64,000 nucleotides of DNA, from contig JAGIQG010000009.1 in assembly GCA_024679065.1 (NCBI GenBank), forward strand, positions 68,076,001 to 68,140,000, given 5' to 3'. The notes below the pieces were generated by a model. That model was not told the DNA's origin and ran no database searches. It saw only the letters and a program-made list of their open reading frames with translations. Source of the DNA: Sphyrna mokarran. Lineage: Eukaryota. Of this stretch, positions 1 through 64,000 are shown one piece after another (within the stretch, counting starts at the first letter, position 1; every line of letters begins with the position of its first letter). Made by a program: the position numbers and the translations under genes.

Positions 1-860
1 GACCCCTCATGCTATTTGAGTCCATCCTAGGAAAAAGCTTAACCCTGTTTACTCTACCTATACCCCTCATAATCTTGTACACCTCTATTAGATCTCCTCT
101 AAGTCTACGTCTTTCTAAGGAAATCAGCCCCAATTTGCTTAACCTCTCCTCGTAACTCAGACCTTCCATACCAGGCAGCATCCTGGTAAACCTCCTCTGC
201 ACTCTCTCCAGTCCCCACGTCCTTCCAGTAGTAAGGCGACCAGAACTGGACGCAGTATTCTAAATAAGGTCTAACTAACGTTTTATACAACTGCAACATT
301 AAAGCCAGCTCTTGTATTCTATACCCCTTCCTATAAAGGCTGGCATACTTTCTTCACAACCTTCTCCATCTGCTCTGCCACCTTCAGAGACCTGTGCACC
401 TGCATCCCCAGGGTCCTTCTGCATTTCTATACTCTTAATAGGTCTACCTTTTATCACATACCTCCCCCCTACATTCTTTCTCCCAAAATGCATCACCCCG
501 CATTTATCAGGATTGAATTCCATCTGTCATCTATCTGCCCAAGCTACCAGCCTATGTCCTGCCGTATCGCCTGACAATGCTCTTCACTATCCACAAGTCC
601 AGCCATCTTTGTATCGTCTGCAAACTTGATCATTCCACTTATTCCCTCTTCCAAGTCATTTATATATTTTACAAATAGAAGAGGTCCCTGCACCGAGCCC
701 TGCAGCACACACTAGTAACCGACTTCCAGCTAGAAAAACACCTTCCACTATTACTCTCTATCTCCTACTGCCAAGCCAGTTACTTATCCAAGTAGCTACC
801 TGTCCTTGTATCCCATTAGTCTTGACCTTTTCAACTAACCTCCCATGAGGCACTTTATTG
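1..860 (-). mobile_element. CR1-type LINE ORF2 fragment (RT C-terminal part), degenerate
   Basis: ORFs 105-299 and 299-523 give MEFNPDKCGVMHFGRKN and LYKTLVRPYLEYCVQFWSPYY, typical CR1 ORF2 motifs; frameshifted. Confidence 0.9.
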
Positions 861-1559
861 TTAGTAAATGTGAATTTATTTTTTTTTTTAAATTCTGAAG
901 TCTAACAAGACGTTACTAGGTGACTATTGTAGCCCAAGGCAGGAACAGACTGAACCTAAACTTTTGCCAATACAGATTACCAACACATGCAAATCAGCAT
1001 TTCAAAATTTACAAGGCAATAAATAGTTTACTGACAAACAACAAGGCAAAAGCATTTTGAGAGATACAATGCTTACCAATTCAATTCAAAAATCATAGTG
1101 CCCGCTCTTGTTACACAACAGTCTTCAAACCAAAATTAAAAATACATTAAATAATTAGCAAACAATGCTGATTCAATCCAGACTACATCAACCTGGGTAC
1201 CAGTCATCCTCTGCCACCCTGTCCTTACCCAACTCCAATATTCTCCAGCCCCTATATTTCACCCTTTGATTTATTTGGCTCTACCATTGTGTTCAGCCCT
1301 ATACGCCCGTTCCTCTTAATGGATTTCAGACAACCTTAGTCTTACTATCCAAATGTCCTTCCCTCAAAACCTTACATCTCACCATCTTCTACATCCTTCA
1401 GACCCATCTTTTCGGTTAAATTTTTGGCCATTTATCTTAATCACTTCCTTCCAGATCAGCACCTATTTGCTTTTGGCCTCTTTGTGAAGTGTACTGTTGC
1501 ACCTTCGTCCCAACGTTTGTCTCAGCAATACATCACTGAAAGAAATCAACAGATTTTTG

Positions 1560-2275
1560 GGTCTATGGTGACAGACAACCTGTCTCTTGAGCTCAGCACA
1601 CAGTGAAAAAACTTACAGTAACTTTGGTTGTCTACCAGGAACAAAAACAAATTAACTGGCAAGTCCAAGAAGCTTATCTGCAAGACCTATATCCTCAGCA
1701 CATTGCTGTATGGCACTAAAGCTTAGACAACTTATAGCTGCCAAGAACAAAGGCTCAACAACTTCATCTCCAAAATCTACATCATATCATTCGCATTGTA
1801 TGGAAAGACACAGTCACCAATGAAGCAGTGTTTTCATAGTTGGCACAATGTAATCAAAGAGGGCTTTGCTGGCTTGGGCATGTGCTCAGGATGGAAGATG
1901 GCCACATCCTCAAGCACATGCTACATGGGTAAGTCGCCTACACCAAGAGACCAGCAGGGAACACAATTTAAAGATTGTCAAAACAGAAGCCCTCAACAAT
2001 AATCACAACAAATGGGAAGTGAACTGGTAGATGACGCAAATTATGAGATAAACAGTAAGCAGTTCACCATCACTACGACATGTGGCTTTAGAAACTCCAA
2101 AGCAGATCATCCCTCAGCATTAGCAAGGGACAAATTCAAGTCTCACTTGTGGCAGACATTGCCTTGCCAGAATTCACTTGTTCAGCAATCAAAGAGCAGC
2201 AGACAACTCATCTGATCTCAAAATTCTGAGGCTGGATTATCATCTCTTCCAGATGGATGGACAGATGCCACAAAA
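1560..2275 (+). mobile_element. Old RTE-clade LINE 3' fragment
   Basis: Manual translation near 1694 gives LSTLLYGTKA*TTYSCQEQRLNNF (RTE LLYGxExW motif); the 3' end resembles RTE termini. Confidence 0.6.
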
Positions 2276-2619
2276 CAAACTTTTGTGAAATATTTCTTTA
2301 CATTAAAAAAGTATTTTGTAAATGTAACATTCTGGTGTTGTTGCCTTCTTACACATCATAGCCTAGCCACCCTGCAGGTTATTCAGAGTAGGGAACCTAC
2401 AGCGAAGCTCTTTCCATTTCAACCAACATCCACACTTCCCAGAAGATAGATGAGAAATACTAACAATCTCCAAATTATGGATGTCTGAGATCAGATTCAG
2501 CACTATTTAAAATACTGACATCACCATATGGGCTCAAATGAGGAATTAAGCATGCCTTTAACAATTAGTTCATATTGATTACATAGAAGGAAAAAGTCAG
2601 AAGAAAAGAGAAAGCTTTG

Positions 2620-3172
2620 ATGGGTCAGTTTTGGTGTCCTTATCTGAAAAAGAACATCCTGTCTATAATGCAGACAGAGCATGAGAAGGATCAACAAGCT
2701 AATTCCTGGGATGGCAGATCTGTCATACGAAGCGAGAACAAGTCGATTAGGATTATATTCACTAGCGTTTAGAAGAGTGAGAGAGGATCTCATAGAAACT
2801 TATAAGTTCTAACAAGATTAGACAGGATACATTCAGAAAAAAATGTTCCCAATGATGGGGGAGTCCAGAACTATAGGTCATAGTTTGACGATAAGGGGTA
2901 AAACCTATTAGAACTGAGGTGAGGAGAAATTTCTTTACCCAGAGAGTGGTTAATGTGTGGAATTCACTACCACTGAATGTAGTTGAGGTTAAAACGTTGT
3001 CTGGTTTCAAGAAGAAATTAGATATAGCTCTTGGGTCTGAAAGGATCAAGGGATATGGGAGGAAGAAAAGGGGATCAGAATATTGAATTTGATGATCAGC
3101 CATGATCAAGATGAATGGTGGAGCAGGCTTAAAGGGTTGAATAGCCTACTCCTGCTTCTATTTTCTATGTTA
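2620..3172 (+). mobile_element. CR1 LINE 3' fragment
   Basis: Degenerate CR1 C-terminal sequence (AGAAGAGTGAGAGAGGATCTCATAGAAAC, TTCTTTACCCAGAGAGTGGT) followed by the CR1/SINE 3' stem-loop and TTCTATG tail. Confidence 0.8.
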
Positions 3173-3467
3173 ATACAATGGTATGTCAGCTTTTGAAGCC
3201 CAGAAAAATCACCAATCTGAACCATCAATCAAGTGCAACTGTGCACTATTCAGCTTTTGCAGAATCAATCTGGACAAAGGTCTCTTCTTGAAATGGAGAC
3301 CGCGAAGTGCTGAGACTTGCTGGCTTTTCCACGATACAAATACAGGGTTCCATATAGTGGTTGGTAGAAAACAATCCCACTCAGAACAATCTCATTCAAA
3401 ATTCCCTTATAACATCATTTTATCTTATACGTTATATATAGTATGAACAGTAAGAAGTTTTACTCAC

Positions 3468-3533
3468 CCTTTCGCTTTTTATGGATCCTGTCACATCATC
3501 ATCATTTAAATGTCGTTTAAATTTAGGCGGCAT
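3468..3533 (-). CDS. VAMP4: VAMP4 first coding exon (coding part of exon 2; whole exon 3468-3574)
   Basis: Minus-strand translation MPPKFKRHLNDDDVTGSIKSER matches the vertebrate VAMP4 N-terminus (human ...DVTGSVKSER). Acceptor TCCTAG at 3575-3580, donor GTGAGT at 3462-3467, 66 coding nt, phase 0. Downstream exons were not seen and presumably lie left of the window. Confidence 0.96.
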
Positions 3534-3810
3534 GATTACTGCCTGATAAATTTGATCTCTTCCTAATTTTCAACCTAGGATATGTAAAAGGATACATTAT
3601 TAATGGCATGCAAGAGGGAATAGGAGCAAACTTTCAGTCCTCAGGTCTTCTTTGTCATTCTATTACATTATGACTGACCTGTGCCTCAAATTCTATTTAT
3701 CCACATTTGCTCACATCCCTTGACATCCTTACCTTAAAATATCTACATAAAACAGAACACAAAGCAAATTTATGCTATCTGTATTTGTAATGCAATCCAT
3801 CCAAGGCTAA

Positions 3811-5160
3811 TGTAACTCTTCTGACATAGGATGACCAGAATTGAACACAATACTCCAGAACAGATTTGATCAATGATGTGTGCCACAGACTGTCATAGTG
3901 GATATAATTATGAATACCGTTTGCTCTATTTAATACTGTGAAGCAGGCAAACAGGTGCATGAAAGAATTCCAGCTAGTGACACAATTTTTGTAATAACTG
4001 AAATTGAGACTCAGCTTTGAAACTGTTTTTATGTGCAAGTTCTACACACTAAATATATGGTTCTAATTTAATATCAATGGAAATTCAGCAGACCAGGAAC
4101 AATCTTTTACAAGTGAGATTACAACATGGATTTTCCACAATTTACTTGTGCTCTTCATAAGTCGAGCAAAGCACCACCATAAAATAGTGCAATCCTGCAA
4201 AGATTTTGTGTATATTGGCTCTATAAGTGGTCAAAAAATTTGGACAGATTAATAGTAATTATGCATTGGAAGAGAATCAGGTGTCCTTTTGCTAAAATCA
4301 TCAGCATTTACATCATTTGGAAATATGCACAATATGTCTGCTAAAACGATTATGAAGTACTAAACATTCCAATTTTGTGAAAGTTATAAACGAGAACCAG
4401 AAAAGAGCAAACTCGAAATGACTAATTCCATATCACACAACACAAGCCTGCTAACCTTTTCCCATCCCATTAGTCTTGTGTAGAATTCTCAAGAAACAAT
4501 GTGGTGGTAAAGGAAGTTTTCTAGTCATCAGAACAAATCTTTTCACAGGATATCTTGCAATTGAAAAGTCTTCAAACCAAAACATAGGCTGAATGGCCCT
4601 CTCCTACTTCCTGTGTTGATAAGTCCCTATCTCGGTGCTAAATGATTACTGAAAAGAAGCTCTAGCTATAACTTTCCATCTACACTCCCTACAGAGGGTT
4701 TTTTGGCAGTGGATTTTCCAGTCTTCCTGCTAGTAGAATCTTCCAGTCCCACTGAAGATAACATCCTAGCAGCACGGCCAGCAATCAACTGAAATGGCTG
4801 CCGATATCAACAGGACCAAAAGGTCCTGCCAGCAATCAATGATTAGGGTGCAGAAAGAGGACATTCTGCTCATTATATCTGCACCAGTTTTCCAAAATAG
4901 CAATATAACCCTTCTGACACAGGATGACCGGAATTGAACACAATACTCCAGAACAGATTTATCAGTGATGTTTGCCACAGACTGTCATAGTGGATATTAT
5001 TATGAATATTGTTTGCTCTGTTTAATACTGTGAATGGAAGAATTCTAGCTAGTGGCACAATTTTTGTAATAACTGAAATTGAGACTCAGTTTTGAAACTT
5101 TTTATGTGCAAGTTCTAAACTCTAAATATATGGTTCTAATTTAATATCAATGGAAATTCA
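3811..5160. repeat. Local direct duplication, ~260-275 bp (3811-4087 and ~4902-5160), in VAMP4 intron 1
   Basis: Both copies run CTTCTGACAYAGGATGACCRGAATTGAAC...GGTTCTAATTTAATATCAATGGAAATTCA with scattered substitutions and one ~15-nt indel. Confidence 0.9.
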
Positions 5161-5533
5161 ACAATTCTCTAGACCATTCTCTAGCCTTTTTCCCACACAT
5201 TGTTTTTGTTCAAGTAACCATCTAATGCCCTCTTGTATGCCTGAATGGAACCTACCTTCACCACACTTTCAGGCAATGCTTTCCAGACCCAAACTGTTTG
5301 AAAATTATTTTCTCAAATCTGCTTCTTTTGCAAATCACTTCGCATCCTGCCCAATTAAATCAATTACTTCATCTTCCCTAGCTAAGAATGTAGAAATGTA
5401 CAGGACAAGCAATCCATCTGGTCAGTTCTAAAAAACACTGATGCTAAATTAATGTTGACATTGTCATTACAAGTTACTGCATTTGATGACATGTGGTTTT
5501 CTCCAAATCCAGACGAATTTGTAATTTAGAATA

Positions 5534-6995
5534 TAGAACATAGAAAAACTACAGCACAAACAGGCCCTTTGGCCCACAAGTTGTGCCAATGATATCCCTA
5601 CCTAGTAGGCTTACCTATAACCCTCAATTCTATTAAATCCCACATATTCATCCAGAAGTCTCTTAAAAGACCCTAGCGAATTTGCTTCTACCACCACCGA
5701 CGACAACCGATTCTACTGACCCACTACCCTCGGAGTGAAAAACTTACCCCGATGTCTCCTCTGTACCTACTCCCCAGCACTTCAAACCTGTGTTCTTTCA
5801 TAGCAACCATTCCAATCCTGGGAAAAAGTTTCTGAGAGTCTACCCGATCAATACCTCTCAACATCTTATACACCTCTAACAGGTCACCTCTCATCCCTCA
5901 TCTCTCCGAGAGGAAAAGACTGAGTTCCCTCAACCTATCCTCATAAGGCATGCCACCCAATCCAGGCAATATCCTTGTAAATCTCCTCTGCACCCTTTCA
6001 ATAGCTTCCACATCCCTCCTGTAAAGAGGCAACCAGAACTTTGCACAATACTCCAAGAGGGGTCTGACCAGGGTCTTATAAAGCTGCAGTATTATTTCCA
6101 ACTCCTAAACTCAATTCTTCGATTATTGAAGGCCAGTACACCATATGTCTTCTTAACCACATCCTCTACCTGCGAGGCCTTCTGATACTTTACACTGCCA
6201 AGAATTTTATCTTTGATATTATACTCCTTCATCCCATTTGACCTCCCAAAACAGACACTACACATTTATCCATATTGAAGTCCATCTGCCACTTCTCTGC
6301 CCATACTTGCATCCTATCTATGTCACGCTGCAACTTCTGACATCCCTCCAAATTATCCACAACACCACCAACCTTCATGCTGTCAGCAAACTTAGCAACC
6401 CATCCCTCCATTTCCTCATCCAGGTCATTTATGAAAATTATAAACAGTAAGAGTCCCAGAACAGATCCCTGGGGTACTCCACTGGTGACCAAGCAGGAAA
6501 AGACCCATTTACGACCACTCCCTGCCTTCTGCGGGCAAGCCAGTCCTGGATCAACAAGGCAACAGCCCCTTGGATCCCATGCCCTCTCACTTTCTCAAGA
6601 AGTCTTGCATGGGGAACCTTATCGAATGCCTTGTGAAATCCATATAAATCACATCTACTGCTCTTCCTTCGTCAATGTATTTAGTCACATTTTCAAAACC
6701 TCAACCAGGCTAGTAAAGGCACTATCTGCCTTTGACAAAGTCATGTCAACCACTATTGAGCATACTAAACTTCTCTAAATGTTCATAAATCCTGTCTCTC
6801 AGAATCTTCTCCTCAACTTACCAACCACTGAGGTTCAACTCGCTGGTCGATAGTTTTCTGGGCTATCCCTATTATCTTTCTTGAACATAGGAACCACATT
6901 CGCAATCCTCCAATCATCGGGAACCTCTCCTGTCTCCATCGACGACAGAAAGATCATCGCCAGAGGTTCTGCAATCTTTTCCCTGGCCTCCCACA
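5534..6995 (-). mobile_element. CR1 LINE, 5'-truncated, degenerate RT
   Basis: ORFs give VTSGVPQGSVLGLLLFIIFINDLD..KFADS and LYKTLVRPLLEYC; 3' tail AGAACATAGAA with the AACAGGCCCTTTGGCCCAC stem-loop. Confidence 0.92.
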
Positions 6996-7990
6996 GAAAC
7001 CTTTTTGCCTTGTAAATAGAATTGGAGTTTGAGAAGACTGCTACTCCCTATTCCTTGGCCTAGTGGTCCAGGCTACTTAGATATAACAAACTGACGATTA
7101 GATATGCCACTTGGAATTCAGATGTTTTGGAGATAATCAATGTTCAACACAAATTATCACTAAAGTTAGAACTAGCTGACTAAGGCAATCGGTGACTACA
7201 AAGGTCAGCTTACCACTAATGATTTTGTGCAAACTGAGGTAGTTTCAACTGAGCAGATACTGGACTCGAACAGACGAATGTTATAGCTAGAAAACTCGAT
7301 TGATAGAATTCTGTCAAAGAAATGTGCCACATAGATAGAAACAATTCACACAATGATGTTAGAGCAAACTACTTACAAAATGAGGATGTTTTAATCAAAA
7401 AGGACTTTTAAAAAAAAAAGCATTTCGTTCCAAACTTTGCCCACAGGGTGGAACGTAATCAAACATGAAATCAATAAATACATTTAAAAACATTTCCCTA
7501 GGCAGGCATTTGAACTGCAATTTACTTAAAACGTTTTATATAAAAAACTTGAGGTAGTGCCTCTGATATCCCCTCAAGGCATTCCTAAGTATTCACTGCC
7601 GTATAAAAGCATTTGGAAACATAACCATGTTTTATAGTGTTATGGACATGAGAGGGTTTAATTTAAACAGCCTTGCCACCTATTCGTAAACAGGAAAGTG
7701 TTTTGATGTTAACGTGTTTTATAAGCAGTGGCGTATTTCCCAACACCTCAGTTTTGTCGTGATCCAATTTCTATTAATAAACCCTACAGCAAACCTGTGA
7801 TCAGATGAGCTCCAGGGTAAGGATGTAGAGGTGCCCCTGCCCCCCCTGGGGAAGGGTCCCCCTGCCCCCTCTGCAAAGGGGAAGAGGGATGTGGTGATTT
7901 CTCTTTCTCTCTCTTGGGATGCTCTCTGCAACAACGGCCTCCTCTCCTCCTGCTGTCTACACGGACTCCCCACCTGGCTCTCGGCCTTAC

Positions 7991-8130
7991 CTCCCACCGC
8001 CTCCGTCCCGGCCAAACCCCAGCAGAGGGGCGGGGGAAGCGACCGGACTGCCCCAGGCAGATAACCGCTGCTGCTCCCGCCGATCCTCCAACCTGGGCCT
8101 CGGCCTGCGGAAAGCGAGAGCGGCCTCGGC
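7991..8130 (-). other. VAMP4: VAMP4 non-coding exon 1 (5' end approximate)
   Basis: Strongest unique CpG-rich segment in the window; canonical donor GGAG|GTAAGG (GT at 7989-7990), 4.4 kb upstream of the VAMP4 ATG exon on the same strand. Confidence 0.75.
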
Positions 8131-8175
8131 TCGCGAGAACTGGGCAGGGCCCGCCCCGTCTCCATGGCAACTGGG
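8125..8175. promoter_or_regulatory. CpG-island promoter with BANP/ZBTB33-type palindrome, GC box and RFX X-box
   Basis: CTCGCGAGA at 8130-8138, GGGCCCGCCCC at 8147-8157 and GTCTCCATGGCAAC at 8158-8171, clustered just upstream of exon 1. Confidence 0.75.
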
Positions 8176-9370
8176 GGAGGGGGGAGGGGAGGAGGAGATG
8201 GTGAGGGGGGGAGGTGACGGGGACAGGAGGGTAAGGGAAAGAGATGATGGAGGGTAATGGGGAGAAAATGGCGGGGGGGGGAGGGAAGGTGATGGGGGTT
8301 GATGAAGTGGAAGTGATGGGCAGAGGGATGATAATGGGAGGATGTGGTAGATGATGGGGTGGAGTGATGGGAGGGGGAGGTGATGGGAGGGAAGGTAGAG
8401 GGACGTGATGGGAGGGAGTGGAGAAGGGGTGGGGTGATTGCGAAGGAGGTGAGGGAAGGTAATGGAAGTGGTGAGGTGATAGAAGAGAGGTGTTGGGAGG
8501 GGTAGAGAGAGATGATGGGAGCGTGGAAGGGTGGGTGATGAAAGGGCAAGGTGAGGGGAGGGAGTTAATGGGAAGATGGTGAAGAGGTGATGGGGAAGTG
8601 GAGAAGGATGACTAGAGAAGGAGGGAGGAAGGAGGCAGGGAGGGGAGAGGGTGTAATGAGGGAGAGAGTGGGGGGAAGTGGGAGGAGATGATGAGTGTGA
8701 GGGGATGATAATGAATGGGAGGGATGATGGGGAGTGAGAACGTGTAATCATGGGGAATCAGATTGGTGGAGAGGAATGGTGTGGAATGAGGGAAGGGCAA
8801 TGGGGATATGCAGAAGAAGTGAAAGGAGGCACGAAGAGCAGAATGGGGATTTGGGAGAGGATATGGAAAGGGATTGGTGAGATGAGGATGGGGAGGGCAA
8901 TCAAGAGAAGAGGGAAATACGAATGGGTGGGAGAGGACAGTGGGGTCGGGCTAGAGGAATGGGGCCAAAGAATGTGGTATGTGAATGGGGCAGTGGGGGA
9001 ACGTGGTTGCGGGAAAGAAGTTGGTACAAGGGGAGCAGGCACTAGGGAGAAGGTTGGAAGGGAGATGGTGGCTGTTGGGAGCGGGAGGAATGTGTGGAGA
9101 GGTAGGGATAATGGATTGTGATGAGAACTGGGGAAAGGCATGAAGTATGAAGAGGGAAACTGGGACAGAGAGAAATGGATAGAGAAGGAAAATGGGGAAT
9201 GATGGAGGGCATTGGGAAGGGGAGACGGGAATGGCGAGATGGGAGTGGACTTGATGAATGGAGAAGGAGAATGTGAAGAGAGAGTTAGGGAAAGAGAGAT
9301 GGAAAGGAGAATGGGGGGAGGAGAGAAGCAGACTGCAGAGAGATGGTAATGTGGAGGTGAGGATGGCAAA
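8172..9370. repeat. 1.2-kb low-complexity G/A-rich tract
   Basis: Plus strand is strongly G/A-rich and C-poor with recurring GGGA/GATGGG units; it generates the spurious P/S/H/L-rich ORFs. Confidence 0.9.
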
Positions 9371-9812
9371 TTTGAGATGGTAGTCCTCTGAATTGTAGGA
9401 TTATATGCAGTTATATGAAAAATAGATTATATGAAAAAGGGGAGAGAAAATAATGTAAAATGGCAACAAAAATAAAATAAGAATAATCAGCCCATATTAT
9501 TTATTTACTTGTTCAATAAATTGAGTTGTAATTTTTAATCACTGACTTTACTGGTATCATTCTGTCACTTTTTGGTGACAGGAAGGAATGTGTAGCAGCT
9601 TGGAATCATAGGAACACAGATGATACAGCACAGAGGAAATTTTGCTCATTATCCTAGTCACACTTATCTAGCCACCTGGGCCAGAGTAAACAGTCACAAT
9701 GGCTTGCCTGTGTGAATCCGAGAATAATAATGTAATTAAAGTGCTGAAATTTAGTAAGTGTCTTGGAACATGGGGATATGATTAGCTGAATAGCCTCTTG
9801 AAGCTGCTCCAC

Positions 9813-12800
9813 GGGGTAGAATTTTACATTGACTGCCCCCCTCCTGCCAACAATAATAGAGGAAGTTAAGGGGATTAAAACCCCAATTGATTATAATTTT
9901 ACATTGCCCGTGCGATTTTAAACTTGTCGCATGGGTAGGCAGCCCAACTGAATTTGATCTTTTTGCATGCAAGTGCAAGATAAAAGAAGGCTGCTGCAAA
10001 CATTGGCTGAGGAGTTAATTGCTTTGGGGATGAATGAGGTGGTATTTTGGAACGTTGATAGAATGTTTTCTGTGTTGGGTTCATCCCAGTGTGAAGGTCA
10101 CAGAATAATTCTGACCTCTAGCACTTTTTGTTTGGGTCTCCCTGTCACCTTTTGTGCATGGGTGAGTCCTATTTACCAAGCTGCTGGTGGGTATTGCATA
10201 CTCTGGAGCACTTTTGTTGAGGAGGAGAAGGAAGAGGGGACAAAAAGTGAGGAGGTATTGTAGTCGCAGGCATCCCTCTTTGGGCAGAATTGCAAGCACA
10301 GAATGATCGTGGCCAACAGAAAAGGCAAGGAGACCGCCCTGCAGCAGCCTCATGGTTGCTAAAACAAGTAGATTGCCAACTTGGCCAAACATCAAGGGAT
10401 GCTGAATATGGGATACATTGGCCAAGTGAAGCTTTACAAATTGCAAACCCAGAAGCTAGACACAGTGCAAGTACAGCTGCCAGGTGCGAATGACATTAGT
10501 ATAGTGTAAAAGAACACATCTTGTCAACAGTTATCCTGAGCAAACATATCCCATCAACCAAAGGAAGAATGCATTTTTCAACCAAGAACCAGGCAACAAG
10601 CACCCAAGTCCTACCACATAAAGAAACAAACATTAGCAAGCCATTCAAATGATTGACAATGTTTCAAACTATTAAGCGAGTCCCCTAATTGTCCAGAACT
10701 ACAGAAAGTTCCAGAAACCATCTAAAAAATAATAAAAATGGCTTACCTGCAGATCAATCTCTTGGATCTTCTGGAAACTAACACAAAACAACCAGAATAG
10801 TAAAGACAAAAACGAACTGTCCAGAGAGAAATAGAGAAGAATGACCTCACAAACCCAACTGAAGTTATAAGAGACTGTGGGAAGTATTGTAATAACTAAG
10901 GAGGTCAGGCAGAATTACAAATCGTATTGTTAGTATTAAAGATCTTATTGTTAATTCCTTAAAGTTGTGATAATTTGCATCAGTACCAACATGTGTCTAT
11001 AGTGATTTGATTGTTCCAGTGTTGTGGGATACGTGGGTAAATTTATTTATAACCTATTAGTCAAAGTATCAGATAGGGTCCTAAAGGACTCAGCAACAGC
11101 CCTTGCGGAAGACACCCTACCCAGCCTCAGTCGAACGACATTGATATGACAGAGTCCAGCGCAGTAGAAAGCTCTAGCTTTCAAGAGAAGCTGTGAAGAG
11201 TATCTAATATCTAATTGGAGGTTGCTCCAATTGTATGGTTGGAGACCCAATGCTCCTGGCTCTGAAGATCACTGTGCCACCAAACCTTTATGTCTCTGGA
11301 TCATCCCAGGGTCTGTGTTAATCTTTGCTAAGTCTCACAGCTGCACATAGTTGTGTCAGATTGGTCACCGAAGCTCAGTTCAGGCATTTTAGAACATTCA
11401 TTCATTCAGGACAGACCAGGACATCCAGGTTGAGTAGGTGAGAGGATTTGCAAGGTACCCTCACAGTCATTGATTGCATCCATGTGGCCATCAAGGTACA
11501 AGCTGACCAGCGAGGTACCTTTGTGAAGGAAGGAGGTCACTCAAATTGTATATGACCACAGGACCCAGATTCTGCAGGTGTGTGCAAGGTGCTTGGGCAG
11601 CTCTCAAAACATTCTTTGTCATTCAAAGGTGTCCAGGCTTTTCACCACTTCAGTTCACCTTGATGGGTGGTTGATTGGCAACAAGTATTACCAAAGGTAG
11701 CTGACGATGCCTGTTATGTGCCCAAGGATAGACATTGTGGAAAAAACTACTGCTGTGCATCCACAAGGGTAATGGTAGAGAGGATCCTTGGGATGCTGAA
11801 GATAAGGTTCAGATACCATGACCAGTATGGGGGCACCCTGCAGTACCTGCCTGAGTGTCTTCATAGTTGGTATATGCTACGCTCTTCACAATTCCTTTAC
11901 CTTCAGTGGGGAGTGTCTTGAGCTGAAGAATGGTGATTCTGCTGTACCACCCTCACATGTGGACACTGATGAGGACTCAGGAGCTGATGCCAGGCAGCCA
12001 AAGGATGGGGACCACAGGAGTGCAATGAGGAACCTTCAGGGAGGCAGAGACACCAGGAATGCCTTGCTTCAATGGTTCTCTAGATAAGCTAGTGTGCCCT
12101 GACTCATGCCATCACCAATGGATATTACCTCAATCCCAAACACGTAAAACTCAGCCATTCATAAGCCCATCCCCTTCCAAATGATCTTGGATGCTTCTCT
12201 GCATGCAACGATGAGACTGATACCAATGCAGCACACTAAACATTCCTGGCATGAATGCAGTAACTTATTTATGGTGAGAAAATCAACATGAAACAAACCA
12301 AAGCAAATCCATCCAGATCATGAACATAGTTCTTCAGACAAAAAGAAAACAATAGCAACTAGTGTGGGACACCTGTCTGTGACTTTTGTTTGCTGTTGCT
12401 AAATCCAGATGACCCTCATCACTGACTGTGGCATCTGAGGCAGGTTGATGATCTCAATACCCTCTTGACACAGATGACCTTGGTAGTCATCCTCTGGTCA
12501 GTCTGACCTGATGTAGAGATGCCAGCGTTGGACTGGGGTAAACTCAGTAAGAGGTCTGACAACACCAATTTTAAATCCAACCAATTTATTTGATAGTAAA
12601 CTTGAAAGCTTTCGGCTTTTGTAGCCTTCGTCAGGCAAAGGCTACAAAGGCTGAAAGCTTGCAAGTTTACTATCAAATAAATCGTTTGGATTTAAAATAG
12701 GTGTTGTCAGACCCCTTACAATGTGACCTGCCCAGGAGGGTTTGCTCAGCAACATTGCAGGGTAGCCTGCCGCATATTTGGAGGATAGAATGGCGACTGG

Positions 12801-13817
12801 CAGAGAGACATAGAAGCTATCGCCCTCATCCAGAGCTCTGTGATAAGAGTCTGCAGAGACAACAGCTACTTTGTCTGCCATTTTGAAGTGACTCCTTGTC
12901 TTTGCACTCACAGTGAAGGGTGAGTGACACTGGTTGCCATCTCCTCCCACACAGGTGTGGATCTCCTGAGGCTTGAACATAGCCCAATAATGTGTTAGTG
13001 TGCTCCTGAGGCTACCTCTCCTTGAGAATCACCTCTTTCTCAATGGCTGAGACTGTGTGCTTGAAGCTCATGGTTGCCACAGCACCTGGGACTGTGTTGC
13101 GTCACTGAGCTACTGGTGCTCCACAGATATTCCTCCATGCAGACGCCATGGCACAAAAATCCTTAAGGATCCTCTGCCAGATTTCCCTGTGAATCCAGTG
13201 GATGTCATTTGCGGTCTTATGGACAACTCCAGAGGCTCATTGTCTTCCTTGGGTTCAGCAAAGCCCTTGTCACTAGCAGTGCTCTAAATATTGGCGCCTC
13301 GGGAACCCCTGGCCTTCATCATCTGCCCTAATGTGCATGATGTTTCCGATTGCTGTGGCCTAATAACTCATCCAACACAGTCATAGCAACTGGCATGCCA
13401 ATATCTGTTCGGTGCTGAGAAATTGGGTGCTATGCATGAATCCCTCGATATTTTGGGTGTGAAGGTAGGGTTATCAGCCTCTTGGCTGGGTCTGGTGGAT
13501 GCTTATCTGAGGAATGAAAATAACAGGCTAGATACATGATTCACATTGAACATTAAGTTCACAGCACATGCTGGCTATCAGGGTTGGCCTAAGTTGCATT
13601 GAGGTGTCTCAGTGAGCAGCACATAAGTGAGATCATTCTGATAGATGAAATACTCATTCATTGCTTTCAGCCTCATTTTTTCATACTCCAGCCCACTGGG
13701 CTCTGAAATTCTTCAGAGACATCAGTCTCTCTGTGACCCAATGATCTGCCTCCTCGCTTTCCCTTGACCTCCAGTCACCCCACTCCCTGCCATTCATGCC
13801 TGGTGTGGATCACCATG
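9813..13817 (+). mobile_element. Decayed PIF/Harbinger DNA transposon (transposase remnants on +, interrupted by later insertions)
   Basis: TIR-like start GGGGTAGAATTTTAC at 9813. Remnant peptides VIDCIHVAIK (~11466), GWLIGNKYY (~11665) and TRVMVERILGMLKIRFRYHDQYGGTLQY match HARBI1-like DDE motifs. The region 12720-13817 is inferred to be the second (Myb/SANT) gene remnant; right boundary uncertain. Confidence 0.75.
12509..12719. mobile_element. Penelope-like pLTR fold-back with minimal hammerhead core
   Basis: Arms 12547-12629 and 12637-12719 are inverted. The minus strand reads CTGACGA-AGGCTACAAAAGCC-GAAAGCTT, then AATAAA and the ...CCCCAGTCCAACGCTGGCATCTCTACATCA tail. Confidence 0.8.
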
Positions 13818-15160
13818 TTGAGACTAGAAGATTAACAATCAGTATAGAGTAGTCACAAAGTGCCTGGCATATATTTTATAAAAGTACTGTTTGTATAGAG
13901 ACACATATAACTACTGCTAGAGAATTTAAACATGTATTTTTGAAGATATTATATAATGTATTAAAACATACACCTTGGTTAAAAACACAGTGCTGTAAGA
14001 CATGATGGGATGTAGCAAGTAAAAAGAACCACATCCTTCAGAACAATACAGCAGCAGATTGCTCCTAATTGTTGTGATTTTGTTTCTCCGTAAGTAATGC
14101 AGAGTACTGAAGCCTTCACCTTCAATGCTATACGATGCTCTCCTCAACTCAAAATACCATCTATAGGGTTGAGAGCATTACCACCATTTTAGACGGCTTA
14201 ATCTTTGATAGACCAAAGGCTGCTGATTCATCTCTCCAGCCTTGAGACACACTGGCACATGTGTGTTCTGAGACTTCCTGAAACCTATACACTTGTTCAC
14301 AACCATGGATAAGCATTCTTCTCAGTGCCCTATTCTGCACAATGCCCACTCAATACTCATCCGTGCCAATTGCAAATCCTTTTCCAGTACTGAATCCAGG
14401 TTCTCCAAATAAGATCACAGTCGCTGACCTCTGCTGCTACCTTGGTCCACCTTCTTGGTGAGGTAGGGTGGCCTTCTCCTTCTATCCCTTCATGTCTGGA
14501 TGTCCCATCACCTCCCCCCCACCAACTCCTTCCTCCCCAACATTAGCCCCTCGCTCATCCTGCTCACAAGGGAGCGATTTTGGGGCGGTTCCAAATCACT
14601 CTAAAATTATATTACTCTCAGTATTACAATTATACAATTTTCAAAAGCCATTTGCCCGTCCTCTGCTTACCCCAGCCAGATATGAGCCAATCATTATTAG
14701 TATGGATTCTTTATCTTGACCAACAAATATACTCCCTGACAGAATGAGACTACATGTGTTCGTGGAGTTCAAGGGCTTTCCCACAGTTTCTTGATGCTTA
14801 CTAGACTTTCTTATCGGGTGTAATGTATGACCTATTCATTCAAATTGTCTGAGATCTCTAGGACTGTCTGGAGTCCACGCTGAAAAGATTGTTTTCTCCC
14901 TTCATGCAGTACCTGTATTATTCTGAAGAATGTGGTTCTTTTTACTTGACTACATCCCATCATGCCTTAGAGCACTGTGTTTTTAACCAAGGTGTATGTT
15001 TTAATACATTACATAATATCTCTTCAAAAATACATGTTTAAATTCTTTAACAGTGGTTATATGTGTCTCTGTACAAACAATACTTTTATAAAATACATTC
15101 CAGGCACTTTATGACTATTCAGTACTGTATTTAATTTGATTGTTAATCTTTTAGTCCCAA
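13818..15160. mobile_element. Unclassified element with ~235-250 bp inverted repeats
   Basis: 13818-14051 is the reverse complement of 14913-15160 with scattered mismatches; ~860-bp spacer with no recognisable protein. Confidence 0.7.
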
Positions 15161-15889
15161 ATTATTCTAAAATCCCTCTTACATGGGCCAATGAAAATCT
15201 GTCACTCATGGTTGCTCATTCTTCACTGGTGAGTACAAAGGCAAGGACTCATTTCAGAATAACAGACAAAGTGGCTGTTGTCTCTGCAGACTCTTCTCAC
15301 AGAGCAATCAATGCTTTTACAATGCATAAATTCCAAACTAAAAAAGGTTTTCTATATATTTTTAATTTGCAATTATATTTTATTATAAAATATCTATATA
15401 TTTTTTAATTTGCACTATTAAAATCACTATTTTAATAGTGATACATAATTATATCACTAACATTAATCTTTTTCAATATTGTGAATATTCAGTGTAATCA
15501 AAAGAAGGCCCTCTGTTTTTTATTTACAAATTGATATTTCTGCACAAGCAGTTATCTGTGTTCCAAATGGCGTTTGACATGAAAATAACTTTTTCCAAAA
15601 ATATGATCAGCAGATGCTTGTTTGTAATGAATTTTTCCACTTAGAAGATTTCATATGGCATCTGGGAAATCCTGCATTTTGTCTGATACATAGAGAAGAT
15701 CTCTAAAGTTCTCAACAAATTGCAATAGAGTATTTTGTAACAAGATATAGTTACCTAAGGTTTGAAACTTACAAACAGGTATATATTTACATTCCTATAA
15801 ATGACTCTCAGTAGTTTTGTAAATTAACTATAGATCATGCTAAAAACAAGTCAATTCTTATCCCTCCCTCTCTGAATCATGATAGCATT

Positions 15890-16690
15890 TTCTTTGTTCT
15901 CACTTTTCATCTCACTGGCCTTCACATTCAAATGATCCTCAGCTGACTCTAGCACGATGCTACCATGAAACACACCTTCCCTTTTCCATTCCTGTCAGCA
16001 TTCAACAGGGTCCACTCTCCATCACGCCCAACTCCCCATCCTCTCCCAAGACACCTTCCCTTGCAAGTGTAGAAGATGCAACACCTGCCATTTTACCTCC
16101 TCATCATTCAAGGCCCTAAATACGCCTTTCAGGTTAAGCAGCATTTCCTTTAATTTAGTCTATTGTATTCATTGCTCCCAATATGGTCCCCTCTATACTG
16201 GGGAGACTAAACACAGATTGGGTGCTCACTTTGTGGAATGTCTTTACTCAGTCCACAAGCATGACCACAACCTTCCTGCTGCTGGCCATTTTAACTCAGT
16301 ATCTTGCTCTCATGTCCACATGTGCTTCCTTGGCTTGCTGCAATGTGCCAGTGAAGCTTAGCGCAAGCTGGAAGAGCAGCATCTCATCTTCCAGTTGGGC
16401 AGTTTGCAATCCTTAGGACTTAACATTGAGTTCAGCAGCTTTAGACTGTGATCTCTCTTCTCCAACTTAAACTCTCTTTCTTTATTTTAAATATTTCATA
16501 CATGCATTGCTCAATGCAAAACATCCCCTCCCCCTCTCACATCAAACTATTTCTTACGTATTGTTGCAGTTTCTACATTCTCCCTCTTTTCAGTTCTGAT
16601 TACTCAAAATGTTGAGAGAATCTGATGGGCCTGTTAAGCTTCTCTAGCGCCGGTTCTTGTTCCAAATTCCAGCATCTGCAATATTTTGCT
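15890..16690 (+). mobile_element. Penelope-like element 3' fragment (GIY-YIG endonuclease)
   Basis: Manual translation gives FPCKCRRCNTC (~16056) and NLVYCIHCSQYGPLYTGETKHRLG (16152 onward); 3' end TTCCAGCATCTGCAATATTTTGC. Confidence 0.85.
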
Positions 16691-16792
16691 TATTCACAAG
16701 AAATGTAGTTCACTTTGTTTACGGACAATTTCATTGTTCTCCCATAGTTGCTTGCAGCCTGCAAATGATGCAAAATGTTTTAAAACGACATT

Positions 16793-16892
16793 CACCTGAC
16801 AAAGGCTACAAAGGCCGAATGCTAGCAAGTTTACTATCAAATAAATCGGTTGGATTTAAAATTGGTGTTGTCAGACCTCTTACTGAGTTTAA
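16793..16892 (+). mobile_element. Penelope-like pLTR fragment, same family as 12509-12719, hammerhead core mutated
   Basis: CACCTGACAAAGGCTACAAAGGCCGAATGCTAGCAAGTTTACTATCAAATAAATC...GTTGTCAGACCTCTTAC is nearly identical to the arms at 12547-12719. Confidence 0.8.
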
Positions 16893-16899
16893 TTCACTA

Positions 16900-17740
16900 A
16901 CCAGCCTGACATGTACATACCTCTGACTCTGCACGTGCTCAGTGGCAACTGCAGGGGTCTGACAGAGAGAGAGAGCTGTTAGGCCCAAGCAACAGCCCAT
17001 CTTCCCCCAACCCCTGCAATTTTGGGTGCCCATGGCAGATTGTGAGCCGCACAATGCAGGAGCATCTAGCCCCTGCTGCCCCTTCCTTCCTGCCACCCAG
17101 ATTGATTGGCTCCTCCTCCCCCGATCCAATCACAATAGCAGAGTGGCTGTGGGCCTCACTGTCCCCAAGTTGCAGAGTGTTCAGCGGGCCCCTCTTCCAT
17201 CCCCTCCAATCGGGCCCAATCTTCATGCTGACACCCATAGGCCCTCCCCTTAGGCCCCACTCCCAAAGCCCTACTCCATAGGCCCTGACCCAAGATCCCA
17301 CCTCCATAGGCCCCAACACCATCGTCCGTCCTCTGGCACTACCTGGTCAATGTTTTCACTGGGCATTGCCCAGATGCAGGGTGGCACTGCCAGGTTGCCA
17401 CCACACAGGAGGGCTCAATGATCTCCGGTTCCACGAGTGAGGCCAACAGGACTGTCCCCATCCATGGGGAGCACGTGTTTTCTTTGCTGGGAGAACCTCT
17501 GCCAACAAGGCCATAAAGTCAAATAGACCAAAACGATTGGGCTCACTAAACACGTGCTAATGAACATTTAAGTAAATAAAATAAATTATTCAGCCTTTCG
17601 CCCATTTTCCGGTGAGAGGCTGACCTTGCTGGAAATGCGACTCTCATAAAATTGTGTGAGTGGAGAAATCGGGATGAGCCATAATTTTACCAGCTCACTG
17701 CACTCATCAGTGGTGGGGTGAACCAACAAAATTCTGCTGT
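16900..17740. mobile_element. GC-rich non-autonomous Harbinger-like fragment
   Basis: GC-rich patch with GGCAGTGCC-type motifs ending in CAAAATTCTGC, similar to the TIR ends of other copies in the window. Confidence 0.45.
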
Positions 17741-18145
17741 GATTTATTGTTCCCACTGCAGGGCAATTGCCAATGGAAATTTGAACTTACAATGAATTGC
17801 TATGTAATCCTTAGCTGGGGACTTGGGCAGGGGGAAGGGGTCCCACAGTGCATCTTTGGGGTATACACTGAGTATGACATCTCATAGATTGGAAGTTATG
17901 GGCATTACAATACTGTGCACAGTTCTGATCTGCCATATTATGAAAAGAATATGGAGTCACTCTAAAAAGTTCACATGAAGGTTGGCGGAACTGAGAGTTT
18001 ATAACGATTAGGAAAGACTGGGGTTCTTTGCTCTAACAAAAAGAAGCCTGACCGGTGACCTTATCAAAATCCTTGGAACTTTCATAGGCCTAGAGAAAAT
18101 ATTTCCACTAGTAAGGAAATCCCAAAATATCAGTGCCCATTCAGT

Positions 18146-18205
18146 GGCTGGGATTTCCAGGTCCATAATGATGTTTGCTGCTGGCAGGACTGGAAAATCC
18201 CACCC
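18146..18205. mobile_element. 60-bp Harbinger-type mini-MITE
   Basis: GGCTGGGATTTCCAG ... CTGGAAAATCCCACCC imperfect terminal inverted repeats. Confidence 0.6.
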
Positions 18206-18869
18206 AATGTCTTTGGTGAGAGAGTTGAATTGTTTTCAAGGGCTAGGCTTAATTTCCATTTTATCGGCAAGCTGTCTGTAATGTGTTAATGTTCATAGGC
18301 AGCTGGCTGATCTGGGATGGCAGTAAATGTGATGCTTCCTTCAAAGAACAAAAGCTGGAAAGACCCAGTGAACGAGGAGGGAGACAATAGTGGGGTGGGT
18401 GACAAGGCTGTGCCACAGGTATGTAGATATTTGTAATGCCAGAAGCAACCCTTACGGTCCTCTCAGCTCAACCAGGATTGGTGTCACATCATTTCTAACC
18501 ACATTTTTAAAAGGTCATTTGGTCTCCTATTTAAGATAACAGGCTTGGCCACTCAACATGTGGTGAAGCATTCGTGGTTCTTGGTCTGCCCCATTGGCAC
18601 CTAAAATTTGCAGTCTGTTTCTGCAGAACTCAAATTTGCATGTTATAAATTGCTCCTGCCTGAAAGAGACTGGTGTTAGACCCATTGTGGTGAAAACTTC
18701 AAGAAATTGGTGGTGTATTGATCAGGAATTGAATGATATGGTAACCAACTTACATGGTGCTACCATCCCATCCCCCCTCAATGAGGGCCATGGAATGAAT
18801 AATCAGGGAAACCATTGAAGTAAAGTTTGTACAAATAGGTATAAGAGATACAAGGATATGCCTACTATT

Positions 18870-19135
18870 GAACCATAGAATTCCTACAGTGTAGAATGAG
18901 CCAATTCAGTCCATTGAGTCTGCACCAACTCTCCAAAAGGGCATTAAGCCCAGGGCTACCCTCTTCCACTCCCTCCCACCTAACACCCCCCCCCACCCCC
19001 TCGCTCTAACCCTGTAAGCCCGCACATTTATCATGGCCAATCCATCAAATTTATGCATCTTTTAGTATGGCCAAATCATTTAATCTGTACATCTTTGGAT
19101 GGTGGGACGAAAACAGAGCATTCTGAGTTTCTGGA
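18870..19135 (-). mobile_element. V-domain SINE fragment with CR1-type tail
   Basis: CATAGAATTCCTACAGTGTAGAA tail and CATCTTTGGA-TGTGGGA..AAAC core shared with the other SINEs here. Confidence 0.7.
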
Positions 19136-20061
19136 GTAGGAAGGTAGTGGTGTAATAAGATGGTGGGAAAATGAGGCTGAAAATAATTAAGAAGGAGACA
19201 GCCTTCTTTTTGTCCCTACAATTTAAATGTGAATACAATATTAGTGTTTCTGGAAAAGGTCAGTGAAATCAAGGCCATCAAAATGACGCACTGTTATTTG
19301 ACTCATGACTGGAATTAATTTTCCATTTTAATCGGTTTTCAGAGTCCGATGTGATTGTCTAAACACACAGGCAAAAGCCTTTCAGGCTAAGTATTGCAAA
19401 TGGGAAACATGTCAAGAATAGTTCTTATCATCATAAACCATGGCTGAAATCGCGGCACTCTGTGCAAGAACCATTACACTGATCAATGTCCGAAAGGCTT
19501 TGCACTCTAGTTACCTTACAAATCTTGTCGCAACTTTTGTTGTTTATGTTAGTCATGGAGGCTTTTCAGTGAGTACAAGGGAACAGTAAATGAACTTCTG
19601 ATGTTTTACACAGAATGCTAGTATATAAAACAGACAGTTGGCAGCTAAGTTGCTTAATTTCGATAAAATGCATTTGGACAGAAGAGCAGGAAAAATATCA
19701 TTATATTGTAGTCCTTTCCGAGCTTCCTTTTGCAGTGTTTCACCACTCCAGCTGCTTAAGTTTATATAACAGTATTTTGCAGTTTCATTCTAGAAGTTTC
19801 CTTTGTTGACATATTGAAGGATATTTTTCCTTTGTTTTTCTCCATTCCTTGCCTATTTTCTGCCGTCCCCTTCTTCCATTGTAAATGTAGCTGACTTGCC
19901 TGGCTACAATTGTACCTACTTAACATAGCTAGTAAATCATCTAAATTGGTTGCTCTTCTATTGCCTGTGCCCACTTGCCGCCATCACACCATTGTCTTAT
20001 CCCCCACCCACCCCCACTCCCAACCTTGCAAAAATGGTGGATGCCAAGTTTTTTAAGTTGA

Positions 20062-20352
20062 AATTTATTTATTAGTGTCACAAGTAGGCTTACATTAACA
20101 CTGCAATGCAATTACTGTGACAATCCCCTGGTCACCACTCTTCAGCACTTGAGGGAGAATTTAACATAGTCAATGCATTTAACCAGCACATCCTTCGGAT
20201 TGTGAGACAAAACTAGAGCACTCAGAGGAGACCCACGCAGACATGGAGAGAATGTGCAAATTCCACACTTTAAGCAATACAAACCAGGAAGCGAAACCAG
20301 GTCCCTAGTGCTGTGAGAAGACAGTACTAATCGCTGTGCCACTGTGCTGCCA
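20062..20352 (-). mobile_element. tRNA-derived V-domain SINE (AATAAATAAA-type tail)
   Basis: Minus-strand head GGCAGCACAGTGGCACAGCGATTAGTACTG, V core TTTGCACATTCTCTCCATGTCTGCGTGGG, tail GTAAGCCTACTTGTGACACTAATAAATAAA. Confidence 0.85.
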
Positions 20353-22360
20353 AGCCACTTCTAGAATTGGGGGTTTGACACCATTTTATCTGAGTGCTGT
20401 CCCTCCAGCTTTGCAAAAGCTGAGGCCAATCTCACTAGATAGATTTTATTTTCTTTTTAAAGGTTGATGCCATCACAAGAGTGACAATATTGGAAGAATT
20501 ACTCAACCCAGTGGCATTGAAGAAATGAGTTGCTACATATAGTTGAAATGATGCAATACTAGAAACGTCATTTTAATGACTATAGTGTAGAACTCACAGA
20601 TACCAATCAATATGAATAGCTGAGTACTCAATTTCTGTTCCTGTGAGTTTAAGGAAGATGTTTAACCCAGTTAAAATACAATAATTCACATTTGTGTGAA
20701 AAAAACTGTAATGCGCTAATTTTTCATGTGCTAATATCACTGCAGATAATTTCTCAGTTTATAAATATGCTTGTATTAATTCTGCTACCTTATCTTGCCC
20801 ATCTTCATAACTATCAAAGCCAATTCCCCAATATACCTTTCAAAACTCAAAAATGCCTCAATGTCAATGGGAAGATGGGAAGACAGGAGTAAAGAAAACT
20901 GTTTATGGGAATTAGACATTCTGGAAAGTTAGAATAAAATTAGAATGAGCAAGAAACCAAGCTGGAAATGTTTGATGTCACAGACAAAGGAGACTTCTAT
21001 TGTAAAATTGTAATAATCAGTGTAAATCTGCTGTCCATGCAATTATAAATCTGGTTTTTCTTTAAAAGTGTGGCAAAGGAGCATGATGGGGATAAAGTGA
21101 TGGAGAGGGAATTGAAGCAGTGCATAGTAAAGCCTTTTACAGTTGTTTTGGTACTGAAAATAAATAAAGCAGGAATCAGTGAAAATATTTCAATTAACAA
21201 TTGAACAGATAGAGAGGGTGCTGATACAGGGATTGTCACCAACCTGGGAGAAGGCTTCTAGTGCAGTCCCGCAAAGATCTGTTTTGGGATTCATTTCATT
21301 TAATCACAGGATCACAGAATTCTTAGGTGTGGAAGGAAGCCATTTGGTCCATCATGTCTGTGCCAACTCTCCAAACGAGCACCGAATCTAATGCCATGCC
21401 CCTGTCTTATCCTTCCACCTCTGTACATTGTTTCTATTCAAGTTATTGCTAATGCACTCAAGTGCCTTGATTGAACCTGCCTCCGCCACATTTCCAGGCA
21501 GTGCATTCTAGATAAGAACCACTCTTTTTGTGTAAACACTTTTTCTTACATCATAGTTGTTTCTTTTGTAAATCACTTTAAATCTGTGTCCTCTTGTTCT
21601 CAATCCTATTTTGTCCAGTCCCCTCATGATTTTTAACATCTCTATCAAATTTCCTCTTATTTTTCTTGTCTTCAAGGAGAACAGTCCCAACTGACCCGTC
21701 TATCCTTATAATTGGAGTTACTCATCTATGGATCAATTCTTGTGAACTTTTCCTTCACTCTGTCCAATACATTCACATCCTTCATACAGTTTGGTGCCCA
21801 GAACTATACACAATATTCCAGTTAATGTTTAACTAGCATCTTGGAGAAGTTTAACATAATTTCCTTATGCTTGTACTCTAAGCCCCTATTAATAAAGCCT
21901 CGAATATTGTATGCTTTATTAACTGCTCTCTCCACCTGTCTTGCCTACTTCAATAATCTCTGCACATATATACACAGATTCCTTCTTCCTGCACTCCTTA
22001 AGGATTTTTATCTCTTATTTGTATTGTCTTTCCATGTTTTCCTACCAAACTGTATCATCTTACACTTCTCTGTATTGAACTTCATCTGTCAACTATCTTC
22101 CCAATCCACCAATTTGTCTATGTCCTTTTGACATTCAACTCTGTCCTCTTTATGGTTTATAATGGTCCTAAGTTTTGTGTCGTCTGCAAACTTTGAGAGT
22201 GATCCCTACGGACCAAGATCTGGATCATTAATATATCAGTAAAAACAATCGTTCCAATACTGACCCCTGTGGAACACCTCTACAACCCTTCCACTAGCCC
22301 GAAAAATGTCCATTGACTCTGCTTCCTATTAATCAGCCAATTTTGCATCCACATTGCTAT

Positions 22361-22972
22361 GGAGTCTTGGCTTTTATTGGTAGAGGGATTGAATTTCGGA
22401 GCCGCAACGTCATGTTGCAACTGTACAAAACTCTAGTGCGGCCGCACTTGGAGTATTGTGTGCAGTTCTGGTCCCCACATTATAAGAAAGATGTGGAGGC
22501 ATTGGAGAGGGTACAGAGGAGGTTTACCAGGATGTTGCCTGGTATGGAGGGCAGGTCTTATGAGGAGAGGCTGAGGGATTTGAGGTTGTTTTCGTTAGAA
22601 AGGAGGCGGCTAAGAGGGGACCTAATTGAAACATATAAGATGATTAGAGGTTTAGATAGGGTGGACAGTGATAGCCTTTTTCCTAGGATGGAGAAAGCTA
22701 GCACGAGGGACACAGCTTTAAATTAAGGGGTGATAGTTATAGGACGGATATCAGAGGTAGGTTCTTTACCCAAAGGGTGGTTCGGGAGTGGAATGCCCTG
22801 CCTGCAGCAGTTGTAGATGCGCCAAGTTTGGTGGCGTTTAAGAGGTTAGTTGATAAGTATATGGAAGAGAAGGGAATGGTTTAGTTTGGAGGGGCATTGC
22901 TTTTTATATTGGTCGGCGCAACATCGAAGGCCGAAGGGCGTGTTCCGTGCTGTAATGTTCTATGTTCTATGT
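22361..22972 (+). mobile_element. Young 5'-truncated CR1 inserted antisense into the older CR1
   Basis: Open frame GVLAFIGRGIEFRSRNVMLQLYKTLVRPHLEYCVQFWSPHYKKD...; CpGs retained; (TGTTCTA)n tail. Confidence 0.93.
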
Positions 22973-23344
22973 TGTGTGGTATTGTATCGAATGTCTTCTG
23001 AAAGTGCATGTACTCATCAGTTGCATTACCTTCATCAACTCTTTTTGTCTCATCTTCAAAAATCTTCAGCAAATTGGTTAAACATGATTTCCCCTTTAAA
23101 AAGCCATGTTGGCTCTTCCTAATCAACCCACATTTTTCCATGTGACTGCTAATTCTATTCCTAATAATTGCTTCTAGAAGTTTTCCCACACTGATGTCAA
23201 ACTGACTGGCCTGTAATTTCTGGGGCTACCCTCACAACTTTTTTTGAACACAGTCGTAATATTTGCAAATTTCCAGTCCTCTAATACCTTTTGAGAAGAC
23301 AGAAAAGTTATTGCCAACGTCTCTGCAATTTTCCTATATTTCCA

Positions 23345-23592
23345 AGATAACGCTGGAATGAGGTGACTTCTTGCAAGCTATGCCTAGCATACTTTCTAAT
23401 TCTATCTTTTACACTCGTTCTATGCTTCTAAAACTTTACTCTAACTCTTTTCTCTACATTCTAGCTATAACTACATTCTGTATTCTCACTTCTTTCTCTA
23501 TGAACAGTATGCTTTGTCTGTATAGTGCACAAGAAACAATACTTTTTACTATGTGCTAATACACATGACAATAATAAATCAAATCATATCAA
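23345..23592 (+). mobile_element. Rex1/Babar-type LINE 3' UTR fragment
   Basis: CTGTATAGTGCACAAGAAACAATACTTTT...GACAATAATAAATCAAATC terminus. Confidence 0.55.
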
Positions 23593-24584
23593 ATAATTTT
23601 CATTCCCTTCAATATTCTTGTGTGCATTTTAACCAGTTCCAGTTCCATGGCAACTTTCAATACCAATAGTCTATTCAATGCTTCTCCTCATCAATTTTGA
23701 AACCTTTTAAAGTTTTCTCATTGAAAACCATATCCTGGATAACATCTACCTCCTTGGCAAAGGCTAGTGCACAATATTCCTTTAATATGTCAGCTGCGCC
23801 CCCAGCCTCTACGTATAAATTTCTTCTAGGCCCCTAATTGGCCCCATGCTTTCCCTTTTACTGCCCTTTAGTATTTATGTGTCTATTGACATTTTCAAAA
23901 TTCCCCTTTATATTGGTTGCCAGTCTTTTCTTATAATCCCCCTAATTCTCTAAAGTGCTTTTTCAACCCCTCTCTGAACCTTCTGAATTCTTCTTGGTTC
24001 TCAGCTATATATTCTATCTGACACCTGCCATTAGCACACTTTTTCTTCCTTATCTTAATTTCCATCGCCTTTTTCATATAAGGAGCTTTAAATTTGTTTG
24101 CCTTTCTTTCCCTTTTAAGGGACTATACCTTGGTTGTGTCTGGACCATTTCTGTTTTGAAGATAGCGCATTGTTCAGCTACAGAGTTTCCTGCCAACCTC
24201 TCAATCTAGTCTAATTGGCTCAGCTCTGTTTTTGCTCTATTGAAGTGGATTTTCCCTCAGTTAATTACTTTTACTCTGGATTGCATATTTTCCTCTTCTA
24301 TTATCATCCCAATGTTTACAATATAATTATCACTGCCTGCTAAATGTTCTCCCATTGACATTTGATCTAGTTGGTCCATCTCATTTCCAAGAATCAGGTC
24401 CAACAGTGCATCCATCCTTTCTTGTTGGACTGGACACAAAAGGCTGTAGAAAAATTTCCTGAACTCAGTCCAGGAACTTTTGGCATTTTCTGCCCTTTAC
24501 CACTGTTCCAGTTTACATTTGGGTAAATAAAGACTTCCATTAAAACTACACTATAATGTTTGCATTTTTCTACAATTTATCTGC

Positions 24585-25175
24585 AGACCATTAGAAATAA
24601 TCCAGAGAAAGGAGTCACAAGTACAGTGGCTACATTTTCAGATGATACAAAGCCAACAAAAATGATAGTTTCCAAAGCTGAACAAGATAAGCTTAAGGAG
24701 GATTTGCCTATACTCAGAAATTGGGCCTGGAAGCTATCAAATTCAATGCAGAGGAATGTAAAATGCTTCTCATGGAGTCAAAAATTGTGGCAGGCTTTGT
24801 TACTTAAGTGAAAAGAAAATAATATGCATGGAAAATTAAGTGATCTGAAGATCCTGATTGACAATATGTAGAAGCTCTCACAACAATATTTGCTGATAGG
24901 GAGTAACACAGATTGGATTTTGATACATTGCAAAAGGTTTCTCTACAGAGCTAAGGTAGTGAGGTAATGCTGTCACCTTATAAATCATCGGTGTAAACTC
25001 ATTTGAACATTGCTATTTTAAGGGTTCCAAAGATGCTGGTTAATATATAACATGCTGCTTCACCTTGGCTAGAACAGCAGAATCACAGGACATAGTTACA
25101 GGAGGATTCAATACTAATCCACGCAGACAATAGTTCAGTGAATGATTGGTCAGTCTATCGATCGTACTGCCCAGT
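24585..25175 (+). mobile_element. Ancient CR1 fragment, continuing from ~21000-21300
   Basis: WEKASSAVPQRSVLG (~21246) continues after the inserted LINE as EKGVTSTVATFSDDTK (~24606), matching the collinear RT motifs SGVPQGSVLG...KFADDTK. Confidence 0.7.
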
Positions 25176-25491
25176 TAGATATATACTTCATTAGTACTTA
25201 TTTATTCAAATGTGAATTAATTTTAAAAAAGAACATTTTTGGATATGGAACATGACTAATCTGAGGTACGAATGCTATAAGTGTAGCACACTGGGAGAAA
25301 CAAAGTACTTTGAACTCATGGCTCCCAAAGCTTTCCATTGCTGATGCTTTCTTCAGATCACTGGTCCATTGTAGAAGAATTGCTAGAGATTGGTTGCCAT
25401 AATTAATCAATAATTCCATTGAAATGAAGTGACTTTCATGAAGGTTTAGATAGATCTTGTTTTATTTTCTTCATCTTACCATTCTTACATG

Positions 25492-27050
25492 CTGTTGTTG
25501 TTCGTCCATCGTCACTGATGAGGATCTCGAAACCATTAGTCAATTTGAGACTGGTTGTAGCACGTCCGAAGATGACTGATCAGGCCAATTCGGGCACAGA
25601 ATGTCCCGGCACATATTGGACAGACTTGTGTTGACACTGTAGGTGTTGCGCTGGTGGCTCTGGACTTGCGCAACTTGCAGTTAAGTTGTGCTTCAGCAAT
25701 ACACCTTGCTTCGTGAGCTTGACAGCCTTTGTGGATGGGGCAGCGCCAGGTAGGGCAGTTTTGTGCCAGCATTTCCTAGGCGGTCGTGTCAATGTCAAGC
25801 GACTTCAGGGAGGCCTTGAGTGTGTCTTTGAAATGTTTCTTCTGCCCTCCACGTGAGCGTCTTCCAGCAGAGAGTTCCCCAAAAAGTAACTGCTTGGGTA
25901 TGTGTTCGTCTGACATTCAGATGACTTGACCTGCCAGCGGGTGTGCGCTCTCATCAGCGGTGTGTGGACTGATGATAGACTTGCTCTAGAGAGAACTTCA
26001 GTGTCTGGTACTTTGTTTCATCATCGGATGCGTAATATTCTGTGAAGACAAATCATGTGGAAATGATTGAGCTGTCTTGCATGCCTTTGGTACACAGTCC
26101 ATGTTTCACAGACATACAGGAGGGTAGTGAGTACCATGGTGCTGTAGACCTTCAGTTTTGTTGCTGGGCTGATTTCTTGTTCCCATACAGTGGAGTGCAG
26201 TCTACCGAAAGCAGAACTTGCCTTTGCTTTTCTGCAGTTAACTTCTGCATCAATAGTCACTGCTTGGGAGAGGGTGCTGCCGAGATAAGTGAACTGGTCT
26301 GCTGCTTGTAGTTTCTGCCCTTTGATTGTGATTATGGATTCTGTGTACGGTGCATGATGAGCAGGCTGGTGCATGGCTTCAGTCTTTTTAATGTTGATGG
26401 TGAGTCCAAAGTTGTCAAAGCCATGGAAAATTTGTCAATATTGACTTGCACCTCTGGCTCTGAGCCAGCATACACAACGCAGTCATCGGCAAAGAGGAAA
26501 TCTCTCAGAACAGCCTCCTTCACTTTGATAATAGCTTGAAGTCTCTTCAGGTTGAAGAGCTTCCCATCCACTCTGTACTTGAGGCTGATTCCAGCAACAC
26601 TGTACTGGAAGGTATCATTCAGCATGGCAGTAAACACCATGCTGAACAGTGTGAGTGTGAGCACACAGCCCTGATTGGTGCCATTAGTGACTGGGAATGC
26701 CTCAGAGGATTCTCCGCCATCCAGTACTCTGGCCATCATGCCATCATAGAACTGGCATACCATCTGAATGAACTTGAGGCGGGGGGGCAGCTGAACTTGA
26801 CATGATTCTCTACAGGCCTTGTTGGCTTACAGTGTCAAAGGCTTTCCCAAGGTCAACAAACGTTGTTTAGAGCTTGCGATTCTGCTCCTGACACTTTTTT
26901 CTGAAGTTGGTGCGCAGCAAAAATCATGTCAGTAGTCCCATGACCTTTGCAGAAGCCACACTGTGACTCTGGAAACAGACCCAGCTCCAGATGAGTGACC
27001 AGACAATTTAGCAGGACTGTTACATGCAACATAACACTCTCTCCCAATAT
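25492..27050 (-). mobile_element. RTE-clade (BovB-like) LINE, 5'-truncated
   Basis: PESQCGFCKGHGTTDMIFAA, VTNGTNQGCVL, FLFADDC, FTYLGSTLS and C-terminal zinc finger CPICAGTFCARIGLISHLRT; 3' end GATGGACG(AAC)n. Confidence 0.93.
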
Positions 27051-27204
27051 AAGGACAGGATGATTGTGACATTCGACATGAAATGAAAACTGACTTCAAT
27101 AAGTCACCTTTTATAAAAGAAATAGCGATAATGGAAGTCATTCTTTACTGGTTTTATTATGAAAGTTACTAGTGAAGTACTCTTTATTGCCTGAGTTTAT
27201 AGAT

Positions 27205-28740
27205 GTCATAGAGGCTTACAGCATGGAAACAGGCCCTTCGGCCCAACTTGGTCATGCCATCCTTTTTTTAACCACTGAGTTAGTCTCAGTTGTTTGCGTT
27301 TGGCCTAAATCCCTCTATACCCATCTTAATCATGTCATTATCTAAATGCTTCTTCAAAGACAAAATTGTACTTGCCTCTACTATTGCCTCTGGCAGCTTG
27401 TTCCAGATGCTCCCCACCCTCTGTGTGAAAAAATTGCCCCTCTGGACCCTTTTGTATTTCTCCCCTCTCACCTTAAACCTATGCCCTCTGGAGAATAGAG
27501 GGAAAAGATATTGACTATCTAGCTGATCTATGCCCCACATTAATTTATAGACCTCTATAAGATTACCTCTAAGCCTCCTACGTCCAGGGAAAAAAAGTCC
27601 CAGTCTGTCTAGCCTCTCCTTATAACAGAAACCATCAAGTCCCAGTAGCACCCTAGTAAATTTTTTCTGCACTATTTCTGATTTAATAATATGTTTTTTA
27701 TAAGAGGATGACCAGAACTGTGCACAGTATTCCAAGTGTTGGCTTACTAATGTTTTGTACAACTTTAACAAGATGTCACAATTCCTGTATTTAATGTTCT
27801 GACCAATGAAACATAGCATACCGAATGCCTTCTTCACCATCCTGTCCACCCGTGACTCCACTTTCAAGGAGGTATGAACGTGTGCTCCTAGATCTCTTTG
27901 TTCTATAACTCTTCCCAATGCTCATCCATTAACTGAATAAATCCTGCCCTGATTCAATCTACCAAAATGCATTAGCTCACATTTATCTAAATTAAACTCC
28001 AAGTGCCATTCATCGGCCCACTGGCCCAATTGATCAAGATCCCATTGCAATACTTGATAACCTTCTTCACTGTCCACTATGCCACCAGCCTTGATGTCGT
28101 CTGCAAATTTACTTCACCATGCTGCCTTTTTTCTCATCCAAATCATTAATATAAATGAGAAGTAACAATGGACGAAACACTGATCTTTGAGACAACCTCT
28201 GGTCACAGGCCTTCAGTTTGAAAAACAACCCTTGACAACTACCCTCTATTTTCTGTCATCAAGACAACTTTGTACCCATTTGGCTACCTCACTCTGGATC
28301 CCGTGAGATTTAACCTCATGCAACAACCTACCATGCGGTACTTTGTCAAAGGTCTTGCTAAAGTCCATGTAGATAACATCACTGTCCTCATCTATCTTCT
28401 TCGTTACCCCTCCAAAAATCTCAATCAAATTTGTGAGGCATGATTTTTCACTCACAAAGCATGCTGACTATCCCTAATCTGTCCTTACCTCTCTTAATGC
28501 CTGCAGATCCTCTGCCTCAGAATACCTTCTAACAACTTACCCAATACAGAAATTTTAATAACTTAACCACTCAGTTGCCTGTAGTTCCCAGGCTTTTCCC
28601 TGCAGCTATTCTTAAACAAAGGCACATCTGTCACTTTCCAATCTTCAGGCACCTCACCTGTGGCTGTCGATGGTAAATATATCTGCCAGGGAACCCACAA
28701 TTTCCTCCCTAGCCTTCTACAGCATCCTGGATACACTTCA
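27205..28740 (-). mobile_element. CR1 LINE 3' part (5' part continues at 32123-32720)
   Basis: 210-aa ORF with CR1 C-terminal motifs. The host sequence ...GATACACTTCA resumes as ACTTCATCAGGTCCTGGGG after the younger insertion. Confidence 0.9.
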
Positions 28741-31700
28741 AAGAACAAAGAACAAAGAACAACACAGCACGGGAAACAGGCCCTTCGGCCCAACGAGCCC
28801 GCGCCGCCATCCTAACGTCTTAATGACATATAGAGACCAATATAGGGACAATTTGTTACCCAATCAGCCTAAGAGCACATTTTTGGGATGTGGGAGGAAA
28901 CCGGAGCACCCGGAGAAAACCCACGCAACCACGGGGAGAACGCGCAAACTCCCGCAGACACAGGCCCAAATCCATGTGTCTGCACAGCAACAGCGATAGT
29001 CTCTGAGCTGTCATGTTGCCCATCTGATGGTCCAGTTTAAGCATACACTAACGACATGAAGCACTAGGCCACTCCTGAAGTAACATCCAAGAGCAGCCCT
29101 CGCACGACCTGCCGAATGCATGCGCCTTGTTGGTCAACAAGGTGGACTGAATAGCCTGTGGAAACAAATAAAGTATTTAAACAGTCCTCCTATATCCCTC
29201 TATCTGCAGACTGCTCATGTGGCTGTCCAAGAGACCCTTAAACAACCCTAGCGTGCCTGTTCCCACCACCCCACTCGGTAGTGCATTCCACACCCTCACT
29301 ACCCTTTGTGTGGAAAAAATGCCCTCTAATATTAGTCTTATACATAGCCCCCCTCACCCTAAGGCTGTGACCCCTCGTTCTATCCGATTCTAATGGTGGA
29401 AAAAGCTTACCACCATTTACTCTATCTATACCCCTCATAATCTTATATACCTCTAAAAGATCCCCTCTCAGCCGACGTCTTTCAAGGGAAAACAACCCAG
29501 TGTTTTCAATCTTTCCTCATAAGACAGCCCTTCCATACCAGGCAGCATCTTGGTAAATCTCCTCTGCACTCTCTCCAGGGCCTCTACATCCTTCCTGTAG
29601 TACGGCGACCAGAACTGGACGCAGTACTCCAGATGAGGCCTAACCAACATTCTATACACCTGCAACATCAGACTCCTACTCTTGTATTCTATACCCCTTC
29701 CTATGAAGGCTAACATACCATACGCTTTATTTATCACTTTTTCCACCTGTACTGACACCTTCAGAGACTTGTGAACCTGCACCCCCAGGTCTCTCTGCGT
29801 CTCTATACTCCGGATAGTTTTACCTTTTATCCTATAATCCCCTCTACATTATTCCGGCCAAAATGCATCACCTTGCATTTATCCGGATTAAATTCCATTT
29901 GCCATCTATCTGCCCAGTCTACCAGCCTATCTATGTCCTGTTGTATTGCCTGGCACTGCTCCTCAGTCCCCGCCAATCCAAGTATGTTAGTGTCATCAGC
30001 AAATTTGCTGATCACACCACCTACCCCCTCTTCCAAGTCATTTATATAAATCACAAATAGAAGCGGTCCTAGTACTGAGCCCTGTGGCACACCACTAGTG
30101 ACTGACCTCCAGTTGGAAAAAGAGCCTTCCCCTAATACCCGCTGTCTCCTCCTCCCAAGCCAGTTCTCAACCCATCTACATACCTGGCCCTGTATCCCAT
30201 GCGCCTTCACCTTTTTTATCAGCCTACCATGGGGAACCTTGTCAAACGCTTTACTGAAATCCAAGTAGACGACATCAACGGCTTGTCCTTCATCAACCGT
30301 TTTTGTCACCTCTTCAAAAAAATCCACTAGATTCGTAAGGCACGACCTCCCCTTAACGAAGCCATGCTGCGTATCCCTGATCAGATCGCAGCGCTCCAGA
30401 TGCTCATACATCCTGTCCCTAAGGATCCTCTCCATTAGCTTACCTATAACTGAAGTCAAGCTCACCGGCCTATAGTTCCCTGGATGATCCCTCTGACCTT
30501 TTTTAAACAACGGTACTACATTTGCTATCCTCCAGTCCTCTGGGACCTCACCTGTGTCCAAAGAAGAGACAAAGATTTGCGTCAGAGGCCCAGCAATGTC
30601 ATCTCTCACCTCCCTTAGCAGCCTGGGATAAATACCATCAGGCCCCGGGGCTTTATAAGTCTTTATGCTACCTAAAAGCCCCAACACTTCGTCCCTCGTA
30701 ATGATTATTTCCTTTAACGGGTCCTCAAAATCCTCAAAGCCGGCATCAGACATCAGGACCCTCTCCTTTGTGAATACCGACGCAAAGTATTCATTCAGGA
30801 TCTCCCCCATTCCCTCAGGGTCTAAGCATAGTTCCCCTCCTCTGTCCCTGAGAGGTCCAATCTTCCCTCTAACCATCCTTTTGCTCCTTACATAGGAGTA
30901 AAATGCCCTAGGATTTTCCTTAATCCTACCTGCCAAAGCCATTTCGTGGCCCCTTTTTGCCTTTCTGACCCCCCTTTTAATATCCCGTCTACACTCTCTA
31001 TATTTTTCCAGCGCTGCCTCTGTCCCCAGTTGCCTGGATCTAACGTACGCCTCCCGCTTCTTCCTGCCCAAGTCCTCAACATCCCTAGTAACCCACGGTT
31101 CTCTAATCCTACCTTTCCCATCCTTCCTCCTTACCGGCACGTGTCTTTCCTGCAAAAATTTTAGTTTTCCCTTGAAAGACTCCCACATGTGCAGCGTCGA
31201 CCTACCCTCGAACAGCTTATCCCAGTCGGTATCCCTAAGATCCTGCCTAATCTGGCTATATCTAGCCTTCCCCCAGTTTAACACCCTCCCCTTAGGGCAG
31301 GCTTCATCTTTTTCCATTAATACCCTAAAGCAGACAGAGTTGTGGTCACTATTAGACACATGCTCTCCTACTACAACATCAACCACCTGCCCTGGCTCAT
31401 TCCCCAGAGCCAGATCCAGTATAGCCCCCTCTCTAGTCAGGCTATCCACATACTGCTCCAAGGACCCTTCTAAAACACAGTGTACAAATTCCTCCCCGTC
31501 CGCACCTTCCACTCTCGGCACCTTCCAATCTACCCCAGGGAAATTGAAATATCCCATTACAACTACCCTATTCTTCCTACACTTATCTAAAACTTCCTTA
31601 CATATCCCTTCTTCCACGGCCCGCGGACTGTTGGGCAGTCTGTAGTACACACCCAACATAGTAACCTCTCCCTTCCTATTCCTCAACTCCACCAATAGCG

Positions 31701-32122
31701 ACTCAATTCCTAACTCAGCCATACCACCCTCCTTCTGCACTGCTATGATGTGATCCTTAACTAATAACGCCACCCCCCCCTCCTCTCCTCAAACCACCTC
31801 TATCATGCCTAAAACACTTATACCCCGGAATATTCAATTGCCAGTCCTGCCCTTCCTTTAGCCACGTCTCAGTCACCGCCACCATTCTAACTTCCTCTCG
31901 AACATTATTGCCTTCAGTTCATCTGTTTTGCCAGTCACACTCCTCGCATTAAAACACATGCACTGAAGGCCCTCAGGCACACTCTGATCTTCCCTCCTAC
32001 TCTCCAGAGTTACCCTGTCACCAATCTCTCTCCCACTCCCATTCCCTCTACCTCCCCACCCTACCTCCATATTAGTTTAAACCCTGCCGAAAAACTCCAG
32101 CTAACCTCCCAGCTAAAATATG
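28741..32122 (-). mobile_element. Young CR1 LINE with near-complete ORF2 and extended 3' UTR, flanked by 6-bp TSD ACTTCA
   Basis: ACTTCA at 28735-28740 and 32123-32128; (GAACAAA)n tail on plus; ORF2 runs from CFNARSV (~31960) to TAA at 29177-29179 with a few frameshifts. Confidence 0.93.
29827..31773 (-). CDS. CR1 ORF2 (APE endonuclease C-terminal half plus reverse transcriptase), 648-aa open stretch, frameshifted at both ends
   Basis: GVYYRLPN, MGYFNFP, LDLALGNE, SDHN, KAPGPDG, NYRPVSLTS, YLDFSKAFDKV, GVPQGSVLGP, KFADD. Confidence 0.92.
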   Translation of the reverse strand: MALLVKDHIIAVQKEGGMAELGIESLLVELRNRKGEVTMLGVYYRLPNSPRAVEEGICKEVLDKCRKNRVVVMGYFNFPGVDWKVPRVEGADGEEFVHCVLEGSLEQYVDSLTREGAILDLALGNEPGQVVDVVVGEHVSNSDHNSVCFRVLMEKDEACPKGRVLNWGKARYSQIRQDLRDTDWDKLFEGRSTLHMWESFKGKLKFLQERHVPVRRKDGKGRIREPWVTRDVEDLGRKKREAYVRSRQLGTEAALEKYRECRRDIKRGVRKAKRGHEMALAGRIKENPRAFYSYVRSKRMVRGKIGPLRDRGGELCLDPEGMGEILNEYFASVFTKERVLMSDAGFEDFEDPLKEIIITRDEVLGLLGSIKTYKAPGPDGIYPRLLREVRDDIAGPLTQIFVSSLDTGEVPEDWRIANVVPLFKKGQRDHPGNYRPVSLTSVIGKLMERILRDRMYEHLERCDLIRDTQHGFVKGRSCLTNLVDFFEEVTKTVDEGQAVDVVYLDFSKAFDKVPHGRLIKKVKAHGIQGQVCRWVENWLGRRRQRVLGEGSFSNWRSVTSGVPQGSVLGPLLFVIYINDLEEGVGGVISKFADDTNILGLAGTEEQCQAIQQDIDRLVDWADRWQMEFNPDKCKVMHFGRNNVEGIIG

Positions 32123-32720
32123 ACTTCATCAGGTCCTGGGGATTTATTTATTTTGATGCACTTTAAGACTTCCACCATCTTCTTCTCTGCAATATGTACA
32201 CTCCTCATGACATAACTATTTATTTCCCCAAGTTCCCTAACATCTATGCCTTTCTCAACAGTAAATACTGATGAAAATTATTCATTCAGGATCTCACCCA
32301 TCTCTTGTGGACCTGCACATAGATGACCTCGTTGATCCTTAAGAGGCCCAGTCTCTCCCCAGTTACTCTTTAGCCCTTTATGCATTGTAGAAGCCCTTTA
32401 GATTGTCCCTTGTCTTATTTGCCAAAGCAATCTCGTTTCCCTTTTTGCCCTCCTTATTTCTCTCTTAACTTTACACCTATATCCTCTATGTGCCTCAAGA
32501 GATCCACTTAATCCCAGCTGCCTATAAATGTCATGTGTCTCTTCTTCTGTTTGACCAGGGCCTCAATATCCCAAGTCATCCAGGTTTCCTTCCTTCTACC
32601 AGCCTTGCCCATCACTCTAACAGGAATGTGCTTCCCCTGAACCCTGGTTAACATACTTTTGAAAGCCTCCCACTTACTGTTGCCTGCCAACAGACTCCCC
32701 CAAAGGACTTTTGATCCCAT
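32123..32720 (-). mobile_element. CR1 host element, 5' continuation of 27205-28740
   Basis: KWEAFKSMLTRVQGKHIPVR..W..WDIEALVK linker-region motifs. Confidence 0.85.
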
Positions 32721-32759
32721 TTAATTGGACAGCCAGTTTCATCAGATTTTGAAGTGAAA

Positions 32760-33308
32760 CTACTCTGTTATAATGGCCCCTAAGGGATAGGGCTGTGGGA
32801 TAATGGTTCCACATTGCGAGTAAAAGATTTGAGTCACACTGGATCTCTCAATAGGCCTCTCCCCCTCTGGTGTTGCACCTTGGTACTGCCCAATGCCCGG
32901 TGGTCAATGCCCAAGTGACTGAAGATATTACCAGATCACCCCTGATTTCCTGGTTGGGGGGGGGGGGGATACCTCAATGGCTTCTCTTCACTCCAGTGGG
33001 GTTGGCCGCCTGTCCCCCATTAGTGGCAAGCAGTTATAAACCCCATTAGAGTGAACTATTTCTGGCATGGACACGGGGAGAGGCTAGTCAATCCAGAGAC
33101 TTAAGTCCCAGGTCTGCTAATCAAATGGAAATCCAGGTTATCATATTAAAATCAGCTCAATATTGATTTTCGGTACGGAGTGGATTATTCTGAAAATCTT
33201 CAGTTGGGAGACTGAGGGATGTCTGGATGTCCAGCAGGAAGCCTGGGAAATGGCTTCTACTGATGTCTCCTGGCCGAGCTGCACAGCAGAGTGGGAGAAT
33301 CGCCCCCG
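32760..33308. mobile_element. Non-autonomous Harbinger-like fragment
   Basis: GC-rich, ends in GTGGGAGAATCGCCCC (TIR-like); a similar end GGGAGAATCCCGAC occurs at ~35070-35083. Confidence 0.5.
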
Positions 33309-35364
33309 TCAACTTTTTTAAAACCAGATTTTCTTTTAACACTGAATTCAAATTCTCAACCTGCCATAACAGGATATGAATTTGTGTCCTCAACAATTAT
33401 CAATCCAGGAATGCATCTTACATTATTAGTCGATTGTATCCATAAAAACCCTCATAGCAGCTTATGCATCCCTTTTTAACAGCACAGTGGATATTCCTAG
33501 AATGGACTGCAGTGGTTCAAGACGCGAATCACCACCATCTTTTCAAGACTAATCCTCAGGAGATGGGCAACAAATGCTGGCCTAGCTAGTGATGTTCTCA
33601 CATCCTATGAAATAATTTTAAAAATGTGAGAGAGGGGGAAATAAAATTAGATACTGTAGATTGTTTGAGACATTGAAGGCTAATTAATATTCAGCAAAAC
33701 ACTCACACCTTAAGGATTGGAATATGCCAGTGTCTTATTAACAGTGGAAGATGAATAGCGCAGCAAGTTCAAAGGCCGCAGAGCCTGCTCACAAAATAGA
33801 ATCTGTACAGTGTAGGAGGCCATTCAGCCCATCAAATCAGTACCGTCTCTCCAACAAAGCATCCTACCCAGAAACTATCTTTGTGATTTCGCATATTTAC
33901 TCCACTAATCTCTCTAACCTACACATTCTGGGACACTAAGAAGCAATTTAGCATAGCCAATCAACTGCAGAAGCACATAGTTCTCAATACTGTGTGCATT
34001 AGAGTATCCAGTTCATTTAACATGGGGAGCTTTTGCTCTAGTTTGTAGATCAATCTATTGTATGAGTAGCATTTGAACAGAAAAGTCCTTAATTTCAAGG
34101 AATATGTAATTATGGAGGAGACTGGTGATGCTAAAATCAAAAGAATAACACATACAGACATAGAATGAGTAACAGTTACAATGAAGCCATCATTTGAACC
34201 CATTTAAAGGCTTGAATCTCAGGGGCTGTATTAGACAGTGCTGTAAACCAGATTGGAACTTGTGATGCATAATTACCCCAATGTACAATTATGCTTTCAG
34301 TGTTATGAGGGCAGCACGCTGCCTTTGTGCTGTCTGCTCATTACCATAGCATCCAATCAACATTTACTTTGTGCTGCTGTTAATTGGAGTGTTAAGCTCC
34401 AGAATAGCAGTATTGGCATGAAATTTGCATTACATACTGAATGATGGTCATGATCTGCCTACTCTGCATGTTTCCAGCAGAAGCTTGATATCCTTACCCA
34501 CATGGGGAGAGTGTTAGCAGGTGAAAGGATGCCTTGTAAGTGGGAGGTTTTTCAAAAGTGTGTTAAATAGGGTTCAGGTAAGCATATTCCTTTTAGAATA
34601 AAGGGCAAAGTTGGTAAAAGTAGGGAACTCTGGATGACTCAGATATTGAGGCTCTGATCAAGAAGGAGAAGGAGGCACATCACATATGCAGGCAGCTGGG
34701 GTCAAGCCCACAGCCATCCCCCATGCACCTCCTCCACTTCTCCCCCAGTAACAGGTCCTGCCAGAATAGGCAGAGGGAGTGGGTTGTGGGGCTGGTCAGC
34801 AATTAGGCTGGCCAGCGATTGGGAGGCCAGCAGTGCAGTGCTACTGTACACGCGCTGATCTCCGCTCTGACAGATTGGTGAATGTGCCGTGGTCCACTCA
34901 GCGCTATGTTGCCGGCCTCTTGGGCAGAAATAGGCCTGATTTTCAGAGGGCAACTTGCTGGCACTCTGTGATATACAGAGTGTGGGAGGTTCAACCTGAA
35001 AATCACGCTAAACAAATTGGCGGGAGTTATTCCCCTTTTCATGCGAATTGGAGACTTAGAATTTTTTTGGGAGAATCCCGACAGAAATCAGCAAAATTAA
35101 CCTTAAAGCTCTTTGGGTTGTAACGTTAAACCCAATTGATTCACTGACATCCTATTAGTCAGGCCCACTGGTCATGCCAATATGTGACTCTAATCTCACA
35201 TCAAGGACTTCTAACTGTGCTCTGAAATGTCCAAGCAAGATATTCAGTTGTATCATTGTCCATTCAGGGTATCTGCAATTGGACAAAGAATGTCAGCCTT
35301 GCATTCAACATTCCAATTAAATGAACATTCCATGTGATCCAAACCTTACTTAATAGTAACTTAG

Positions 35365-35685
35365 TAACTTGGTCAGCACTGCTGCCTCTCAGCGTCAGTG
35401 ACCCAGGTTCAATTCCACCTTGGGTAACTCTCTGTTTGAAGTTTGTACTTTCTCCTTATGTCTGCGTAGGTTTCCTTTGGGTGCTTCAGTTTCCTCCCAC
35501 AGTTCAAAGATGTATGGGTTAGGCTGATTGTCTATGCTAAATTGCTCCTTAGTGTCCGAGAATGTGTAGGTTAGAGGGATTAACGGGGTAAATATGCGAG
35601 GTCATGGGGATATGTTCTTCTGGAGAGTCAGTACTGACTTGATGGGCTAAATGGCCTTCATCACTATAGGAATTCTATTCTATGA
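35365..35685 (+). mobile_element. tRNA-derived V-domain SINE with CR1-type tail (HE1-like)
   Basis: GGTCAGCACTGCTGCCTC..GACCCAGGTTCAATTCC (B box), V core, ATTCTATTCTATG tail. Confidence 0.85.
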
Positions 35686-35849
35686 GTAGACTCTGTGTGG
35701 TCTCTTGAACTCACTGCACTATTCAATAACTGTTGTGACTGTGGCCTTAAGTTGACTTTCCTGCCTGCTTTCCGTAAATTTTGGATTCCTTGTAGATTGA
35801 AGTGTTGATCCTAAGCCATATATTCTCATATATTAGCTCAGTGGAATAG

Positions 35850-35950
35850 GAACATAAAATGTTGGAAAAAATCTCAGCAGGTCTGGCAGCATCTGTGGGG
35901 AGAGAAACAGAATTAATGTTTCAGGTCTGTATAACTCATCTTCAGGACAT
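35850..35950 (-). mobile_element. Penelope-type 3' terminal fragment with degenerate hammerhead-like core
   Basis: Minus strand CTGAAGA-TGAGTTATACAGACCT-GAAACATTA...ACAGATGCTGCCAGACCTGCTGAG. Confidence 0.6.
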
Positions 35951-36727
35951 TGAAGGTTCATGAAGGTGTTATATAAAGATTTGAGAAACCAGATGATTTT
36001 TGAAGTAAAATGTTGTCCCTTGCTACATCTCTGTTATTGCAGTGCAGATGGAATTTCTGAATTAAAACAGTAATTGAGGAGGAAAGAATGACAGAAAGAA
36101 ATTGGCAAGAGCACAAACAGGAGGCACATACGCAGCCAATTTCATTCATTTATCTTGATTTCAGAGTGAGCCATTTATCTTTTGATCGGAGTTAAGCCAA
36201 CTTTGGCAGCCGGTGAATTTGCACACATTGGAGAATTTTCTCTTGCAGATGTTAGTCATCAGTTGAATGTTTGAAACTTAACCAGTTCTGCAAACAACTG
36301 TGGAAACATTTTCCATTTAAAAAAAACTGTTGGGGGAAATGACAAAAATTGCAAAAAAGCTGGGTGCACATATGTGCTCGCATATTCAAAAGGAAAGTTT
36401 TGCAAGTAACATCAACCTGACTCTTTTATATATTGACATGTGAGCGAGAAAAATGATTCAGTGCTAAAAGCATTAGCCGAGAAAAATAGGGTGGAAGTGT
36501 GGATTGAAAATTGTCTTCAATCACTGCAAGGGAATTTTGATCAACAAGCAATACTATAGCTGAAACCTATACATCTGAAGGATAATGCCAGGAGCCAAGA
36601 GCCCCAAGAAAATTTACTGGGCAAAATGAAATAATGATTATTTCATTAACACTATGGGCAGTAAAATGACAGGGTATGATTGGGGATTTATTTTGGATGT
36701 GTTCCAGCTAGCTCCATGATGGACACT

Positions 36728-37040
36728 TGGGATGGCGCAGTGACATAATGCTTAACAAGGCTGCCTCACAGCACCAGGGATCCAGGTTCAATTTTCAACT
36801 TGGTTCACTGTCTGTGTGGAGTTCGCACATTCTCCTCATGTCTGGATGGGCTTCCTCTGGATGCTCTGGTTTCCTCCCACAGTCCAAAGATGCACTGTTT
36901 AGGTGCATTGGCTATGCTAAATTCTCCCTCTGTACATCCAAACAGGCACTAGAGTGTGGCAACTAGGGAATTTTCACAATAACTTCATTGTAGTGTTAAT
37001 GTAAACTGACTTGTGACTAATAAGTAATCTTTAAACTTTG
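36728..37040 (+). mobile_element. tRNA-derived V-domain SINE
   Basis: Head GGGATGGCGCAGTG..GCTGCCTCACAGCACCAGGGATCCAGGTTCAAT, V core, TGTTAATGTAA..CTTGTGACTAATAA tail. Confidence 0.85.
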
Positions 37041-37451
37041 AAACTTGTGATGTTGAATTCTGCCCTTGGATATTCCACATCACAACAGCACTTGAAGTGC
37101 CCCTGATGTCATATTATTTCGAGCACTCAATAGACTGTAAGGAAAGCAGCGGAGACTTGCAGAGGCTGTAAGAAGAAGGCAGGTATTCCAGAACAGAACT
37201 TTTCACCTGAATCTCACTCATGTGTGAGGAAGCTACATTTCAACTGGGGGACTGTCATGACTCAACTGTTGAAGAATTCTAGTCTAATAAATCAGGAATT
37301 ACAATCCAACACATGGTCCACATGGCAGTGAATATCAATGGGGTTCTAATATTTTATGCCTCATGACTCCATCAACAACATCAGTCATTCTGCAATCAAC
37401 ACAAGATGACTGATGTGTTGTTTGAGAAGTGACCACAGTTTATTAGCTTTG

Positions 37452-37735
37452 GGGAAGCAATGGTCTAGTGGTATTATTGTCGGACTATTCATTCAGAAAC
37501 TCAGCGAATATTCTGGGGACCCATGGCAAATGGTGGAATTTGATTGTAGTAAAAACCCATCTGGTTCACTGATGTCTTTTAGGGAAGGAAACCTGCCATC
37601 CTTACCTGGTTTGGTCTATATATGACCCCAGAGTCACAGCAATATGGTTGACTGTCAACTGCCTTTGGGCAACTAGGAATGGGCAATAAATGTTGGCCAA
37701 ACAACAATGCCCATGTTCCACTAATGTATAAAAAA
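37452..37735 (+). mobile_element. tRNA-derived SINE, second family
   Basis: AATGGTCTAGTGGTA head, CATCTGGTTCACTGATGTCTTTTAGGGAAGGAAA core, GGGCAATAAATGTTGGCC tail. Confidence 0.75.
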
Positions 37736-38117
37736 AACTCCCCCTTCATTTTTCTCTGAAAAGCAGGAAGAAAGAATTTCAGGATTTGCTTACATTGCTG
37801 ACTTCCTACTATTGACTGCACATATAAAGTTCCGTGCATTCCCATCACAATCTGTTTTCCAATGAAGAGCTTCCTCAAGCTCATTGTTCAAACATTTTGC
37901 AACCACAGGCAGCAATTCAGGCAGGTCTGGGCTCTATATCTGTAGTACTCACAATGATTTAATATTGCACCAGTCCCCAGTACCCACTCCATTCTGTGCA
38001 AACCATCAGACAGTAAGCTAGCTGCTCAGAGACAAGAGCTATCCCCTCAACAACTGGCTCCTGATACCTCTCATGGACCTGTGCACAGCTGTGTATAGTG
38101 TCAGCTGAGTGAACAAA

Positions 38118-38412
38118 CTAAAGTTTATTTAGTAGTCAAAAAGTAGGTTTACATTAACACTGCAATGAAGCTACTGTGAAAACCTTCCAGTCACCACACT
38201 CAGGCACCTGTTCGGGTACACTGAGGGTGAATTTAGCTTGGCCAATCACCTTACCTTGGCCAATCACCTAACTATTTTGGACAGTGGAAGAATCCAAAGT
38301 GTCGGGAAGAATGTGCAGACTCCACACAGACAGTGACTTAAGCAGAAATCAAACCTGGGTCCCTGGCACTGCGAGACAGCAGTGCAAACCCACTGTGTCA
38401 CTGTGCCATCCC
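38118..38412 (-). mobile_element. tRNA-derived V-domain SINE
   Basis: Same head and tail as 20062-20352, with the core partly deleted. Confidence 0.8.
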
Positions 38413-39729
38413 ATTGGTGTCCTGACATAAAGGTTCTGCTAGGATCCTTCACCACTGAGCAAGTGGGAAAACTGACTGTCATTTATCACCATCTTGCACC
38501 ACAAAGAGGAGTTGTTTTGGAGGAGGATGCAGGAAGTTGAAGGAAGCTGTGAGGATTTTGAAGTTGTGGAGGAAGAGCACGGCCTACAATGCTGAGAGGT
38601 GAGGTTAGAGGTGAAGACAGCGAACAATTGAGGAGAGATTCCCTTGTACCACCCTGACCAGAATATCAACATTCCATCATACCATCAGATCTAATCCTGA
38701 CAGCAATCAGCTCAGCGCTCCAAACTCATGGGTGTTTCAGTCACAATATGAAGATTATGAAGACTAATCTCTATTCCGAAAGAAAGCTTGCACATTGTTA
38801 CGCTAATCTTGTTTGCAATTAGTTATAAGATTCTTGCCCATTCCCTCTGTGCAAAACTGTTAATGCCTTCTGGTGTGCAAAGTCACTCATTTGTGCACTT
38901 CTACAAAGTGATTTCCTCATGGTTACAGTCCAGGAGATGGATGGGCTACTGAACCTCAACTGAGGGTATGTGTTGGCCAATTTGGGCAACCTAAAGCCAA
39001 TTGCAGACGAGGCTACAACTGAGGGTAATGTGGCCTAGCTAGCTGGTGGCAGTAACAAGGGCAATGGTTGAGAGGCTGGCAGGACTAAAGCATGTTATCA
39101 CCCTGACAGCAGTTGCCTCTCGCATGGATCCAATGTCATTCTCAGGGGGATGATGTCAGCACTCCCACAAAATTTGGAAAATTGGTATTTGAGATTTGGA
39201 GTGAGAGTATTTGCAATTACCCAGAATAGTATTAGTGCTGATTGAAGGAGCGTGTCAAGGACACTTGACCAAAGGTTGGGAAGGTGGTAGTTACCAACAA
39301 CCTGTGTGATTTTAAAATGAGGTGGGGAAGAGTAAGTCTACTTCACAACAGTATATTTTTAGTAGTGAATTGAAGTGGACTCATTAAGGCCGCATAAAGA
39401 CCACATTTACCTGAGTATAATCAGCATACAGCTTTCTCTTGAACTTAACTGAGGCTTTTGCCTTACATTTCTCAGTAACACCTCATTCCAAATAATAACA
39501 TCTGGATAACGAGCTTCCTGACAATAGCCCAAAATTTATCGTTTACCTGTTTGATCTTGTGTTGTCCTATTTGTTATGCATAGCATGTCTTGAAATAGTA
39601 CAGAGAATGTACCTTCACAATGCAATGTAATATTTCGTATAAATCTATAAAACACTTGCTAAGTTGTTTTCTTTTAAGGCTGTCTAGACTAATATTCTAT
39701 ATTCTTTCCTCTTACCTCGGTTGTCTGAC

Positions 39730-42700
39730 TGTAAGGACAGAGCTATACAATGTTCCTGCAGGACTGTATACATATAGAGTTAACATGTGATTGAGCACTG
39801 TCCATACTGTGATGTAAGAAAGCACATGGCCGATCCACAGTCAGTGTGATGTTGAACAGAGACATGTATAGATCTAAGCATGGAGACAGCTCTTAGCTCA
39901 TATCCTTTACAATATATGTGCAAATAGTTCTGGTAGTTAATAAAGACTTATAGTTAACCTATAAGAGATTACAGAGACTTCTTTAAGACATATTGTTCTG
40001 TAAACAACACCTTCCCAATATTGTGGCAGTAAGCAGAGATGGAGAGGAAAAATCACCAGAAAATGAGCCAGAGAAAAGCTCAGAAACTGAAGGCAGAGAT
40101 TTTTACTGCAGCAGAAAACTGCTTCAGAACACAGAGTCAGCCAAACCTGTGAGGATGAGCTAAATCTTTTAAAATTCCAGACAACAACAACTCCCTTAAG
40201 TAATTTAGTGTCAGAAGTGATGTTTGAAAAATATATGTAGCTAAAACCAGATCCTGTCCTCTTTTCCTGCAAGTTGGAGCTTGAACAGCTGCCTTCAAGC
40301 TATCAGAAAAAGAACAAGAAGCTCCAATTTGACCAACTCAACAGTTTACAAAATAAACCATCAAACAAATGAATTAACTAATGATCCAAGTAGTCATTAT
40401 TATTTTTTTCTATGAAAGCAGCATTGCCACTTGTGGAAACCACCATAACTAGCAAGCATGGGAAAATGGTTTTGTCTCCAAAATGAATGGTGACACCCAT
40501 CTTGAATTCCAGAAAACTCTGAGAACTCCACATATACATGAAAAACTTTTAACATCAATCACAATTCTATGCTTTCAAGTTAATTCAGTTTAATCCAAGG
40601 CATTTTAGCTTTGGAACTTTGACTTGGATTCCTTGTGTGGAATCTTCTTATGAAACCTCCTTTGGAATCTAGCTTGTTGGTAGGATCATTTAGCTTCCCC
40701 AGGCAAGCTTGGGTACTGGTGGGGATACGACGTGTAGACTGATCCATTGCCTGTGGGAAAGAGCAAATTATGCACCATATCATAGGAGAGTGTACAATCC
40801 ACAGACCCAGTGGAGGTCTATCTGCACTTAACACAGCAGGAATGTGCCGAAGAAACTGCTTGGCTTAGGGGCTTTGCATTCATTAAATAAATAAGTCCAA
40901 GGCCCAGACCAATCGTAAAACTGGGGATTTTGGAAACCCTTAAATAGAATAAAAGATTCTTAAGATACACCATTGGTTCAGGTTTAAATTTTTAAAATTA
41001 AAAAAACCTACAAGCAAAAGGAGGACATAACCCAGGAAAAGGCAATCTAGATAGACAGAAAGAACTCTGCGAGCAGCACAGGATAATCTTAAGGAGAAAG
41101 AATAACACACGCTGCAGAGTTCAACCCTTTAATCCAGCTAGTTAAGCAACAAAGACAAAAGGTGCAATTTTATGACCTTGTCCTGTCTGGTCCTTGGCAA
41201 AGTGAAATGGTAGGAAACAAAAAATGCCCGGTTTTCCACCTCTCCCAATCTTACCAGCACTGTTTTGCCAAAAAAACTGATTTAAATATTAATGACATGC
41301 AACAAGTCCTGGACATTATCGTTCAGGCTCAATTACCTGTACTACCTCACTGGCCGAGCTTCTCCCCCACCAGAATCACATATAGTCTCCACCATTGGGG
41401 ACCAGACAGGATGGCCTTGCTGGGAGGAACAGAGGCCTTCGAAGCCCCCCAGATGGCCAGGGACAGGGCTGGACAGTGCCCAGGAAGCAGCGGGAGATCA
41501 GGGCTGCTGTGCAATGACATCTTAAGAAATCAACAAAACAATCCAAGAGATCCTGCTCATCATTCACAAAGAGGACTGCTCATTACCGGGCTGCAATGCC
41601 TGTGTTGAACTGGATCTACAAAATCAACCAACAAGGGCCTGGCTACAAATATACAATGAATTCTTAAAGCTCTTCACAGGACTGGGTCTGAAAAAAAGTG
41701 TGTAGGACCACACTGAGGAAGGATGCTAAACCCGTCTGCCTTTTCACTCTGTAAGAAATCTCCAGCACCCACCAACCCCCTCCCCATCTTTGGCAGCAGC
41801 TGGATAAGTCCAAAGATATGTGGGTTATATGCATTGGTCATGTTAAATTGCCCCTTAGTGTCCTGAAATGCATAAATTAGCGGGATTAGCAGGGTAAATA
41901 TATGGGATTACGGGATTAGGATCTGTGTTGGATTGTTTATCGATGTAGACTCAATGGGCTGAATGGCACCTTTTGCATTGTAAGGTTGTTATGATTCTAT
42001 GATTCTAAGAGGAGAGACTGGGGCGGGGGGGGGGGGGGGGAGGAAGGTCATCTTTCCAGTGATCAACTGATCACATGGTGCTCTGAGATAGTCCCAGTCC
42101 CAAAACCCAATAGGTAACTCCAACTTTATATTGACACCACACAGCTCAATCAGACCTTAGTCAGAAAAGTTCATCCCTCATCCTCAGTGGATGAAAGCCT
42201 GATTAAACTCTCAAAGAGCATGGTATTTCCAAAGCTGGACCTAGACAGTGGATTCTGGCAACTTCCATTCCATGAGGATTCCCGGCACTTTATCATCCCC
42301 CGCTTTGGCAAATTCTGCTACAGTCACCGCTGTTTGGGTTCATGTCAATGCCGGAAATGTTCCACTGTGTGGTCTCAGCCATTTTGCAGGGCTTTCAGGA
42401 GGAGATCAGAGGGACAATGTTTTTCTTCAGGAATAGAGGAATGTGGCAAAAGACCCACAGAAGTCTCTGAGTGCCTGCACGAAGCAGGGCTGGAGCTAAA
42501 TGACAAATATCAGTTTTCCAAAACATCGATTTGATTCCTGGGCCACATTGTCAGAAACAAAGGCATCAGGACAGACCCACAGAAAAACAGGCAAGTTGCC
42601 CATCCCATTCTCAGTCCTTGACCTCCAGCACCTCCTGAGGTTGGTGTCCCTCGCAGCTGGCAAAGATTTTACCAAATTTGTCTCAGGTCACAGACATCTT

Positions 42701-43440
42701 AAGGCTTAAAAAAGACAAGCATGGTTCTGGGGTTCACGCCAACTCAAGGAAACACTGCATCAAGACAACATTTCTCCCCACTGGCATTCTGGCCTACCAC
42801 AACCTATTGTTCACCACCTAATCAGCAGATGCTTCATCCACTAGCTTCTAAGCAGTCCTCTTTCATGAACAACTGGATGGAAGTCGCTGATTGGTGTATG
42901 ACACTTCCATAAGTCTGTTAGGCATGGAGATGAGATATGCCAGAGAGAAAAAGAAGCTCTCACAGTCATATGAGCGTGTGGGAGGCCATTGGCTGAGGCA
43001 ACATCAGCCTCAAGTTCACAATCAAAATGGAGTATAAACCACCAATCTACTTATTGGGCAAGAGGAGCTAGCAAAATGTCTCTCAGAATCCAGAAATTTC
43101 ACATGTGCTACACGTGGTTGGCCGACAAGATGGTGTACATCCAAGGTAAAAAGCTGACGACAGCAGACTCACTTTCAAGGGCCACAGTGGCTTTCCTGAC
43201 CAAACAGGATGTCGACTCCATTGTATAACAGTAAGCCCATTCCCAATCAACCAGCCAGTGACAACTAATAAACTCCAACAGATCCATCAGGAGCAAACGC
43301 GTGGTGAGGAGTGTGTCTGAATCCTCAGATACTGACAATAAGGAGGACCTTGACAGAGACTAAAAAGAGGTACCACAAAAACTCGGTTCAAGCAGCATAA
43401 GCACTTTACAGTTATAGATGACCTTGCAGTATTTGCTAGT
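39730..43440 (+). mobile_element. Decayed Ty3/Gypsy LTR retrotransposon (probable 5' LTR ~39730-40010, pol remnants 41600-43440)
   Basis: KLFTGLG and LRKDAKPVCLFT (~41667-41750), WCSEIVPVPKPN (~42076), VDESLIKLSKSMVFPKLDLDSGFWQLP, RNase H remnants and IQGKKLTTADSLSRA. The LTR is inferred from a TGT start and AATAAA. Confidence 0.8.
41805..42008 (+). mobile_element. SINE 3' half inserted in Gypsy pol
   Basis: AGTCCAAAGATATGTGG..AAATTGCCCCTTAGTGTCC..GATTCTATGATTCTA. Confidence 0.8.
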
Positions 43441-43801
43441 TGCAGCTTGCCAACACAAAAATCATTTTTATTTTTATTCCTGCCCTGTGAGCCACATTAA
43501 ATTTTATGACAATCCAGCAGTTTCACCTTGACTGGAGATAGCTTTTCTTTAAAAAAATAAGATCTATCTAATTAACTGAATTTAAATTCTATAGCTGCCA
43601 TAGTAACGTTTGAACACATATCTCCAAACCATTTGTCACAGTCTCTGTTCAAGTAAATAATCAGTAAACTGCCATTCCATGTACCAAGGTTACATGCGTT
43701 TACAATGTAGATCAATTATTTGGTTTGAAAAGTCCAGTTTTCAGAAAACTTTTAGAAGGTCATTTTAACCTCACCCACTCTAATTAGGAAGCTGATGAGT
43801 T

Positions 43802-44125
43802 TGGCATGGTGGCACAGTGGTTAGCATTGCTACCTCACCAGTGCCAGGGACCTGGATTCAATTCCAGCCTTGGGTGACTGTATGGAGTTTGTACGTTCTC
43901 TCTGTGCTGTGTGCATTTTTTCCAGATGCTCTGGTTTCCTCCCACAGTCCAAAGATTAGATTGATTCGCCACAGTAAATTGCCTCAAAATAAGTAAATTG
44001 AAGGGATTAAGTACGTGGGGTTATGTAAATAGGACCTAGGTAAGATGGTCCTTCAGAAAGTGAATGAAACTTAATGGGCTGAATGGCCTGTTTCTGTGTT
44101 TCGGAATTCTGTGATTCTATGATTG
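43802..44125 (+). mobile_element. tRNA-derived V-domain SINE (HE1-like)
   Basis: GGCATGGTGGCACAGTGGTTAGCATTGC A box, GGATTCAATTCC B box, V core, GATTCTATGAT tail. Confidence 0.88.
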
Positions 44126-46679
44126 GGTGCACTGCTGATTTTGCATTTTGTCTAATACTTTGAAATAAATTCAATGGAGGGTAAAATTATGTGGTTACCA
44201 CCAGGGTTGCCCCTAATCCCAAAGGGGCAGTTAGTTCAAAATTAAATTGCCCTGTTTTAGCAAGCAATTGTCACACTGATTGGTGTACCCTGCAGCAGTT
44301 TTATTGAGTGGAATATTAGAGGCAGTGGTTGCGGAGATGAGAGAGGAAAAGGTGGGGGATGTGAAATGGGTAGATGAATAAAAACATTTGAGACTTTTTT
44401 TTGGCCAAATAAAAAGTGAATTATCTGGCGTGTTGCAGCAAGAATTTACAGACAATTTCTCAAATATTGGTAATCATGCCAAGAACTGCACAAGGACATT
44501 GCGTAAATCACTCAAACTTTACACTGAAGTTCTTTGGATGGGATCCAAAGGATTCTTGATGGCAGCAGAGAAGAAAATGAAAAACAGAAAAACGACGGGT
44601 TGTGCATTCCGCTTACAAAAATATTGTGAAAACGCACTCAGAATATTTTGAATATTCTCGACAAGTTTCCTCAGAACTTTTGTGTAAAACAAAACAGCTG
44701 CACCTTGTCTTGAGCTTCTCTTTAAAGTTTTATGGTCTGGCAGTAGGGAGAATAACAGAGGGTAACGGACTGCCTGACTCACACTTCCCACACAGAGCTG
44801 CCAACGAATGCCAGGTAACTGTTTACATGAACCATATGCCTCATGGTGAATTTTACTGTGTTATGGCCCAAGGAAATATTTGACCCTACCAATGTAGCAA
44901 ATTAATTTGCATGATGGCGCAGATAATGGGTGACAGGTATGTACCTCAAATACATGGTCTGCATCGAAAGGAAAAAAGGGAAACAAAGAGAGAGAGACTT
45001 ACATTTCTATCGCATCCTCCTCGATCCCAGATGTTCCAAGATGCTTTATTGATAATTAGGTACTTTCTGAAGTGCAGTCACAATAACTCAGGAAACTCTT
45101 GTCAAGTGGAGAACAGAACACAATGGAATCTACCACCAAATTCTGGCTCCAAAGTGCTAAAAGTACCATTTCCCCCTGACATATATTGGCGATAACTAGC
45201 AACTCCATTCTCAGGTTGTCATAAACTAATGGGGATTATTGGTCAAGTTTTGTTGCAGGGGTCCTCATGCCCAATGGTAAAGATTGCCTTTGCAAAACAA
45301 TCTGCTTGTGTTGAGCCACAGAGAGGAGAATGATCGAAGGCTGAATGCAGCTCCAGAATTAACCTTCGGTTGACCTTTCATAAAGATACTGCTGCTGGAT
45401 CCCTTTAACTGAGATTTCATACGTGGCAGAAAGGAAAATATTTGATATTCCATATTTCAAAGTTCTCAGCATTGATCAAGGAGGGAAGAGGAGGAGGACT
45501 GGTGACCATTGTACTGAGGAATAGGAGAGGTGATCATTGGACTGAGAGTTAGTAGTAATGACCATTATAGTGAAGCCAGGAATTTGGAACACTACAGTCT
45601 CCAAACCCTACTTCTGATGCCCATATTTCCTGCCTGAAGACCCACCTATCATCATCACTTGATAATTCCTCTCTTTCCTCAGGGGTCAATAATTGAATTA
45701 TGCCAGTCATCAGACATTTGCAGGCACAGCTCATAAAGGGAGATCTTCAGCTAACCTGAAATACAAATGCACTGTAACATATGTCCTGCCATATTGAGGT
45801 GCCTCTTTGCTTTTCCAGCCGCTAAAAAAGCTCTGCTCCTCACCTTTTAAACATATTTAACTAAAACCAGCGACTTGATTTCATGTTAACACTTACTTCA
45901 GAGCCGGGGATTGAGAGTTGAGGCTGAACATCAAGTCTTGATTACATAATCCAGGAGCTCTGAAGAGTGCTGTGGAAATTCCTGCAGGTCAACTGATAAA
46001 TTTCAGATGACGTGTTATGTGGTGACAGATATGAAATGTGCAACCATTGTTTTATAGTATATTATTGCAGGATATGTTTGTTTCCTGTTACCTTTGCTTC
46101 TGTGGAGATTGTTTTGAGCTTCATCCAGTTTTGGGTAATTCCAAAGCAGCTGCTGGAGATGAGCCTTATGCACTTAACCTGGAATATATCTTTTGTGTGA
46201 TCCATGTTCCTTTGGGACTAAAAATATGGATCCTCTTTTAGTGGATCCAGGCATTCACATTTCAACTGAAAAATCTTCAAATGTATGGGATTAGTGCCTT
46301 GAAAAACCAGGAGCCTCAGACTTAACATTTGGCAGAAATGTTCAAAATGGAAAATTGTTTTAATTGTCTTTCCAATAGTTATGGCTCGTTTATCACTGTC
46401 TCCCAGAGGTTAATTTGCTATTCAAGGTGCTGATGGTACTGGATATGCATTGAAATATTTAGTGAAGATGCATCAAAAAAAACTGGGCTAATTCTCAATG
46501 ATATAGATCAAATGCTGCAAGTGCAGTTTGAGTGTTAAATGGGCAGTAAACTGGGCAGGGAAGAAAATTAAACCTTGTATGCAATTATACAAATTATACT
46601 GATATTCCTCTGGTTAGTGGTTGTAAGTTCAATGTCAGCATTAATGTCAAATTTCCAGATTTTATATTTTCATTCATCC

Positions 46680-47070
46680 ACCATCTTAAACGTTCAACAT
46701 TTCCATCACTGATGCACAGAGGCAGCAGAGTGTACCATCGAAAAATGCAACGCATAACTCACCAAAATTCTTTCAACAATACCTTCCAAACCATGACTTC
46801 TACCAAGAAGGACAAGGGCAGCAAAGGGAACACCGCCATCTACAAGTTTCCTTCCAAGTCACACAACATCATGACTCGGAACTATATCGCCATTCCTTCA
46901 CTGGTACTGAGTCGAAGTTTGGAACTTCTCTCCTAACAACACTGTGTGTGTTCGACACACATGAATTGCAGCAGTTCAAGAAGGTGCCTCACCACCACTT
47001 TCTGATTTAGGGATAGTTAGGAAATGTTGGCCTAGCCAGTGAAGCCCACATCGCGTGATAGATGTTTTAA
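46680..47070 (+). mobile_element. LINE 3' fragment sharing its tail with the second SINE family (similar copies at 33480-33620 + and 57250-57690 -)
   Basis: GCAGCAGTTCAAGAAGG..CACCACCAC..ATGTTGGCCTAGCCAG..GCCCACATC terminus. Confidence 0.65.
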
Positions 47071-48079
47071 AAATCTCAGTGAAGGACTTCAGACTATTTT
47101 GCACTGGCCAAGGTTCTGACATCCTCTGTCATTGTGACTGTATGCATCATCTCTCCTCAGCCTCTTCAATGCCTCTGTAGTGTTTGCTAAAGTCAACCAT
47201 ATCATCCTCCATCATTTCTCTTTACTCTTCAGCTCTGTGGGACTAGTCAAATATGCTTTTATTCCTACCTGTCCAATCACAGTAAACACATCTCCAGTAC
47301 TGAATTCTTTAACCAATTTGAATTCTGTAAGTTCTCCAAGGACTTATCTTTAACCCAACCTTCCCCTTCTTCACCTAAATCCTGCCTGTCAGCAACTCCA
47401 TTGGCAGGTAGCATGGTCATCTTTTGTACAGATGCTGGACAGATGCTGATAGTATCCACTCAATTTCTTGACCACTTCCTTTTTCTGTCAGACTAACTAT
47501 TTCTTGCATTTATGGTGATGTTCATACCCAATGACATCAGGCTCTCTGTTGTTCAGTTGGAAAAATCCCCACTCATAATCTCCTCAATTCATATTGTTTC
47601 AGCGGCCTGTTTGACATCTCTTGCGATTTTGCATGTGTTTCAAGGGGAGGGATGTACAATAGGCTGTCTGATCAATTGCCAAAGTTAATGTTACACCCAA
47701 GTGGTCTTTAAACACAGAGACTGTTGGAGGCAATGAGCAGGAAGATCATAGAATATAAAAAAAAAACACATGGGTACATTAAAAAAATAAATTTATCCCC
47801 CAAATGTAGCTGGAAAAATAATGGAGTTTTAATGCTAGCCAGTAAATTCAGCAAAGTCTCCAGAATTTGTGAGTTGATTTACACTATAGCATCATTTCGC
47901 ATGAACAACCATCCTTAGATTCCCCATTCTTTTTCAGAACTAACGATAATTGACCACTAAACTTGCTGGAGAAAGTTAACTCTGGCGACTAAGAGTGTCT
48001 GTTTAACAGCACGATGAATGCCAATTAACCTCTCTGGCTCAGAAAAGAATCCATTTAGTGGTGGCATGTCTACAGAGTT

Positions 48080-48405
48080 ATGGAGGTACAGGGGTTAGCA
48101 CTTCCACCTCACAGCTCCAGGGGCCTGGGTTCAATTCTTTGGGTGACTATCTGTGTAGAGTTTGCACATTTTCTCTGTGTCTGTGTAGGTTTCTCCCCAC
48201 ACTCCAAAGGTATGCAGGGTTGGTGGATTGGCCATACTAAATTACCCTTAGTATCCCAAAATGTGTAATTGGATGAAAATTAGCCATAGGAAATGTGTGA
48301 ATTAATGAGGAAAAGGTGGAGAAGATGGCTTAGATAACACTCTGTCTGAGAGTCAGTGCAGACTTGATAAGCCAAATATCCTCTTCCGCAATGTAGGAAT
48401 TCTCT
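48080..48405 (+). mobile_element. tRNA-derived V-domain SINE, older copy
   Basis: GGTTAGCAC..CCTCACAGCTCCAGGG..GGGTTCAATTC, TTTGCACATTTTCTCTGTGTCTG. Confidence 0.8.
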
Positions 48406-49010
48406 GATTATTTCCTCCATGTAGTCAATCTCTTCTTTTTTTTATGTATCTGCTTTGACCCTACTCATCTTCCTTCTTCATTGTTTTCCTGTTTCTTCCT
48501 TCATCTTTAAGTCTACCTGGTTAAGCCATTTAGGCTACCACTTGCACCATTCACTAAGGTTTCAGATGCATCATTGTCCTCAGTGAGTTATTGCACACGT
48601 ATTTTTCAGATGACGTATATACTGTGAGATGTTCCATTCCAGCAAGAATTGGTTCAGTGGTTTGAGCACTGTTAGGGTACTGTGTACATCTGGGCATTTC
48701 CCAGATGTACAGGAGGTTAATGCAATGAGGGGTGGAGGTGTGCATATTCAGCATATTCTCCAGTTGTATGAGAACTCTTTAGCATTGGGACTATTTCTAC
48801 TGGAGAAGAGAAGGCTAGGAGGAGATTTATTAGAGATTTTAAAAATTATGGAAGTTTTGGTGGAATGAATGGGGAAAGATTATTTACGTTTCACAAGTCA
48901 TGAATTAATATTATAAAAATGAGAGGAGTTAGGAGAAATTTCTTTGCAGAGAAAAATAGTGAAGCATGAAATGCTTTATCACAAAGGATGATTCAGGCAG
49001 AGAGCATAGC

Positions 49011-49143
49011 CACTAGCTTTTCGGGTTTGCCCCTTCGTCAGGAGAGTGCACTCATCTGACGAAGGGACAAACCCCGAAAGCTCGTGCATTTACTTCCAAA
49101 TAAACCTGTTGGACTTTAATCTGGTGTTGCGAGACTTCTTACA
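49011..49143. mobile_element. Penelope-like palindromic pLTR with hammerhead cores on both strands
   Basis: Hairpin 49011-49086 centred on GAGTGCACTC; plus strand CTGACGA-AGGGACAAACCCC-GAAAGCTC-GTG, then AATAAACCTGTTGGACTTTAATCTGGTGTTG. Confidence 0.85.
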
Positions 49144-51705
49144 GATGTGGTCTCTTCCTGTGCTGTAAACATTCATCAATCTCAGAAACAATTCCCAAAT
49201 TACACCTTTAATAAATTTTAAAAATACACATCTGTTGCAAAATACTAATTTTTTTTAAAATGCAATGTGAAAGTACAAAGTGTTATAATTCAGGTCAGAA
49301 ACTCCAAAATATTCTATGAAGTCCGCCTGAATCATAAATTTTGCACCTTGAATTTAGAAAGGATGAGCATCAGAAAGTTCACTTTAGGTATGTTTCAAAT
49401 GACTGGGTAGGGAGTTTTTATCAAAGTTTATTTAAATATAGTTAACGTGTTTAGAAAGAAAATTTGCAATCACTTTTATCAATTAAAAAAAGCAATCATG
49501 ATATTGTACAAATCTTAATGAATGTAGGAAACATTCCAATCAAACAAAACCCATACACAAAACAGTTGCCACATATTTAAGACGACAAATACAAATACTC
49601 AAGTGATGCTGATACTGAGTACTTTAGTTTGAGAATTGAGACCTTGACTTGGCCTTGCAACTCTTACCAGCCCTCAGATATGCACCCAGAATAGCTTCCC
49701 AGAATACAAGGGTGAGAGAGACTCCAGGCAAGCCATCCACCAAACACAGATTTTTCATTCCAGGAAGCTGACTTCCAGCTAGCCAACAGGCTCTATAATG
49801 CCAAGGAGAGAGAGAGAGAAACACTACTTTCCACCTGATGTCCACTTTTTTCTAAGAAGAAGATGGTTTTCTTCTAAACTAAACCTGAAAAGGAATCCTT
49901 AGATTTTTCTTTCTGGGGAAGGGACCATCTGATTTTGCCTTGTTAATCAATCTTCTTCCTCACAATGTAAGGTTGTCAAAGATCTCAGAGTAAACATGAA
50001 CAAGACACCATTTATGCCATTGAAGTAGCAATGAAAGGACTTTTAGCAGCTGGCCCAGCAAAATGAGAAAAAAAATGAAAAGGTCTGCTTATAACTACAG
50101 AGAATAGGATTTAAAAAAATTCTTAAAGGTACACTAACGTTACAAAAGTTGAGGTTTAAATTATAAAGGGTTTTGATAGAGTAAATAGGGAGAAATGGTT
50201 CCATTAGTAAGCAATCCAGCAACCGATTAGGAATCTGATTTAAGATCATTGTTAAAAGAACTGAGGTGATAGAGTTTTTTTTGTAAACACAGCAAGGTCT
50301 GGAATACATTGCCTGGAAGCAGATTCAATAGTAATTTTCAAAGGGGAATTGGAGAAATATTTGAAAAGGAGAAAATTGCAGGTCTACAATGAAAGTGCAG
50401 GAATGTGGGACTAATTGGATAGCTTTCCAAAGCAATGGCACATGTGTAATGTACAACCGCCTTCTACCAAGTTGTAAGATTTTATGTTAAGGGGAAAAAA
50501 AAGGTTAACTTTAAAGGTAGCCTTTATCATAACTGGGAATGAAAAACAGCTGAGTCCCTTTGGGAAAGGTCACTCTCTAACACATTGACAAAGAGAGATT
50601 AATTCTTGTGCATTTCTAACATCTTATTTTATTCCTCCAGCATCTTTAATTTTGTGTATTCTACCTAAAGGCCAGAGCATCACTTAAAAAGGGTTGCTTG
50701 TTGGAGTAATAGGGGAATTTAAACCAGTGCAGCACAGATGATTTAGAGGTGGAATCCAATATAATGTTAGGCAGAACATAGAGCTTGTCTCTGGATTTGA
50801 CTATGCTACATTTGATTGAGGGATACATATTGGCGATGATATAAAACAAAGTAGTGTCAGAGATAGTGCACCCATTCGCCAGTACGGCTACCACTGCACG
50901 TTAAGAAAAGAAATCCAAATTGTAAATAAAAAGATGTACCTTCTTTTTAATAGATTACAATTGTGACAATATTTCAAAAGTGCTTACTTGGTTGTAAGGT
51001 CTGCAAAAGACACAATATTGTCTCCTTTCTTGATGCTTATCACAGTGGCCCTTTTCCATCTCTGATTTTCCACACAACTGATTTTTAAAAATTAGTTAGG
51101 GACAAGCGCCTCCATTTATTCACCTCAATGGATGAATGGAATGGTTACAGGCAGAGGGATGTTTCACTTCTATGGTCTGACGATTACTTAGCATCTGCAT
51201 AAAAGCTGATTAGGTCAAGTCAAATGGGCTTTCTTTTTCAGATATTCGACTAATTAAAAGCTTGCCTAAGAATTGAAAACAAAACATAGTGATAATATTG
51301 CTATCAATCGTCATGATTAACAATCATCTGGCTGTCTGAACAAACATTCATGAGGATAGATATTAATGGTGCAAGAAAAAAGCTGACTTTTCATAAGTAT
51401 CTAATATTAATCTATAGCTCTTCATCGTAAAGCAGAACTTTTACTGAGAAAAATGAACAATTCATTCAATTAGATTTCAGTGATTAAAACAGTTAAAAAT
51501 TGACAATTTCAGATGAAAATCAGATGGATTTATGATGCAGCAATGTTTCAAATATAATTAAACCTATGCCTTCAATACATGGAAGATATAGTTATTTAGC
51601 CCCCCTAAAAGGCAACTTTGGCTCAAACATTAACAACTCACAAGACTCATGCATGTAAAATTATATATCATTTTGGTTTTCTAACAGAGCTAAACCAAGT
51701 AAGGA

Positions 51706-52065
51706 AAGGCAATGGCCTAGCGATAGTATCACTAGAGTTTTAATCAAGAAACTCAGCTAATGTTTTGGGGATCTGGGTTCAGATCCTGCTATGGCAGATT
51801 GGTGGAATTTGAATTCAATAAATAAAGATCTGGAATTAAGATTCTACTGAAATCCGCGAAACCATTGTTGATCGTTGGAAAATGCATCTGGTTCACTAAT
51901 GTCCTTTAGGGAAGGAAATCTGCTGTCCTTATCTGGTCAGGCCTATATGTGACTCCAGAGCCACAGCAATGTGGTTGACTCTAAACTGCCCTCCAAGGGC
52001 ATCTAGGGATGGATAATAAATGCTGGCCAGCCAGCGACGCCCCTGTCCCATGAACAAATGAATAA
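51706..52065 (+). mobile_element. tRNA-derived SINE, second family, near full length
   Basis: GGCAATGGCCTAGCG A box, GGGTTCAGATCC B box, same core and tail as 37452-37735. Confidence 0.85.
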
Positions 52066-52725
52066 AGTATCAACTACCAATTCCCATGATAGAATTGCAC
52101 CACTTATTTACCCTTCCCTCTCATCCAGTGGTGCTTTCAACATTAGTGAAATACATTTTAAGGTCAGCTTGGTGGAAGAAAACAGTCAAAATTAAAGCTT
52201 TCCATTTGCTATTAAATGTATTGGTAATTCTCACAGGGCACTTTTGATCAATTTGAAATAAAAATCTGTTTAATTTAATTTACACATTTCCAATGCTCCC
52301 AAAACAAGTTTATTCAAGAATGTCAAGTGCTGCCAGTTAGTCCAAGGTTGGCTATTTTTCAAATCAGGCAGCGGATGTTTAGTTATTGCTTGAGCTCACT
52401 AATGCATCCCAAGTGAGCCTCTCTGCTGATCTCTTTTAGTATCTGAATGCATTTCCCAGACCTGGGATCTCAGGGCACAAAGGGCAGCAAGGTAAAGTTG
52501 CAGAGGCACCTGCTAAATCTGTACTGGAAGAGCAATGGGATTATGAAGTAACACAGATGGTCAGACTTAAGCACTGTTATATAATATGAAACCTTCCCAT
52601 TGTTACACCAGGTGCACTTGTTATAAATTTGGGATGCTGCACTAACATGGGAATTTTGTTAAATGCCTTATGTACAGTTTAGAGAATCCATAGATGATGC
52701 CATGGAAAATTTCCACAATAATAGA

Positions 52726-52837
52726 GGGCGGAATTTTATTGCCTCGCCTGCCTTGGTTCCGTGACTCGCAGAATTCTCTATTGGCCTGGGGCAGGATTTT
52801 ATGAGCTTTACCCAAGTGTGGTTGTAAAATCCCGCCC
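52726..52837. mobile_element. 112-bp Harbinger-type MITE
   Basis: GGGCGGAATTTTAT ... GTAAAATCCCGCCC terminal inverted repeats. Confidence 0.75.
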
Positions 52838-53050
52838 AGTGTTTTTGAAAAACATTTTGGCGATAAAACATGGTTAGGTTAACTTTCTTCTTTCCTGTTT
52901 GGTTAAGAAATTACAGACATGTTGCCAAAAAAATCCGCACAATCAAAATTTGTAAATTGCTAAATTAACTTCTATTACATTTTGAACCAATTCTTTTGAC
53001 CTGACAAGGTTTCGTTACAATGGCACTAGTCACCAAGGTGTGCTCACGAA

Positions 53051-53370
53051 AGAATCATAGAAACCTACAGTACAGAAAGAGGCCATTCAGCCTATCGAGT
53101 GTGCACCGAACACAATCTTACCCAGGCCCTCCTCCATATCCCTAGATATTTACCCATTAATCTATGCATCTCAGGACACTAAGGGCAATTTTTAGCATGG
53201 TCAATCAATCTAACCCACATATCCTTGGACTGAGAGAGGAAACCGGGGTACCCAGAGGAAACCCACACAGACACAAGAAGAATGTGCAAACTCCACACAG
53301 ACAGTGACCCAAGCCGGGAATCGAACCCAGGTCCCTGGAGCTGTGAAGCAGCAGTGCTACCATGCTGCCC
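53051..53370 (-). mobile_element. tRNA-derived V-domain SINE (HE1-like), relatively young
   Basis: Minus strand GGGCAGCATGGTAGCACTGCTGC..GGGTTCGATTCCCGGC B box, V core, CR1-type tail. Confidence 0.9.
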
Positions 53371-53744
53371 TGTGAAAGCTTTGATCATTTACATTAGCAT
53401 CAATATTGCATGATTTGCAAACAGTGATTTAGGGTGAAGTTTAACCAAAGAAACACAAAAAAATCCAAGACAAAGTAATTAAATGGCATGAGAGTAACTG
53501 TTTCATTCAGTGGCTCCGTGGAAAGTGTGCTGCATGGGAGTGCGTGGAGTTAATTGAATCAAGAAGATGCCAAGGATGGTGAATTTGTGGAACTCACTCC
53601 CTGTCACACTGACAAGTCTGAATCGTTGAATGGTTTCAAGAAGGAGATAGATATGTTTCTAATAAAAAAAAGGGATGAGGGAATATGGGAACAGATGAGA
53701 TGGTGGAATCAAGACCAAGGACAGATCAACCATGATCTGATCAT

Positions 53745-54031
53745 ATAGAACATAGAACATTACAGCACAGAACAGGCCCTTCGGCCTTCGATGTTGCGCC
53801 GACCAATTAAGAAAAAGCAATGACCCTCTAACCTAAACCATCCCCTTTTCATCCATAAACTTATCTACTAACCTCTTAAACGCCACCAAACTTGGCGCAT
53901 CTACAACTGCAGCAGGCAGGGCATTCCATACCCCTACCACCCACTGGGTAAAGAATCTATCTCTGACATCTGTCCTATAACTACCACCCCTTAATTTAAA
54001 GCTATGTCTCCTCATGCTAGCTTTCTCCATC
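53745..54031 (-). mobile_element. Short CR1 3' end, same subfamily as 22361-22972
   Basis: Shares GATGCGCCAAGTTTGGTGGCGTTTAAGAGGTTAG and the (TGTTCTA)n tail. Confidence 0.9.
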
Positions 54032-56204
54032 CATATAGCGGAGCAGGGTCAAAAGGCTGAATTTACCTACTTCTGCTCCTAATTCCATGTTCATTCCAGA
54101 GGATGGATGTTTCAGATGGGTAGTGTTTTCTATTATTTAGTTGGCAGGGATGCCAGCTGCATCACTCAGCTGGTAGCTCTCTGAAATGAGACTTCCACCT
54201 ATCTGATTGGCTAACAGCTCCATAAGCCCAACAATGCTACTGAGATCATCGACACCCCTTAGACAGGTGGCTGTTCGTTCTAAGTACCCACTGGATCAGG
54301 ATCAGGCAACGATGGAAATAGTTGGCCGATGGATAAAGGAAAAGGGGGAGGACGGTTTGGGATTGTGATGGCAAAACCAAATGAGACAGGAGAACTTGGT
54401 GTTGGGGGAGCAGTCCTGGGGTGAGGGCAGAGGGTACCAAGCTGTATAGAGGGTCAGTGACGGAAGTGCTCCCCCATTTTCCTGCCCAACTGGTCACAAA
54501 AGGACCTCACTTGGGCAAGAACAGGCCGAGGCCTCAACCGTAAACTCCATCCCTTAAAACTGGGGGAAAAGCTGGGAGTGGAGGGTTAGTGGATGATTGT
54601 AAAATTCTGTTCCTTGTCTGACTCACAACTAAGGCAGTACTGGCAATTACACAAATGTCTTTGGTACCCCTGACGTTTGGTACAGAGAAGGGAAAACTCT
54701 AACTCTACATACATTTCCACAATCTCAATTGGAAGCGAGACTCTGTAATCCATTGGCTGTAAAGCACTTCAGTAAAACATAAAAAAGGTGCTCTGTAAAT
54801 GCAACTTCTTACTCCTTGAAATAGAATTGAAGTAGGGTGAGACTCAGCTGTGATGACTTTTAATTATAAAATATCCTGCTGGTGTTCAGACAATGCCTGA
54901 CCATTGGAGCTGGGCATTGGAGAACCCAGCGAGAGTGCCTGCCTTCGTGGAGGGAAAGGGCAAATAAAAAGTCAAACAGTCTAAAATTATTTTTTCCCCA
55001 GAAAATGCTTGAAGGATTGTGAAACATGTTTTGAATTCAACCTTATTTATAAGAAGTTAAAAAATTTTACAAGCATGACAGGCTGGGTGGTTGGAAGAGA
55101 ATGTTGAAAAGAAAATGCCATGATTTAAGTTCCAGTAATAATTACACTTCAGTCTAGGTATCAGCTTATGTCACAATAATGCAAGGTCCACAACCCCAAA
55201 CAGGAAGAAGCATTCTTTCATAATGAGTGCAATAATATACATTTCAAAAGTTTTTTCAATTTACGAGATCCCATATGTGTTATAAAAGTGTTTTGCCAGC
55301 ATGCAGGACATCACCACCAGGTGGTAGGTAAGAATTTAGGGCAAACAAACTATTAAATATATTGCTTAAAAGAAAAGGGCTCTTTAATAAAAAGTGGATA
55401 AAAGATTGGTTGCATGTTACACAGGAATTAATTATTTGAATGCTTGTTTATGTTCCTGAACTCTAACTACAGCTGCATTGCTTTTAATACAACAAAAAGA
55501 AATGGGGTAGAAATTTGACAGTGCCTTGACTATTTTCAGGCACTAAATAGGCACCTAAAATCAATGTGACAGGCAGGAATGGACTGCTCATTATCAGCCA
55601 GAACCCCCATCATCCTCATATATAATCAAGAAAATAGGGGGCCAAGGCTAAATAGGCTTTCAGCCTGATACCAATTTTAGGCTCCCTGGAAAATGGAAGA
55701 GGTTGAAATGCAGCCTAACCAGTGGTCTTTATAAGAACTTCGTTGCGGGTGTCCACCAGGAAACACAAGATTTAAAATACAAAGGTTTCCACAGGATTAT
55801 GGTTCCTCATGAGCAAAGAATCGAATTTGTGGATTCGATAGGGTCTTTTAAAAGACTTTTGGATAAGTGCATGGGACTTAGTAAGATAGAGGATTATAGG
55901 TAAGCCTAGTAGGTAGGGGCATGTTTGGTGCAACTTGTGGGCCGAAGGGCCTGTTTGTGCTGTAGTTTTTCTGTGTTCTAATCATAACCACCCTGTTCAT
56001 GAATTAAAAATGCAGAACTCTAAGTTGCAAAATGCAGTATGTTGGAATATTCCAAGAATAAGCTCATAACAAAATAGAAGGCTAACTTGAATGCTGATCT
56101 TGAATGACATATGCTTAAGTGCTACCAAGAGTACAATTTTCACTCGTCCCGAATGGAGCACCTAGGGAATGTAACGTTAACCATTTGGGACATCTTATAG
56201 AAAA

Positions 56205-56500
56205 GCATCATAGAATCCCTATAGTGCAGGACGCCATTCAAGCCATAAAGCCCATATTGACAACAATGCCACCTAAGCCCCATCCCCGCATCTACCCTGC
56301 TAATCCCTCTGACAATAAGGGGCAATTTAGCATGGCCAATAAACCTAACCTGCACTTCTTTAGACTGTAGGAGGAAACCAGGCCACCCAGCAGAAATCCA
56401 GTCAGACATGGGGAGAATATGCAAATTCCACACAGACAGTCACCCACGGCTGAATCCACTCCATGATGCTGTGAGGCAGCAATGCTACCCACTTTGCTGT
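56205..56500 (-). mobile_element. tRNA-derived V-domain SINE
   Basis: V core GGGGAGAATATGCAAATTCCACACAGACAGTCACCC and CATAGAATCCCTATAGTGCAG tail on plus. Confidence 0.82.
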
Positions 56501-56728
56501 CCTAAAAAATGGTTTTAGCAAGTTGACAAAGTGATGTGGCATAATAAAATGCCTGGATTTCTCTGCAAGGGTGTGCACCTGAGTGGTCCAACTTTACTTG
56601 TCTTCAGAACATCCTACCTTATCAGGTTTAGCCAAGATATTTAAACAGATGAGAATACGAAGATGGAGTTGCTTTGCTAGTCCATTATCACCCAATAACT
56701 TTTCCAAAAAGTACCACATTTTAAAATA

Positions 56729-56734
56729 TTTATT
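56729..56734 (-). terminator. ITPA: Candidate ITPA polyadenylation signal
   Basis: AATAAA on the minus strand, 66 nt after the stop codon, in a U/A-rich 3' UTR. Confidence 0.6.
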
Positions 56735-56800
56735 GTCACTTTTTTGATACAAATCACTTTAATGCATTTTTTTTTACAAAAGATTTTTTATATGCAAACA

Positions 56801-56933
56801 TTAATTGCATTCCTCTTCTAGCCTGGCTTTCTTCGTAGAATCATTCTTCTCAATAAAATAATCTGCCAATTCACGAAGTGCTTTGTAACGGTGGGAGATC
56901 GAATTCTTTACCGCTTTTGGCATTTCTGCATAA
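56801..56933 (-). CDS. ITPA: ITPA last coding exon
   Basis: Acceptor TCTTTAG; (T)YAEMPKAVKNSISHRYKALRELADYFIEKNDSTKKARLEEECN*, containing the HAM1-family SHR signature. Confidence 0.96.
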
Positions 56934-57057
56934 CTAAAGAGAGTCAGTGAAAGATACAGTATAGTATTGGCAAAGAAAATCGGGTAAAAAAATATCCACG
57001 TACACATTAATAAAAGTGTAGGTGTCTCAGCAGCCCGAAAAATGTTTCAATACTTAC

Positions 57058-57134
57058 GTTTGATCAAAGCCGTCAGGCTGAAAACAAGGATCCCAACCAA
57101 AGTTTCTGGGTCCTCGAGGTTCGACTATCTTGCC
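57058..57134 (-). CDS. ITPA: ITPA penultimate exon (77 bp)
   Basis: GTGTAG acceptor, GTAAGT donor; GKIVEPRGPRNFGWDPCFQPDGFDQ(T) with the FGWDP motif; phases join both neighbouring exons. Confidence 0.96.
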
Positions 57135-58469
57135 CTACACGATGGAAAAGATTGAGATGTAGATTAAAAAAAAAATCAATCATTTTCAATCCATACCATT
57201 GAGAAATTTTCAGTGCACTTTATTGCCATCCAGAGCCTTGCATCCATCATCATTTCATTCACGGGTGTTGGCAGCTAGGCTAGCATTTATAGCCCACCCT
57301 TAATCATCCACCAGAAGGTGTTAGTGAGTCTTCTTGAACTGGTGTAGTCCGTGTGTAAGGGAGTGAGTTCCAGGATTCCAATGAAGGAACAGCAATGCAG
57401 TTGCAAGTGAGGATGGTGCTTGGCTCATAGGGAAACTGGTGTTTCCACGTATCTACTATACTGGTTCTTCTAGAGGTAGAGGTTACAGGTTTGGAAAGTG
57501 CTAGCTAAGGAGCCATGGTGAGTTGCTACAGTGCATCTTGTAGATGGTACATACTGTTGTGACTGTGTATTAGTGGCAGAGGGAGTGAATACTGAATGGG
57601 TGATGGTCTGCCTATCAAGCAGGGCTGCTTTGCCCTGGCTGATGTGGAGTTTCAGGAGTGTTGTTTGAGCTGCGCCCATCCAGACACCCAAACCATTGCC
57701 ACTATCTCATCAATTTATTCCTTTCTTGCCCCCATAGACGACATCTGCTAAACATTTATTTGTAAATCTGCTCCAAAGAAGAGAAGGGCATTGTTCGGTG
57801 AAGGGGCAAAAACAATAAATGATTCACAATTTTAAACTTGCCACTCACTTCCCATTTCCTCTCACCTGAAGTCAAAAATTCATCTCATCTATTAATTAGT
57901 TGTGAATATGCACATCTGAATTGGACCCTATCCATAGCGAAGACACACACGTGCACTCTTTCAGCTAATTTCACTTAATAGTCATCAGAAGCAAAAAAGC
58001 CTTCTGCTATCACCCTTCTCCTTCATAACGAAGAAATGCCAAGGAAAATTATAGTTTACCCTAATTTCCTAATGCAGCAAAGAATGTTCAGCAACACACT
58101 CCAGAAGCCAAGTCAGCCTATGTCATTTTGACTATCGTTCTATGAACCATATTTACCTAAGATCATCCTAACTGCACATCCTATCCGCTTTCACTCTTTG
58201 GATAGTTTCACAACAAGAGGGTTAACACTAGAAATGGATGTCAGGTAGGCTGGTGGAGGCAGGGCCTCAAATTATTCAACAGAAATAGCTTGTCACTTTG
58301 GAGACACTGTTGGGTTATTTTTGAATAAACGGCTGAATGGTCTTTGCCTAGACTTGCCTCAGGATGTCCACACAAACTAACGTGACCCACCATTCTTCAG
58401 CTCAATGAGCTGCAATGGTCAAGTAGTGAGGGACTTGGCCACAGCCCTTCAATCACCAGGAATAGACCA

Positions 58470-58720
58470 TATAGCTGTGGGCTGACTCAGTGCTAACCAC
58501 TGTGATTCCCATCTTGGGTCACTGTCTGAGCGGAGTTTGCACGTTCTCGTGTCTGCGGGTTTTCTCCCACAGAGTGAAAGACGTGCTAGTTAGGTGAATC
58601 GGCCATGCTAAATTCTCTCTCAGTGTACCCAAACAGACACTAAACACGTGGTGACTAGGGGATTTTCACAATAAGTTCATTGCAGTGTAGATGTAAGCCT
58701 ATTTGTGACTAATAACTTTT
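58470..58720 (+). mobile_element. V-domain SINE, partial
   Basis: TTGGGTCACTGTCTGAGCGGAGTTTGCACGTTCTC core and GTAAGCCTATTTGTGACTAATAA tail. Confidence 0.75.
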
Positions 58721-59327
58721 TTGATTTTTGAGCCCTTGAGCCTGTTTTAGCTATCAATTAAATCATTTCTGATCTGTATTCTACTCCCATTTACCCACAC
58801 TGTTCCCATTACTTAATACCCTTGCTTAACAAAAAATAAACCATCTCATTTTTGAAATTTTCAAGTTACCAAGACGCAGCAGTGTTTTGGAGGAGAGAAC
58901 TCCAGATGACAGATGGCATCTTAGAGAAGGGGACTGTTCAATTAATAAAATGATTAATTTTAAATCTGAGGCTGAAATATATGTTATCCACAGGTATTAA
59001 GGGATATAATGCAAAGGTGGGTATGTGGAGTTACATTACAGATTAGTACTGATCTCATTGAATAGTGGATAAGTTCAGGGGCAAAATATTTATTCATGTT
59101 CCTATGTTCTTCTTGTGTCCAGCTGCCCAGAAACACAAGAGGTTTACATTTATTTATATGCCTTTCACAAACTTGAGATTTTCTAAAGCAATTTACAGCT
59201 AATGACATCCTTTTGAAGTCTAGTCAATGTTGTAGGAAACCCAGCCAATTTGCACAGCTAAAAAGAAAAATTTTGCGCAATACAGGTATGTACAACATGG
59301 GAGAAAAATCCATAGTATTGTGAATAG

Positions 59328-59765
59328 CCATTAGCCATGGTTGAGTTGGTCGCACTCTCTTCTGAGTCACGTTCTGGGTTCAAGTCTCACTCCAGGACTT
59401 AAGCACAAAAATCAAAGCTGACACTCCAGCACAGTACTAAAGGAGCACTGTGCTGATGGAGTTGTTGTTTTTGACTGCTGACATGCTAAACTAAAGTTCC
59501 ATCTGTATTCTCCAGTGAATGTAAAAGATCCCATGGCACTTTGTGAAGAAAAAGGGAGGTTATCCTCAGTGTCCTGGCCAATACCTAACCTTCAATTAAC
59601 ACTACAAAATCAGACTAATTAATTACTATACTTCGCGATTGGTGGGAGGTTCCTGTACACAAATTTGTTGCGACATTACAACATTGATGACATTTCAGAA
59701 GTACTTCATTGGCTACAAACTGTTTTGGGAAATCCTGTGGTCATGTAATGTGCTATAAAAAAATC
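59328..59765 (+). mobile_element. Deu-domain SINE (SacSINE1/AmnSINE1-like)
   Basis: tRNA head (GGTTGAGTTGG..GGGTTCAAGTCTC) and Deu-domain sequence GTAAAAGATCCCATGGCACT..GAAGAA..GGG..GTGTCCTGGCCAATA. Confidence 0.78.
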
Positions 59766-59889
59766 AAGTTTTGTTTTTGTTCGCTCAATACTGACTGATA
59801 AAGCATCCTGACTTTGCACGTGTTGCTGTTTTGATACGAGAAATAGGGACATTCGCACACTACTGCACCGTTCCTTTATAAATACATAC

Positions 59890-60005
59890 CGGTGTTTTCC
59901 CTCGAAATAGCTTCACTGGGTCTTTTGGGTTTCCTGTGCTGTATGCAAAGGTACAGAGTGCATATGCTGATTTGTCTTCAAAGCCTGCCAACATCTTATA
60001 CAAAC
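59890..60005 (-). CDS. ITPA: ITPA internal exon (116 bp)
   Basis: TTCCCAG acceptor, GTATGT donor; (G)[38 protein letters not shown]. Upstream exons were not found in the window. Confidence 0.96.
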
Positions 60006-60354
60006 CTGGGAAGACAAATATAAAGGTGGTGCAAATGAACATCAGTTGTATTTTTGCATTACCTCAGTAAAGATTATCTGTTCTGATCAGTTAACACTAA
60101 TAACATGCATTCTCCATACAGTTGGAGGATAGAAAACTCCTCTACAAATTCATTTAGGACTCGGATTAACATTGCTGTCTTCCCTTCTTACAATTTTTAA
60201 TATTTAATGAAATATTTAGTATTCAAAATTATGAGTTTCAATAAAGGAGATATGGAGAAACTATTTGCATTTGCAGAAAGTTCAGTGCAACCAGAAGACA
60301 CAGACAAAAAATAATGAGCAAAAAAATTCATGTGGCATTGAGAAGTTTTATTCA

Positions 60355-61140
60355 GGGGAGGAAGAGGCATAGTGGAATTCTCACTGGATGAATAATTCAG
60401 AGACCGGGGACTTGGGCGGGGTAATGTTCTGGGGAACAGGATTCAAATCCTACCATGGCAGATGGTGAAGTGTGAATCCAGTAAGATCTGGAATTAAAAG
60501 TCTAGTAAAACTATTTTTTTTCCCCCCACTGATGATCATTTGGCCAGATCCATGGCAACGAGGTTGACTTTTAAATGCCCTCTGAAATAGCCCAGCAAGT
60601 CACTCAGTTCAAAGGCAATCAGAAAAGCACAAAAAATACTTGTCCAGCCAGTGATGCCCATATCCCATGAATGAATACAAAAATGTGCTCAGCGAGTTAT
60701 GATCATAAATGCACTGCCTAAAAGGGCAGCACAAGCAAATTCTTTAACAATTTTCAAAAAGGAAATGGTATATTCATCCACATGAATGATGAGGAGATGG
60801 TGGTGCAAATAGCAATGTTATTAGGCTGGCAATCCAAAGGCCCAGACTAATGTTCTGAGGATATGGGTCCAAACCCCACCATGGCAATTAATAAATGGAA
60901 TATTAAGATAGCTTCTGTAATAGTGACCATTGTTTGTCCTAGTATTCAATCTGGTTCACTAACATCCTTCAGGGAAAAAAACCATCCACAATGTGATTCT
61001 AGATCCACAGCAATGCAGTCGCCTCTCAACTGCGCTCTGAAATGGTTCAGCCAGCCAGCCACTCAGTTCAAGGGCAATTAGGGATGGGCAACAAATCTTG
61101 CCCTTGCCCACGATGAGCACATCCCATGAAAGAATAAATA
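60355..61140 (+). mobile_element. Two adjacent copies of the second SINE family (60355-60680 and 60793-61140)
   Basis: Each has a head, a CACTCAGTTCAA.GGCAAT segment and a C.CA.ATCCCATGAA tail. Confidence 0.75.
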
Positions 61141-62379
61141 AAAACGTTATGTACATTAATTACAAACATGTGCACGTACATAAAGGAAATATTTTCAGAA
61201 ATATTGGGGAAGTATGTGGAAATGGAACTAATTTGTAGCTCTTTCACGAATATCGTGGTCCAAATGGCCTCCTCTGTGCTGTATGGTTCTACTTATTTGT
61301 CTCCTCAAGCTTTCATGGAAAGTACTCACTCCAGGAAGTGGATGTCAACTTGCACCCAAGCTCCAGGTTCTTATATGCCCATCAGTAGTCTCCATTCAGT
61401 ATCTCTGTGCACTATTAGACTCAGTTAAATTTAAGAGGATCATAGCAATCTACAGCACAGAGGGAGAACATTTGGTCCATTGTGCCTGTCCCAGCCCAAA
61501 AGGAATTACCCTGAATAATCCCACTTCCCAGTTTGATTTTGTTCTGTAACACTGTAGTACGTGGCACATCATGTTCATATCCAACTATATATTTTTTAAA
61601 ACTGTGACAAGGATTTTGATCTGTATTACCCTTTCGGGTAACTTGTTCCCAACCTCAACTATGTTCAATCCCCCTACTTATACCAATTGCTTCAATCCTG
61701 GTCATTGATCTCTTTGCTAATGTTGTTCTTCATGGGCCCTCATATTTTTTTCTTACACACCCAAATTACACCTCCCCTCAGCCTCCTCTGTGTCCAATCC
61801 TTCACCATAGCTAAAATTCTGTAGTCCTATCTGCTCCAGCGCAATTGCATTTTTCTGTAATGTGGAGATCAGAAATGTGCGCGTGCTGTGGCCTAACTAG
61901 CTTTCAGTACAGTTCCAGCAAAACCTGTTCACTCTCACTTTACTTCATTAGCTGAGCCATAGGACTCATCACATATGCCTTTTGGACCATTTTATCTGGT
62001 AACTGCTACCTTCAAGAGTTTATGGATGTGCACTCTAATGCTTCTTGCTTCCTTGAATTCTCAGGATCCTACCAGTTCTTGTGTATGCTCTTGACATTCC
62101 TGAGCCAGTTCCACTATTCAGAGATCAATCATGATCTGTGACCTAACTCCACATCCCTGCCTTTGTCCATGTCATCTAACACCTTTGGATAACAGAAATC
62201 CTAATCTCAAAGCTAAAATTAATAATTGATTGCATCAATTGCCATTTGCATGTACAAGTGGTTGCTAATTTTGCTCCTGAAAGCTCTGGCTTTAACATTT
62301 AGAGTACATTCCCCCACTCACGTTTGACCCATTTAAATGTGTTGTTTCATATTTCTGCAGTTTGAATTCTTACTACAGC

Positions 62380-62852
62380 TTTCTTAATTATACTGGCTAT
62401 TTTGCCGAGGCAGCAGGGAGTGTTGACAGAGTCAATGGATGGGAGGCTGGTTTGGCTGATGGATTGGACTACATTCATGACCTTTTGTAGTTCCTTGCAG
62501 TCTTGGGCAAAGCAGGAGCCATCCCAAGCTGTGATACAACCAGAAAAAATGCCTTCTATGGTGCATCTGTAAAAGTTGGTAAGAGTCGTAGCTGACATGC
62601 CAAATTTTCTTAGTCTTCTGAAAAAGTAGAGGTATCGGTAGGCTTTCTTAACTATCTAGTGTCGACCGGGGTGATCAAGACAGGTTGTTGGTTATCCAGA
62701 TATCTAAAAACGTGAAGCTCTTGATTCTTTCTACTTCGTCCCCGCTGATGTAGACCTGTTCTCCTTTACGCTTCCTGAAGTCAATCACAATGTCTTTTGT
62801 TTTGTTGACACTGAGGGAGAGATTATTGTTGCCACATCAGTTCACCAGATTC
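62380..62852 (-). mobile_element. Rex1/Babar LINE RT C-terminal fragment
   Basis: MSATTLTNFYRCTIEGIFSGCITAWDGSC..QDCKELQKV, typical of Rex1/Babar. Confidence 0.85.
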
Positions 62853-63728
62853 TGGCACAGTGATCTCTCAGAGAGCAGGGCTGGCAACTTGCAGCCAAGC
62901 TCCAGGTTCTTATATGCCCATCAATAGTCTCTTCCCTCCATCTTCGTACGCTGTTACTAAACTAACTAGCCTGCCAGTAATATTTCTGCACAAACTAATA
63001 AAACAGATAGATTTAGTGCATATTGAATTTATCAATTTATTTTTCTGCCACATCAACACATTATGTGACAAGCTTTCTTTCTTGAGTTTTGTCCCAAATT
63101 ACAGTGGCTGATGATGGCAGTTCAACTTGTACCTTGTCACCCTTCATTTACAATCTTGGACAATGGTCAGCAACAGCAGGGGGATTGTTGTAAAATTCAA
63201 TTCTGCCCACATGAGCACAATGGAGAGTATTCAAGATCAGGAATCTCAGCTGGTTTCATTTTTCTTGCTGCCCTCTAAGCCAGAGATGTTCAGTCAACAT
63301 TAGCTCAGCAAAAACAGTAACCACCAGGGATTGAACGAGGTGGATTTGAGTCTATATTATTCATTATAACAACATGCGATCTAATCAAAGGGTGGTAGTA
63401 TGGTGGGTAGGTCTAAGCTATAGGGCATACACTTTTTTGATGTACAACTTTGAACAGTAACAAACTGTTATATCTTCACCAACTGAATGAGTCAAAACTG
63501 AGTTTGATGGAGGAATTATGGAACCAAAATGGATAAATGGATTTAAGAGATAGGCCAGCCATGACCCAGTTGAGTAGTGGAACAGCTTGAGGGCTGAGTG
63601 GCCTATTCCTGCTCCTAACAAACCTTAAACAAGCTTATGATCAATTGCATTAAAATAAAATCATGAAAGAAAGAATTGTATCCTCTAAGCTTGAGATCAG
63701 AAGGAAGCCATGGCTTCTTGTAGCAGTA

Positions 63729-63797
63729 TGATGTAGAGATGCTGGCGTTGGACTGGGGTAGTAAGAACTCAGTAAGAATCTAGCAACACCAATTTTC
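63729..63797 (-). mobile_element. Penelope-like pLTR 3' tip, same family as 12509
   Basis: TGATGTAGAGATGCTGGCGTTGGACTGGGGTA matches 12509-12540. Confidence 0.8.
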
Positions 63798-64000
63798 AGG
63801 TTACCTCACTTATACTGTGCTGTCTGGAGAAAATACACAATTCTCTAACCAATGCTCAGGATTCCCTTCACACACATTGTTAGCCACTTTAAGACTTGAA
63901 TAGCAGGTTAGATGTAAGGATTCGCATTCCAATCAGCAATCTGTGACTGTCTGTGTTGATACGTGTGCTATTGCAGACCAGAACACTGCATTTGCCTGAC

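Follow-up and report, generated by a model that had tools for sequence, protein, structure and literature searches.

In the genome of Sphyrna mokarran, SINE-derived sequence is a fixed component of the 3′ UTR in one clade of CR1 LINEs. This architecture is real and family-wide, and probably undescribed so far. We searched the genome with a 560-nt query covering the ORF2 end and UTR of a copy in the window, i.e., the stretch of 64,000 nucleotides analyzed here. All 40 scored matches, taken from 2,814 candidates, were 98–100% identical over nearly the whole query and shared the same layout from ORF2 end to tail. Copies of the family have unrelated flanks and staggered, independent 5′ truncation points; duplications of 6–7 bp were found at 11 of 34 junction pairs, compared to 103 of 1122 cross-paired controls, and none were found at 16 of the 34. 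A diagnostic motif, chosen to tell the core of these carrier LINEs from that of free SINEs, has 39,564 exact matches in the genome, a count of motif matches alone. At the first 30 motif loci by position, the B box was absent throughout (0/30), while the hairpin was found at 29, the SINE head at 28, and the ORF2 end at 22. In 664 kb that were not selected for the carrier family, except for the window itself, there were 104 core matches, of which 62 had a B box and 20 were of the LINE type, with 22 left unclassified. A metagenome scan for the hairpin-core motif gave no matches. Of 12 sequencing runs listed, none contained half of the sequence words (best 0.36), a result that bears on neither expression nor species range.

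The sequence-only reading of the window had supposed that a LINE lineage took up SINE sequence and spreads it, naming a one-off RT template-switch chimera as the alternative, and had proposed a count of copies with ORF2 end, UTR block, and core in this order. That order holds in 40/40 matches and, with the motif count, bears out uptake by a lineage; the many independent copies refute a chimera confined to the window locus, to which we give practically no credence. CR1s without the insert measured 11–49 nt from projected stop to stem motif in 79/80 copies and 98 nt in one, confirming the earlier observation that other CR1s run from stop to tail in less than 100 nt.

The window copy is a 5′-truncated member of subfamily A of the carrier clade, lying at 28741–32122 on the minus strand. 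It is flanked by a 6-bp TSD, TGAAGT on the minus strand (ACTTCA on the plus strand), with its 5′ copy at 32123–32128 and its 3′ copy at 28735–28740. Since the two flanks join into a single older CR1 ORF2 (…KSPGPDEVYP…), the TSD is genuine and, as had been read from the letters, one pair encloses the ORF2 body and everything 3′ of it. Longer family copies extend beyond 32122, showing that the copy was truncated at the 5′ TSD. It sits within an older CR1 of the same orientation (27526–28734 and 32129–32449, minus strand), and same-orientation nesting in or beside other CR1s was also observed at loci L031, L035, L202, and L255.

Only the last codons and stop of ORF1 remain in this copy (32072–32122, minus strand). 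In longer copies, ORF1 may have an SGNH/GDSL-like esterase fold, suggested by weak matches to Lipase_GDSL_2 and OSK (E ~1e-5) that both fall under the curated cut-offs; it is present in subfamilies A and C, and full-length copies have a 5′ UTR of ~360 nt preceding the esterase-like frame. ORF2 (29177–32070, minus strand) encodes an APE endonuclease and RT (RVT_1, 3e-36; Exo_endo_phos_2, 1.6e-6), interrupted here by nine indel columns, with a longest open stretch of 653 aa (31788–29830). Its stop at 29179–29177 is followed by a 436-nt UTR consisting, in order on the minus strand, of 155 nt, the SINE head starting at 29021, the core (28952–28889), the stem-loop (28808–28764), and a terminal 7-mer repeat, (TTCTTTG)n. 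With an APE endonuclease and RT in ORF2, a 3′ stem-loop and short tandem repeat, frequent 5′ truncation, and short TSDs, the element is a CR1 LINE by its testable features, its tree being taken only among this genome's own copies.

Two further observations concern the 5′ half of the family. A TATA-like box lies ~150–170 nt inside the 5′ UTR of subfamilies A and C (L152:1193–1200 and the subfamily C loci L232–L254), is followed by a conserved GC-rich stretch, and may indicate that a shorter transcript starts internally. Many copies are bipartite, retaining ORF1 or the 5′ end along with the 3′ end on either side of a large internal deletion whose junctions vary between copies (L142, L150, L155, L165, L166, L172, L174, L176, L179, and L189).

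We compared the UTR with a free SINE consensus built from 29 copies in this genome. The two align colinearly, in the order of head, a deletion that takes out the B box, core, and ~45 nt past the core, placing a SINE core behind the head and before the stem-loop and tail, as had been described. The eroded tRNA-like head (28984–29021, minus strand), in which the A box is degraded, also stands: over the initial 35 nt of the free SINE, five subfamily consensuses agree with its consensus at 22–24 positions, a score reached by 0–1 of 5000 shuffles. Replacing the deleted B-box region is a predicted hairpin (28954–28983, minus strand; z −4.5; 29/30 loci) that pairs into the start of the core. The central core itself (28889–28952, minus strand), homologous to the free SINE, differs at 1–3 of 65 positions between subfamilies, and the SINE-derived stretch after it (28844–28888, minus strand), recognized by the same alignment, differs at 3–6 of 45. 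We take the core to be a V domain and the SINE to be HE1, homology being tested against this genome's free SINE. A hypervariable spacer (28809–28843, minus strand) follows, measuring 35, 76, and 81 nt in subfamilies A, B, and C. It is not SINE-like in A, where 648/1000 shuffles scored as well, compared to 9/1000 in C and a marginal 41/1000 in B.

With the B box deleted and the subfamily A spacer not recognizably SINE-like, the UTR falls short of the entire SINE that had been proposed. A tRNA head with working A and B boxes is absent, only a remnant being present, and the insert always lies behind the LINE block or is cut by 5′ truncation rather than forming an independent unit with its own ends; because both the B box and independent ends are missing, the insert taken as a whole is no V-SINE. 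Compared to column-shuffled controls, the SINE block has a better fold (z −3.3), and its structure is weakly supported, since only one of 53 pairs shows a two-sided change. The genome is rich in free SINEs with a tRNA head, this core, and a related tail, a first look giving 10,737 candidates. Another type of free SINE, with the same head and core and a non-CR1-like 3′ tail ending in TAAAC-like repeats, was noted in the window at 36730–37040, 19950–20470, and 58300–58850.

Between the ORF2 stop and the head lie 155 nt, in agreement with the earlier estimate of ~150 nt, but most of this sequence, which had been called unique, is a conserved, structured block of 134 nt (29022–29155, minus strand; z −3.65). 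Its predicted fold comprises a closing stem, a small hairpin, and an imperfect hairpin of ~40 bp (29123–29041), with z-scores of −3 to −5 in three consensuses. The consensus fold of five subfamily consensuses scored −48.5, compared to −21.5 for column shuffles. Among its 47 pairs, 24 are invariant, 5 have changed on both sides and 12 on one side, and 14 fail to pair in some rows; these compensatory changes, seen in five related rows, are suggestive of a conserved hairpin. No Rfam family matched the block (best mir-3569, E 1.7, 17.4 bits against a cut-off of 50), and none of 120 profile hits in the DNA searched was a homologue outside the carriers.

The block is fronted by a candidate splice-acceptor-like motif, a pyrimidine tract plus CAG (29156–29172, minus strand). 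Scored as a splice acceptor, it ranks highest among 471 AG sites of the full-length subfamily A reference; a score of at least 8 is reached by ~0.2% of AGs in the genome. ACAG is kept in 101/111 full hits. The site, tract plus CAG|G, is kept in six variants even though the tract sequence turns over, and it forms the 5′ edge of conservation; the stretch from stop to acceptor differs between subfamilies in length and sequence. Subfamily D has the strongest acceptor-like tract, together with a branch-point-like motif (score 12.3; L012:3376–3492, L217:33–164, and L267).

A donor-like G|GTAAGT precedes ORF1 in subfamily A and is missing from C. The junction predicted from this 5′ donor to the UTR acceptor had 0 matches in the genome and 0/30 loci holding the 5′ exon were spliced; on these grounds, together with the loss of the donor in C, spliced excision of both ORFs was rejected. 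The genome also holds 107 matches with altered bases just upstream of the acceptor-like site, from which we draw no rate comparison as the control pattern (575 matches) is confounded by a subfamily variant. Mostly plain truncations or indels, these altered loci never joined a LINE donor in 30 examined, leading us to reject exon-trapping retrocopies that start at the acceptor. Likewise, the join of ORF1 to a point near the acceptor in L142 is no splice product, its junction being microhomology and not GT-AG.

The 3′ end of the carriers consists of a CR1-type stem-loop (28764–28808, minus strand; z −3.08), putatively the RT recognition site, which shows 0/45 differences among subfamilies A, B, and C, and the (TTCTTTG)n microsatellite (28741–28763, minus strand, with the 7-mer repeat reading at 28739–28762). 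At a diagnostic stem position, G was found in 77/81 carriers, 77/80 short-UTR CR1s, and 0/72 free SINEs. TGCTGT occurred in 66/81 carriers and 52/80 short-UTR CR1s, compared to CACTGT in 36/72 free SINEs, and the terminal repeat is a 7-mer of GTTCT type in carriers, compared to an 8-mer in the SINEs. These three characters place the carriers with ordinary CR1 tails and away from free SINEs. Over 42 nt, the tail agrees at 35/42 positions with a family of short-UTR CR1s that shares the 7-mer repeat, and at 32/42 with the SINE consensus; the 5′ arm of the tail (10/14) and the subfamily C spacer lean toward the SINE. Judged by these comparisons, the carrier tail appears at least as LINE-like as SINE-like, making the suggested use of the SINE's tail as the LINE's own 3′ end no more than a possibility. 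The CR1 family sharing the 7-mer repeat was considered as a sister of the carriers and was ruled out by the ORF2 tree. Subfamily B has a poly(A)-like run in place of the 7-mer repeat, with an identical stem-loop (L031:5115–5370, L101, and L108).

In an ORF2 DNA tree of copies from this genome, midpoint-rooted only, the carriers group in a single clade (100/100), set among five or more short-UTR lineages. Two rows labeled as carriers fell outside the clade in an initial tree and were dropped as composites on inspection, L202 being a truncated carrier inside another CR1 and L056 a free SINE behind a short CR1; the long-branch rows L227 and L022 were also left out before the final tree. At least five carrier subfamilies exist. 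The four subfamily groups measured average 1.6–2.7% divergence from their own consensus, which indicates that they were active at about the same time. The window copy differs from long family copies at 65 mismatches in 3377 columns (1.9%). It is therefore as young as had been claimed, while the capture is not: a single ORF2 clade with several young subfamilies points to an old event, predating ~0.5 substitutions per fourfold site. Between A and C, ORF2 differs at 42/116 fourfold-degenerate sites (about 0.49 corrected) and at 68/370 residues. The abundance and youth of short-UTR CR1 lineages without the module show that it is not required for CR1 mobility.

The SINE block changes far more slowly than synonymous sites and the adjacent spacer. 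Between A and C, it differs at 11/177 sites, compared to the 42/116 fourfold sites (Fisher p = 1.7e-10), with 27/133 differences in the upstream block, 0/45 in the tail, and 22/35 plus 46 gap columns in the spacer. In all three pairs of A, B, and C, this spacer is saturated and length-variable, although the conserved core precedes it and the invariant tail follows. The A–B comparison departs from this pattern in the upstream hairpin block, with 30/132 differences against 9/56 at fourfold sites, an excess that suggests either UTR/ORF exchange between subfamilies or acceleration. With such exchange possible, the UTR may be younger than ORF2 divergence implies.

We consider it somewhat more probable than the competing accounts taken together that the SINE block was captured once, by an ancestral CR1 master element, and that selection has retained it as an RNA element acting in cis to aid retrotransposition. 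The capture may have occurred by read-through that took in a downstream intron-end/exon together with a SINE, a route that would account for the acceptor-like motif, or by SINE insertion or template switching into the UTR, with about even odds between these inferred routes. Loss of the B box would have put an end to Pol III transcription of a competing parasite RNA from within the LINE, and the head would have been rebuilt into the predicted hairpin that pairs into the core. As the core changed far less than the surrounding sequence, it likely aids copying of the RNA; on the evidence of these rates it would be held by selection on the master RNA and act at the RNA level, in RNP assembly, stability, or export. 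Stringent TPRT from the 3′ end is established for CR1/L2-type LINEs. Copying of the carriers would be ordinary stringent TPRT beginning from the terminal stem-loop and repeat, and 5′-truncated copies would thus keep the module. A stronger version, which we advance tentatively and hold to be rather less than probable, is that this clade domesticated its own parasite, with the SINE promoter switched off, the head rebuilt into helices, and the V domain and acceptor-fronted hairpin raising retrotransposition.

The most serious competitor, although an unlikely one, treats the SINE block as a neutral passenger whose similarity across subfamilies stems from recent UTR exchange by template switching. 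The A–B excess in the hairpin block conflicts with the ORF2 tree in the way such exchange would produce, and the many internally deleted copies with varied junctions imply frequent RT jumping. However, the spacer between core and tail is saturated and length-variable in all three pairs and the stop-to-acceptor stretch differs as well, such that exchange must repeatedly have spared both flanks. We find it less plausible still that the module is a terminal exon whose acceptor is used, yielding a spliced structured RNA of hairpin and core, possibly a small-RNA precursor. The top rank and rarity of the acceptor score, the retention of the site at the edge of conservation despite tract turnover, and the compensatory change in the ~40-bp hairpin speak for this account; the missing donor in C, the want of spliced junctions or spliced 5′-exon loci, the 30 altered loci of which none joins a LINE donor, and the lack of an Rfam match oppose it.

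A last proposal reverses the direction of transfer. In an extension of Kojima's LINE-origin model, the core would have arisen in the carrier LINE's UTR and been taken by SINEs; LINE origins for SINE bodies have been proposed in the accessible part of PMC5786205. The LINE retains an eroded tRNA-like head in SINE register, and this remnant leaves the proposal strongly disfavored and, in our estimate, very improbable. In addition, the portion of PMC4824008 available places V-SINEs as far afield as cnidarians and bivalves, whereas only a single CR1 clade carries the insert. Capture of SINE sequence by the LINE thus remains the reading that we prefer.

Several known systems resemble the carriers in part. 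The HE1 V-SINE and HER1 CR1-type LINE are a known pair in sharks and rays, according to the accessible text of PMC3747384. The carriers likewise have a CR1-type ORF2 and 3′ stem-loop, alongside abundant free tRNA-headed SINEs with a related tail, but their own UTR holds the head remnant and core without a B box. In MER6/MER6A, a V-SINE was inserted in another mobile element and spread by it; as outlined in the available portion of PMC6887750, MER6 is a non-autonomous DNA MITE with no RNA stage and long inactive, whereas the carriers are protein-coding, recently active retroelements with a measurably constrained captured block. Ingi-3_AC has Ceph-SINE-like sequence for which SINE-to-LINE recombination was suggested; in the part of PMC5786205 that covers it, this is a 5′ UTR with an RTE-derived SINE part and no constraint analysis, in contrast to a 3′ UTR with head and core. 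Canonical vertebrate CR1s, as described in the accessible sections of PMC13343379, have an esterase ORF1 (putatively esterase-type in the carriers), and share with the carriers an APE-RT ORF2 and a microsatellite tail. The carriers differ in their composite 3′ UTR of 430–550 nt, where under 100 nt would be usual.

We found no description of the carrier architecture in the literature, although Repbase, Dfam, Ogiwara 2002, and supplements may hold one; it is absent from the accessible portions of PMC13343379, PMC1513397, PMC11481361, PMC5499810, and PMC4824008. The available text of PMC5804259 (2016) calls it a major enigma that SINE central domains have stayed conserved over hundreds of millions of years, and argues against a role in SINE-LINE tail exchange on the ground that such domains had not been found in LINE sequences. 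A recently active LINE with such a core under constraint contradicts that premise, as far as the available text states it. If the stronger, domestication version is right, no highly conserved SINE domain would have been seen at work in a LINE before, and the carriers would show directly that such domains benefit retroposon RNA and not the host. A protein-coding LINE of ~40,000 or more copies that was active recently also offers a self-contained substrate for retrotransposition assays with and without the domain, and carrier 3′ ends would be mis-annotated as SINEs.

Elsewhere in the window, ARAGORN detected no tRNA. A long purine-rich low-complexity tract at 7700–9430 gives rise to spurious proline-rich ORFs on the minus strand. 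An RT fragment unlike CR1 (…DFLFADD…), presumably of RTE type, lies at 26332–26826 on the minus strand.
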